Positions 1 to 64,000 of a stretch of DNA of 64,000 nt are shown piece after piece; the stretch's first letter is position 1; every line of letters begins with the position of its first letter. The notes below the pieces were generated by a model. The model was not told where the DNA came from. It did not search any database and saw only the letters and a program-made list of their open reading frames with translations. Source of the DNA: Candidatus Latescibacterota bacterium (GTDB lineage: Bacteria > Latescibacterota > UBA2968 > UBA8231); NCBI GenBank assembly GCA_965203175.1, contig OZ241867.1, positions 2,144,001-2,208,000 of the forward strand, written 5' to 3'. Position numbers and translations under genes: made by a program.

Positions 1-61
1 TGAGAAAGCCGACGAAATTGGGCAGCAAAAAGAAGAACGCGGCTTTGTTTTGACTCTTCAT
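1..61 (-). CDS. Carbohydrate ABC transporter permease, N-terminal fragment (runs off window)
   Basis: ATG at 61 overlaps the SBP stop (TGATG); reads MKSQNKAAFFFLLPNFVGFL, a typical MalF/UgpA-type start. Confidence 0.7.
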   Translation of the reverse strand, partial: MKSQNKAAFFFLLPNFVGFL

Positions 62-1350
62 CAGGGGGTTTCTTCGGAGTAGATGCGCTGCAGATAGGTG
101 TTGGTCACTTGGTGGGCTTCGGCGAGGGCTTCGGCCACGCTCTCGCGGCCGGTGAGGGCTGCGTCGAGTTCGTCGAGCATCCGGCGGTAGAGATCTTCCC
201 ACCACAGTTCTTGGGGGAAGAGCCGGACATTGTAGTCCATCGAGCGCACGAAGACCTCCTCCTCGTAGGGCGTCGCCGCCCGCGGATAGGTGTTGCGGGC
301 CACCGAGCGCTGCGGTGGCAGGTCGCTGCCCAACTTGGCCATCTTGGTCGTCGCCTCGGCCGAGATCATGTGCTTGAGCACATCCCAGGCGACTTCTGGC
401 TCGCGCGTGCCCTTCCAGATGGTAAAACCGACGCTGGCATAGCGCGTCTGTCGGCCAGCCGGTCCCTGGGGAAAGAGCGCCGCGTCCCACTCGAAGCGGT
501 CCAAGAGCTGAAAAGTCGGCAGCATCCACGGCCCCATGATGCCGATGGCGATGCGCCCGGCCTCAAACGTGAAGGTGCTCATGGCGTTGTCGCTGCGCAC
601 GCCAGGGCGGGGTGGGCTGACCTTGTGCTTGAAATAGAGATCGACGTAGAACTGTACTGCTTGGGCCACCCGCGGATCGTCGAGGTTGGAGACGTAGCGC
701 CCGTTTTCCTGCCGGAGGAAGTCTCCACCCATGCTCCACACGTAGCTGGCGATGTCGTACGGGGTGCAGCCGTAGACATCTGGCAGGCCGTCTTGGTCTT
801 CGTCGATGGTCAGGGCCTTGGCCTTGACTAGGAGATCGTCGAGCGTCCAGTCGTCGGTGGGATAGCTGATACCGTAGCGGTCGAAGAGGTTTTTGTTGTA
901 AAAGCAGGTGATGGTGCTGCCTTTGACCGGAATGCCGTAGAGGGTGCCGTGGTAGGTGTACGCTTGCAGACCCACTGGATAGTAATCGCCGATGTCGAGC
1001 TGGTCGCGCCGCATTAAGTCGTCGAGCGGCAGGAGTTGCCCGGTGCTAGCGACTTGGGGCATCTGCCGCCAGTGCAATACGCAGATATCGGGGGCGTGCC
1101 CGGCGTCCATGCCCGTCAGGAGCTTCTGCACGACGCTGCGACCGGGTACTACCTCTAAACGCAGGCGAACTTCCGGGTGCTGTTGGCGATATTCGGCGGC
1201 GACATTGCGGTACAGCTCGGCTTCTTGCGGCGACCCCCATACCCACATGGTCAGCACCTCTTCGGCCGGGTACCAGTGAATGGAGAGGAAGCTCCAGAGT
1301 GCCCCGGCAGCTAGTGCTGCGACGATCCCCAAGCGAACAAAAGGCGGCAA
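61..1350 (-). CDS. Sugar ABC transporter substrate-binding protein
   Basis: N-terminal hydrophobic anchor, APDI motif, G.LYGIP...YNKNLFD, F.AG.IA...GPW motifs of SBP family 1. Confidence 0.9.
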   Translation of the reverse strand: MPPFVRLGIVAALAAGALWSFLSIHWYPAEEVLTMWVWGSPQEAELYRNVAAEYRQQHPEVRLRLEVVPGRSVVQKLLTGMDAGHAPDICVLHWRQMPQVASTGQLLPLDDLMRRDQLDIGDYYPVGLQAYTYHGTLYGIPVKGSTITCFYNKNLFDRYGISYPTDDWTLDDLLVKAKALTIDEDQDGLPDVYGCTPYDIASYVWSMGGDFLRQENGRYVSNLDDPRVAQAVQFYVDLYFKHKVSPPRPGVRSDNAMSTFTFEAGRIAIGIMGPWMLPTFQLLDRFEWDAALFPQGPAGRQTRYASVGFTIWKGTREPEVAWDVLKHMISAEATTKMAKLGSDLPPQRSVARNTYPRAATPYEEEVFVRSMDYNVRLFPQELWWEDLYRRMLDELDAALTGRESVAEALAEAHQVTNTYLQRIYSEETP

Positions 1351-1359
1351 GGCGAGAAT

Positions 1360-2232
1360 CTAGCCGGTGGCGAATACTTTTTCTTGTTCTTGCAGCGGCT
1401 TTTGCAGCTCGTAGATGCCGCCGCCGCTGCGCGCTCCGGCTGGCATGCGCGTGCGAGCCGTCATCGACACGAGGCGAAAATCGTAGGTGGGTTCGCCGCG
1501 CAGGATGTTGGCGTTAAAGGAATCCCAATTGCCCACTCCGCCGAGCGGCCAGGCGTCGACGGCTGCGTACTGATACAGCAAGAGCCGCCGGGATATACCC
1601 GAGCGGTTGAGCGCCGAGCCGTGCAAGGTGCGGGCGTGGTGGATGGAAAGCGAGCCGGCTTTCATTTCTAGGGGCACGGCCGACGTGAGGTCGATATGGT
1701 CGCGGCTGGGACTGATAGCCCCGATGAAGTAGCCGTCTTGGTGGTGATCGAGGATCGGGCCCCGGTGAGAGCCGGGTACTACCATCATGCAGCCGTTTTC
1801 TCGCGTGGCATCGTCTAGCGCAATGCCCACGGCGCACAAATCGTCGTTGGAGTGCGGATAGTGGGCAAAGTCTTGGTGCCACTCGACTGGGCTGCCGCCG
1901 TCGGCCGGCTTCATGTTGAGCTTGTCGCCTTGGGCGCGGATGGCCGGACCGATCAGGGGTGTCAAAAGGTCTAGGATGCGGCTGTCGCGCATTAAGCCAT
2001 CGAAGAAGGGGTGATAACTCGCTGGCGAGCTCAGGCGGCGCACCTTGGGGTTTTCGGGGGTGTGATCCGGCTCTAGGTCGAAGTGCCCGCTCTGCTCGGA
2101 GACGTGCCGCGACTGCTCGACGAAGTCATCGACAATGGCGTGTGCCTCCTCCAACTCGTCTGGGCGCAACACATCCTCGAAGACGAGATAGCCATGTTCG
2201 CGGTAGAAATCGACCTGTTCCTGGGTGAGCAT
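1360..2232 (-). CDS. Phytanoyl-CoA dioxygenase (PhyH) family Fe(II)/2OG oxygenase, canonical HxD
   Basis: MLTQEQVDFYREHGYL start, WHQD, NGCMMVVPGSH, distal HGS. Confidence 0.92.
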   Translation of the reverse strand: MLTQEQVDFYREHGYLVFEDVLRPDELEEAHAIVDDFVEQSRHVSEQSGHFDLEPDHTPENPKVRRLSSPASYHPFFDGLMRDSRILDLLTPLIGPAIRAQGDKLNMKPADGGSPVEWHQDFAHYPHSNDDLCAVGIALDDATRENGCMMVVPGSHRGPILDHHQDGYFIGAISPSRDHIDLTSAVPLEMKAGSLSIHHARTLHGSALNRSGISRRLLLYQYAAVDAWPLGGVGNWDSFNANILRGEPTYDFRLVSMTARTRMPAGARSGGGIYELQKPLQEQEKVFATG

Positions 2233-2250
2233 ATAACCTCCTGAAAGTAT

Positions 2251-2288
2251 TCGGGCAGGCCCCGCACCTAGGTGGGACCTGCCCGGAA
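2251..2288. terminator. Intergenic stem-loop
   Basis: cgggcagg...cacc ta ggtg...cctgcccg inverted repeat between 2314..3210 and phyH. Confidence 0.5.
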
Positions 2289-2313
2289 TGGTACTGCGAT
2301 TGAGATGAACGGC

Positions 2314-3210
2314 CTAGAACTGGGACTTGATCCGGCCCCAACTGCTCGACTCGACGGCCGTGTCCACGGCACCCCAGTCGATGCCGGGATCGGCCGGAGT
2401 TAGCAGCAAGTCTTGGGCGGCGTGGCAGCACGAAATGGGATTGGTGCTCCACATGCCGATGCGGTTGTCGCCATCGCCTGCACCACCATCGACGTCGTTA
2501 ACCGTCAGGGTGATGTGAATGACCCCGCCCTCGGTCAGGTCGTGGATCTCGACCTGTTCCTCAGTGGCCTCAGCCGAGCGCGGCATCTTCTCGATCGGCA
2601 GGATGCGGAGCTCGTAGGTGTACGTGCTCTCGCCGAACTCTTCGCCCTCGTGACTGGAGGCGATCTCGATCCACTGCGAGCCGCTGGTCAGCCACGGCAG
2701 GTTGTAGATCGGGCGATACCACTCAAAGGTTTCCTGATAGACCGGGAAGGCGAACTTGTAGCTGAAGTTGGTCGCATCGTCGCCGGGATTCAGGTCGTCG
2801 CGGCCTTGGTGTGCAGCGTTGAGCTCGTACTCGACGCTGTCATCCCAGAAGAATTTGCCTGGGTCTTGACGCTGAGTGATGTGAATGTCGTCGAAGACGC
2901 GGCTGGTGATGTACACGTTGTTGGTGCCGTCATTCCAGCCGACGAGGTGGCGGATCTGCATCGAGCTGGCGTCCAGCCCGCCGCGGTCGACGTTCTCGCC
3001 GGCAAAGCCGTGGATCGAGAACAAGGACTCGCTGAAAATCCCGTACGAGTCGAGGGGCACAGGAGCCCACTCGCCAGCGTTGCCGTCGATGACGGGCACG
3101 TTGGCATCGGGAAAGTTCACGGCGACCAACAGTTCGCCAGGCGGCTCGTGGGCTTGGGCGGCAACCACAAGGCCCAACGAGGCTAAGGCGGTGGTGAGGA
3201 GCTTTTTCAT
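2314..3210 (-). CDS. Secreted acidic protein, CBM9/DOMON-like, with C-terminal TAVESSSWGRIK tail
   Basis: Signal peptide (AQA|H), P.IDG...EW motif, ends TAVESSSWGRIKSQF. Confidence 0.65.
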   Translation of the reverse strand: MKKLLTTALASLGLVVAAQAHEPPGELLVAVNFPDANVPVIDGNAGEWAPVPLDSYGIFSESLFSIHGFAGENVDRGGLDASSMQIRHLVGWNDGTNNVYITSRVFDDIHITQRQDPGKFFWDDSVEYELNAAHQGRDDLNPGDDATNFSYKFAFPVYQETFEWYRPIYNLPWLTSGSQWIEIASSHEGEEFGESTYTYELRILPIEKMPRSAEATEEQVEIHDLTEGGVIHITLTVNDVDGGAGDGDNRIGMWSTNPISCCHAAQDLLLTPADPGIDWGAVDTAVESSSWGRIKSQF

Positions 3211-3301
3211 GGTGAAACTACCTCCACGAGATAGGGTTTAAAGAAGAGAGAAGGTGCGGCGACTCGGCCGCCTTCTCGTTCCACAACGAGATAAAGGGTT
3301 C

Positions 3302-3331
3302 AATATACACGCCTACAAAAGCGTACGTCAA
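3302..3331 (-). promoter_or_regulatory. Putative sigma70 promoter for 2314..3210
   Basis: Minus strand TTGACG-N18-TATATT. Confidence 0.45.
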
Positions 3332-3334
3332 GGC

Positions 3335-5920
3335 TTAAATCCCCGCGTAAATGGCGATGAATGATTGGGTTTCGGTGCGCGATGGGGCGTCCTTGAAATT
3401 CTTGCGCTCTAGCACCAGCCCAATCACGGTCTGTAGCTTGTAGCCTTGGTAGGCCGATTCGTTTTTGAACTGAACGCCCCAAGTCAGCGCCGTGAAGTCG
3501 TTGGCATCCACGTCAAAATCGTCGAAGATCAGGTACTCTAGGCCCGCTTGTAGCTTGGTGATCTCTAGGACATCGGTGCCCGCCAATAGCGAGAAGAGTT
3601 CCGCTAAGGTCGTTCGGCGCTCGTCCGTGAACAGGTCGCGGCTCTGTTTGATAAACTCGCTCTTCCAGCGCGGTGCTAAATAGAGGGGGCCGAGCGCGTG
3701 GCGGTAGTGGACCTTGTTGATCATCCCTAAGAAGAAATCCGTCTCGGCTAGGCCCCAGCGCTGCCGCTGCTCGGCGTCCACGAGTTGGTGAAAGACCACC
3801 CAGTTGACCTTGCTCTGTAGGTTCAGCGAAAAGGCGCGCGCATTGTGGCCGAGGAAGAGTTGGTTGATCCAAGTGTCGCGGGCCAGCAGCGGATCGTCGA
3901 TTTCGGTCAGCGTGCCGAGGCGCAGCGCGTTGTCGGGTGCCCACTGCAAGAGCGGGTCAGCGATGTCGTCCTCCACGCGCTTGGTCATGCCGAAGAAGCG
4001 CAAATCGCCGTAGCGCGCCCAACTCCGGTCGAACCGCAGAAGTGCGTACGCACTGTGGTTTTTCTGGTTGGAAGAGATGAGTTCTTCGCGCAGGAGGCCG
4101 GCGATGACCTTTAGCTGCGGAGCCAAGTAGGTGCCGACGTACGCGTTGTAGCCCTGGTGGTCGCGCTTGTAGGGGTAATCCGGCTCTTGGTCGTTTTCGT
4201 ATTGGTCAGTCCAGAAGTTGTTGTTCATGTCAACGCCGAAGAGGAATTCGGGCCGATCTACCGCAAAGCGCAGAAAAGGCTCTTCGTAATCCGGGATCGA
4301 GTTGGTGCGCACTCGGCTGTCGTTTTGGTTGATGTCGGGTACGAAGTCGTTGTTCTGGTCCCAACCCGGAAAGACTTGGCGGTCGGGAAAGGCCCAGTCG
4401 GCGCGGAAGGTGTCTGGCACCCGGTCTTGGTCGTCGTTGTCTTCCACGAGGTCCATGAGACTGCGGTCGTTTTGGTAGTCGATGCTGCCGTCGTCTTGGG
4501 TGACGAAAGTTTGGGTGTTGTAGCGCGGGTGCATGTGATAGGCTTCGCCGTAGATGAAGAAGCGGGACCACTGACGAGACAGATTGAGCATATAGGCTGG
4601 TGCGTTGCGCGCACCGACAATGCCGGATGAGGTCTGGTGTTCTTCGACGAGGATGTTGGGATATTTGCGGTAGTTCCAATTGATATCATACTCGCCGTAC
4701 AGGTCGAAGCCCATCACGTCGGTGGCCGTCACGGTACCGCCGAGGATGTGGGTTGCCGTCGGCAGCCCGGCTTCAAAGCTGATGACGCGCAGGTTAGACA
4801 AGTCTTTGATGTTGCCCGGTGCTTGCGTCACCAGCAGAGACGCGTCCGAGGTCATCCAGACTTGATAGTCGTTGGCTACGACCAGCCGGAATTCTACCTT
4901 GACGATCTCGGTCTTGTCGGCCGCGGCTCGGTTGATGAAACTCGCGCTGTCGAAGTCGTAGAGTAGGCGGATTTCGTCGTTGCCGTTGGCCTCGATATAG
5001 CCCGGTCTGGGCGCGCCGCCTTCCACTACGGGTTCAAAGCGGATCTCGCGGCCCGAATCCACGCGGCCATCCCGATAGGTGATGAAGATGTCCGAGCCCG
5101 CTGGAAAATACGCTGCGCCGCCCACGCCGTCGTCTGGCGAGTCGTCGCGCAGCGCGATTTCGATGCGGGAGATGGTGCGGTTCTGGCCTTGGGTCAGCGA
5201 CCCGGTTACCCAATTGCTCAACAGGGCCTCTTCCGAGAGGGAATTGGCTTGGTGGGCGTTGGCAGTGTGGACGCCGAGCTCGACGAAGTCGCCGATTTGC
5301 ACCTCAAAGCGCCCCCCGATCAGAGTGGTGGAATTAGTGCGGAGCAGTTCTCGATTGGTAATGCCGCGCGGGGCACTGGCCTGCGCGTAGAGGAACGTGC
5401 CCCGGTACTTGTCCATGGCAAAGTCGAACTGCACGCCGTCGAGGCGCGGTTTGGACAGCACCATGGGCGTCAGGGTGGTGCGCAGGTCGCTGCTGATGGT
5501 CAGCGCGTAGGCGTATTGTCCTTTTTGCTCGGAGGCCACCGCGACTTCGGAAAACCAGTTGCGGAAGCGCTGGGCCTCAAACAGTACGGTGCCGAATTCC
5601 TCGGGGTTGGCCTGAGATACGTTGTATATCAGCCAGCCCTGATTGAGGAAGTTGCCAAAGGTGTCGTAGAAGAAATTCCCCTCGATGTCGGTACTGACAT
5701 ACCGCTGATAGGGCACGCGTGCGTAGTTGGTAGTGCTCCACTGCCGCCAGTGGTGTTCGGCGACCAGCTCTTGGGGCACGTACCAGCGGCGCACCGCCGG
5801 GTCGAGGGCCTCCGCGCCTGGGGAGGCCAGCGATTGCAGCCCAATTTGGGCTGTGGCCGAGCCGCTTGCGGCCCACAAAAGTAGGGCTATCTTGCAGATG
5901 TGTTTCGCAGTTTCTGCCAT
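3335..5920 (-). CDS. Large exported protein with acidic Dx[DN]xD repeats and beta-rich C-terminus (paralog of 11974..14643)
   Basis: Signal peptide; DNDDQD/DQNNDFVPD/DMNNN repeats; long shared blocks with the paralog. Confidence 0.75.
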   Translation of the reverse strand: MAETAKHICKIALLLWAASGSATAQIGLQSLASPGAEALDPAVRRWYVPQELVAEHHWRQWSTTNYARVPYQRYVSTDIEGNFFYDTFGNFLNQGWLIYNVSQANPEEFGTVLFEAQRFRNWFSEVAVASEQKGQYAYALTISSDLRTTLTPMVLSKPRLDGVQFDFAMDKYRGTFLYAQASAPRGITNRELLRTNSTTLIGGRFEVQIGDFVELGVHTANAHQANSLSEEALLSNWVTGSLTQGQNRTISRIEIALRDDSPDDGVGGAAYFPAGSDIFITYRDGRVDSGREIRFEPVVEGGAPRPGYIEANGNDEIRLLYDFDSASFINRAAADKTEIVKVEFRLVVANDYQVWMTSDASLLVTQAPGNIKDLSNLRVISFEAGLPTATHILGGTVTATDVMGFDLYGEYDINWNYRKYPNILVEEHQTSSGIVGARNAPAYMLNLSRQWSRFFIYGEAYHMHPRYNTQTFVTQDDGSIDYQNDRSLMDLVEDNDDQDRVPDTFRADWAFPDRQVFPGWDQNNDFVPDINQNDSRVRTNSIPDYEEPFLRFAVDRPEFLFGVDMNNNFWTDQYENDQEPDYPYKRDHQGYNAYVGTYLAPQLKVIAGLLREELISSNQKNHSAYALLRFDRSWARYGDLRFFGMTKRVEDDIADPLLQWAPDNALRLGTLTEIDDPLLARDTWINQLFLGHNARAFSLNLQSKVNWVVFHQLVDAEQRQRWGLAETDFFLGMINKVHYRHALGPLYLAPRWKSEFIKQSRDLFTDERRTTLAELFSLLAGTDVLEITKLQAGLEYLIFDDFDVDANDFTALTWGVQFKNESAYQGYKLQTVIGLVLERKNFKDAPSRTETQSFIAIYAGI

Positions 5921-5928
5921 TTGCTCGC

Positions 5929-7950
5929 TCAGTAGGCCACAGCTACGATACCCGCGGCTGCTGAGAGGCCCTTGTCAGTAGTTAGATCGACTTGATAGAG
6001 GTACACGCCTGGGGCGACTAGGTCTCCCTCGGTATGGCGGCCATCCCAAACCGCCGCAAAACTGCCGCTGACGGCTGGCGTGGAGATCACCTCGCGCACC
6101 AGTCGGCCGGACAGGTCGAAAATTCGCAGAGCGATCTGGCGCGGTTCGCCGATGTTGCGCAGGTCGTACGAAATCATGGTCTGATCGTTGATCCCGTCGC
6201 CATTGGGCGTCAGCGTCGCGGGATGCGCGGTGACTTTCCGCACGAGTTCGCCGCCGACGGGCGTGCGCACTGATAGGGCGTCACCGGCAAAGCGGAAGGT
6301 CGCATTGCCGGGCCGGACTTGCTGTTTGAGTTCGGGCTCGGTGCTGTCGTACACCCAACCGGTGAATTCCGCGCCAAAGCGCAGTACCTTGGCGTCGAAG
6401 ACAACCTCAATGCGGCGCTCGTTGTCGCGCGGCGCAACAAACGGCTCAAAGCTAATGACGATCCGGTCTTCCTCTAATTGAGGTGGAAAGTCGTCGATGA
6501 TTTCTCGGCCATCGACCGCGACCGAATGGACGGCTTCGGCCGGGACTTGGGTGAAGATCTCCAGCCGATCAAAACCCCGATCGCCGTCTTCGAGTACGGG
6601 CCGCACCACATAGGTGAAGGTCTGCGGCTCGAAGTTTTCGGTCTCAACCGGCCAAATCTCGGCGATCACGTTTTGAGCCGCGGGATCTTCGGCAAACAGC
6701 AGGGACATCTCGTCGATGCGCGGCGCTTTGTCCCCGTCGGAAAACATGACCACTTCTAGCTGCAAGTACTGGCTGGGTCCGGGCGATAGGAGGGGCGTTC
6801 CGTCCTCCCAGCCTGTTGCCTCTGGGTTGCTCAGCCCGGCCGCAAAGTCGTAGGGCGTTGACCAGAAGCTCCAGTTGTCCACATCGTAGGTCACCTGGAT
6901 CTGGCCGAACCGACCCACTTGGTAGGTCGTGGTGTACTCGTCTTTGGACACCTGCTCAAAGCTGCCGGTGCTGCCGATTTTCCAGAACAGATTGGGCTGT
7001 GGCGTGGCTCCGGTGCGCGTGCGCAATACGAGGCGAGTACCCTCGGGCACCTCGCCCTGCCAGCGAATCTTGCTCCACGCCACTGGGCGACCAAAGTCCA
7101 ACACACCCGTGCGATAGGAGGTTTTGGTGACGAAGCCCTCGCCGTACACCTCCATTTCGGCGATCTCCCAGGTGCGCTCGGGGTTGATCGGGCGAATGCC
7201 AACCCAGCGCAAGTCGCGCGTGGGAAAGCGCAAATCCACGATTTGGTCGAGGTTTTCAACATTGCGCTCTAGGATGTCGAATTCCGGGTCGTTGGTCGAG
7301 GTGAGCGAGCGGCTGATGTCTTGGTACCAGCGCTTGCCCGGTGCTTCCTCTTGGGGTGCGGACCTAAAAGGCGCGGTGTTATCGGCTACGCCGATTTCGT
7401 ACCAAGCCAAGTAGTTTTCCTCAAAGCCTGGTCGCGGATAGAAGCGGATGCGGTTGACTGGCATCTCGGCACCCAAGTTGAGGACTGTGTTTTTCACGTA
7501 GCCGATATTGAGGCCAGCTAGGCGCGGTGAGATATCGACCTGCCGCAAGGTCGCCGTTTCTGGGTCGCCGTCAATCATGACCTGGACCTCTCTGGCGGCC
7601 TCGCGGGTATAGCCGACGGAGACGCTCGTGAAGAGGTTGCCGCCGCGCTCGGCCAAGTTCACGTCTAACGCGAGGTTGACCGACGGATCGACCCATATTG
7701 GCCGGATGGCATTGTCGTCGTAGGTAATCATGGTATCGACGCCTGCTTCCTCCGCGCCGATGGCGATGGGAAGCGTACCCAAGACTGCGCCTTGGTTATC
7801 GACGATGGTGTACTCGGTCTGTTCGTCGGTGATCAGCCCCTGCCAAGAAGTGCCCATTGGGCCGCCGATGTGAAGCTCGGCCCGCCCCCACACCGCGCTG
7901 GTGCACCAAGCCGCGAGTACTACGTTCAACAACAGCATTTGCTTTAACAC
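5929..7950 (-). CDS. Secreted protein with C-terminal TPNGDG.ND / FlgD-Ig domain
   Basis: Probable GTG start at 7950 after GAGGGAG; C-term LTPNGDGINDQ..IFDLSGRLV..WDG...PGVYLY. Confidence 0.8.
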   Translation of the reverse strand: MLKQMLLLNVVLAAWCTSAVWGRAELHIGGPMGTSWQGLITDEQTEYTIVDNQGAVLGTLPIAIGAEEAGVDTMITYDDNAIRPIWVDPSVNLALDVNLAERGGNLFTSVSVGYTREAAREVQVMIDGDPETATLRQVDISPRLAGLNIGYVKNTVLNLGAEMPVNRIRFYPRPGFEENYLAWYEIGVADNTAPFRSAPQEEAPGKRWYQDISRSLTSTNDPEFDILERNVENLDQIVDLRFPTRDLRWVGIRPINPERTWEIAEMEVYGEGFVTKTSYRTGVLDFGRPVAWSKIRWQGEVPEGTRLVLRTRTGATPQPNLFWKIGSTGSFEQVSKDEYTTTYQVGRFGQIQVTYDVDNWSFWSTPYDFAAGLSNPEATGWEDGTPLLSPGPSQYLQLEVVMFSDGDKAPRIDEMSLLFAEDPAAQNVIAEIWPVETENFEPQTFTYVVRPVLEDGDRGFDRLEIFTQVPAEAVHSVAVDGREIIDDFPPQLEEDRIVISFEPFVAPRDNERRIEVVFDAKVLRFGAEFTGWVYDSTEPELKQQVRPGNATFRFAGDALSVRTPVGGELVRKVTAHPATLTPNGDGINDQTMISYDLRNIGEPRQIALRIFDLSGRLVREVISTPAVSGSFAAVWDGRHTEGDLVAPGVYLYQVDLTTDKGLSAAAGIVAVAY

Positions 7951-7963
7951 GATCTTTTCTCCC

Positions 7964-10030
7964 TCAATAGGCCACGCCGACGGTGCGCGTGCTGGCGCTA
8001 GCGCGCGCATCGCCCTCGATGTTGAGTTGGATTAGATAGAGGCCAGGAGCCACGTTCTCACCCTGATCGTCGGTCCCGTCCCACTGCAGTTGGGTCAGGC
8101 TTTCCGAGCTGTACACGCCGCTCTGTCCTTTGATGTTAAAAAGGCGACGCACCCGGCGGCCCCCTAAGTCGTATATATTGACCGCAATCTGCCCGCCATC
8201 GACCGCGAGGACCTCGCATTCCATATCCAAGACGTCGTTGATTCCGTCGCCATTAGGTGTGATAACGGACGCGGCGAGGTCAAAGCTGCCGACTAGGCTG
8301 CCGCTGTTGACGGCCGGGCTCAAGACGGTAGTGTCCGACTTAAACGAGATGTCGCCTTCGTCCAGCGCAGTGGCGTCTCCGGCTTGGACGCTTTGGAAGG
8401 CGTCTTCTTCCAACAGCAATCCCCGGCCCTCAAAGGCCGTGCTGTACGAGAGGATGCGGCTGACGAAGTGGATCTTTAGTACGGCATTGTGCGCTGTCAC
8501 CCTCGGGAAGCGCACCACAAAGCTGCGCTCTGCGATGGCGGTGATGGCCACATCGCCCTCGTCGGTGACCGCGTCTTGTACCGCAAAGTCGTGCGCTAGA
8601 AGGAGCTCACCTTGCGCGTCGATAATTTCAATGCGCTCGATGCGGTCTATCCGGCTGCCGGTGATTAGTTCAAAGCTGTCGAAGCCCTGCAAATCCTCAC
8701 TCTCTATCTCGGCGCGCACGGCATAGACGAAGGGAATGTCTGCGGCTGCGGGCACCTCGCGTGGAAAGATCTCGCCGACGAGAACATCGGCCAACGCCGG
8801 CGTTGTGAAGTCAAAGGAAAACTGCCGCAGGATTTTGGCCGATTCTAGGTCGTCGGACTGAAAGTCAACCCGGAACTGGAAGTAGCGGCGCGGCCCGGGC
8901 GAGAGGACCAACGCGCCTTCGCTACTAGTGCCGGCGACCGGATCGTAGGGCGAAGTCCATGGACTCCAATTGGCCAAGTCGTCGCGTACGGGACCGCGTT
9001 CCCACACATCGGCGGGGCCTCCCTTGGCCGGTAGGTCGAGATACTCGTCGCGCAAGAGCGGCTGGTCGGGGTCATCGACTGAGGATGCGATCTCCTCGGC
9101 GTCTTGCCTCCCCACTCGCTTGCGCGTATAGGCGAAGGGCGACAAGTCGCTGCCGCTGCGGGTGCGGATGTGCATCTGCACGGCGCTCGCCTGCCCAACG
9201 GTCTCCTCCAGCCAGCGCAAGCGTCCCCAATTGGCCGGAGTGCCCATGTCGATGAGCGGCGAAATGTACTGCACGGTGGGGAAGAAGCCCTCGCCGAAGA
9301 CTTGGAATTTTTCCACCTCAAAGGGGATGGATGAGGTGGCGCGCAGGCGAATGAAGCGCAAAAAGCGCGGTGGGTCGATCTCAATGGTGGCGACCGGATC
9401 GGTGTTGTTGGTGTGCACCGCAAAGGTCTCCCATATTGGGTTACCTGCCTCGGTCAACACTTGGCCGTCGTTGACTTGCACCTCGAAGTTTTTGAGAAAA
9501 TCCTCTTGAAAGGGCGTCGATGGAGACGGAAAGACCGTATTGCGCGGGAAGAAGCGAATTTGGTTGACGCCAAAGCGAGCGCCCAAATCGAGCACGAGCA
9601 AGGTGCCCAACACGTCCCGTCCCTTGCGCTCGAAGGCCCCACCGCTGGGGTCGGGCGATACGATCTGCTCGAGAATGTTTTGCAGCTGGGACTCGGCGAG
9701 ATCGAAAACGGTCGGAGCGCGGATACTGCCGCCGCGCTCGGCGATTTCAGCGGCGAGGTTTTGCCCCTCCTGCACGCGGCGGGGCAGGATGCTAGCGGGA
9801 AAATCCGCGCTGGAAAAATCGACGAGATTGACTGGTGCGACGCCGATTTCGGTGATGTTGGGATCTAGGGTGGAGCGGTACTCCGGCTCGATGGTTTGCA
9901 CCACAGCCCCAGCCTCCACTTCCCCCTCCCAGCTAATCTGGCCGTCTTGGCCGACGAGCAGTACTTGACGCCCTTGCGCATCGCTGCCGTACAAAAGCAT
10001 CATCACACCTATGAGCAATAAGCGCTTCAT
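7964..10030 (-). CDS. Secreted protein with C-terminal TPNGDG.ND / FlgD-Ig domain
   Basis: Signal peptide; ITPNGDGIND..IYDLGGR..WDG...PGLY; RTRSG and SPGPRRYFQ blocks shared with 5929 and 14662 proteins. Confidence 0.8.
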   Translation of the reverse strand: MKRLLLIGVMMLLYGSDAQGRQVLLVGQDGQISWEGEVEAGAVVQTIEPEYRSTLDPNITEIGVAPVNLVDFSSADFPASILPRRVQEGQNLAAEIAERGGSIRAPTVFDLAESQLQNILEQIVSPDPSGGAFERKGRDVLGTLLVLDLGARFGVNQIRFFPRNTVFPSPSTPFQEDFLKNFEVQVNDGQVLTEAGNPIWETFAVHTNNTDPVATIEIDPPRFLRFIRLRATSSIPFEVEKFQVFGEGFFPTVQYISPLIDMGTPANWGRLRWLEETVGQASAVQMHIRTRSGSDLSPFAYTRKRVGRQDAEEIASSVDDPDQPLLRDEYLDLPAKGGPADVWERGPVRDDLANWSPWTSPYDPVAGTSSEGALVLSPGPRRYFQFRVDFQSDDLESAKILRQFSFDFTTPALADVLVGEIFPREVPAAADIPFVYAVRAEIESEDLQGFDSFELITGSRIDRIERIEIIDAQGELLLAHDFAVQDAVTDEGDVAITAIAERSFVVRFPRVTAHNAVLKIHFVSRILSYSTAFEGRGLLLEEDAFQSVQAGDATALDEGDISFKSDTTVLSPAVNSGSLVGSFDLAASVITPNGDGINDVLDMECEVLAVDGGQIAVNIYDLGGRRVRRLFNIKGQSGVYSSESLTQLQWDGTDDQGENVAPGLYLIQLNIEGDARASASTRTVGVAY

Positions 10031-11970
10031 AAGTTTTCCCCGAGAATTTTTTCTGCCAATACTTTCTGCTCAGCTTCGACTCGCTGCTGAAGCTGAGCGC
10101 GGCGCTTTTCCCGCTGATAGCGCGCTTCTGCCTCCTGCGCCTCTGCGTCCCGTCCCAACTGGCTGTACGCCCTGCTCAAGTGCCCTTGGACCCGCCAGTT
10201 GCGAGGCTCTAGTTCGGCGAGACGCAACCAATGAGTCAGAGCGTCGCTGGGACGCTCTTGCTCTAACAGTACCTCGCCCAGTAGAAGCAATCCCGCGCGG
10301 TGATCTGGCGCTAGCGCTAGGGCTTGCGAGAGCAGCAGCTCGGCCGCTGCTAGCTGGCCGTTGTGCCGCAAGAGTGCAGCCGCTTCCACCCGCGCTGGCA
10401 CGCCATAGGCCGGACTGTCTAGAAGTTGGCGATAGGCTCGTTCGGCGTCTGCGACCCGCCCACTCGCAGCGTAGGCGCGCGCCAGTTGGTAGCGCACCCG
10501 GCTGCTGTCCGGGCTCAAAGTTAGCAGCCGCACGTAGGATTGCACGGCCTCGTCGAGCGCGCCGCTCGTCAGTTGCGCGTCCCCCAAGCGCCCGAGTAGG
10601 GCCTCCTGTCCGCTGCCTGTGACGAGCTGTTGGTAGATTGTGCGCGCTTCTTGGGAACGGCCCACCGCCATGTAGCGGTCGCCGAGTGCCCGCTGCCCGC
10701 GCTCGTCGGCGGGCCAGCGCGCGACGAATGCCCGGCTGATGCCGAGTGCTCGCTCGGGTTTGCCGCTGGTTTCGTAGAGCGCCGCCAAGGTCCAATACAC
10801 GTCCTTGTCGGAACTACCCGCCGCCAAGGCCTGTTCGTATGCGGCGACCGCCGTGGCCGTCATGCCCAACTCCGCATAGGCGCGACCTAAATAGCGGTGT
10901 TGCGAGGCTTGCGCCGCTTGGTCCATGGCGGGCGTACTGGCGTTGACCAATCCCGCGACTAGCACCAATCCCGCCGCGGCTATCCCCCTCCATACCCAAG
11001 ACAACTGCGCTAGTTGCCCGACCCCACTCACCGCAAAGAGCAAGAGCATGGGAACCAGCACCATGCGCGTCTCGGCATGGGCACCGTAGAGCGCGGTTCC
11101 GACCGCACCGGTTGCGACAAACAGCAGTGCGAGCAAAGCGCCCCGCTCCCGCGCCGCCAAGGCAAAACCCACGCCCAATAGCGCGAGCGGCACGACCAAG
11201 CCGAAGGGAAACGCCAGACCCCATTTCCACAGTAGGGCCGCTAGGACTGTTGAATCGCCGCGCGCGTGGTACATATCCAGCGCGGGCAAGTGCTCCCCGC
11301 CGCGCACGAGGAGGTCGGGCGAGCCGCCCGCATTTGTGACCATCCCTAAAAAATACCACAGCACGAGCGCACAAGCCGTCCCCAGCGCACAGGCCCAACA
11401 CGCCCGCTGCCGTTCTCCTATCCACAGCCACCACAGCACGGCTGGTGCGAAAAGCGCGACTTGCGGCGCGGCTAGCAAGCAAAGTGCTAGCAAAAGCCCG
11501 ATTCCTAAAAACGCCCACCCATTGCTCCGCTGGTCGGTCCACAAAAGCGCCGCTAATAGCGAGAGCACTAGGAATACCGCAAGGACCGGCGGCAGCAAGG
11601 AACCGGTGAAATAGACGGCTGGTCCGTACAGGGCTGCACACAAAGCAGCGATGAGTCCCGTTCCCGGTCCCCAGAGCGCGCGGCCGATTAGGGCCAACAG
11701 CGCGCAACTGACTGCGCCTAGCAGGACTTGGACGTAGCGAGGTGCCAGCCCGGTGGCGACGAGACCGCGCAGAAAGAGTGGGTACAAGGGGCTAGCGACC
11801 GCGGCGTTCCCCTCTCCCCTAGCGGCTTCAATATAAGGCATACTCGCCGCTGTTGGCACCTCCAAGAAGGGGTCTTGCGCGACCTCATCCAGATAGGTCA
11901 GGCGCGGCCAAAGGGCCATGAGCGCAATGCCGATGACGGCTGCGCCGAAGTTGTCGTTGCGCCAAATCAC
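10027..11970 (-). CDS. GT-C (GT39/PMT_2-like) membrane glycosyltransferase fused to TPR repeats
   Basis: PLYPLFL..., Q.LLG..SC, multiple TM helices, then about 8 TPR-like repeats. Confidence 0.7.
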   Translation of the reverse strand: MIWRNDNFGAAVIGIALMALWPRLTYLDEVAQDPFLEVPTAASMPYIEAARGEGNAAVASPLYPLFLRGLVATGLAPRYVQVLLGAVSCALLALIGRALWGPGTGLIAALCAALYGPAVYFTGSLLPPVLAVFLVLSLLAALLWTDQRSNGWAFLGIGLLLALCLLAAPQVALFAPAVLWWLWIGERQRACWACALGTACALVLWYFLGMVTNAGGSPDLLVRGGEHLPALDMYHARGDSTVLAALLWKWGLAFPFGLVVPLALLGVGFALAARERGALLALLFVATGAVGTALYGAHAETRMVLVPMLLLFAVSGVGQLAQLSWVWRGIAAAGLVLVAGLVNASTPAMDQAAQASQHRYLGRAYAELGMTATAVAAYEQALAAGSSDKDVYWTLAALYETSGKPERALGISRAFVARWPADERGQRALGDRYMAVGRSQEARTIYQQLVTGSGQEALLGRLGDAQLTSGALDEAVQSYVRLLTLSPDSSRVRYQLARAYAASGRVADAERAYRQLLDSPAYGVPARVEAAALLRHNGQLAAAELLLSQALALAPDHRAGLLLLGEVLLEQERPSDALTHWLRLAELEPRNWRVQGHLSRAYSQLGRDAEAQEAEARYQREKRRAQLQQRVEAEQKVLAEKILGENL

Positions 11971-11973
11971 GCG

Positions 11974-14643
11974 CTATTCCAATCCCGCATAGATCGTTAT
12001 AAAGGTCTGACTCGTGTACCGCGCCTCTTTCTCTTTGAAGTCCTGGCGCTCGATGCGCAGCCCGGCTAGGGCGTGGAGGCTGTAACCCAAGTACTGAGAC
12101 TGATTAGTAAACTGAACCGCGCCGGTAATGGAGTTGAAGTCATTGGCATCGACGTCGAAGTCGTTAAAAATCAGGTACTCGATGCCTGCTTGGAGCTGGG
12201 TGGCTCTCAGGAGGCGAGTTTCGACGACGGCCGAAAACAGTTCGTAGAGGCTGGTGGAATGCTCTAGGGCAAAGAGGCTGCGCGACTGCTTGCGGAACTC
12301 GCTTTTCCAGCGCGGCTCCAAACTCAACTGGCCCAAGGCATAGCGGTAGCTGGCCTTGTTAATCACCCCAAAGAAGAAATCTTGTTCGTCTAGCTCTAGG
12401 GCCTGCCGGCGGGCTTCGCTCATTAGCTGGCGGAAGCGCACGTAGTTGACTTTGGTCTGTACGCGATAGGAGGTCGATTGCAAGTTGTGCCCTACAAAGA
12501 GCTGGTTGATCCAAGTGTCGCGGGCCAACAAGGGGTCTTCGACCTTGGTCAACTCGCCGCCGCGCAAGGTATTGTCCGGTGCCCACTGCAAGAGGGGATT
12601 GGGAATGTCGTCTTCTACCAATTTGCTCATTTCAAAGAAGCGCAAGCGCCCAAAGCGCGGGGAGTTGTTGTCGTACGTCACGAGGGCGTAGGTGCTCTTG
12701 TTTTGCTGGTTCGACGAGATGAGTTCCTCGCGCAGCGCGCCGACCATCACCTTGAACTGCGGCGTCAAGTCGGCACCCCCGTACACATTGTACCCGCGGT
12801 GGTCGCGGCGATAGGGGTAATCTGGCTCTTCGTCGTTTTCGTACTGGTCGATCCAGAAGTTGTTGTTCATGTCCATCCCGAAGAGAAATTCCGGACGGTC
12901 GGAATGGAAGCGGAGGAAAGGCTCTTCGTAGTCGGGCACGGCGTTGGAGCGCACGAAGTTGTCGTTTTGGTTGATGTCGGGCACGAAGTCGTTGTTTTGG
13001 TCCCAGCCCGGGAAGACTTGGGAATCGCCTTGGAGCCAGTCGAAGCGCACTGTGTCGGGGTAGCGGTCTTGGTCGTCGTTGTCTTCGACGAGTTCGACGA
13101 TACCCTCGCGCTCGCTGTCGTATTCGATCTCGCCCGTGCCCGTGGTGACAAAGGTCCGCGTATTGTAGAGCGGATCCATGCTGTACGCCTCGCCGAAGAC
13201 AAAGAAGGGGTCAGCCTTTTTGGACGCGTTCACCATCCAAGCCGGTGCCCGGCGGCGACCGCCGATGCCGGACGTAGTGTGGTGCTCGTCGCGCAGGACG
13301 TTGGGGTACTTGCGGTAGCTCACGCTCAAGTCGTATTCGGCGTACAGGTCAAAGCCCTTGTAGTCGCGTATTTCGATGTTGCCGCCGAAGATGTGGGTCG
13401 CTGTCGGCAGGCCGTATTCGAAGCGGATGGTCTGCAAATTGGTGATGTCTTGCACGTTGCCGTCGGCTTGGGCCACGAGCAGTAGCACGGCCTCCCCGTC
13501 GCGGTTGACTTGGCGGTCAGAGGTTATCCAGACCTGGTAGTCGTTGCCCAGCACGAGGCGGAACTCGACTTTGACGATGTCCTCTTTGGGAAACGAGGCC
13601 CGATCGACAAAGGCCGGGCTGTCGAAGTCGTAGCTGAGGCGTATCTCCTCGGGGCCGTTGGCGGCGATGTAGCCCTGCTGGACAAAACCACCCTCGATGA
13701 CCGGCTCGAACTGGATGTCTTTGCCGGCATCGACGGTGCCGTCCTCGTAGGTGATCAGCACGTCTGAACCGGCTTGGAAGAAGGCGGCCCCGCCCGTTCC
13801 GTCGCCCGGAGAATCGTCGCGCAGGACGATCTGAATCAGCGACACGGTCTTGTTTTGAGCCACGGTCAAAGCACCGGAAAACGGGTTGCCCACTAGGCGG
13901 TCCGAAAGCGTGTTCGACTGGTGGGCGTTGACCGCGTGCAGGCCCAATAGCAAGGCGTCGCTGAGTTGGTAGGCGAAGCGCCCGCCGAAGAGCGTGGTGT
14001 TGTTAGTGCGAAGCACTTCTTGGTTTTCGGTCGTCGAGCCGCCTGGATTGCTCAAGCGCGAATAGATGAGCGTCCCTTCGTAGCGGTCGGTGGCGAGGTC
14101 GAACTGCACGCCGTCCATGCGCGGTTTGGAAAAGACCATCGGCGAGATCACCGAGCGCATCTGCGCGCTGGTCGTCAAGGTGTAGAAGTATTGGCCCTTG
14201 GCGTCTGAGGCGATGACCACGTCGGAAAACCACTGTTGGAAGCGGTCGGACTTGAGCAGCGAGTTGCCGAACTGCTGGGGCTTGCTCTGGGAGTTGTTGA
14301 AGATCAACCAGCCACGGGTGAGAAAATTGCCGTACAAGTCGTAAAAGTAGTCGCCTTCGAGGCTGATATCGACGTAGCGCTGGTAGGGGTTGCGGGCGTA
14401 GTTGGTGTACTGCCACTGGCGCCAGTGGTACTCTTTGTAGAGCTCCTGCGGCACGTACCAGCGGCGCACTGCCGGGTCGAGAACGCCGAGCATGACGTCT
14501 GGCCCTTGAGGTGCAAAGGAGGTTTCGTCGCCCTGTTGCAGCCCTAGGCGCGAGCTGTAATCGACTTGGCCGGCCGCCTCTTGAGCTGCGCCGGCGGCGA
14601 CGAGTAGCAAAACGATGCTTATTCTAATGGTAACAGTGTGCAT
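11974..14643 (-). CDS. Large exported protein with acidic repeats and beta-rich C-terminus (paralog of 3335..5920)
   Basis: LDPAVRRWYVPQEL...NYAR.PYQRYV block and Asp-rich repeats shared with 3335..5920. Confidence 0.75.
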   Translation of the reverse strand: MHTVTIRISIVLLLVAAGAAQEAAGQVDYSSRLGLQQGDETSFAPQGPDVMLGVLDPAVRRWYVPQELYKEYHWRQWQYTNYARNPYQRYVDISLEGDYFYDLYGNFLTRGWLIFNNSQSKPQQFGNSLLKSDRFQQWFSDVVIASDAKGQYFYTLTTSAQMRSVISPMVFSKPRMDGVQFDLATDRYEGTLIYSRLSNPGGSTTENQEVLRTNNTTLFGGRFAYQLSDALLLGLHAVNAHQSNTLSDRLVGNPFSGALTVAQNKTVSLIQIVLRDDSPGDGTGGAAFFQAGSDVLITYEDGTVDAGKDIQFEPVIEGGFVQQGYIAANGPEEIRLSYDFDSPAFVDRASFPKEDIVKVEFRLVLGNDYQVWITSDRQVNRDGEAVLLLVAQADGNVQDITNLQTIRFEYGLPTATHIFGGNIEIRDYKGFDLYAEYDLSVSYRKYPNVLRDEHHTTSGIGGRRRAPAWMVNASKKADPFFVFGEAYSMDPLYNTRTFVTTGTGEIEYDSEREGIVELVEDNDDQDRYPDTVRFDWLQGDSQVFPGWDQNNDFVPDINQNDNFVRSNAVPDYEEPFLRFHSDRPEFLFGMDMNNNFWIDQYENDEEPDYPYRRDHRGYNVYGGADLTPQFKVMVGALREELISSNQQNKSTYALVTYDNNSPRFGRLRFFEMSKLVEDDIPNPLLQWAPDNTLRGGELTKVEDPLLARDTWINQLFVGHNLQSTSYRVQTKVNYVRFRQLMSEARRQALELDEQDFFFGVINKASYRYALGQLSLEPRWKSEFRKQSRSLFALEHSTSLYELFSAVVETRLLRATQLQAGIEYLIFNDFDVDANDFNSITGAVQFTNQSQYLGYSLHALAGLRIERQDFKEKEARYTSQTFITIYAGLE

Positions 14644-14661
14644 GGCGTTCTCTTTTCGCCC

Positions 14662-17600
14662 CTAATAGGCTACCGCGATGAGTTGGGATCGCCGTTGTCC
14701 GGCGCTGTCTTCGGCGTCGGTGTCCACGTCGATCTGGCAGATGTAGAGTCCAGGTGGCACGACGCGGCCATGGTCGTCCTTGCCGTCCCAGATAAAGCGC
14801 TGGTGACCGCCTTGGGCCGTGCCCTCTAAAAGGCGCATGGGCCGCCCGTCGAGGGCCCAAATGCGGACGGCTGCCGGCCGCTCGGCATAGACTTTGAACA
14901 GCGAGAACTCGATTTGGGCGACGTCGTTTACGAGGTCGCCGTTGGGCGTGAAGGGATTGGGCGCGACCGAGAGGTCGCCGACGATCTGCTCGGCACCAAG
15001 CGCGGCGATCGACAGAGTTTGCGACGGCCGCAGCGCAGTGGCGTCGGCAGCGTCAGCGGGCTGATAGGGCGTACCAGCCGCTTGGTTGCGCACCGCCACC
15101 TTTAGCTTGGTGCCGTGGAGGAAGACCTTGGACGCAAAGCGCAGGCGCACGAGTCGGCCGTGGCCGACGACCCACCCTCTGGCGCGGCCTAGCCGGTTGT
15201 ACTGGGCTGCGCTGAGCGTGTCACCGGTCTCGTCGAAAAGCGTCTGGTTGCCCAGACCGACGACCTTGCGGAAGTAGCGCACGGGTCCTTGGGACTCGGG
15301 CGGTAGCTCGTCGTAGGCCGCGCGATCGACTTCCGCTAGCTCTTCTCCGGCAATGCGGAAGTAGCGCACTGCACCGCGCACGGCGTCTGGGAGCAGGGCG
15401 TGCGAGGTCGCTGTCAAGAGCTGGCCGTCGATGCTGGTGGGCACTTCCTCGCCATCGGCAGCCGTGCGAAAATATAGCTGGGGTAGCGCATCGGTGTCGC
15501 TGAGGGCGACCTCTGGGAGGCGCACTAGGAGCGAGTCGCCTTGCAGCATTTGGCCGTCGGTACTTGCCAAGCCCAAGAGCGATTGCGGCGCTCCAGATGC
15601 GAACTGCTCCTCGGTGCCTATTGCCACATCGATAAGCTGCATGTCGAGTCCCGGATCAGCGCTGATGAGCATCTCGTCGAACCCGAGGCTGCGGACCGAG
15701 GTGGGCCGCTCCAAGAACTGGGGTTGGACGAAGATCTCAAAGGTGTCCAGAACCCCCACTTGGGCCTCGGGCGGCCAGACTTCGGCTCGCAGCCCGAGGG
15801 CGACGGGAGTGTGCAACTCTACGGAGAGATTCTCTAGCGCTGGTGCGATCTGGCGGTCCTCGCTGAGCAGGCGGGCCTGAATTTGCATGAATTTGCGCAG
15901 GCTGGGTGACGTTACCGGGTCGCCGGGTTGCTGGTACTGCTGGCTCCAAGCACTCCAGCCCGGGCCTATGGCAAAGGACGTGTCGATTGGCCCTTTGAGG
16001 AAGGCGAGGAGCTTCTTGTGCTCGGCCGCGGTCTTTTCAATGCCATTGCTGTCGTAGAAGCGTATCCGCTGGATAAGTTGGTCGCCAGTGCGGGTGCGAA
16101 TCTCGACTTTAGTGCCCGGCGGCGTGTCGGCCTCCCAGTGGATACTGCCCAAGGTCACCAGCCCAGGCAGCTCAATCAGAGCGGACTCTATCTCGACTTC
16201 CGCGGGCACGCCCTCGGCAAATAGCATCAGTTCGTTGAAGCTAGACCAGAAGCGGTCGGTGCGGTTTTGGGTATCGCCGATGAAGTTGGCGAAAGTCAAT
16301 AAATCGAGGAAGCGCACCTTGCGCACGGGGTCCTGCACATCGTTGAGGTAGCCAAAGAATCCGTGATCGACGTTGGTTACTCGCTCCGGCGGGGTGATTG
16401 CGCGCCAGCGCAGCTTGCCTTGGGCGTCGCGTTCTCCGGTTGATGACCGCATCTGATAGCCTCGGATGTTGCCGCCGACGACGCGGATTTGGTCCAACCA
16501 TACCGTGCCGCCGATGTCGATGGTTAGCACGTTGCCACCCGGGTTGAGGGGGTCTTGGGTGGGTTGCTGATAACGGCTGCTGATATCCCCGTCGAAAGCC
16601 GGTGCCGGCGTCTTGCCAGCCGAGGTCAGGTCCAAAGTGCCGCCACCTTCGACTAGGCCGAGGCTGATGTTGTCTCCCCAGCCCCACGCCTCGACCTCGG
16701 CTAGGCGCGGCAATTCCCGGCGGTAGAATTCCCTGCGCCCGCGGCGCTCTTCCTCTAGGGACTCGTAGGTTTCAGCGTCCACCGGCTCTTCGCGGCCGGC
16801 GAAGTCGCGCACGAAGTGGACGATGTCGCCGCGTTCGTGCGCCGGCAGCGCCTCCCACGCGGCTTGGTCGATTTGCTCGGCCCGCCCGCCGCGCGTGTCG
16901 GTGATTACGATGCGGATGGTTTCGATGACCTTGCCGGTCCAGGCCGGATCGGCGCCGCCTTGGTGCAGTCTCTTGACGCTGCCGGTCCCGCCGGAGGCAT
17001 CTACGAGGCCGAGGTTGACTAGTGCCCCCTCGGTTGCGGCTGCACTTTCAAAGAAGAAGTCGCGCTGCTGGGTATTGGGCCCTTCGTGGGGGACGAACAG
17101 CTCAAAGCTAACCTTGCGATCATCGGTAAGCGATAGTGTCTGGTTCCGTGCCAAGAGGAGGAGGTACTTGAAGAACGGATCGCCCAGTCCCTCTTCGACG
17201 AAGCGCACGGAAATGCCCTCCACGGGCACGGCGCGGCCCAGATCGACCTCGACCCACCACTGCTCGATGGGATCGTCTGGGTCGGGTTCCCAGAAGGTGG
17301 TCGGATCGCCGTCGACGATGTTGGCCGCCATCTCGATGTTGGAGCCAGCGCGGCTGACCCCAGGTCGCACCAGATAGTCGTATACGAAATTTTTCTGGGT
17401 GTCTTGAACGGGTCGGCCGAGCACATCTACTTTCAGGGTGCTATCCACATTGAGGATGCGCGGGTCTTTGTTGGTGATCTCGACCGGACGGGCGATACTG
17501 GGATCGGAAAGGACGTTGTAGATGGAGCGCAGGTGCCGTGGACGCACCGCGCCCGAGTTGTCGATGGTGGTCAGGTGTGCGGGTTTTTTCCAGTGCTCCC

Positions 17601-17721
17601 AGTGGCTGCGCCCGGATACGACGATGCGGTCATCGACGATGTCGTACCCTTGCTGGGCGCTGGCTGGTAGCCATGCCCACAACAGGCAGTACGCGATGGC
17701 ACCCCATTTTATTCTTATCAC
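14662..17721 (-). CDS. Secreted 1019-aa protein with C-terminal PNPFTPNGD / FlgD-Ig domain
   Basis: RBS AAGGAGGT, signal peptide, discoidin-like DGDPTTFW, C-term PNPFTPNGDLVND..WDGKD..PGLY. Confidence 0.8.
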   Translation of the reverse strand: MIRIKWGAIAYCLLWAWLPASAQQGYDIVDDRIVVSGRSHWEHWKKPAHLTTIDNSGAVRPRHLRSIYNVLSDPSIARPVEITNKDPRILNVDSTLKVDVLGRPVQDTQKNFVYDYLVRPGVSRAGSNIEMAANIVDGDPTTFWEPDPDDPIEQWWVEVDLGRAVPVEGISVRFVEEGLGDPFFKYLLLLARNQTLSLTDDRKVSFELFVPHEGPNTQQRDFFFESAAATEGALVNLGLVDASGGTGSVKRLHQGGADPAWTGKVIETIRIVITDTRGGRAEQIDQAAWEALPAHERGDIVHFVRDFAGREEPVDAETYESLEEERRGRREFYRRELPRLAEVEAWGWGDNISLGLVEGGGTLDLTSAGKTPAPAFDGDISSRYQQPTQDPLNPGGNVLTIDIGGTVWLDQIRVVGGNIRGYQMRSSTGERDAQGKLRWRAITPPERVTNVDHGFFGYLNDVQDPVRKVRFLDLLTFANFIGDTQNRTDRFWSSFNELMLFAEGVPAEVEIESALIELPGLVTLGSIHWEADTPPGTKVEIRTRTGDQLIQRIRFYDSNGIEKTAAEHKKLLAFLKGPIDTSFAIGPGWSAWSQQYQQPGDPVTSPSLRKFMQIQARLLSEDRQIAPALENLSVELHTPVALGLRAEVWPPEAQVGVLDTFEIFVQPQFLERPTSVRSLGFDEMLISADPGLDMQLIDVAIGTEEQFASGAPQSLLGLASTDGQMLQGDSLLVRLPEVALSDTDALPQLYFRTAADGEEVPTSIDGQLLTATSHALLPDAVRGAVRYFRIAGEELAEVDRAAYDELPPESQGPVRYFRKVVGLGNQTLFDETGDTLSAAQYNRLGRARGWVVGHGRLVRLRFASKVFLHGTKLKVAVRNQAAGTPYQPADAADATALRPSQTLSIAALGAEQIVGDLSVAPNPFTPNGDLVNDVAQIEFSLFKVYAERPAAVRIWALDGRPMRLLEGTAQGGHQRFIWDGKDDHGRVVPPGLYICQIDVDTDAEDSAGQRRSQLIAVAY

Positions 17722-17733
17722 GATGGCACCTCC

Positions 17734-19338
17734 TTACAGGCGCTCGGCGAATAAGGCGACTTGGCTTTCGCGCTCGGCGCGCAGGCGTTGGATGAGCTCA
17801 TCCATGAGTTCGTTTCTGCGCCTTGCTTCCAAGATACCCCGCGCTTGCGCTCGCGCTTGGGCGAAGGGTTTAATGTCGCCGCCTTCCTTTTGGCGCACTC
17901 GGAATACGGCAAATTGGTCTAGCACCTCTACTGGTCCACCCCATTCGCCGATCTCTGCGGCAAAGGTCGCGTCCACGAGCTGGGGATAGCGCGCCCGCAC
18001 CACCTTGCGCAGGCGCAGCGCCCCGTCGTCGTGCGGATCGCCATGGGTTTCGACGCCTGGACGGGCCAACAGCTCGGCTATGGTGCTGCCGTTTGCGAGG
18101 GCTTCGCGCAACTCCTGGGCCTGCTCGCGGGTGGGCGCGAGGAGCTGGTTGATGTGGACGGATTCGGCCGTGCGGAAGCGCGTTTTGTTCGCCTCGTAGT
18201 ACGCGGCGACTGCCTCCTCGCTGGGGATGGCCTTTGTCGCTGTTTCTACTTTGGTGAGCTGCTGCAAAACGAGGGCCTTCCGCTTGCGCTCGCGCCACTC
18301 GGCGAAGTCGGCCTCTCGATCCCATCCGCGCCGCTGGGCTGCCGCGGTCATCAGATAGGCTGGCAAGAGCGCGGCGCGGGCCAACGAGACGACTTGGGCG
18401 CTGTCTTGCAACGCGCCCCGGAAGCCGACCGAGCGCAGGTCGTGGAGGTATTCGCCCAAGGGAATCGCTCCGCCGTCAAAGCGGTAGAGGGGAAGTGCGG
18501 CGAGCGAGTCGGCGAGCTCCGGCTCGGCCAGCAAGGCTTGCAGGCCCTCGTGGTCCAACTGGAGGCCCAAGGAGCGGCTCAGAGTTTCCACTTCGATTTG
18601 CAGGCGACTCTGCCACTTTTCGCGGTGCGCCGCGCTGGCGGCTTCTGCTGCGTAGTCGGCCTTGTCGGCAGTTCGGTCTTCGACAAAGCGGTAGATCTGC
18701 CAGCCGCCCGCCAGCGGTAGCGGTTCGGCGACTTGGCCGACCGGCAGGGAGAGGAAGGTCTGCGGCGGAATGGCAAAGCGCTGCGCTTGGGTGCGCCCAA
18801 TCCAACCGACGACGCCGTCGCCCTGTGGGGCAAAAAGGTCGTTGGCCGCAAAGTGCTGCGCTAATTCGGCGAAAGGTTCGCCCTCGTGCAGGGCCTGCAA
18901 TACGCGGTGCACATCTTGTTGCTGCCGCACTAGAATCCGCGCAAAGAGCCGCTCGCGGTCAAAGCCCATATCGACGAAGGTGCGCTCGACTTCCTCGGGC
19001 GTCACCTCGACTTGGGGTGCGAGCACTTCGGCTTGGTAGCGCTGGGAGAGCCGCTTGCGGACGAGGGCGTTTAGTTGGTAGCGGACCTCGTCGCTTTGCT
19101 CGATTCCCCTAGCGCGGGCCTCTTGCAGCAGCAGTTCCTGATCGACGAGGGACTGTAGGTGGTCGCGTGCGTCCTCGCTCTGCAAGCCGGGCGGCAAGCG
19201 CTCGACAAAGCGCAGGTACTCGGCCTTGGTGAGGGCCACGTCGCCGATTTGGGCCACGACGGGGTCGTCTGGCGCGCAGCCAAACAGGGCCAAGAGGGCG
19301 ATGGCGCGCCACAGGGAGCGGGGAGTAGCGATAAACAT
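17734..19338 (-). CDS. Lipoprotein parvulin-type peptidyl-prolyl isomerase (PrsA/SurA/PpiD-like)
   Basis: Lipobox LFGC, VVAQIG, LVDQELLLQEA, two degenerate rotamase domains. Confidence 0.8.
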   Translation of the reverse strand: MFIATPRSLWRAIALLALFGCAPDDPVVAQIGDVALTKAEYLRFVERLPPGLQSEDARDHLQSLVDQELLLQEARARGIEQSDEVRYQLNALVRKRLSQRYQAEVLAPQVEVTPEEVERTFVDMGFDRERLFARILVRQQQDVHRVLQALHEGEPFAELAQHFAANDLFAPQGDGVVGWIGRTQAQRFAIPPQTFLSLPVGQVAEPLPLAGGWQIYRFVEDRTADKADYAAEAASAAHREKWQSRLQIEVETLSRSLGLQLDHEGLQALLAEPELADSLAALPLYRFDGGAIPLGEYLHDLRSVGFRGALQDSAQVVSLARAALLPAYLMTAAAQRRGWDREADFAEWRERKRKALVLQQLTKVETATKAIPSEEAVAAYYEANKTRFRTAESVHINQLLAPTREQAQELREALANGSTIAELLARPGVETHGDPHDDGALRLRKVVRARYPQLVDATFAAEIGEWGGPVEVLDQFAVFRVRQKEGGDIKPFAQARAQARGILEARRRNELMDELIQRLRAERESQVALFAERL

Positions 19339-19431
19339 GCTGTTTGATTTAATCAACAGCTAGGCGGGTGTCAAGTTTTTTGCCAAGATGACTAACTGTA
19401 ACTGTATGTAATTCTTGGCTTTATTTGTCTT

Positions 19432-21378
19432 TCAGTACATGCGGATCACGTTGCCCGTCATTCCGGTGAAGCCATCCACGACTAGCCACGCCCCGCCCGA
19501 AGCGAATTGCCCGAGTATCACTCCTAAAAAGAACCAACGCGTCGAGCGGTAGCCGTTCGGTCCCATGTATTTCAAGACGACGGATTTAATCAGCCAAGCG
19601 AGAAAGATGCTGAACCAGATGTTGCCGAGGATCCAGGTGCCGCTGGCCACGTAGCCTATGGGGTGCAGGGGCCACCACAACAAATGATGGCGCGCCCACA
19701 GCAAGAGCGCCATGACCGCGGCCCCCACCCCGTTCCAGAGCCACCCCAGCCAATAGGGCCCGGTCGGCGTCTCGATGAAGCGGGCGGCAAAGCGAAACGG
19801 CTCCCAGGCGAAAAGTCCGGAGAAATACTGGCGGTGCAGGTTGAGCGCCCCGTACTGGTAGCCCAAGTTCAAGGTCGCATAGATGGAGCCCAAAAGGCCA
19901 ATGACTAGCGCCGCTGTTAGCATCGCTAGGACGCGCCGCCGACCGATCTTGAGGCCGTGCAACATGCGGATGCTGTTGGCGCAGGGGGCCATCATAAAGA
20001 CCAGCAGGTCGCCCGCCCAAGCGAGGGTAAAGCCCAGCGCCATCATCCCCGTCGCCCCCAGCGCCGACGAGCCGACGCCCGAGACCACAAAGCCCGCGCC
20101 CGACAGCCCCTCCACGGCCGACGAGAGACCCGCTTCGACGATCACGCGGGTGAGGGCAAAGAAGATGGCAAACGCCGCGCCGAGAAACAGCACCACTGCC
20201 CACCAAGGCAACCCCGTCTGCCACAGCCACAAGCCCATGACGAGCATGCCCACGGCCAAGCCAACCACGGCCGTCCGATAGGACAGCAACTCCCCAGCTG
20301 CACTGCCGCCGGCTTTGGCCTGTTGCCACGCGGCCTTTAGATGCCCGCGCGCCGTCCACAGCCCCAAGACGACCAGCGCAATCATCGCGCCCATGCTCTG
20401 ATGGCTCAACATGCCCGTGGTGGGGCCGGCGTGGCTGTAAGCGTCGAGCTGTTCGGTGGTGAAGATGCCCAGGGTCGAGCAGGCCCATTCTTGGGCTTTG
20501 GCCAACACATAGAAAAACCACAAGCTGCCGGAGATTCCGGTGTTGATAAAATAGGCCAAGCCCATCATCAGGTAGTTGAGCCGGATGCGCAGGACAACTG
20601 CGTCGTGCCCCAAGGCTAGCGGCAGGTTGAGATCGACGCGCGGCGCGAATTCGTAGTAGTGGCTAAAGGAATTGATCGTATTGAGGATCGCCGGCACCGC
20701 AAAGCCAGCCCACATTATTGGATTGCGCAAAAAGGGCTTTATGCGCGCGGGCCGCGGGCCGTCTTCGATCATTCCCAACGGCACTTGGACTAGGGGGTAG
20801 AGCAGCCGCTCGTGGTCCATCCACTGTCGCCGCATAATTACCATTGCGCAGATGAGCACGAGGTAGAAGGCAGCCATAAAGAGCAACCACCAAAAAAGCG
20901 GCTCGGCCCAAGCTCCCCAAGGAATGGATTCGCCTCGGGGGAGTCCCTCGTAAAACTGCTTGATCGCCACCTCGTCTTGGACGATCATCCAAGTGGGGAT
21001 GTGGGGCACCAGTAACTCGGCCCAGTTGTTTTCTGGGGTCGCGTAGTAGAGCACGCTGGAAATGGCGGGGAGCGTGGCACCGGTAAAGCCCCGCGATGGG
21101 ATCGCCGTTGCCAGCATCATCATTGAGGTAATCAGCAGCAGTTCGGCGCGGTTGAACGCCCAGTGCCGCCGCACTAGCCCCAGCAGCGGTTGCACTAGCG
21201 CGAGCAAACAGAAGAGCAGGAAAAAGGCCGCTGGCGTCGATGAGCTCAGGCCCAACCGGGTGCCTTTGATCACGAATTCCCCATAGGGCAGGCCGACGGC
21301 GATCAGGGCGCAGAGTCCGAGGCCAGTCAGCATCGCCGGCAGGCGAATTGCGGGGGAGGGTTGGGGATCTGGGGACAT
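19432..21378 (-). CDS. Polytopic membrane protein, DUF6785/DUF6784-like putative transporter
   Basis: Many TM helices; RRQW...ERL.YPL, WWPLHPIGY and W.IK..VLKY.G motifs. Confidence 0.65.
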   Translation of the reverse strand: MSPDPQPSPAIRLPAMLTGLGLCALIAVGLPYGEFVIKGTRLGLSSSTPAAFFLLFCLLALVQPLLGLVRRHWAFNRAELLLITSMMMLATAIPSRGFTGATLPAISSVLYYATPENNWAELLVPHIPTWMIVQDEVAIKQFYEGLPRGESIPWGAWAEPLFWWLLFMAAFYLVLICAMVIMRRQWMDHERLLYPLVQVPLGMIEDGPRPARIKPFLRNPIMWAGFAVPAILNTINSFSHYYEFAPRVDLNLPLALGHDAVVLRIRLNYLMMGLAYFINTGISGSLWFFYVLAKAQEWACSTLGIFTTEQLDAYSHAGPTTGMLSHQSMGAMIALVVLGLWTARGHLKAAWQQAKAGGSAAGELLSYRTAVVGLAVGMLVMGLWLWQTGLPWWAVVLFLGAAFAIFFALTRVIVEAGLSSAVEGLSGAGFVVSGVGSSALGATGMMALGFTLAWAGDLLVFMMAPCANSIRMLHGLKIGRRRVLAMLTAALVIGLLGSIYATLNLGYQYGALNLHRQYFSGLFAWEPFRFAARFIETPTGPYWLGWLWNGVGAAVMALLLWARHHLLWWPLHPIGYVASGTWILGNIWFSIFLAWLIKSVVLKYMGPNGYRSTRWFFLGVILGQFASGGAWLVVDGFTGMTGNVIRMY

Positions 21379-21560
21379 GAAGAAGTCTAAAAGGATGAAG
21401 TAGCGGGTACGCGGCGAAGTGGGAAACGTAGCCAAATCCGCGGATAGCCGTCAATAAATGGCTGTTCCCGCGACAAGAGATGGCGGCGGTCTGGTTGCTG
21501 TCTGTGGGAAAATGCCGCTAACTATCTGGACATCTGAGACCTTTTGCTAGACGAGGAGAT

Positions 21561-23516
21561 ATGGAGCGCAAAATTTACGCCTTTGGCATGGACGGTTTTA
21601 TCGTCCCGATGATGAAGCGATTCGCCGCGGAAGGGGCCTTGCCCCACTTCGAGCGCTTGCTGCGGGAGGGGACGGTCAACCAGACCCTGCCCTCCTTTCC
21701 GGTGTGGACCCCGACTAACTGGGCCACGCTTTCGACGGGGGCGCACACGGGCACGCACGGGGTGACGCGTTGGCGGGTGGAAGTCGCGCCGGGCCAGCGG
21801 ATCGACAGTTTCGATGGGCGGGCCAACAATGCCGAGCGCATCTGGAACGCCTTGGAGCGGGCGGGCATGCAGAGCGTGGCTGTACACTATCCGGCGGCCC
21901 ATCCTTCTGGGGTGGAGACGGGCTTTGTGGTCGATGGTTTTGGCCATCCCGGGCATCGCAGCACGGATTTTGAAGTGGCTATCTGCCAGGCCTATACCAC
22001 GGAGGCCGCGCTAGAGGAAGCCATTGAGATGGACCACGACGGCACGGCCGTGCGGCAGGAACAACGCAGCGTCGAGCCGATTCCGCCGCTAACACCGGCG
22101 CAGGAGTGGCGGAACCTGCCCGCGAGTGAGGCCCCGCCGCTGGAGAGCTGCATTGAGGTGGTGGCTCGGTTGGGTGGGGATGTCACTGCGTTCTACTTGC
22201 TGGCGGTGGACAGTGCGGGAAGAGGTTGCGACCAGGTGTTGGTGTGCCGGGATCGGGATGGGGCCAGTTGCATAGCTGTTGCTAGGGTAGGGGAATGGAG
22301 CGAGTGGGCGGTGGAGGACTTTGCTATTGATGGAAGCAAACGCTCGGCATCGGTGCGCTTCAAGCTGATGGAACTGGCCGCGGATGGCAGCCGGCTCAAG
22401 CTCTACCGCACTCAGGTTACTTATACCGACGGCTTCACGCTGCCCGACGAGTTGGCCGGGGAACTGGTGGAGCGCTTTGGGCCGTATCAGGAACACGCTT
22501 CTATGTTGCCCTATACCGCTGGGATGGCCGATTTTGATACGGCCTTGGAAGAATGCGAGTACCAGGGGATGTGGTTTGCCGAGGTCGCCCGCTACATGCT
22601 GCGCGAGCGGGGCTGTTCCTTTTTTATCTGTCACTGGCATCTGTACGACTATCTCAACCACATCCACCTCGGAGACGTGGATCCTGTGTGTCCGGGGTAC
22701 GAAGCTGAGCGCGCCGAACAGTACGTGGACTATTTCCGACGGGCCTATCAGGTGGGGGACCGCATTCTGGGCCGGCTGTGGGAAGACGCGGATGAGCATA
22801 CGTACGTGGGCGTGGTGTCCGACCACGGGTGCTCGCCCGATGTGCGGGTGGCCAATATCCGGCAGTTTTTGCACGAGCAGGGGTTTCTGGCGCTCAAGGG
22901 CGAAGGGGAAGAGGCTCTGGTGCGCGATCAGGTGCGCGAGGAGGATATCGACTGGGAACACACCCGGGCCTATATGAAGGACGACAAGGGGTTCGACATT
23001 TTCATCAACGCCGAGCCGGGGCCGGAATTCGACCGCATTGAGGCCGAGCTGCTGCTGGCCTTGCGCACGTGGGTTGACGAGGAAGTGGGGCGCAATCCAG
23101 TGGCCATAGCCCTGCCTCGGCGGGACGCGTACATCCTCGGGCAGTGGGGAGACCAGTGCGGCGATGTGGTCTTTGCTTGGGACCACGGGTACGTGAGTGG
23201 GTACTACGGCCAGTGGCGCGGCATTGCCGGCGAGGGCAGCGTTGGAGCGCCCAATGTGTTCGGGGCGCACCACGGGGGATTTCTGCCGACCCAAAGTGAG
23301 GATTCGTCCAGCTTTGGCTCGTGGTTGCTGGCTGGGCCGGGTGTTAAGCAGGGCTACGAGCGGTCGGTGGACAAATTGGGGTACATCCACGCTGCCGATG
23401 TAGTGCCCACCTTCTGCCAGATACTGGGAGCCGAGCCGCCGCACCAAGCGCAGGGGACGGTGGCGCGGGATTTGTTTGAGGGGCACGAGATGGTCAGGGA
23501 GCGGGATCCAGTCTGA
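21561..23516 (+). CDS. Alkaline phosphatase superfamily / type I phosphodiesterase-nucleotide pyrophosphatase
   Basis: GMDG, TPTNWATLSTG, SDHG, G.HG motifs. Confidence 0.85.
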   Translation: MERKIYAFGMDGFIVPMMKRFAAEGALPHFERLLREGTVNQTLPSFPVWTPTNWATLSTGAHTGTHGVTRWRVEVAPGQRIDSFDGRANNAERIWNALERAGMQSVAVHYPAAHPSGVETGFVVDGFGHPGHRSTDFEVAICQAYTTEAALEEAIEMDHDGTAVRQEQRSVEPIPPLTPAQEWRNLPASEAPPLESCIEVVARLGGDVTAFYLLAVDSAGRGCDQVLVCRDRDGASCIAVARVGEWSEWAVEDFAIDGSKRSASVRFKLMELAADGSRLKLYRTQVTYTDGFTLPDELAGELVERFGPYQEHASMLPYTAGMADFDTALEECEYQGMWFAEVARYMLRERGCSFFICHWHLYDYLNHIHLGDVDPVCPGYEAERAEQYVDYFRRAYQVGDRILGRLWEDADEHTYVGVVSDHGCSPDVRVANIRQFLHEQGFLALKGEGEEALVRDQVREEDIDWEHTRAYMKDDKGFDIFINAEPGPEFDRIEAELLLALRTWVDEEVGRNPVAIALPRRDAYILGQWGDQCGDVVFAWDHGYVSGYYGQWRGIAGEGSVGAPNVFGAHHGGFLPTQSEDSSSFGSWLLAGPGVKQGYERSVDKLGYIHAADVVPTFCQILGAEPPHQAQGTVARDLFEGHEMVRERDPV

Positions 23517-23518
23517 GA

Positions 23519-25261
23519 TCAACCCTCCTCCTCGTAGACAGCTTCCCCTCGGTGCAGCCGCTGGGCGATCTGGAGCGTTTGGAGCAGCTCGCGCTGAGTT
23601 GGTGCCTTGGCCGCCAGAAAACGGGCTGCGGCCACCATCAGAATCCGTTGCTCGCCGACGTCGGTGCGCTCACCATACTGACGGATGGCTGCCTCGAGCA
23701 TCTGGAAGCTGTGGAACTCGGCGTCCTCTCTCACTAGGGATTCCGCCAGCGTGCGGAACAGAGGTCCCGGTTCACCGCCCGATGTCAGAAAACTATTGAC
23801 GAGTCGCCCAGCTTCATCGACCTGCTGCTGCTGGTTGAGTAGCAGTAGGTATTTCTCCATCTGGCCATCGCCCGCCTCTGCCGAGCTGGGGTCAGGTAAG
23901 CGGGCAGCCGGAACATTGAGAAAACGGTCGAGGTAGACGCGCATCGCCCCATGGTATACGCCGCGCAGCATCTCGGTCGACTCGGCTCTCTTCAGCATCT
24001 GATGCAGTGCGTTGGCGTAAGAAAAGGTGTGCAGCACCGAGATCCAGTCGGAGAACTCGTTGCGCACGTGAAATCTGACGATGCGCAGCGCCGCTGCTAG
24101 CGCTACCGCCTCTGCCAGCTGCACTGGGCGCGCGCCCTGCCTCAGCGCTTCGTTCAGGGCCGCTACGATCGCATGAGGATCGTCCCGTAGAAGTTCCTCG
24201 GCGAATCCACTGTCTCGTTTCCACTCTCCTCCCTGGCCTTCTTTTAGCAGTTGATTTAGCGAGCCAAAGGTCTCGCTCAGCAGCGTCATGAGGTCGACAG
24301 GGGAGCGCCAGCTATTCTGCTCTTCGCTGCGCTGTGCCCCGCTCAGCTGGCGAATCAGGGAGGGCAGGACGTCTGCCGCGTGCTCCCAGCCAATGCGGTC
24401 GAGTAGCTCGAATGCCTTGTTGATGAAGTCGATGACGTGGCCACCGTCGAGGTAGAAGTGGTCGGTTGCCGCTGTCGCCATCATTTCGGCCAGGTCGGCT
24501 TGGCTCGAAGGGTGCTCGATGGCTGCCAGCAAGGTGCGTTCGGCTCCGTCGGCATTGCGCACTTCGATCAGGTAGCGGAACCACCGTCTCAGCGCGGCGT
24601 GCGGGATATCCTTGCTCTCGAGAGGCCGCAACGGGATGCGCGGCGGCTGACCACTGGTGTTCGACGCCACGTGTAAGACCCCTTGGTACAAAGGGGCGAT
24701 GCGCTCGTCGCCTTCGAGATGGTCGCTGACGTTGGCCATTGCCGAGAGGATCGTCATGCCATCTGCCCAACCCGAACGCCGCCGCCGCACTCCGTACAGG
24801 CCGCTTACCCGCACGATGTCGTTCGGATTCGCCCCAGCGCGTATGAGCGCGACGACGGCTTTGGCGACCACCAGTCTGATGTTCTGGTCCATACCCTCTT
24901 CGAGTCGGCGCAGGCCGCGCTCGACCGGGTCGTGAGGGGTTGCGGACACAGCGACGTATACGCGACCGTCCACGACTTCGACCGGGTAGACCGTGGCGTC
25001 GTCGGCAAACAGATCAAAGGTGCAACCGCTCTTGAGATCGAATCGGGCGTGATGCCAGTGACAGGTCAGAATGCCGTCCTCGACGGTTCCACGATGCAAG
25101 GGAAACCCCATGTGTGGACATCTGTTGTCCACGGCGTGTAGGTCGCCCTCCGAGTAGAAGACGACAATCGGCACAGGTCCGCCCGAGACCAGAGCCCTCC
25201 CCTTGAGCTTGATCTCATCCAGAGATCCCGCGTCCAGCAGTTTTGTCGCTGAGTTTTCCAT
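23519..25261 (-). CDS. Rieske [2Fe-2S] domain protein with large helical C-terminal region
   Basis: CPHMG...CHWH Rieske ligands; C-terminal GGH, LHTF and EFH motifs. Confidence 0.85.
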   Translation of the reverse strand: MENSATKLLDAGSLDEIKLKGRALVSGGPVPIVVFYSEGDLHAVDNRCPHMGFPLHRGTVEDGILTCHWHHARFDLKSGCTFDLFADDATVYPVEVVDGRVYVAVSATPHDPVERGLRRLEEGMDQNIRLVVAKAVVALIRAGANPNDIVRVSGLYGVRRRRSGWADGMTILSAMANVSDHLEGDERIAPLYQGVLHVASNTSGQPPRIPLRPLESKDIPHAALRRWFRYLIEVRNADGAERTLLAAIEHPSSQADLAEMMATAATDHFYLDGGHVIDFINKAFELLDRIGWEHAADVLPSLIRQLSGAQRSEEQNSWRSPVDLMTLLSETFGSLNQLLKEGQGGEWKRDSGFAEELLRDDPHAIVAALNEALRQGARPVQLAEAVALAAALRIVRFHVRNEFSDWISVLHTFSYANALHQMLKRAESTEMLRGVYHGAMRVYLDRFLNVPAARLPDPSSAEAGDGQMEKYLLLLNQQQQVDEAGRLVNSFLTSGGEPGPLFRTLAESLVREDAEFHSFQMLEAAIRQYGERTDVGEQRILMVAAARFLAAKAPTQRELLQTLQIAQRLHRGEAVYEEEG

Positions 25262-25351
25262 GACTTTTCCTTTCGCTTGGCATTCGTCTCGCAGGTCATT
25301 CCCGGTCGCGAAAGCCGATGAGATAGAGGCTCTCCGATGAGCTATGGACTG

Positions 25352-25382
25352 AACCTACAACTTCAAGTATACTTGAAGTCAA
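25352..25382 (-). promoter_or_regulatory. SoxR box in a MerR-type promoter driving the Rieske gene
   Basis: Perfect palindrome ACTTCAAGTATACTTGAAGT (25360-25379); minus strand TTGACT-N19-TAGGTT. Confidence 0.88.
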
Positions 25383-25392
25383 GGAGAATCTT

Positions 25393-25863
25393 ATGACGGA
25401 ACTTTCACACTTTCTGACCATCGGTGAGGTAGCGGCGCGAAGCGGAGTCGCGACCTCTGCGCTGCGCTTCTATGAAGAGCAGGGACTGATCTCATCCGAG
25501 CGGAGCAGGGGCAACCAGCGACGGTATCGACGGGCCGTATTGCGTCGCGTCGCCGTCATTCGGGCAGCCCAAGCGATCGGCGTATCTCTGCGGGAAATCC
25601 GCTCAGCACTGGATGCGCTTCCCGACGGACGCACGCCGAACAAAGCGGACTGGGCCAGCCTGTCGCGGAGCTGGAGAGATCAGCTCGAAGAGCGGATTGA
25701 GGTGCTGGAGAAGTTGAAAGAGGGCCTGACCGGCTGCATAGGCTGTGGCTGCCTGTCCCTGCGGACGTGCTGGCTGTTCAACCGGGATGACGAGGTGGCA
25801 TCTCGCGTCGACGGCAGCTTTCTGATGGGAAGACCTGAGGCGCGGCACCCATCCTCTAGGTGA
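25393..25863 (+). CDS. soxR: Redox-sensitive transcriptional activator SoxR
   Basis: MerR HTH, GNQRRY, CIGCGCLSLRTC [2Fe-2S] motif. Confidence 0.95.
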   Translation: MTELSHFLTIGEVAARSGVATSALRFYEEQGLISSERSRGNQRRYRRAVLRRVAVIRAAQAIGVSLREIRSALDALPDGRTPNKADWASLSRSWRDQLEERIEVLEKLKEGLTGCIGCGCLSLRTCWLFNRDDEVASRVDGSFLMGRPEARHPSSR

Positions 25864-25902
25864 GGTGCCAATACCACAACTGAGAAAGGCGGGAGAACGG
25901 AG

Positions 25903-26880
25903 ATGAGTGAGACAATGCCAATGGAGAAGCACGTGCTGGTGTGCGACTGGGTGTCCGAAGATCTCGATCCGGAAAGGGAACGGCTCGGGCGAGCGGGGAT
26001 TGCGCTTTCCTCGTCGGGAATCGCGGTCACCGATTCAGTGGATGAGAAGCGGTGCAAACTGAAGCAGGCGATCGCCTCGGTGCCTCGCATCGACGCGCTA
26101 ATGTTCTGCATCGCCCCCATAGATGCGGAGATCATCGGCCTGCTTCCGGGCAGTTGTAAACTGCTGCAGCGATATGGTACGGGTCTCGACAACGTCGACC
26201 TAAAAGCGGCTGCCGAACGCGGCATGAGCGTCCGCAATACGCCGCAGTACTGCGTCGAGGAAGTGGCGGTCCACGCCATGGGCATGTTGCTGGCCCTGCA
26301 CCGCCAGATTGGATCGACGCAGGAGCGGCTGCTCTGCGGGGAGTGGTCGCTGAAACCACCGGCTCCCATCCGGCGGTTGAGCAGGCTGAGGCTGGGAGTG
26401 CTGGGATTCGGCCGCATCGGCCGCAAGTTGGGTGAACTGATGCGGTCCTTGGTGCGAGACGTGGTCTATTTCGACGAAGTGGAGGCCGCTGGGATCGACT
26501 GGGCTGCGCGGATTGGGCGGGAAGAGCTGCTGAGAACGGCGGATCTGGTTTCGCTGCACCTGCCGCTGACGCCTCAGACGCGCTGTATCATCAACGCCGA
26601 GACCCTAGCGATGATGAAGAAGTCCGCCTTGTTGGTCAACGCGGCGCGCGGTGCCCTGGTCGACTCTGAGGCGTTGGCTGCGGCCCTGAACGAGGGACGG
26701 CTCGGCGGTGCCGGCCTAGACGTTTTCGAACCGGAGATCCTTCCCAGCGACTCCCCGCTGCGGACGGCGGCGAATATCCTGCTGACGAGCCATACGGCTT
26801 GGTATAGCGAGGATTCGGTTCAGGACGCGCGGGTCGAGGCCGTGGAGAGTGTGATAGAAGTGCTCGGCGAAGGGGAGTAG
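25903..26880 (+). CDS. D-isomer-specific 2-hydroxyacid dehydrogenase (CtBP-like)
   Basis: GTGLDNVD, GFGRIG, NAARG, GLDVFEPE, SHTAWYS. Confidence 0.9.
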   Translation: MSETMPMEKHVLVCDWVSEDLDPERERLGRAGIALSSSGIAVTDSVDEKRCKLKQAIASVPRIDALMFCIAPIDAEIIGLLPGSCKLLQRYGTGLDNVDLKAAAERGMSVRNTPQYCVEEVAVHAMGMLLALHRQIGSTQERLLCGEWSLKPPAPIRRLSRLRLGVLGFGRIGRKLGELMRSLVRDVVYFDEVEAAGIDWAARIGREELLRTADLVSLHLPLTPQTRCIINAETLAMMKKSALLVNAARGALVDSEALAAALNEGRLGGAGLDVFEPEILPSDSPLRTAANILLTSHTAWYSEDSVQDARVEAVESVIEVLGEGE

Positions 26881-26897
26881 GTACCAGGCTCACCCGA

Positions 26898-28379
26898 CTA
26901 CACCTCCGGCAGCGGCGCTGTGTCTCCGACCTCCTGCTGCCACAGCCGCAAGCGCGCCGCCATCCAGCGCACGCGGTCGCGGTGCTCGGGCCGGTCGAAG
27001 AGGTTGGTGATCTCCGCCGGGTCTTTGTTCAGGTCGAACAGTTCCCCCTGATCTGCGGCGCACAGGGTCAGCTTCCAGCGGTCCGCGGTGACGACGCTGC
27101 GCCACGGCGCGGTCTTGAGCAGGTTGAGTTGGCGCACTCGTTCGGCCGGCATGGTGTGCGACTCGGAGGCCGATGTCAGGTCGCGGTCGCCGACGCCGTT
27201 GTGCTGGATGAACACGTCGTTGTCGCTCAGATCGGCCTCACCCCTGAGCACGGCCGCGCGACTGACCCCGGTCAGGCAGTCGGGCACTTTCTGCCCCATC
27301 AGCTCGAGCAGCGTGGGCACGAAGTCGATCTGGCTGAAGTTGCCGGCGATGCGGCGCTGGCCCTCGTGTAGCCACGGTGCCCGCACCAGCAAGGGCACCC
27401 GGGACGCCTCCTCGTAAGGAGAGCGCATCTCCACGTGACCGTGGGTGCCGACCATCTCGCCGTGGTCGCTGGTGAACACGACGATCGTGTTGTCCCGCAG
27501 TCCCATCTCGTCGATGGCGTCTAGGATGCTGCCCACCATGCCGTCGACCAGCGACACGCAGCCGTAGTAGTTGGCCAGCATGCGCCGGCATCCCGCATCA
27601 GTGGTCAGATCAAAGCCGCCGTTGTGCACGGCCTGCATCCAGAACTCCGCCCGGATCCGATTGAACAGCGAGTGTCCCTCCGGGTAGGTGCGGAAGGTCT
27701 CGTCGACCGGCATGGTCTCGGGGTCGTAGAGGTCGTTGTAGGGACTGGTAAAGGGCGGGTGCGGCTCCTTGGAGCTGACGTAGAGGACAAAGGGCCGCTC
27801 GGCGTTACGCTCGATGAACGCCGCCGCCTGCTGACCGAGCCAAGTGGCCATGTGATACTCCGCGGGCAACTCGGCGCGGAAGTCGTCGGAGAACATCCCG
27901 CCCGCGGGGTGCTTGGCGTCGGGCGCAAAGCCCTTGTCGACGAGCCAGTGGTGGTAGGGAGACAACTGTTGCTCGAGCCCGTCGCTGGTGTACTGGCGCC
28001 ACCAGCTATCGAAACAGGCGATCCACTCGTCAAAGCCGTGCTGCCTTTGGATCTCATTGCCGAGGTGCCACTTGCCGATATACCCGGTGTGGTAGTCGTC
28101 GGTGAGCATCTCGGCGATGGTCGGCACGTCGTCGGGTAGGATGTGCAGGTTCACTGGCATGCCGGCGTCGACTGGGTAGAGCCCGCACATGATGGAGGCG
28201 CGAGACGGACAGCAGACCGCTTGGGTGACGTAGCAGTTGTCAAAGACGAGGCTCTCTTCGGCCAGCCGGTTCAGGCGCGGGACTTGGATCCAGTCGTTGC
28301 CGTAGCAGGCCAGCGTGTCGCGGCGTTGCCGATCCGGGAGCATAAAGACGAGGTTCGGGCGCTTGGGTGCCTGTGCCAT
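26898..28379 (-). CDS. Formylglycine-dependent sulfatase
   Basis: PNLVF, CCPSRAS (CxPxR), GKWHL, SDHG. Confidence 0.92.
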   Translation of the reverse strand: MAQAPKRPNLVFMLPDRQRRDTLACYGNDWIQVPRLNRLAEESLVFDNCYVTQAVCCPSRASIMCGLYPVDAGMPVNLHILPDDVPTIAEMLTDDYHTGYIGKWHLGNEIQRQHGFDEWIACFDSWWRQYTSDGLEQQLSPYHHWLVDKGFAPDAKHPAGGMFSDDFRAELPAEYHMATWLGQQAAAFIERNAERPFVLYVSSKEPHPPFTSPYNDLYDPETMPVDETFRTYPEGHSLFNRIRAEFWMQAVHNGGFDLTTDAGCRRMLANYYGCVSLVDGMVGSILDAIDEMGLRDNTIVVFTSDHGEMVGTHGHVEMRSPYEEASRVPLLVRAPWLHEGQRRIAGNFSQIDFVPTLLELMGQKVPDCLTGVSRAAVLRGEADLSDNDVFIQHNGVGDRDLTSASESHTMPAERVRQLNLLKTAPWRSVVTADRWKLTLCAADQGELFDLNKDPAEITNLFDRPEHRDRVRWMAARLRLWQQEVGDTAPLPEV

Positions 28380-28502
28380 GCAAGTCTCCCTTTAGCGAGG
28401 CTCAATGCCCGTGCCGACCCCGCCGGAGGTTTTCAGACGCAGACGGCTTCTCAGGCCGATTGCATTGAAGTAGGCGCGATGATTTGGCATACTTACTGCG
28501 GA

Positions 28503-28739
28503 TCAAAGTAAATGCCCTACTGGAATTACCTCATTGCGTTCAGCTGCTTTCTTGCCCGTGGCTATTTCGTGCACTGCATGAAGGATATCGGCGGAATAAT
28601 ACCGATTGCCGCACGAATCGCAGACGCCTATGGCGACATCTTCCAGAATCACAAATCTATTTTTGTGCTTGAACGCCTCATGCGCGACAAGACGTGGTTT
28701 AACCGTTCCGTCGCAGTATTCGCAATTGTATCCGTACAT
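28503..28739 (-). CDS. YgiT/MqsA-type zinc-finger protein (orphan antitoxin-like)
   Basis: CEYC...VCDSCG two CxxC pairs, 78 aa. Confidence 0.8.
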   Translation of the reverse strand: MYGYNCEYCDGTVKPRLVAHEAFKHKNRFVILEDVAIGVCDSCGNRYYSADILHAVHEIATGKKAAERNEVIPVGHLL

Positions 28740-28855
28740 GGCCCTTATTCCTCGAGTTCATAACTTAGATTATTCTTGGCCTGTCTCCAAGCAGATCTCC
28801 TTGAGATGGCCATCGCCAAGAGGTGAAGTGTAAGAGCGCCACCGATCGCTCCTAC

Positions 28856-28898
28856 TTGACCTGATAGAAATTATAGACTAAGCTTAGCTAAGTCATAA
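28856..28898 (+). promoter_or_regulatory. TA promoter with overlapping operator
   Basis: TTGACC-N17-TAAGCT with quasi-palindrome GACTAAGCTTAGCTAAGTC. Confidence 0.6.
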
Positions 28899-28912
28899 AA
28901 GGAGCCGGAGCT

Positions 28913-29152
28913 ATGCAGATCACCAATATACACCAGGCCAAAAGTCAGCTTTCGCGCTTGATCGAACGCGTGTTGCAGGGGGAAGAGATCGTCATCGGAC
29001 GGGCGGGTAAGCCAGTGGCTAAACTGGTTCCCTACGTCCAGCCTTACCGTCCCCGCAAGGGCGGACAGTGGCGTGGCCGGATCGAAATGGCCGAGGACTT
29101 CGACGCGTTGCCCGAGGAATTGGAAGCGGCTTTCAAGGGTGAAAAGCCGTGA
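28913..29152 (+). CDS. Phd/YefM family antitoxin
   Basis: NIHQAKSQLSRLIE..GEEIVI.RAGKPVAKL. Confidence 0.92.
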   Translation: MQITNIHQAKSQLSRLIERVLQGEEIVIGRAGKPVAKLVPYVQPYRPRKGGQWRGRIEMAEDFDALPEELEAAFKGEKP

Positions 29153-29526
29153 AATTGCTGCTCGATACCCACGTGCTGCTGTGGTGGCTGGACGATCCCG
29201 ATCTGCTCACCCCTCCGGCTCGGGCGGCCATTGCCCGGGATAGCAATGCGGTCTTCGTCAGTGCGGCGGTGGTCTGGGAAATAGCCATCAAAAAGGCCCT
29301 AGGCAAACTCCGGGCTCCCGATGATCTGGAAGCAGTCATGGAAGAAGAGCGCTTTCAACCTCTGTCCATCGCCGTGCCGCACGCCTTGGCCTTGGCTTCC
29401 CTGCCGTCCGTCCACCAGGATCCCTTCGACCGCATCCAGGTGGCGCAAGCGCAATTGGAGAGCTTGACTCTGGTGACGCGGGATACTCGCCTCCAACAGT
29501 ACGGCGTCCCCTATATCGACGCCTGA
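29149..29526 (+). CDS. vapC: VapC/PIN toxin
   Basis: LLLDTH, SAAVVWE, HQDPFDR; 4-bp overlap with the antitoxin. Confidence 0.92.
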   Translation: MKLLLDTHVLLWWLDDPDLLTPPARAAIARDSNAVFVSAAVVWEIAIKKALGKLRAPDDLEAVMEEERFQPLSIAVPHALALASLPSVHQDPFDRIQVAQAQLESLTLVTRDTRLQQYGVPYIDA

Positions 29527-29553
29527 ACTTCAATGCCTTATTGAGGAGGAACC

Positions 29554-30438
29554 ATGGACAATTTGACTAAACGCACCTTGGGTCGCACGGGGCTCGAGGT
29601 CACCCAACTCGGCTTTGGAGCGGCTGAGCGCGGCTTGCCGGATGAGGCGGAGTACGACGGTCAGGCCGGCAGCGTCTTGAATGCGGCCCTCGATGCGGGG
29701 ATCAACCTCGTTGACACGGCCCCGGATTACGGCGCGAGCGAGGGGCGGGTCGGCAAGTACCTCGGCCATCGCCGCGACGAGTTTTTCCTTGCTACCAAGT
29801 GTGGCTGCAACATCGACGAGGATGGCAACAGGCTGGACCCAAACCACCTGTGGACGGCCGAGCGCCTGCGCACCAACATCAACCAGAGCCTGCGCCGCCT
29901 AAAGACCGACTGCGTGGATCTGCTACAGATGCACAATCCCACCGTGGAAGATGTTGAGTTGGGAGGACTGATCGAAGTGCTTGAGGATATTCGACAGGCG
30001 GGAAAGACTCGTTTCATCGGCGTGTCTTCCACGCTGCCGCACTTGGCCGCGTTCGTGGAGTCGGGTGCGTTTGATGTGTTTCAGATTCCCTACTCCGCCC
30101 TTGAGCGCCAGCACGAAAGGATGATTCAGCAAGCGGCCGACGTCGGCGCTGGCATTCTCATTCGCGGCGGCATTAGCTTGGGCCACCGAGCCAATGAGGA
30201 ACGCGAATCGAAGTGGGAGCAGTCCGGTCTCGACGAACTCATCGGCGGGATGAGTCGCCACGAGTTTATCCTGCGCTTCACCCTTGCGCATCCAGCGTGC
30301 CACACAACGATTGTCGGCACGACGAACCTCGAACACATGAAGTCCAATGTTGCTGCGGCCTTGGCAGGTCCATTGCCCGCGGATCTCTACGCAGAGGCAA
30401 AGGCTCGGCTGGCGAGTATTGGCGAGGAGCCGGAATAG
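29554..30438 (+). CDS. Aldo/keto reductase
   Basis: LGRTGL.V, DTAPDY, ATKCG, DLLQMH. Confidence 0.92.
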   Translation: MDNLTKRTLGRTGLEVTQLGFGAAERGLPDEAEYDGQAGSVLNAALDAGINLVDTAPDYGASEGRVGKYLGHRRDEFFLATKCGCNIDEDGNRLDPNHLWTAERLRTNINQSLRRLKTDCVDLLQMHNPTVEDVELGGLIEVLEDIRQAGKTRFIGVSSTLPHLAAFVESGAFDVFQIPYSALERQHERMIQQAADVGAGILIRGGISLGHRANEERESKWEQSGLDELIGGMSRHEFILRFTLAHPACHTTIVGTTNLEHMKSNVAAALAGPLPADLYAEAKARLASIGEEPE

Positions 30439-30473
30439 CTCTATCTGGCCTGGGAGCAGAGTCTCGTAAGCCT

Positions 30474-31493
30474 ATGCACTGGAATTCCCTAGACAAGCTC
30501 GTCGAGGAGTGCGCTTTCTCCGGCGTCGTCCGTGTTCGGCGACATGGCCAGACAATGTACGAGAGAGCTGCAGGGTTTGCCGATCGCGCCAACTCCATCG
30601 CCAACACCGCCGAGACGCGCTTTGGCATCGCTTCTGGAACGAAGCTGCTGACGGCATTGACCGTGGGTCGTCTCATCGACGCGGGTCGGCTGGCATTGAC
30701 TACGCAAGTGCGCGACTGCGTCTCAGTGGAGTTGCCGGATTACTCAGCGGCCATCACCATCCAGCATCTGCTTACCCACACCTCTGGGATTCCCGATTAT
30801 TACGACGAAGAGCTCATCGAGGATTTCGACAATTTCACCGTCGGCATACCCTGGTACGAGCTAAGAGGTCCGAAGGACTATCTGCCGGTGTTCCCACAAC
30901 GGGAGATGAAGTTTGCACCGGGGGAAGGGTTCTCGTACTGCAACAGCGGTTACATCCTGCTAGGTATAGTGGTAGAAGAGATAACGGGAAAGCGCTTTCA
31001 GGACGTCGTCGCCGAGGAGATCCTCGGACCAGCGAGAATGGATCGCTCTGGATTCTTCGCCATGAACCAACTGCCAGAATGCACGGCTCTTGGCTACATC
31101 GAAGACGGAGATAGCTGGCGGACGAACATCTACAACCTGCCCATTGTTGGGGCTTCGGACGGCGGTTTGGTCTCGACGCTGGCAGACATCGCGGCTCTCT
31201 GGGACGGGTTCTGGAACGGCGAGATCGTCTCCGAGGAATTGGTGCGCACCTTCAGTGCGCCTTTCGCCAATGCCAACGGCGATTCCGGTCTCCACTACGG
31301 ACATGGAATGTGGATTCGCAGACGCGCAGACGGAACTCTCCAGCACTATATCATGGGAGCGGATCCCGGTATTTCCTGCAAGTCTGCCATTGACTGTCAG
31401 CGGCAGTTGGACTACGCGGTTCTTGCGAACACTTCCGAAGGCGCGTGGCCGATTGCAAGGGCTATCGACGACGTTCTCGGAAAAGAGAAATAA
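30474..31493 (+). CDS. Serine hydrolase / beta-lactamase class C-like (PBP4* family)
   Basis: SGTK (SxxK), LLTHTSG, YCN; start taken at ATG 30474. Confidence 0.88.
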   Translation: MHWNSLDKLVEECAFSGVVRVRRHGQTMYERAAGFADRANSIANTAETRFGIASGTKLLTALTVGRLIDAGRLALTTQVRDCVSVELPDYSAAITIQHLLTHTSGIPDYYDEELIEDFDNFTVGIPWYELRGPKDYLPVFPQREMKFAPGEGFSYCNSGYILLGIVVEEITGKRFQDVVAEEILGPARMDRSGFFAMNQLPECTALGYIEDGDSWRTNIYNLPIVGASDGGLVSTLADIAALWDGFWNGEIVSEELVRTFSAPFANANGDSGLHYGHGMWIRRRADGTLQHYIMGADPGISCKSAIDCQRQLDYAVLANTSEGAWPIARAIDDVLGKEK

Positions 31494-31507
31494 AGCGATT
31501 GGGGGCC

Positions 31508-32278
31508 CTAACTGAGCATGGCGCGTTCTTCGTCGCTCATGTCGAGGATGTAATCGGGGACTTGCGTCTGATGGTAGCCGGGTGCGTGGGCTTGGAAGGA
31601 TGGACTGTACTTGTAGATCAGCGAGCGGCGCTGGTGTTTGCCCTGCCATACTAGCGTGCCGTGGGTCAGTGCTTCGGTGAAGATAATGGCGTCGCCGGCT
31701 TGGCTGTGGATCTCTTTGACGTACTCGCGGTGTTCTTCGTACAGGGACAGCTTCTCGGGCAGGGGGTAATTGGCTTTGTGGGATCCGGGTATGACCGCTA
31801 GGCCGCCGTCGCCGGGGCCTTCGTCGGCTAGCTGGAATTCGACTGCGGTCAAACCGCAGAACATCTGGCCGTATTTGAAGGTGTAGGTCTGCGAGAAGTC
31901 TTGGCGCTCAACGCCGCCACCGTGGAGGTAGTGGCCGCCGTCGCCTTTGTCCATGGCAATGAGCAAGGGGCCGTGGTCTAGACGGTAGCCGCCGCCGAGC
32001 AATTCGTTGAGATAGGGCTGGATTTTGGCGTGGACGAGTAGGTCGCGAAAAGGCTCGCAGTGCGGGCGTTCCCATTCCAACATGCCCTCCATCCACTTTT
32101 GCTTGTTCGCGCCGCCGAGAACCTTGGAGTTTCCTTCAAGGGTGCGCTCGGTCTGGAAAAAGCGGTCGGCGTGGGCGTCGATGGCGGCGTTGCAGCGGTC
32201 CACTTCCTCTTGGCTCAACACCCCTTTGAGGTGGACGAAGCCTTTGAGGTCGAAGAAGAATTTATCGTCGTCGTTCAT
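31508..32278 (-). CDS. PhyH family Fe/2OG enzyme, HxG variant
   Basis: FFFDLKGF, LHGG, PGSHK, FTEALTHG. Confidence 0.88.
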   Translation of the reverse strand: MNDDDKFFFDLKGFVHLKGVLSQEEVDRCNAAIDAHADRFFQTERTLEGNSKVLGGANKQKWMEGMLEWERPHCEPFRDLLVHAKIQPYLNELLGGGYRLDHGPLLIAMDKGDGGHYLHGGGVERQDFSQTYTFKYGQMFCGLTAVEFQLADEGPGDGGLAVIPGSHKANYPLPEKLSLYEEHREYVKEIHSQAGDAIIFTEALTHGTLVWQGKHQRRSLIYKYSPSFQAHAPGYHQTQVPDYILDMSDEERAMLS

Positions 32279-32296
32279 AGGGCTTTGGGTTAGCTT

Positions 32297-33073
32297 TTAG
32301 CGCGGCGGTCGGAGGAGGGCTTGTTGCTCCGGCGTCATGTCTTGGACGTAGGGCGGATACGATACTTCGGAGATAAGGGGGACGCGGGTTTGGTAGCGCG
32401 GGCAGTAGGAATAGAGCAGGGTGCGGCGCTGATGGTCCGCCTGCCAGACTAAGGTGCCGTGAATGGTGGTTTCGGCGAAGATCACCGCGTCGCCGGTGCG
32501 CACGTTGACTTCGACGACTTCGTCTTGGAAATCCTCGCAATCGCGCAGTGCTTCGGGAATCGGATAGTTGGCTTTATGGCCGCCGGGAACTACGGCCAAG
32601 CCGCCGGCGCCAGGGCCTTCGTCGGCCAGTGGGAATTCCACTAGGGTCAGGCTGTTGTAGATCTTGCCGAATTTCCAGTGATAGGTCAGCGAATAGGACA
32701 GCCGATCGAGTTGGCCGCCGTGGAGGTAGTGACCGGCGCAGCCTTTGTCCATCACAATTAGTCGCGGCCGGGTGGCCATGTGATAGTCGCCGATTATTTC
32801 GCGCAAGTAGGGTTTGAGGCGAGGGTGTACCATCAATTGGCGGAAGGGTTCGCAGTAGGGGCGCTTCCAGGCGACCATCTCATCGCTCCAGCGCTGCCGG
32901 ACGTCGCTGGCTAGGGCCTTGGACTCGCCTTCGAAGCGGCGCTCGTGGACCTCGATCTGGTTGTCGTAGTGATCGATGGCTTCGTTGCAGCGGCGGATGG
33001 TGTCTGGATCGACGACATCTCTGAGGACGAGGTAGCCGTTGAGGTCAAAGAAATACTTTTCGTCGTCTGTCAT
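32297..33073 (-). CDS. PhyH family Fe/2OG enzyme, HxG variant (tandem paralog)
   Basis: YFFDLNGY, LHGG, PGGHK, FAETTIHG. Confidence 0.88.
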   Translation of the reverse strand: MTDDEKYFFDLNGYLVLRDVVDPDTIRRCNEAIDHYDNQIEVHERRFEGESKALASDVRQRWSDEMVAWKRPYCEPFRQLMVHPRLKPYLREIIGDYHMATRPRLIVMDKGCAGHYLHGGQLDRLSYSLTYHWKFGKIYNSLTLVEFPLADEGPGAGGLAVVPGGHKANYPIPEALRDCEDFQDEVVEVNVRTGDAVIFAETTIHGTLVWQADHQRRTLLYSYCPRYQTRVPLISEVSYPPYVQDMTPEQQALLRPPR

Positions 33074-33223
33074 GCTTTACCCTTGGAAGCTCTTGACACG
33101 CCAATTCTACAGCATCACAAAGAATAGAAGCAAAGTCGGTGCCCAACAAGGCATCCGGCGTTATCGTCCCTGCCATTTGCCGCCGAAGTGAATTGAGAAG
33201 AGGGACTAGGCGGGACTATACCC

Positions 33224-33261
33224 TTGACGGATGCACTAAGGTCATATATCGTGAGATATAT
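33224..33261 (+). promoter_or_regulatory. vapBC promoter and operator
   Basis: TTGACG-N17-TATCGT overlapped by inverted repeat ATATATC-gtga-GATATAT. Confidence 0.65.
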
Positions 33262-33284
33262 CATTTTCCTAGGAGGAGAAAACG

Positions 33285-33527
33285 ATGAGTAAAACACCGG
33301 ATTACAAAGGTATTGCCAAGGTGTTCTGGAGCGGTCGCAGTCAGGCCATTCGCTTACCAGCGCCCTGTCGATTCGAAACCTCCGAAGTTGAGATAGTCAA
33401 GGAGGGCAACCAGCTCACCCTGCGTCCTCGTGGAAAAAACTGGCGAGCGTACTTCGACTCTGACTCGCGTGGCTCCTTACCAGCACGACACCAACCGCCG
33501 CTCGATGCGCGGGACGATATTCGCTGA
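33285..33527 (+). CDS. vapB: VapB antitoxin (AbrB/MazE fold)
   Basis: AKVFWSGRSQAIRLP. Confidence 0.92.
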   Translation: MSKTPDYKGIAKVFWSGRSQAIRLPAPCRFETSEVEIVKEGNQLTLRPRGKNWRAYFDSDSRGSLPARHQPPLDARDDIR

Positions 33528-33925
33528 TGTACATGCTGGATACCAATATCTGCATCTACGTCATCAACGAGCGGGATGATGCCCTGTGCGTGCGTTTTGA
33601 AGCGCACTCCGCCGAGATCTGCATCTCCTCGATCACGTACGCGGAGCTTTGTTACGGGGTCGCCAATTCGGCACGCATTGCGGAAAACTCGCGCGAGTTG
33701 GAGGCGTTTCGTCTCGATCTTGAGATTCTGCCCTTCGGCGTGGATGCGGCGGCGCATTACGGCGAGATTCGCCACGCGCTCAGGCAGAGCGGTCAACCCA
33801 TCGGCGCGAACGATCTCTTCATCGCGGCACATGCCCGCAGCCTAAATGCGACCCTCGTTACGAACGACCAAGGCGAATTCGGCCGCGTACCAAAACTACG
33901 GGTGGAGAACTGGTCTCGATCCTGA
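33527..33925 (+). CDS. vapC: VapC toxin (tRNA-fMet endonuclease-like)
   Basis: YMLDTNIC, ISSITYAEL, IGANDLFIAAHA, LVTND. Confidence 0.93.
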   Translation: MYMLDTNICIYVINERDDALCVRFEAHSAEICISSITYAELCYGVANSARIAENSRELEAFRLDLEILPFGVDAAAHYGEIRHALRQSGQPIGANDLFIAAHARSLNATLVTNDQGEFGRVPKLRVENWSRS

Positions 33926-33961
33926 CCTCCCGGACCTTCGACGACCGACTGGACAATCAAC

Positions 33962-34197
33962 TCGCAGTAGGGGGGCTCCCAGGCGACCATCTCGTCACTC
34001 CAGCGCTGTCGGATGTCGTTGGTCAGGGCCTTGGACTCGCCTTCGAAGCGGCGCTCGTGGATCTCGATTTGGCGTCGTAGTGATCGATGGCCTCGTTGCA
34101 GCGGCGGATGGTGTCTGGATCGACGACATCCCTGAGGACGAGATAGCCGTTGAGGTCGAAGAAGTGCTTTTCGTCGTCTGTCATGCTCTACTCTTGG
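33962..34197 (-). pseudogene. Frameshifted 5' fragment of phyH, direct repeat of 32850..33086
   Basis: About 91% identical by hand alignment over about 237 bp, with a 1-bp deletion; ATG at 34184. Confidence 0.9.
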
Positions 34198-34286
34198 TAA
34201 TGAGCTGCTCTGAAAATACAACCCTCGTGCCAGCGTGAGGTGCACGTCGTTGGAGAATTAACGATGAGTAGGGCAAGTGGGTGAGA

Positions 34287-34454
34287 TTAGCCACTCAACG
34301 CCCCCCATATTGCGATGCCGACCACCAGCCCCCAACATAAGAACATAATAGCGAGAAATATCCGCACATCTTTTTCGTCGCGGAGGTGGTCAGATCGCCA
34401 AGCAGTTTTCCAAGGACGCTTCTTGGGTTTGGGAAATCGAGGAGATTTGGACAT
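34287..34454 (-). CDS. 55-aa small membrane protein (below ORF-track cutoff)
   Basis: MSKSPRFPKPKKRPWKTAWRSDHLRDEKDVRIFLAIMFLCWGLVVGIAIWGALSG: basic N-terminus plus one C-terminal TM helix. Confidence 0.5.
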   Translation of the reverse strand: MSKSPRFPKPKKRPWKTAWRSDHLRDEKDVRIFLAIMFLCWGLVVGIAIWGALSG

Positions 34455-34516
34455 GGTAATTCTTTCGTCGGTTGAAAGTAGCCCACTACCTTACTCTTAG
34501 ATTTTTTCTAGTAAAT

Positions 34517-35008
34517 TCACTCTGGTGCTGGTTGCAAGCTGTCCAGTGCCTCTTGGAGAGCGGTGGTCAGGACCTCGGGCTCATCCGTGCCGATGCGGCA
34601 GGTCTTGCCGCTCTTCATTTTCAGCTCCACCGCCTCCACTCCCGAGACATTGTAGAGCCAGCCGTGGGGAGTCAGGCGGATGCCCAAGCCGTAGATCCAG
34701 GGGTTGCTCACCGGTCGGCAGGTGTCGATTTGATCGAGGGGGAAGCGCTTGCGGATCAGGCCGATGCCAAAGCGGATGCGGAGGTACTCGGCATCGATCT
34801 CGACCGTCAGGCTGGCGAACAGGGCCAAGACTATGGCGAGGAATACCACTATGCTGCCTAGCAGCGCGATGGTGGCTGTTTCGACCATCCACGCGGACGC
34901 GGGCAGGACGGCCAGCGGTATGGCGGCTGAGGCGATGAGGATGACGATGCCTGTACCGATGGTGACGACGATGACCTTGCCGAACTGGGTGTGGCGATAG
35001 GTGTTCAC
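34517..35008 (-). CDS. Small membrane protein (2 TM plus PH-like domain)
   Basis: GTG start overlaps upstream stop; G.GIR...GWLYNVSG...IGTDEP motif. Confidence 0.7.
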   Translation of the reverse strand: MNTYRHTQFGKVIVVTIGTGIVILIASAAIPLAVLPASAWMVETATIALLGSIVVFLAIVLALFASLTVEIDAEYLRIRFGIGLIRKRFPLDQIDTCRPVSNPWIYGLGIRLTPHGWLYNVSGVEAVELKMKSGKTCRIGTDEPEVLTTALQEALDSLQPAPE

Positions 35009-36066
35009 TGCATCTGATCCTGCCAGGGCTTGATCCACAGGCCCGTCAGCTTGCCGTCTTGGTCGAGGACAACGCGCACTTCGGGTGATGCGGTACTGTA
35101 CCGGCCTTTGAAGCGGTGGATCAGCAGGTGCGGCTGGCTTTCTATGGAGTGGGTCTCGACGAAGTCTAGGCCCTCAAAGGTGCCGAAGAGTTGCCGGAGT
35201 TGTTGGTAGCTGTGGCGCTGGACCTCCGCGGTAAAAGCTCTGCGAAATTTATCGGTGGCCTCCTCTGGTCCCAAGGCTTCAAAGCTACCCTGCTCGTGGG
35301 CTTGGAGGATCTGGGTGGCCAGTTGTGCAGCCAGATGGTGTTGTTCGGACTCTGTGCGAAGATGTTTCATTTCTGACTCCTCTGGAGTGGCCAGTTGTGC
35401 GGCCAGATGGCGTTGTTCGGACTGGACGGGTGCGCTGGCAACGGTCTGGGAGGTTGCGGTTCCCGGCAGCAGGCGTCCCGCTGCTCCGGTGGCGATCTCG
35501 CCTATGGCGATGGCGGCGATGAATACGGCAATGGCCCGACCACCGGCGACATTGCACGAAACGGCAAAGGCGCGGTACATCAGTAGTACTATCCAGACTA
35601 GCAGCAGTATCAGCACTAGGCCTACCGAACTTAGGAGGGCAAGCTGCGCGATGGAGAGATTCGAACTGCCTTGGGCAATCAAAGCCGTGATAAGGTCGCG
35701 AAAGGGTGGCAACATCACGATCAGGGCTATGAGCAGCCCAGGAGCCCGGGCTAGGGCTTGGGTGCCGAAGACATCGATGGGGCGCACGTGGCTGCGGCTA
35801 ATCAGGCGGCCGCCGATGTAGAGCAGGGCACTGAGGATGGCCCAGGCCATGAGGCCCTGCGCTATGGCGTGCCAGAGCGGGGCTGGGTCCGTGCGCTGGA
35901 AGGAAATCACGCCTGTGAAGCGATAATCGAAGATGCCGCCAAGCCAGGCAGTCAAAACAGTACATGCTAGGCCCCAGGCTAGGGCTTGGCCGCCGGCCAG
36001 GAAGTGAAAGGGATTGAACAGCCACAGGTGCCAAGCTGAGGTCGTGCGGGTTTGGAGAGCGTCCAT
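35005..36066 (-). CDS. YIP1-like membrane protein with C-terminal DUF3887-like domain
   Basis: LFNPF start, about 5 TM helices, C-term EVRVVLDQDGKLTGLWIKPW. Confidence 0.6.
   Translation of the reverse strand: MDALQTRTTSAWHLWLFNPFHFLAGGQALAWGLACTVLTAWLGGIFDYRFTGVISFQRTDPAPLWHAIAQGLMAWAILSALLYIGGRLISRSHVRPIDVFGTQALARAPGLLIALIVMLPPFRDLITALIAQGSSNLSIAQLALLSSVGLVLILLLVWIVLLMYRAFAVSCNVAGGRAIAVFIAAIAIGEIATGAAGRLLPGTATSQTVASAPVQSEQRHLAAQLATPEESEMKHLRTESEQHHLAAQLATQILQAHEQGSFEALGPEEATDKFRRAFTAEVQRHSYQQLRQLFGTFEGLDFVETHSIESQPHLLIHRFKGRYSTASPEVRVVLDQDGKLTGLWIKPWQDQMQ
35315..35423. repeat. 37-bp direct repeat at 72-bp spacing inside CDS
   Basis: 35315-35351 vs 35387-35423, encoding SEQ[RH]HLAAQLAT twice. 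Confidence 0.85.
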
Positions 36067-36093
36067 GGCGAGCTTCTTTCTATGAAATGCGCG

Positions 36094-36429
36094 TCACTCT
36101 TGCTCGACTTTGCCGAGATCGTCCTTTGGACTTCCCGCCTCCTCCAACGGTCCCAGTTGCTCGACGAGGGCGTCGAGGCGGTTGCGCAGAGTGGGGTAGG
36201 AGACACCGTAGAGTTTGGCCATGTGCTTGAGATTGCCGCCGGTCTGGAGGAAGCAGAGCACAAAGGTCTGGTCCTCTGGGGCAAGGCGGGCCAACGGCGG
36301 CAGGTCAAAACCGCCTAGCACGGCCGTATCGCACTCGGTACAGTCTAGGCGGGCGACCTGCAGGGCCGCGGAACAAGCCGGGCAATGGGTGGGCAAGCGT
36401 GGATTTTGCATTGGATCAGTATGATTCAT
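36094..36429 (-). CDS. DUF2089 family Zn-ribbon/HTH regulator
   Basis: CPAC..CTEC, GNLK.MA..YGVSYPTLRNRLD. Confidence 0.88.
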   Translation of the reverse strand: MNHTDPMQNPRLPTHCPACSAALQVARLDCTECDTAVLGGFDLPPLARLAPEDQTFVLCFLQTGGNLKHMAKLYGVSYPTLRNRLDALVEQLGPLEEAGSPKDDLGKVEQE

Positions 36430-36691
36430 TTTTATTCAATTAATTTTTGAATAAGTTAAAATATAATTATATATTACGCAATATAAATTTTGAAATATAC
36501 ATTCAAATGAATGGCGAGCTATACGCCGCGCTCCGGAAGCAGCAGCGATTCGACAAGGGATCTGTCGCTTACCGGGAAATCCTTGCCACGAGGGTAGGTT
36601 CATGGCATCTTACCCGAACTAGTGAAGTGGCGTCATCTGTAACTGCTACCGCTCCACGCTAATAAATCCCTTGAATCAAGGCTTTGTGACC

Positions 36692-46685: not shown

Positions 46686-47369
46686 GTGAAACTAATCGTC
46701 ACCAACGACGACGGCATTGAAGCAGAGGGCCTGCAGACCTTGGTCCGTCTGGCGTCGCGGTGGGGTGAGGTCGTCGTTGTCGCGCCGGCCGAGGCTCAGT
46801 CCGGCATTGGACATCAGTTGACAACCGATAGACCCATTCGCGTGGATAAACTGGTGGAAGAACGCTACAGGATATGGGGCACGCCGGCCGACTGTTCCCG
46901 TCTGGCGCTCAACTGTCTAGCGTCCGACGGGGACTGGGTGCTCTCCGGGATCAATCACGGAGGCAATCTCGGGGTGGATGTGTACGAATCCGGCACGGTA
47001 GCCGCCGCCAGAGAGGCTGCTATTCACGGTTGTAAGGCCGTCGCCCTGTCTCACTATACCGTAAAGGGACGGTCGGTCGACTGGCCGCTGGCCGCCGAAC
47101 GGCTGCGTCCGGTTTTGGACGACGTGCTGAACGGGACGCTGGATGCCGGATATTTTATGAACGTGAACCTGCCTCATCCTGAACACGACCGGACGTGTTT
47201 GGAAACCAAACATGCCCCGGTGGATACGAGCCCCCACAGAACCACATTCTCGCAGACCGGCGATGGCTTTCTATACACTGGAATCTATCAGGAGCGCTGG
47301 CGGCAACCCGGCAGTGACGTGGATCTCTGTTTCAATGGTCATATTTCGCTGTCGAAAATCGCCGTTTGA
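46686..47369 (+). CDS. surE: 5'/3'-nucleotidase SurE
   Basis: VTNDDG, GTPADC, SGINHGGN.G.DV.ESGTV. Confidence 0.95.
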   Translation: MKLIVTNDDGIEAEGLQTLVRLASRWGEVVVVAPAEAQSGIGHQLTTDRPIRVDKLVEERYRIWGTPADCSRLALNCLASDGDWVLSGINHGGNLGVDVYESGTVAAAREAAIHGCKAVALSHYTVKGRSVDWPLAAERLRPVLDDVLNGTLDAGYFMNVNLPHPEHDRTCLETKHAPVDTSPHRTTFSQTGDGFLYTGIYQERWRQPGSDVDLCFNGHISLSKIAV

Positions 47370-47411
47370 ATGGGTTGCACTTTAATCGACAAAATACGAC
47401 GGAGCAGATCG

Positions 47412-48584
47412 ATGAAGATAGCTGACGTTAGAGCATTCCCGCTGCGGATCGGTAAGTCGGAAGAGGCGTCGCAAGCGCCGACGGTCGATGGCGGCGATTA
47501 TCACGTGGATCATTCGCGGTCTATCACGATCTACTCGCCCCATCACGAGACCACCGTTATCAGGATTGAGACGGATAACGGGATCGTCGGGTGGGGCGAA
47601 GCGCAGTCGCCAGTGTCGCCGAATACCACCGCGACGATCGTGCGCGAATTGGTGCGGCCGTTGGTGATGGGGCGCGATCCATTCGACATTGAGGCGATTT
47701 GGACGTGCAACTACGATGCGATGCGGGAGCGCGGCCACCTGACGGGGTTCTACATCGATGCTCTCGCCGGGACGGACGTCGCGTTGTGGGATATCGTGGG
47801 AAAGGCTATTGGGAAGCCGGTGCACAAGATTGCGGGTGGGCGGTATCGCGATGAGATCTTGCTCTACGCAGGGATCGGTGGCACGGACCCAGTGAAGGTT
47901 GCGGATGCGGCTGAGGAACATGTGGGCTTAGGGTACCAGGCGTTGAAGTTGCACTTGCTGTTGGATGTGGCAGGCGTCGCGGAGATTTGCCGCGCCGTGC
48001 GGCAGCGCGTCGGGCCGGACATTATGCTGATGGTCGATACGCACATGCGGCAAACGGTCGCAAGCTCGATCATGCTGGGGCGCGAACTGGAGAAGCTAAG
48101 TTTTACTTGGCTGGAGGCACCGATCATACCGGACGATATCCCGGGTCAGGCTGAGATAACCCGGGCGTTGGATATGGCGGTGGCGATAGGGGAGTGGACG
48201 CGCACTCGCTACGAGATGCGCGAGCAGTTCGAGCGCCGGGCGTACGACATCTTGATGCACGACATCGCACGGACGGGGATTACCGAGGGGCATCGGATTG
48301 CGACGCTGGCCGACACCTACAACATCCCCGTCGCGCCGCACATCGGAGGTGGTGGGATCTTGGCGGTGGCGGCGACCGTCGAGTGGTCGGCGTCGTGTCC
48401 GAACTTCATGATCATGGAGCACGCCCATCACGCCAACGCGATGAAGAGTCAGATACTCAAGGAGCCGTATGAACCCGAAAACGGCTATTATAAGGTTACG
48501 GATCGGCCGGGGTTAGGTGTTGAGGTGGATGAGGCGGCGTTGGAGACGTACGCGTTTCCGGGGGTTGAACCACCCGGCGATTGA
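47412..48584 (+). CDS. Mandelate racemase/muconate lactonizing enzyme family enolase
   Basis: GWGE, DVALWDI.GK, MVD, WLE.P, GE, PH, PGLGVE. Confidence 0.9.
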   Translation: MKIADVRAFPLRIGKSEEASQAPTVDGGDYHVDHSRSITIYSPHHETTVIRIETDNGIVGWGEAQSPVSPNTTATIVRELVRPLVMGRDPFDIEAIWTCNYDAMRERGHLTGFYIDALAGTDVALWDIVGKAIGKPVHKIAGGRYRDEILLYAGIGGTDPVKVADAAEEHVGLGYQALKLHLLLDVAGVAEICRAVRQRVGPDIMLMVDTHMRQTVASSIMLGRELEKLSFTWLEAPIIPDDIPGQAEITRALDMAVAIGEWTRTRYEMREQFERRAYDILMHDIARTGITEGHRIATLADTYNIPVAPHIGGGGILAVAATVEWSASCPNFMIMEHAHHANAMKSQILKEPYEPENGYYKVTDRPGLGVEVDEAALETYAFPGVEPPGD

Positions 48585-48600
48585 GCAAAGGAGCAATGCC

Positions 48601-49503
48601 ATGCGTTTGCAGGGCAAGGTGGCCCTGATCACTGGGGCCGGCAGCAATATTGGACGGGCCATGGCCCGGTTGTTTGCCCGCGAGGGAGCGGCGGTGGTGG
48701 TTGGCGATACGGACGAGATCGGCGGCGGCGAAACCGTGCGGCTCATTGAAGCGGCCGGGGGTCGGGCCTGTTCGGTCGCTGGCGATGTCAGCACGACGCA
48801 GGGCCTGCGTCAGAGCATCGACGGAGCGGTGGAGACGTATGGGCGGCTCGATATCTTCTTGAGCAATGCCAATTCCGGGGCCTCAGGCACCATTGCCCAG
48901 TTCGACAGGGCCGGGGCCGAAAAGCTGTTGATGGTCAACCTCATGGCGCTGATGGAAGGGGCCCACTACTGCCTGCCTCACATGCAGCAGGCCGGTGGCG
49001 GTGCGATTGTCGCTACCTCCTCGGTGCAGGCTCTGGTGGGCGTGCCTGGGCATCCGGCCTACGGGGCGGCCAAGGCGGGTATTTTGGGGGCGGTGCGCAG
49101 TATGGCGGTGGAATTGTGGCCCTACAAGGTGCGGGTCAACGCCGTGTGTCCGGGTGGTACTGAGGGCAAGACCTGGACCGTGATCGACGAATTGGGCGAA
49201 GAGTATTTGCCCGAATTCGAGGCGCGCTTTGGCAGGGAGATGCGCCATTTGCCCCTGCCCGTGCCCACGGACCCAATGGCCATTGCCCAGGCCGCGCTGT
49301 TTTTGGCCTCGGATGAAGCCAGTTATATCACCGGCCAGCATCTATCGGTCGACGCGGGCTTGGGCATGTTGCGCTACAGTGTCTTCCACGGACCGGAGCC
49401 GCTCGACACGCCGCAGGCCAGAAGCCAGCGGCACAGCGAGTTGCAAGCCGAATTCGAAGCGTGGTTGGCCGCGAAGAAGGAAGAGCGGGCGAGAGAGCCA
49501 TAA
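48601..49503 (+). CDS. Short-chain dehydrogenase/reductase
   Basis: TGAGSNIG, YGAAK, RVNAVCPG. Confidence 0.92.
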   Translation: MRLQGKVALITGAGSNIGRAMARLFAREGAAVVVGDTDEIGGGETVRLIEAAGGRACSVAGDVSTTQGLRQSIDGAVETYGRLDIFLSNANSGASGTIAQFDRAGAEKLLMVNLMALMEGAHYCLPHMQQAGGGAIVATSSVQALVGVPGHPAYGAAKAGILGAVRSMAVELWPYKVRVNAVCPGGTEGKTWTVIDELGEEYLPEFEARFGREMRHLPLPVPTDPMAIAQAALFLASDEASYITGQHLSVDAGLGMLRYSVFHGPEPLDTPQARSQRHSELQAEFEAWLAAKKEERAREP

Positions 49504-49561
49504 GTCGCCCTAGTACTCAATGTGAGTGTGTTAGCGCTCCTGCTTGTCGGCGGTCAGTGCC

Positions 49562-50278
49562 TCAGCCGTTGGGAACCCCGCCGAGATAAATCACCTGCCC
49601 GGTGACCGCTTCGCTTTCCCGCCGCAAGAAGAAGTCCAGCACGTTTGCGACATCGGTAAAGGTCCCTAGCCGCCTGACGACCATGGGGTCGATAAGTTGC
49701 TCGATTTTGTCTTTTGGCACCCCTCGGATCATGTCGGTCTCGATCGGGGACGGGCCAATCACGTTCACGGTGATTCCGTACTCCGCTAGTTCTCTAGCCA
49801 TGACCTGCGAAAGGCTTTCCACCGACGCCTTTGACGCGGCGTACGCCGATTGACCGGCCAGCCGCATGGGAACCGCCAGTGAGCTGAAGTTGACGATGCG
49901 CCCGTACTGGCGTTTTCGCATCAGCTTCGCTGCTTCGCGGCTGACTAGAAATGTGCCCACGACGTTGGCGCTCAGCATCTTTTCGATGGAAGCCGCTGGC
50001 GTCAGCAAGAAGTGGTTCATCGAGGCGACTGCCGCGTTGTTGATTGCAGCGTCTAGCCGGCCGTAGCGCCGTTTGATCTCGCGAAACAGGGATTTGACCT
50101 GCGGTTCGTCGGAGACGTCGGCCTGCAGGTGCAGGAATCCCTCTGCCTCCCAGCCCGCGTCGCCACGGCTGCAGCCGACCACTTGGTAGCCGCAGCCGAG
50201 CAGATGCTCGACCAAGGCCCTGCCGATTCCCTTGCTGGCTCCAGTCACTAGCGCCACTGGGTTCGATTCGCCGTTCAT
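49562..50278 (-). CDS. FabG-like SDR (CmlJ-like position)
   Basis: TGASKGIG, NNAA, YAASK. Confidence 0.88.
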   Translation of the reverse strand: MNGESNPVALVTGASKGIGRALVEHLLGCGYQVVGCSRGDAGWEAEGFLHLQADVSDEPQVKSLFREIKRRYGRLDAAINNAAVASMNHFLLTPAASIEKMLSANVVGTFLVSREAAKLMRKRQYGRIVNFSSLAVPMRLAGQSAYAASKASVESLSQVMARELAEYGITVNVIGPSPIETDMIRGVPKDKIEQLIDPMVVRRLGTFTDVANVLDFFLRRESEAVTGQVIYLGGVPNG

Positions 50279-50290
50279 GGGATGGCCTGC

Positions 50291-50617
50291 CTATTCGCTG
50301 ACAGCTTTCAGGGCATCGTCTGCCGGGGCACCGGACAATTCCAGGATGTAGTCCGCCAGCGCGTCAATCGTGCGGAAGGGGCTCCGTCGGCGGGAAAACG
50401 CGTCCTCGCTGACCAGTGTTACGTCGATCTGGTGCTCTTCTTCGAGAATCGACTCGACGCTGGTAATGAGGGTCACCAGCCCCATGGAGTTGATAATGGC
50501 CTCGGAACCCAACAGCGGTGAGTCGCGGTTGACCTGCACGGACTCTTCCACGCCTTCTTCTTCAAGGGCGTCAGCCGCTAGGCCGATCATCAGCTCGATT
50601 AGCTCGTCTTTCTGCAT
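50291..50617 (-). CDS. Acyl carrier protein
   Basis: Acidic 108 aa; INSMGLV phosphopantetheine site; SPFRTI. Confidence 0.8.
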   Translation of the reverse strand: MQKDELIELMIGLAADALEEEGVEESVQVNRDSPLLGSEAIINSMGLVTLITSVESILEEEHQIDVTLVSEDAFSRRRSPFRTIDALADYILELSGAPADDALKAVSE

Positions 50618-50642
50618 GTTTTTTCCTTTTGTTGAATTAGTC

Positions 50643-52367
50643 TCAGGAGATGTCGTCCTCGGCACCAACCCCGCCAAAGCGCAAGGCCGCGCGAATCTTT
50701 ACCAGATCGCCGTTCTGGTCAAATCCCCGCAGGAAGTCGCCCTCAATCAGTCGGCCGATGACCTGCACGGGCGTGCCTTGACCCTTTAACTCCTTCAACT
50801 TCCCGGCCAGCTCTCGATAGCTCAGAGGATGGCTCTTCAGGCTCGCGAAGAGCCGGCGGTGGTTTTCGGTAAGGGCGTAGGTGGTCATGGTCCGACCGTG
50901 CTCGTCAGCGATGAAATGCTGACGCTCGAGCGCGAACGAAGTCGGATGGACCTTGAAGGATGGCACTAGCCGCACCTCGTCGGCAACCCAGGTGATGCGG
51001 ACCATCCGCCCGAAATCCTTCATCAGTTGGCTGGCCCAGCGCACCCGGCGCAGCGAGAGTTCGGTCTCGTCGAAATGGTCGGTGACCTCGTTTTTGTTGT
51101 GTTGCCAGAGGTCGGCCAAGGTAGCAGCGCGCGCCTCCAGCTCTTCAACGCCCTGTGCGCCAGCGTCCACCTGCTGGCCGGAGAGCGCGGTAAACCACTC
51201 CTTGCCAGCGAACCGGCTGTCTTCCGCCCCGGCGATTTTGCGCTGCCGCCAGAACGTGGAATCGAGTGCGGAGTTGGCAGAATAGAACGCGGCTAGAAAT
51301 TGGTGATAGCGGTTGTAGGCCTCTCGATAGGACTGTTCGTACCACTGGTGGATCTCGTCGGCGTCCTGGGGATTGCGGTACAAGTGATCAATACCGGCCG
51401 CGGCCATCATTGCCGAGTAGGTCGCCAGATGTACGCCCTGTGAGAACAGCGGGTCGATGAAGCAGGCTGAGTCGCCGCAGAGAAAGGCGCGGCCCAGCGA
51501 CAGCGAGGAGGCATCATAGGCCCACTCGCGTATAACCCGCACGTCTTCGCAGCGCGTGGCATTTTCTAGGATTTCCATCGCCAGTGGACACATCTCCAAG
51601 CACTGCTGGTAGAACGTCTCGATCCCGCTGTCGCGCATCCGGGCGCTGGCGGACTTGTCGGTTACTACCCCCACGCTGTAGATGTCGTCCTGCAATGGTA
51701 TGATCCAGATCCATCCTTCCGCGAACGCAACTGAGAATATGTTGCCGTCTAGGTCGCCTTGGAACCGCTTGCCGCCCTTGTAGTAGGACCAGACCGCCAT
51801 GTTCTGGAAGTACTGGTCGAACTGCCGCATTTTCAGCTTCTTGGCGATGATGCCACGGGACCCGGAGGCGTCGATGATGAAATCGCCCTCCAGCGTGCCA
51901 CTGGAGTCGCTGTTTTTCCAGCTCACGGCGACGGGACTGCCGTTGCCGTCGGTCTGTATGTCGGTGACTTCGTGCTCCTCGCGGACATCGGCACCGCGCT
52001 CGCGGGCGGCGTTCAGTAGGATCTGATCGAATTCAGCGCGGGTTACTTGGTAGGCGTGGTCGTACACCCAAGGAGCGGTCTTGGGCGTTGAGAAAGTGAA
52101 GGTCCAGGGAGTCTGCTCTGGGCCCCAGATGAACGTCGCGGCCCGCTTCTCGACGAAATTCGCCGCCTTGATGCGGTCCATCACCCTCAGCCGGGTCAGG
52201 ATCGCCATGGTTCCGGGCAGCAGCGATTCTCCCACTCGATAGCGGGGAAACTTCTCCCGCTCGAACACGACCACATCGCGTCCTAACTTCCGCAGACAGA
52301 GCGCGGCGATGCTGCCAGCGGGTCCGCCGCCGACGATCACAACCCGCTGCACTTTGTTATTTGACAT
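50643..52367 (-). CDS. cmlS: Flavin-dependent halogenase, CmlS (chloramphenicol halogenase) type
   Basis: GGGPAG, FPRYRVGESLLPGT, GWIWIIP (WxWxIP), WAYD, CGDSACFIDPLFSQGVHLA, C-term L.FGGVG as recalled for CmlS. Confidence 0.9.
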   Translation of the reverse strand: MSNNKVQRVVIVGGGPAGSIAALCLRKLGRDVVVFEREKFPRYRVGESLLPGTMAILTRLRVMDRIKAANFVEKRAATFIWGPEQTPWTFTFSTPKTAPWVYDHAYQVTRAEFDQILLNAARERGADVREEHEVTDIQTDGNGSPVAVSWKNSDSSGTLEGDFIIDASGSRGIIAKKLKMRQFDQYFQNMAVWSYYKGGKRFQGDLDGNIFSVAFAEGWIWIIPLQDDIYSVGVVTDKSASARMRDSGIETFYQQCLEMCPLAMEILENATRCEDVRVIREWAYDASSLSLGRAFLCGDSACFIDPLFSQGVHLATYSAMMAAAGIDHLYRNPQDADEIHQWYEQSYREAYNRYHQFLAAFYSANSALDSTFWRQRKIAGAEDSRFAGKEWFTALSGQQVDAGAQGVEELEARAATLADLWQHNKNEVTDHFDETELSLRRVRWASQLMKDFGRMVRITWVADEVRLVPSFKVHPTSFALERQHFIADEHGRTMTTYALTENHRRLFASLKSHPLSYRELAGKLKELKGQGTPVQVIGRLIEGDFLRGFDQNGDLVKIRAALRFGGVGAEDDIS

Positions 52368-52386
52368 GGCGGCTAACTCTCTCCTC

Positions 52387-53730
52387 CTAGCGTCGGATCT
52401 TTTTGAAGCGGTAATTAACCTGTCCTTCGGTGACCACTTTGACCTTCACCGGGAGCATGAACGGCTGCAGGCGTCCCTTGCAGTAATCGGCAATCTGCTT
52501 GCGCATTTGAACTCCTGACACTGTTTCTTCCATCTGTACAGTAGCAGTGACGACGTGGCCCATAAGCAGGTGTTCCTCGCCCTTTACGGATACGTCGATG
52601 ACCCCGTTCATCTCGGCGATGACCTGTTCCACCTCTGCGGGGTACACCTTCTGGCCACCGACGTTAATAATGTCCGACTGCCGCCCTAGGATGCGGTAAT
52701 AGTCGCCCTCCCGGATCACCGAATCTCCAGTGTCGAACCACCCGTCCGCGTCGAATGGACTGGGCGCGTTCAGGTATCCCAGCATCGACGATTGGGCTCG
52801 GATCTGCAGCCTGCCGTCCACAACTCGGGTTTCGTAGTCCTCACCGCCTATCTTCACCAGCAGCGAATCGCTGGATGCGGACTTGGAGCGCAGGATGCCG
52901 AGTTCGCTGAGGCCGTAGGTCTGTAGGAAGCGCGCTTGCGGAAACGCTTCGTTGGCCATCCTGAGCGTGTGCTCCGGCATCACCTCGGTGCCGTAGGTGA
53001 TCAAGCGGAGCGACGAAAGGTCGTGCGATTTGTGTGCCTCGGACAGCAGCATGAGGTTCAGGAACGACGGCGATGTCGGCAGCAGTTCCACTCGGTGTTT
53101 CTCGATGGTCCGGCAGACGCTGGCAATGCTGTGGTCGGCCGCCACCACCACGCAGCCAAGGTTGGCCAGGGTGTAGCAGAGCGTGTTGAATCCGCCGATG
53201 TGATCGAATAGGAGAAACGCGAGCGTCCTGTAGCAGTGTCGGGGTTTGCGGAACTTGTTGAGCAGTTCCGGCAAGCTGTGTAGAATCGCCTTCGGTTTGC
53301 CGGTGGAGCCGGAGCTAAAGAGTACCAGTCCCGCCTTGTCTGCCGCCCGTAGTTGCTCCATTAAGGGGTGGTTGCGCTGGTTTTCGAGCTTGATCGCGAT
53401 GCCTTGATCCTGCCTGTCTATCTCTACGCGATGATCGAGCTCGGCGATCTTGAAAAACTCCTGATGCTGGTCTTGCGACTCCCACGAAAGCGGCACGAGG
53501 ATGCAACGCATCTTCAGCAACGCCAGCAAGCAGGACACCGCGCCCGGCGAGAAGTCGGCTAGCACCCCCACCGAGTCCCCGGCGCGGATACCCGCCGCCT
53601 CTAAGTGGCTGAGCCACTGCTCGTAGCGATCAGTCAGCTCGGAATAGGTACAGGCGCGATCGCGCCAGATGATGGCCGGACGATCCCCGCCTTCCCGGAA
53701 ACGCCGTAGCTGCCAGTCGATATGCTCCAT
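52387..53730 (-). CDS. AMP-dependent acyl ligase (CmlK-like)
   Basis: FSSGSTGKPK, TYGLSE, GWFDTGD, GR..DIINVGG.KVYP.EVE. Confidence 0.88.
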   Translation of the reverse strand: MEHIDWQLRRFREGGDRPAIIWRDRACTYSELTDRYEQWLSHLEAAGIRAGDSVGVLADFSPGAVSCLLALLKMRCILVPLSWESQDQHQEFFKIAELDHRVEIDRQDQGIAIKLENQRNHPLMEQLRAADKAGLVLFSSGSTGKPKAILHSLPELLNKFRKPRHCYRTLAFLLFDHIGGFNTLCYTLANLGCVVVAADHSIASVCRTIEKHRVELLPTSPSFLNLMLLSEAHKSHDLSSLRLITYGTEVMPEHTLRMANEAFPQARFLQTYGLSELGILRSKSASSDSLLVKIGGEDYETRVVDGRLQIRAQSSMLGYLNAPSPFDADGWFDTGDSVIREGDYYRILGRQSDIINVGGQKVYPAEVEQVIAEMNGVIDVSVKGEEHLLMGHVVTATVQMEETVSGVQMRKQIADYCKGRLQPFMLPVKVKVVTEGQVNYRFKKIRR

Positions 53731-53752
53731 CCGTTAGGCCCCGCCGGAAATA

Positions 53753-53769
53753 AGCACAATCTGTGCCAA
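53753..53769 (-). promoter_or_regulatory. Putative sigma54 (-24/-12) promoter of the halogenase operon
   Basis: Minus strand TTGGCACAGATTGTGCT = GG-N10-GC. Confidence 0.6.
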
Positions 53770-54182
53770 TTTTTACAGCAAATGGCCAACTCTCTGCGGA
53801 TGAAGGAGTTAGGGGATATTTGGAAACCACAGTAGATTTTTGGGGTGTTGCAGAATGTGGCTGCCAACCGCTCAGGCGACCTCTTTTTCTGAGGAGGATA
53901 GTCTGCAACTGATTGTTTATTAAGGGTTTTATAAGGGAAGCAGAGCGTGCGGTGCAATTTGTAGCGCATGTTGCGTTTTGCAACGAATTATAAGGGAACT
54001 TGTCTGCGGACACTGGTGCAGGATATGCGCTATCCAGCCTCACTCGTCGCGGAGGAGTGCTTTCGTTCCCGCGAAGTCTTGCCGTTTTTTATTTCGCCTC
54101 TGTGTACGATATTAAGACCTTAACAGCGTCTCCTCCCAAGACGCCTTATTATGCCCATGACTAGGAACACCAAAAGACTTCC

Positions 54183-55223
54183 ATGAATAGCATGGATGAG
54201 CTGCCAGCGTTTCCCGAGGGATGGTATTTCGTCGCAAGCCGTGAATCCATTCTGCGAGAGAAACTGATCGAGAAGAAATGGCTGGGCGAGGAAATCGTCG
54301 TCTGGTGCGACGAGGCAGGCCGCGTCTGCGTGGCCGACGCGGTATGCCCGCACCTAGGCTCGCACCTAGGGCCGGAGGCCGGCGGTCAGGTATGCAACGG
54401 TCGCCTCGTCTGTCCGTTTCACGGGTTTGAGTACGATACGACCGGCCAATGCGTTGCGACTCCGAATGCCCCGGCACCTAAAGCAGCGAAACTGAAGGTA
54501 TACGAGACGCGAGAGATCCTCGGCATGGTCTTCGCTTGGTGGGGAAGCGGAGGCCGGCCCTCGCAGTGGGACCTGCCAACCGAGCCAACCACTGGACAAG
54601 AGTGGTGTGAACTAGGATTCAACGTACTCCGGTTCCGTGGACATCCCCAGGAAACAACCGAGAACTCCGTGGACCTGGGACACCTGCGCTACGTGCATGG
54701 TTACGACAATGTAAATCTAGTCGGTTCGGTAACGGTGGACGGCGCCTACCTGAAGAGTTGCTTCGACTTCAGACGGGTTCGAAAAATTGCCGGGACGAGC
54801 AGTATGTACGATTTATCGGCCGTCACCCATGTTTACGGACTGGGCTACTCCTTCGTCGAAATCCACGAGAAGACTATCGATATGAATGCGAGATTGTGGG
54901 TACTCGCAACGCCTATCGACCGCGGGCTGGTCGAGATGGTACTGGTGAGCCAGATGCGGGAAATCCGCAGGCCCCGGCGATTCATCTCAGGCTTGGGGTT
55001 TCTGCCGATGAAGCTGCGCCACAGGCTGATGAATCGCATTTGGATGTCACAACAGCAACGGGATGTCCTGCAGGATGTGGTGATCTGGGAACGGAAGCGG
55101 TATCGGCCTACCCCTAGGCTGTGCCGCGCCGACGGCCCCATAGGGAAATACCGTCGATATTGTCGGCAGTTCTATCCTGATCCGACGATTGCGACGGGAA
55201 GTGGGGAATCGATCGCCGACTAG
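54183..55223 (+). CDS. Rieske non-heme iron oxygenase, KshA/Neverland (sterol) type
   Basis: FPEGWY, CPHLG..CPFHG, ENSVDLGHLRYVH, QD..IW.RK.Y..P.L...DGPI..YRR...QFY. Confidence 0.85.
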   Translation: MNSMDELPAFPEGWYFVASRESILREKLIEKKWLGEEIVVWCDEAGRVCVADAVCPHLGSHLGPEAGGQVCNGRLVCPFHGFEYDTTGQCVATPNAPAPKAAKLKVYETREILGMVFAWWGSGGRPSQWDLPTEPTTGQEWCELGFNVLRFRGHPQETTENSVDLGHLRYVHGYDNVNLVGSVTVDGAYLKSCFDFRRVRKIAGTSSMYDLSAVTHVYGLGYSFVEIHEKTIDMNARLWVLATPIDRGLVEMVLVSQMREIRRPRRFISGLGFLPMKLRHRLMNRIWMSQQQRDVLQDVVIWERKRYRPTPRLCRADGPIGKYRRYCRQFYPDPTIATGSGESIAD

Positions 55224-55244
55224 GCGGCGGGCGACGACGGTGCG

Positions 55245-57272
55245 TCAGACGGGCAGTTGGCGCTTCTGTTCGGCGATGTGAAACTTCAGCTTCTTGCTCG
55301 GTTTCAGCGATGGAAGCGGGCTGAACCGGAGCTTGTAGTTGGCGGGGGACACCTCGAGCGTAAAGTAATGCGCGATCAGCAGCACGTTGACAGCCAGTTG
55401 CAGTTCCATCCACCGCGAGCCGAGGCATGTGTGCGTGCCCAATCCGTACGGCGCGTACCCGGGACTGCGGTGCTCATTGCGTGGAGGCCGATAGCGATCA
55501 ATATCGAATGTGAAGGGGTCTGGGAAGACGTCGTCCATGTAATGGGGGGCCGTCTGGGCAATGTAGACCCGCGACCCCACTGGTAGTTCGTAGCCCTCGA
55601 CCACACACAAATTCATCACGTCGCGCATAGACATCGGGACAATCGGGTACATGCGCATGCACTCCATGAGGAAGCGGTGCGTGACGTCGATGGCGGATGG
55701 GGTGAAGGCTTCGCCATCTGGATCGCCGTTTTCAAACAGGGCATGGGCTTCACGGCGGATTCGGTCGTAGAGCGCAGGCTGTGAGGCCATGGCGTAAACG
55801 GCGAAGCTAAACGCATCGCCAAGGTACACGCTGGCAATCAGCGCGGCAGATAGGGCGAAGCGCAGGTTCGACTCCGGCACGAACTGCGGATCGCTCGCGT
55901 GTAGGCTTAGCCAGTCATCGGCAAGGTTGCGCGGGCAACCAGCCCGCTGGGTGGGCGTATGGACACTCTGGATCCGTTCCAGCAACGTGTCCACGGCTTT
56001 CGCCCGGCGTTTCATTCCCGGGGTTTTCAGCATGAATTTGGGCAGGGCCTTAACGACGTGCGTGCTGAGTGCTCGTTCCTTGTATTTTATTAGATCGTCG
56101 ATGATATCCTGCGTATCAACGCTGACGGAGAGGGGTGAGATTTGCGCGTTGATCATTAGTCGGCACAAGCGCGTTGCAGAGAAGGTGTCCCCAACCTTCC
56201 AATCCGCCATGTAACTACGGGCGTGATGGTAGAGTTGATCCAGCTGCGCTACCAGTCTCCCGCGTGAGTACGCCGGCCCCATAGCCTTGCGCAGCCGGAA
56301 GTGATCCGCGCCATCTAGAGAAGGCAATACTCCAGACGCACCATAGACTTTCTCGAAGTCGGCAAAGTAGTCCCGGGCTCTCAGATACATCCGCCCGTGC
56401 CGATGCACCCAGTGGTTTATCTGTGGCCCGGCGATGAAGATCATGGGTTTGGCAAACGGCGGACGGATCTCAAACACTGGGCCATACTTTTGTGTAAGCT
56501 CTGCTAAGAGCGCGGGAACGTTGCCGTCTCGCACATGGGGATTGAGCAGCAACTGACGTAGCGGGATAGCTGGAATTTGCTTGGTTAGGTGGGAACGTTG
56601 CAGTAACGGGCTGGCGATGTTTTGCTCGACCGCCTCGGCTATGGAGCGGCCGATCAAGTCCATCTGGCAGATGGACTTGATTCGCTCTTCGGCTTCGTCA
56701 TCAAGTTGGAATATGAAGCGAAAGACGTCGCACGTATTGACGAGGCAAATAACGATGATGTCTCTCGGAGTGGGTATCGCGTCGGTAAAGATATACCTCA
56801 TGATACGCAACTTGATAAACTCACCTGCTGTATCTTCTATGGAGTTGCTGTACAGTTCCGTCTGCCAGCCGGTACGAGCCAGCGTATAGAAATCGCCGTC
56901 GTGGTGATCCAGGATCTTCAGGCGAACCAAGCGGTCCAGTGTCAAATCAATGACTGACTCCGCACGGGGGGCGAGCCGTTCAATCCAGTACTGGGTGTTC
57001 TGTTGAACGGGTTCGCTTGCAATTTCTTTCAGAATGGGGTCTAAGACGGGGTTGCCCGTTTCGGTCTGGTCCACGAGGAACAGGGATTCCATGTCCGTGT
57101 CGATGCGCGACAGGAGGGAGAGCTCCGCGAGTACTGCGCCGACGACAGCGCAGTTCAAATCCCAGCCGGGTACTTGGTGAAAGTAGCCGTTCTCCTCGTT
57201 GAGGAGCAGCAGGATGAGCTCTTCGGGCAAACTGAGCGATTGGGTCGTCGAACTCTCTTTAGTAGCAGCCAT
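55245..57272 (-). CDS. GPP34/GOLPH3 domain-cytochrome P450 fusion
   Basis: N-term LSLPEELILLLL..GAVLAELSL..RI..TGNPVLD; C-term ECMR (ExxR), FDIDRY, YGLGTHTCLG; start at ATG 57272. Confidence 0.85.
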   Translation of the reverse strand: MAATKESSTTQSLSLPEELILLLLNEENGYFHQVPGWDLNCAVVGAVLAELSLLSRIDTDMESLFLVDQTETGNPVLDPILKEIASEPVQQNTQYWIERLAPRAESVIDLTLDRLVRLKILDHHDGDFYTLARTGWQTELYSNSIEDTAGEFIKLRIMRYIFTDAIPTPRDIIVICLVNTCDVFRFIFQLDDEAEERIKSICQMDLIGRSIAEAVEQNIASPLLQRSHLTKQIPAIPLRQLLLNPHVRDGNVPALLAELTQKYGPVFEIRPPFAKPMIFIAGPQINHWVHRHGRMYLRARDYFADFEKVYGASGVLPSLDGADHFRLRKAMGPAYSRGRLVAQLDQLYHHARSYMADWKVGDTFSATRLCRLMINAQISPLSVSVDTQDIIDDLIKYKERALSTHVVKALPKFMLKTPGMKRRAKAVDTLLERIQSVHTPTQRAGCPRNLADDWLSLHASDPQFVPESNLRFALSAALIASVYLGDAFSFAVYAMASQPALYDRIRREAHALFENGDPDGEAFTPSAIDVTHRFLMECMRMYPIVPMSMRDVMNLCVVEGYELPVGSRVYIAQTAPHYMDDVFPDPFTFDIDRYRPPRNEHRSPGYAPYGLGTHTCLGSRWMELQLAVNVLLIAHYFTLEVSPANYKLRFSPLPSLKPSKKLKFHIAEQKRQLPV

Positions 57273-57355
57273 CAGCTTTGGCTTCCCTGCATTATACCTC
57301 AATACAATAAGGCCATATTCCCTTATATAACTTTCCGGCTTAGGGGAAGCAAGTC

Positions 57356-60300
57356 TTATTCTGAGTTGAAACCAGAACTGCCGCGCGAAGCAATCAGACG
57401 CAGATGGATGGTCGAAAGAGCGGGAACGACCATCATAAGTATGGCCGTGACAAAGAGAATGCCGCAACCGAGCGATGCGGCAAAGGGGATCAGGAACTGG
57501 GCCTGAATGGCGCGTTCTAGAATGAGGGGTGTGAAGCCGAGGAAAGTAGTCACGGAAGTGAGCATAATCGGACGAAAACGTCCCTTAGCGCCCTCTATGA
57601 TCGCAGTGCGCACCGGGGTGCCTTCCCTGAGTTTCTGATCGATGAAGTCGATCATGACCAGGGAATCGTTCACTACCACGCCGCTTAGGCCGAAGATACC
57701 CATAAAGGATACCGCGCTCAGGGCTACTCCGAGGACCCAGTGCCCTAGGATCACTCCGATGAACCCGAATGGGATGACGGCCATGATGATGAACGGTTTG
57801 GTATAGGAGCGGAGAGGGATGGCAAGCAGCACGAAAATCATGATCAGGGCAATCGCAAATCCGCGACGCAGCGCACCTAGGGACTCGAGTTGCTGTTGTT
57901 GTTCACCGCCAAATGTATATGTCAGGTCCGGGTGCAAGGCGGTCAAGTCCGCGAGGATCGAATTGGCCAGGATGCTGTTGGCTTCGTCGCCGGAAATCAC
58001 GGAAGGGTCCACGTCCGCGGTGACCGTGACGACGCGCTGACCATCCTTCCGGGGAATGGCCGGCGGCGACATGCCCGAGTTGAGCGAGGCCACACTCATA
58101 ACCGGGACCTCGGCCCCGCTCGGCGTACGGAGTAGGTACCCTTCGACATCGGTGATGGAATTCCGCTCATCAGCGGGCAGGCGCACGTAAACCCGGACCT
58201 CTTCCCGGCCGCGCTGCACCCGGACGGCCTCTGCGCCGAAGAACGCGGCACGCGCTTGTCCGGCCAACTCTTCAAGCGTGAGACCGAGGGTCCGCGCCTC
58301 CGGTCGCAGTTCGAGCTGAACTTCTGGGATGCCCGGGGTGTGATCCGAGCGCACGTCGTAGACGCCTCCTATTCCACGGAGACCATCGACCACGGAGTCC
58401 GCGATCTGGACGAGGCGCTCCGGGTCTGGATGGGAAAGCACGGCCTCGACAGGGTTGCCTAGGTCGATGACTTTGCCGCTGAAGGTGATGCCGCGCACGT
58501 AGGGCAGCACACCCACTTCCTCCCGCCATGCCTGCGCGAAGTCTACGGTGGAGATCTCTCTTTGCCGCGCGCCTAGGAGCTTGAATTCGATGGTGGCGAC
58601 ATTGGCTTCCGGATTGAGGGTTGGCTCCGGATTAAGCCCCCCGCCCTGGACTCTTGGCCGCTGTCCGACGATCGCGGTTACACCGGTCAGCAGCGGAGGC
58701 GCATCTTCGGGCCGGTTGCGCGAAATTCGTTCGATAACCCGGTGGCCTGCGGCCTCCAGTTCTTTCGCCACCTCGTACGTCTGCGGCGCGGTCGCCCCAT
58801 CGGGCATCTCCAGAGTGACCGTTGCGAAATCCCCCTCGACGTCAGGGGCCAATGTAGTAGGGACGATACCCGCCCAAATCAGGGAGATACTCAACACGAG
58901 TATGCCCACGGCCCCCGCCATCGTTACCACGGGCTGGTCCGTCGCGAACCGCAGCGCCCGATCTAGAGGGCCTTGCACGAACCTGTTTAGCAGCACGTCC
59001 ACGCGACCCTGGATTCGTGCGAAGAACCGATCGAAAGCGTTTGTTGGCACCCATTCCGGGCCGTGCAAATGGGACAGGTGGTTGGGCAATACCAGCAGCG
59101 ATTCGACCAGAGAAATTAGCAGGATGGCGATCATGATGATCGGTAGTGCCCGCCATGACTCACCGATACCACCGGGGATGAACAGTAGCGGGACGAAGGC
59201 CACCACCGTAGTGAGGACTGCGAATGTCAATGGGACTTTTATCCGACGTGCGCCGCGGACCGCAGCCACGATCCCGGGTGTTCCCCGCTTGCGTTCGTAT
59301 TGGATGTGCTCGGCTACGACGATGGCATCGTCGACGATAATACCTATGGCGAGGATAAACGATAACAGGCTTTGGGCGTAGATCGCGACGTCGAGTACCA
59401 ACATGGCCGCCAGGGCGCCGATGCCCGAAACGGCGAGGCCGACGGCGACCCACAGGGCAAGCCGGATTTCGAGAAACAAGCTAAGTGCGATCAACACCAG
59501 CAACAGGCCCAGAATACCGTTCTTGAGCAGAATATCGGCGCGTTCCTCGTAGTCTTGGGATTCGTCATTCCAAATGGTGATGCCTACCCCGTCTGGCAGA
59601 GCCGGGATTACCTCGTTCGCCAAGTGCTCTCGGACGGTTGTGGCGACATCCATCACATGTTCACCATCAGCCCGGTAGACCTCGACGAATACCGCGGGAT
59701 GGTTCTGATGCCGGACAATCAGGTCGGTTTCCTGAAAACCGTCGCGAACCTCGGCGATATCGCCAAGGCGCAAAACCGTGCCGTCAGTGCCTGTGAGAAG
59801 GACGATCTCTTCGAAATCCTGTTGGTCGTAGTTCTGGCCGAGGGTCCGGACCCGCACTTGGGATTCCCGGGTATCGATACTGCCGGCAGACAAATCGAGG
59901 GAACTGCGACGAATCGTGTTGGCGATGTCGGTGAGTGTAAGTCCAAGGGCTCTTAGCCGATGGAGCGGCACCTCGATAGAGATTTCGTATTTCCGCACTC
60001 CACTGACCTCGACCTGGGACACGGAGGGAAGCGCCGTCAGTTCATCCTCGATCTGGTGCGCCAATTCCTTCAGCGAGCGCTCAGATACATCGCCATAAAC
60101 AATAAGCCGTATCATGCTCTGACGATTGGTCATCTCCTTGAATTGGGGACGTTCGGCTCTGGCTGGGAAAGACTGTATGCGATTGACGGCAGACTCGATA
60201 TCGTCCAACGCCTGCGCCATGTCCGTACCGGAATCCATTTGAATTCGGACGGATGCTATACTTGGTGCCGCTACGGACTTGACCGCCTTTACGTCATCCA

Positions 60301-60553
60301 ACCCGCTGACCTGGTCCTCGATCTTGACGACGATCGACTCCTCCACTTCCTCTGGTGTGGCACCGGGATAGGCCATCGAAACTTCAATGTGGTAGAAAGG
60401 GACCGTCGGCCATGCTTCGCGCTCTAGGCCGGTCAGCGACACCAGCCCGGCGGCGATGATAGCCCACATCAACAGATTGGCGGCTACACTGTTGCCCGCC
60501 ATGTAGGCGATCGGGCCGGATGGTTCCTTGTGATTGCCGTTGTCAGAGCTCAT
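57356..60553 (-). CDS. RND efflux permease (AcrB family)
   Basis: GIIVDDAIVVAE, RFRPIMLTS.TT, 1065 aa. Confidence 0.95.
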   Translation of the reverse strand: MSSDNGNHKEPSGPIAYMAGNSVAANLLMWAIIAAGLVSLTGLEREAWPTVPFYHIEVSMAYPGATPEEVEESIVVKIEDQVSGLDDVKAVKSVAAPSIASVRIQMDSGTDMAQALDDIESAVNRIQSFPARAERPQFKEMTNRQSMIRLIVYGDVSERSLKELAHQIEDELTALPSVSQVEVSGVRKYEISIEVPLHRLRALGLTLTDIANTIRRSSLDLSAGSIDTRESQVRVRTLGQNYDQQDFEEIVLLTGTDGTVLRLGDIAEVRDGFQETDLIVRHQNHPAVFVEVYRADGEHVMDVATTVREHLANEVIPALPDGVGITIWNDESQDYEERADILLKNGILGLLLVLIALSLFLEIRLALWVAVGLAVSGIGALAAMLVLDVAIYAQSLLSFILAIGIIVDDAIVVAEHIQYERKRGTPGIVAAVRGARRIKVPLTFAVLTTVVAFVPLLFIPGGIGESWRALPIIMIAILLISLVESLLVLPNHLSHLHGPEWVPTNAFDRFFARIQGRVDVLLNRFVQGPLDRALRFATDQPVVTMAGAVGILVLSISLIWAGIVPTTLAPDVEGDFATVTLEMPDGATAPQTYEVAKELEAAGHRVIERISRNRPEDAPPLLTGVTAIVGQRPRVQGGGLNPEPTLNPEANVATIEFKLLGARQREISTVDFAQAWREEVGVLPYVRGITFSGKVIDLGNPVEAVLSHPDPERLVQIADSVVDGLRGIGGVYDVRSDHTPGIPEVQLELRPEARTLGLTLEELAGQARAAFFGAEAVRVQRGREEVRVYVRLPADERNSITDVEGYLLRTPSGAEVPVMSVASLNSGMSPPAIPRKDGQRVVTVTADVDPSVISGDEANSILANSILADLTALHPDLTYTFGGEQQQQLESLGALRRGFAIALIMIFVLLAIPLRSYTKPFIIMAVIPFGFIGVILGHWVLGVALSAVSFMGIFGLSGVVVNDSLVMIDFIDQKLREGTPVRTAIIEGAKGRFRPIMLTSVTTFLGFTPLILERAIQAQFLIPFAASLGCGILFVTAILMMVVPALSTIHLRLIASRGSSGFNSE

Positions 60554-61764
60554 GGTGTCGGGTCAACTTCCGTCAGGACGCGCATGCTTTCTGTGGCAAA
60601 CAGGATACCACCGGTGATGACGGCTTGGCCGCTTGCGAGTGTGCCGGTCACGTATACCTCGTCGTTGGTGCGTTGTAGGACCTGTACCGGAACGATACTC
60701 ACCACGCCGCCATCATTCACGATCCAAACCTCGTTGCCGGGTCGCAGCGCCGCTCGCGGCACCTGATAGTATCCATCCAATTCAAGACCCTCTATTTCCA
60801 CCTCGACGAATTTACCAACCAGAAGCGGGGGACTGCCGTCAAGAGGAACGGTTCCGTCCATCGGGCTACCTGAATGAATTGGGTCCGGTACGCGCACGAT
60901 CACGTCGATGGTGCGCGTTTGCTTGTCCAAGGATGCCTCGCCACGGTCCACGTAACCTTCCCAGGCATAAGTTCCGTCGCCGTACCGAGCAACTACGCGC
61001 ACTGCCACGGTCCGATTCCCGTCTCCCGCCGAAAGTGACCACAGCCCCGGGATCAAAGCCGCATCGGAATCGGACAAGGGGACGATTACTTCCACGGCAT
61101 CCGCGGCGAAAATCCGCGCGACGGGCTGGCCGGCCGCCAGGATTTGTCCCACATCCACGGATTCTTCCTGCACAAAACCAGCAAAGGGAGCAGTTACCTT
61201 GGTTCTGGAGAGGGCGAGATTAGCATCGGCGAGCCTGGCCTCGTCGCGGTTAAGCGCGGCCTGAGCCGCGTTCAACTGAGGTTCCCTTAGCGCGAGAGGA
61301 TTCGCTGTGGACGGCGAAGCTTCATCCCCTTGTCGCCCTGAGTAAAGTTCGTACTGTGCACGGGCAATCGATGCCTGTTCCTGCTCTTTAAGTAAAGCCA
61401 CTCGGCTGGCCGCGAGATTGGCCTCTGCTTCCTGCACCCGGTATTGATAATCGACCTCTTCGATGCGGAAGATCGTTTGGCCCGCCGCTACCCGTCCTCC
61501 GCTTTGAAATCCCGGATCCACCCAGACGATCTTGCCACCCACTTGCGGAACGATATCGATCTCCGCGCTGGGCCTCACGGTACCGGAGCCAAATACCGGT
61601 ATGGGTCCCGTACCGGCTGTAACTAGGCTAGTCTGCACGAACGGTACTTGGGGAGGCTGTTCGGTGCGGGTCGGTTCGGGTGCCAGTGAAATCAAAAAAG
61701 CAGCCAAACCAACGGAAACCACGATAATGACGCCGGCAATTATAAAACTGGATATGCGGGACAT
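60550..61764 (-). CDS. RND membrane fusion protein
   Basis: N-terminal TM, PQVGGKI, APFAG, coiled hairpin. Confidence 0.92.
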   Translation of the reverse strand: MSRISSFIIAGVIIVVSVGLAAFLISLAPEPTRTEQPPQVPFVQTSLVTAGTGPIPVFGSGTVRPSAEIDIVPQVGGKIVWVDPGFQSGGRVAAGQTIFRIEEVDYQYRVQEAEANLAASRVALLKEQEQASIARAQYELYSGRQGDEASPSTANPLALREPQLNAAQAALNRDEARLADANLALSRTKVTAPFAGFVQEESVDVGQILAAGQPVARIFAADAVEVIVPLSDSDAALIPGLWSLSAGDGNRTVAVRVVARYGDGTYAWEGYVDRGEASLDKQTRTIDVIVRVPDPIHSGSPMDGTVPLDGSPPLLVGKFVEVEIEGLELDGYYQVPRAALRPGNEVWIVNDGGVVSIVPVQVLQRTNDEVYVTGTLASGQAVITGGILFATESMRVLTEVDPTP

Positions 61765-61770
61765 GGCGAT

Positions 61771-63288
61771 TTACTCCGTGGAAGTCGAAAGAATACTCGA
61801 CCGGGCGCTCTGCTGGAGGGCTTCCCTTTCGTTGGCGGTCCACGCGCCGCCCAAGGCGCGGTGCAGCGCAAGACGCGCATACCCCAGATCACGCGCTGCC
61901 GTTGCCAGTACGGATTGCGTACCTAGGAAGGTGTGCGTCGCCGTCAGGAAAGACTCATAGTCCCCCACTCCAGAGACATACCGCTGCTCCTGTAACGCAG
62001 CTTCTGCCTGAGCCTCTTCCACTAGGGAAGCGAGTAACGAATAACGGCGGTGCCTGGCTTCCAGCCCCACAAGGGCGGCCTCAACCTCGTTGACCGCGGT
62101 TACCACCGAACGTCCGAAGGCGGCGGCAGCTTCATTTAGGCTGGCTTCGGCAAGCGCAACATTGCTGCGCAGCCGTGAACCTTGGAATACGGGGCCAAGC
62201 AGGTTCAGGCTCAGATTCCGGAACCATTGATCCGGATTAAACAGCTCACCTGACTCCGTACTTTGCAGCCCGATAGAACCAGACAGGGACAATTTCGGCA
62301 GCAAATCCGCGCGGCGGGCCCCAACTGTGTAGCGGGCCGCTTCCACCCGCTGCCTTGCCGCGCTGACGTCAGGCCGCTGCACCAGGAGATCGGCTGGAAT
62401 GCCTGCCGGAACGGGGTCGAGGGCTGTGGAAGATGTCAGGGAATCGGGCAGCAAATCCGCGAGGTCTGCGCGGTACCCTCCCAGAAGCACCCAAAGTCGC
62501 CCCTCGGCATCCGCCAGCAGCGCTTCGATTTGCGGCAACTCGGCTTGCGCATTGCGCAGATTCTGCCGTGCCGTAAAGAGGCCGCGCGTATCGGTCAGCC
62601 CGCGGTCATAAAGAGAATCGGCCAACGACTTCCGGTGCTGAAAGATTTCCACGATTTCGCCTGCTAGCCTCTGCTGATGGCGCAGGTTGACGATCTCCAA
62701 GTAGGTTCGCACGGTTTCGGCCAGCACCCCCATGCGGGCCGTCAGGTAGTCCGCTTCCGAAGCCAGCCGCTCGGCTCCGGCGGCGCGCGCGTCGTTGCGA
62801 TTGCGGCCCCAGAAGTCGAGTTCGTAGGCGAATTCCGCGCCAAGGGTGTAGGTAGTCAGGCCGAGCCGGTCGGGGATAGTTATACCGGAGGCGCTCAGGG
62901 CGTCTGAGCCCAGACCAACCTCTTCTAGTTGCGCTCCGATGCCCGCATTCGTGGGCGCATCGAAGTCGTTGACACCAACCGAAGGTTGAAGCAGTGGAAA
63001 CGCCGAGGATTTGGCGATGCGTTCCCGCGCCCTAGCCTGATCGACCCGGGCGACCGCCCCGGCTAGGTCGAAGTTCGAGGCAAGCACTGCTTCGATTACT
63101 TGGTCGAGAACCGGGTCAGCAAATGATTTCCACCACTCCAGCGGCTCGTATGAGCCGGCAACTTCACTGCCGGCAAACTCGTTGGGTAACTCCGCAACCG
63201 ATGCGGGAATCGGGGGAGGCTTCAGTGTAAGGGAACAAGCGGAGATGAGAGAGCCGACGATTACCGAAAACAGCAGTCTGATTGGCAT
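61771..63288 (-). CDS. Outer membrane efflux lipoprotein (OprM/NodT)
   Basis: Lipobox LISAC, WW..F.DP.L, YELDFWG, RPDV.AA, L.RALGGAW. Confidence 0.93.
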   Translation of the reverse strand: MPIRLLFSVIVGSLISACSLTLKPPPIPASVAELPNEFAGSEVAGSYEPLEWWKSFADPVLDQVIEAVLASNFDLAGAVARVDQARARERIAKSSAFPLLQPSVGVNDFDAPTNAGIGAQLEEVGLGSDALSASGITIPDRLGLTTYTLGAEFAYELDFWGRNRNDARAAGAERLASEADYLTARMGVLAETVRTYLEIVNLRHQQRLAGEIVEIFQHRKSLADSLYDRGLTDTRGLFTARQNLRNAQAELPQIEALLADAEGRLWVLLGGYRADLADLLPDSLTSSTALDPVPAGIPADLLVQRPDVSAARQRVEAARYTVGARRADLLPKLSLSGSIGLQSTESGELFNPDQWFRNLSLNLLGPVFQGSRLRSNVALAEASLNEAAAAFGRSVVTAVNEVEAALVGLEARHRRYSLLASLVEEAQAEAALQEQRYVSGVGDYESFLTATHTFLGTQSVLATAARDLGYARLALHRALGGAWTANEREALQQSARSSILSTSTE

Positions 63289-63605
63289 ATCGCTGACCTG
63301 GCAAAATTTAACTTGATGCTTTCAATTGAGAAGGCATCATCACAAATGCGACCACATCGGCTTGAGTCTTATCGGCAATAGATGAGGGGCAACCGTCAGT
63401 CGCAAGCACGTGGCCCTAGGATGTTCGATTTTACTCTAAGAAAGTCAGCCCGTCAACCCGCAAAAGGGGTGTTTCAGTTCCCACAAAGCCTTGCGCGCTA
63501 TTTCAACATTTTGACAGATTATCGCCAAAAGGTGTCTTATTCTGTCCATGCGTTAGCTGATAGACCGGAGCAGTGCTTCGCCTGTGCCGAAGCGGAGGGA
63601 AAACC

Positions 63606-64000
63606 ATGACCGATCTCACTCTGAGTGCCGAACAGATTAGCGAGTTTGAGGAAGACGGCTACCTCATCCTCGAAAACCTCTTGGACCGGGAGGACGCCGA
63701 GCGGATTCTGCGCATCGCCCGCTGCGACCCGCAGTTGGCCGCCGACGCCAAAGGCAACCAGAACTACGAGGGCGAAGGACTCGATACCCGGTTGGCCTAC
63801 CGTCCTGGCCTTGCCGACGATGTGTACAGCGCCTTGGCTCGCAGCCGCAGAATCGTCGAACCGCTCGAACAGTTGTTCGACGACCGGGTGCGCTACTACT
63901 ATCAGTTGCAAATGCTGAAAGATCCCCAGACCGGCGGGTGGCAGTATCACCAGGACTACGGCTACCACTACCAGCAATTCTTCTACCCTGCGTTCGCCAG
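63606..64000 (+). CDS. PhyH family dioxygenase, partial (runs off window; absent from the ORF track)
   Basis: RBS GGAGG; MTDLTLSAEQISEFEEDGYL...WQYHQDYGY. Confidence 0.85.
   Translation, partial: MTDLTLSAEQISEFEEDGYLILENLLDREDAERILRIARCDPQLAADAKGNQNYEGEGLDTRLAYRPGLADDVYSALARSRRIVEPLEQLFDDRVRYYYQLQMLKDPQTGGWQYHQDYGYHYQQFFYPAFA

Follow-up and report, generated by a model that had tools for sequence, protein, structure and literature searches.

In the present study, the window (the whole stretch of 64,000 nucleotides that was analysed) was found to carry a real fusion gene in which a GPP34/GOLPH3-fold domain is joined to a cytochrome P450, and this gene belongs to a clade in which one residue of the P450 I-helix has been deleted. 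Unlike the full-helix fusions, the deletion clade is tied to a Rieske oxygenase of the KshA/Neverland type. From the sequences and their gene context we consider it somewhat probable that the protein is an intracellular sterol-tailoring P450 with an atypical oxygen activation, acting on imported sterol. The features of the fusion and its neighbours are collected in Table 1.

Table 1. Position of the fusion gene, its domains and motifs and its neighbouring genes in the window
Feature	Position	Strand	Remarks
GPP34-cytochrome P450 fusion gene	55245..57272	-	675 aa; GPP34_L, I-helix-deletion clade
GPP34/GOLPH3-fold domain	56622..57230	-	aa 15-217; Pfam 92 bits, cut-off 29.1
P450 domain	55287..56534	-	aa 247-662; Pfam p450 112 bits, cut-off 22.8
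I-helix motif LIASVYLGD	55815..55841	-	aa 478-486; helix one residue short
ExxR motif	55653..55664	-	E537-C-M-R540
Heme-ligand Cys616	55425..55427	-	kept in 120/121; one row gapped
Rieske oxygenase, KshA_C domain (KshA/Neverland group)	54183..55223	+	core partner
AcrB-type RND permease	57356..60553	-	83 bp upstream of fusion; subfamily linked in 31/81 loci
RND membrane fusion protein	60550..61764	-	16/81 loci
RND outer membrane efflux protein	61771..63288	-	10/81 loci

The fusion gene and its GPP34 domain

The reverse-strand translation of the fusion gene has zero internal stops. The ORF caller had preferred a longer frame from a TTG at 57467, which overlaps the RND gene, and the homologs align from the ATG at 57272. 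PF05719 is followed by PF00067 within one chain, which is the defining order of GPP34_L, and both Pfam domains were present in 120/120 of the best homologs (best 120 of 2106 matches, from 8000 scored candidates). In the genome scan, 213 of 236 candidate stretches were confirmed and 80 loci from nine named phyla were retained, all encoding the fusion, with frameshifts in a few of them. In addition, contigs that bridge the domain junction were found in runs X1, X3 and X6, which belong to three studies and of which X1 is possibly the source sample. A read-through artefact was ruled out by the two-domain homologs, the 80 loci and these contigs, and the fusion with intact ExxR and heme Cys that had been proposed by the sequence-only reading is borne out by Pfam domains, motifs and homologs alike. 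No NCBIfam family scored above its cut-off. The AlphaFold model of the protein had a mean pLDDT of 90.3 and a pTM of 0.85.

The fusion P450 is the sole PF00067 match in the source genome, which also holds one stand-alone GPP34. Among named loci, Latescibacterota MAGs come nearest (about 90% identity), and other relatives bear the names of sponge symbionts, e.g. Ca. Palauibacter irciniicola. Fusions of different phyla share a median identity of 70%, the phyla are not monophyletic in the fusion tree, and the identities of P450 and Rieske show a moderate correlation (rho 0.49 across phyla, 59 loci); together, these fit lateral spread with some reshuffling. In the RNA look-up no holder was listed, and a promoter scan was uninformative (0 sites vs 2.2 expected by chance).

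When folded alone, the N-terminal domain matched GOLPH3 (3kn1) with Z 18.4, rmsd 2.5 and 22% identity over 191 aligned residues, and Vps74 (2zih) with Z 18.2, while the next match reached Z 6.0. A profile match to GOLPH3 (E 1e-8) and the Pfam score of 92 bits agree with this, so that the naming of the domain as GPP34 was correct. The first half of the domain (window 56613-57272, model residues 12-145) also gave weak winged-helix matches at Z 5-6.

The earlier reading had inferred a membrane-targeted P450, noting that eukaryotic GOLPH3/Vps74 binds PI4P membranes, and a targeting through PI4P was weakened. The PI4P pocket of GOLPH3 consists of W81, R90, R171 and R174 (PMC2806290). In a profile alignment with full-length GOLPH3 these residues map to V34/P35, V44, E105 and I108, the assignment of the Trp being the least certain of the four, with a conserved W37 lying 2-3 residues off. 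None of the four is kept in any of the 121 sequences compared (no Trp at 34-35, no Arg or Lys at 44, 105 or 108), and the net charge of the domain is -20. Since the PI4P residues are absent, the long-form GPP34 has a GOLPH3 fold without the known lipid site, and it would most likely serve as a dock to a membrane or to a partner protein rather than as a PI4P reader. The domain directly precedes the proline-rich start of the P450; in eukaryotic P450s, the membrane anchor lies just before a proline-rich hinge.

GPP34_L has been proposed as a secreted PI4P-binding effector, with no enzymology given in the text available to us, and in this model it binds host phagosomal PI4P and blocks phagosome maturation (PMC11706023). 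For the protein studied here we regard this as very improbable. The GOLPH3 fold is genuine, and the long form is reported to occur in sponge symbionts only and to be expressed in Aplysina (PMC11706023), but none of the four PI4P residues is kept in 121/121 homologs, the domain is acidic and the gene context of the deletion clade is metabolic. Moreover, no basic-hydrophobic signal-peptide pattern was seen by inspection at the N-terminus, and hydropathy averaged over 19 residues peaks (1.89 at residue 172) inside a helix of the folded domain. The lost PI4P residues and the lack of a signal peptide argue against the secreted-effector model for the long deletion-clade form. The model is less affected for the short GPP34, because the equivalent of R174 is kept in 19/19 of these proteins and the aromatic-basic hydrophobic hairpin is kept as well.

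Several observations were made on GPP34 proteins of other composition. The stand-alone GPP34 at L081:1450-2103 (G000:C1:592057-592644) adjoins an ammonium transporter, and its orthologs are 66-91% identical across the class; no conserved context was seen by inspection of 20 loci of the stand-alone short form. One protein (P0136, 872 aa) is a tandem GPP34-GPP34-P450 and another (P0202, 444 aa) is a GPP34-GPP34; neither is among the four architectures listed in PMC11706023. These tandem sequences hint that short and long GPP34 forms may pair. At L185:5587-7530 and L186:5648-7591 the GPP34 is 78-81% identical to the query and the P450 only 51%, with another deletion-type helix, and these identities suggest domain swapping within the deletion clade.

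The P450 domain and its shortened I-helix

By its fold, ExxR motif, heme Cys pocket and propionate-binding residues, the C-terminal domain is a member of the P450 superfamily, and the heme-binding residues H324, R328, R550, H614 and C616 are all kept. By sequence, bacterial CYP51 and CYP120A1 come nearest among solved structures, with an identity of about 20%. By fold, P450s were matched at Z 30-37 with no clear winner, and the fatty-acid P450s CYP184A1 and BM3 scored as well. A search of the Atlas with the P450 part returned generic P450 clusters only. P450 families are drawn at the family level by a 40% identity rule. The domain falls outside CYP51, with 20% identity in the structure match and a motif that differs from AGHHT.

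The earlier description of an I-helix without the acid-alcohol pair holds. The AGx[D/E]T motif occurs in 0/121 close homologs, and among these 121 sequences (query and best 120 homologs) A480, S481, Y483, G485 and D486 are invariant and there is no Thr after an acid. The change goes beyond substitutions, as one residue is deleted: the helix from P466 to P499 has 34 residues in the query vs 35 in most of the family. Furthermore, the Tyr-x-Gly-Asp form was found in 79 of 80 matched helices, which come from 77 of the 80 loci, the other three being unmatched by the pattern.

The family was sampled through the best 150 50%-cluster representatives, of which those of at least 400 aa were retained; 45 rows, query included, were full-length fusions with ExxR and Cys. 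A helix of 35 residues was present in 37 of these and one of 34 in eight, by which the non-canonical helix was rejected as a trait of the whole fusion family; the strict AGx[DEH]T is found in 25 of the 37 more distant, full-helix representatives. In a 67-row P450 tree, made by a quick method with I-helix columns excluded and midpoint rooting, a single branch with SH-aLRT 100 separates the 10 rows with a short helix from all others. The deletion is most simply derived, because unfused relatives and CYP51 have the full helix.

Some members of the deletion clade (P0130, P0167 and L162) retain AGHYT, which in one possible register aligns Tyr483 with the acid and Leu484 with the Thr; in the alternative register, counted back from the conserved C-terminal half, Tyr483 takes the place of the Thr. 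As read from the alignment, the acid-alcohol pair is lost in the query under either register. A decaying P450 was ruled out by a dN/dS of 0.10-0.22 for the P450 domain in 9/9 colinear pairs, with lower values still for the I-helix (0.014-0.10, 9/9 pairs). As judged by these ratios, the rebuilt I-helix is under strong purifying selection.

The acid-alcohol pair has a role in the O2 activation of P450s, and precedents without it are CYP74, CYP8A and substrate-assisted chemistry. CYP74 and CYP8A were absent among the top PDB matches listed for the P450, which does not speak against a chemistry of their kind. In the query, O2 activation would proceed without the Asp/Glu-Thr pair, with Tyr483, Ser481, Asp486 or a substrate hydroxyl as a stand-in. 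With its selected one-residue deletion in the I-helix and its missing acid-alcohol pair, this P450 lineage may activate oxygen by a route that is as yet undescribed.

Gene context and proposed function

The Rieske gene and the fusion are convergent, and their stops are 21 bp apart. Genes lying up to 8 kb from the fusion were counted as linked, in a set of 81 loci made up of the 80 retained loci and the window. The Rieske was found in 64/81, an FAD oxidoreductase in 44/81 and a sterol C-24 methyltransferase (SMT) in 42/81; AcrB-type RND and MMPL/sterol-sensing transporters occurred in 31/81 each and either of them in 62/81, ERG4/24 in 3/81 and squalene epoxidase-cyclase in 2/81. Of Rieske, SMT, ERG4/24 and cyclase, one or more lay near the fusion in 72/81 loci, and gene order and orientation vary among loci. 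By phylum, the Rieske was linked in 32/35 loci of Chloroflexota, 11/13 of Pseudomonadota, 8/13 of Gemmatimonadota and 5/7 of Latescibacterota.

In a control scan, metagenomes were searched with 21 full-helix fusions as queries, and 80 of 464 loci were retained (23 fused, 57 unfused or cut). The 19 full-helix fused loci among them (13 of at least 10 kb) had 0 Rieske and 1 SMT, and the 57 unfused or cut relatives had 1 Rieske; in this comparison the neighbour seeds came from the test loci, the control contigs were shorter and partly redundant or from the same studies, and kin are non-independent. The remaining four of the 23 fused loci are of a distant deletion type, and the Rieske was present in three of them, the fourth being a 3.3-kb contig. 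Ten more full-helix loci from the phylum of the window, assigned by identity with the motif seen in three, had no Rieske and no SMT. Among 121 genomes of this phylum, 22 carry a P450 of at least 50% identity (the deletion was checked directly in the window and five others), and all 22 carry the Rieske, in 20 of them within 5 kb; 94 genomes have neither gene, and five have the Rieske only, in each case within 800 bp of the contig start.

Other neighbours were also recorded. Full-helix fusions often lie beside conjugating enzymes, such as sulfotransferase, acyltransferase and ecdysteroid-kinase-like genes (L191:8557-9660, L192:8341-9639, L196:4848-6044, L197:8351-9571, L094:5117-6343), and the ecdysteroid-kinase-like cluster was found in 11 loci, 10 of them fused. 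A second GPP34-P450 copy (28-87% identity) lies within 8 kb of the first in L017, L024, L028, L029, L031 and L033. In L031:10048-15952 and L042:4520-10336, ERG24-like, CYP51-like and fused squalene epoxidase-cyclase genes adjoin the fusion.

The window itself holds, at 49562-53730 on the reverse strand, genes for an AMP-ligase, a CmlS-like flavin halogenase (NCBIfam NF033113, 723 bits, below the cut-off of 900), a small ACP-like ORF with no Pfam match and an SDR, and this set resembles the one that forms the dichloroacetyl group of chloramphenicol. A link of the fusion to the halogenase and AMP-ligase genes was rejected, as both genes were found elsewhere only in L002 and L029. A stretch of lower GC (0.49-0.51) at 45020-46583 encodes an AbiEi_2-like protein and, as judged by inspection, a HigA-like antitoxin.

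Concerning the partner enzymes, the Rieske passes KshA_C, and its best solved relatives are KshA (E 1.5e-23); its nearest Atlas clusters are auto-named cholesterol 7-desaturase, which is a lead only. The SMT passes Pfam Sterol_MT_C, and SMTs of sponge symbionts alkylate sterols in vitro (PMC10070321). The solved relatives of the FAD enzyme are LkcE and a putative amine oxidase, which are not sterol enzymes. In the source genome (93% complete) there was no match to SMT, ERG4/24, oxidosqualene cyclase or the FAD oxidoreductase of the module. Hence the module consists here of P450, Rieske and RND only, and a sterol substrate would be imported, because no cyclase match was found.

We propose that the fusion is an intracellular heme-thiolate P450 which would oxidatively tailor sterols from the host or from neighbouring symbionts. 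It would work with the adjacent Rieske and, in many genomes, also with the SMT, the FAD oxidoreductase and an RND or sterol-sensing MMPL transporter, and its reaction may be a side-chain desaturation (C-22 or C-24) or an oxidation of the Rieske product. The module context suggests that these bacteria chemically remodel sterols from their surroundings. Of the earlier proposal of a membrane-targeted lipid- or sterol-acting P450, the sterol or lipid substrate is backed by the gene context, and the PI4P targeting is the part that lost ground. The sterol-tailoring reading is tempered by the reduced module of the source genome, by the missing redox partner in the module, by the non-sterol relatives of the FAD enzyme and by the P450 itself, which is not close to any characterised sterol enzyme (about 20% identity) and lacks the Asp-Ala signature of CYP710/CYP61.

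A rival to this reading is a reductase-independent peroxide enzyme. It would either use H2O2 or act, by rearrangement or cleavage, on a sterol hydroperoxide or 5,8-endoperoxide that arises after the Rieske has made a 5,7-diene. CYP74 and CYP8A1/CYP5A1 are analogies for such an enzyme. A ferredoxin or reductase of its own is missing from the module, and the source genome (93% complete) gave no match to the reductase family PF14759 or the ferredoxin family PF13459; the loss of both acid and alcohol and the tight tie to the Rieske point the same way. However, an electron donor is required by the Rieske in any case, and the source genome encodes larger proteins with Fer2 and NAD_binding_1 domains. 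In the alignment to CYP51, the Cys pocket shows no long insertion, whereas that of CYP74 has one. We hold the peroxide enzyme to be unlikely.

Quite unlikely, in our estimate, is an enzyme of non-sterol lipids, or a heme protein without catalytic activity that would serve the linked transporter by sterol binding or sensing. It would suit the fatty-acid P450s among the fold neighbours, the missing catalytic pair and a transporter linked in 62/81 loci, but the SMT and the KshA-family Rieske are sterol-specific neighbours and all five heme-binding residues are kept. Steroid catabolism or detoxification, in which a KshA-type 9-alpha-hydroxylation and P450 oxidation would be followed by efflux, appears to us quite unlikely as well. 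The KshA relatives of the Rieske, the RND efflux pump adjoining the fusion and the conjugating genes (sulfotransferase, acyltransferase, kinase-like) beside the full-helix paralogs are in line with it; nevertheless, sterols seem to be built or remodelled rather than degraded, to judge from C-24 methylation and from the ERG24-CYP51-cyclase cluster beside the fusion in L031 and L042, and no recurrent ring-cleavage family was seen among the annotated neighbour clusters.

The sterol-tailoring P450 that we favour would replace an untested effector hypothesis on an abundant symbiont protein with concrete and cheaply testable enzymology. It is not settled which organisms produce the unusual demosponge sterols, and the answer bears on the sterane biomarkers used for dating early animals (PMC10070321). 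The searchable supplements of that paper contain no mention of P450, Golgi, Rieske, GPP34, erg5 or CYP. Symbiont SMTs are already known and their oxidative partners are not. For the idea that the cyclopropyl sterols of sponges arise by a desaturase-like step, no support was found in the one review searched, and it forms no part of our reading.

Comparison with known systems

GPP34_L is the GPP34-P450 architecture of sponge symbionts and makes up 656/663 long GPP34 proteins in the report of Ferreira et al. (2025, PMC11706023), from which it follows that the architecture is already published; the earlier statement that no characterised example is known stands for biochemistry, as no characterisation was found in the literature. 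The words helix, sterol, steroid, heme and signal peptide are absent from the main text of that paper. The query agrees with GPP34_L in the two-domain architecture, the multi-phylum spread in symbionts and a short GPP34 in the same genome. It differs in that GPP34_L is treated there as one group, while we separate from the full-helix lineages a deletion clade that has a Rieske/SMT context of its own. The deletion clade and its gene module were not found in print in a search that covered a minority of subscription journals, and Fig. S11 of PMC11706023 (flanking genes) may bear on the context. The novelty rests on the deletion clade and the module; the fusion itself is no news. Compared with GOLPH3/Vps74, the fold is shared (Z 18.4, 22% identity), but the query has lost the PI4P residues, lacks the 10-residue loop before R171, has an acidic hairpin and is fused to a P450.

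The sterol C22-desaturases CYP710/CYP61 also have a deviant I-helix, A(A/S)QDA (PMC11311414, PMC9368853). The likeness lies in the non-canonical helix and an Ala-Ser at the Ala-Gly site. However, the SRS4 signature FLFA(A/S)QDA(S/T) with its invariant Asp-Ala is not found in the query, which moreover has a one-residue deletion, is bacterial and is without a transmembrane anchor, and it is placed outside CYP710/CYP61. Bacterial CYP51 (Methylococcus) is the best PDB match of the P450 by sequence and profile, but at about 20% identity, and CYP51 keeps AGHHT. Symbionts of Ircinia carry a mobile ERG24-CYP51-LSS steroid gene cluster flanked by SMT (PMC9531527). This cluster adjoins the fusion in L031 and L042 and SMT flanks both, but its CYP51-like protein is a separate gene of 490 aa.

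Capsaspora converts imported cholesterol to ergosterol, which was attributed to a Rieske C7-desaturase, a P450 C22-desaturase and an SMT (PMC4967820), and in the gene set of the deletion clade these three enzyme types likewise come together. By this analogy, it is conceivable, although rather doubtful, that a mobile multi-phylum module of sponge symbionts remodels host cholesterol in the manner of Capsaspora, with a Neverland-like Rieske for the 7-ene, the P450 as side-chain desaturase and the SMT for C-24 alkylation. The P450 would then be a bacterial C-22/C-24 desaturase of independent origin, in which a Tyr is brought over the heme by the shortening of the I-helix. If so, part of the unusual 5,7,22-unsaturated and side-chain-alkylated 'sponge' sterols would be made by bacteria, which could also start from a saturated side chain.
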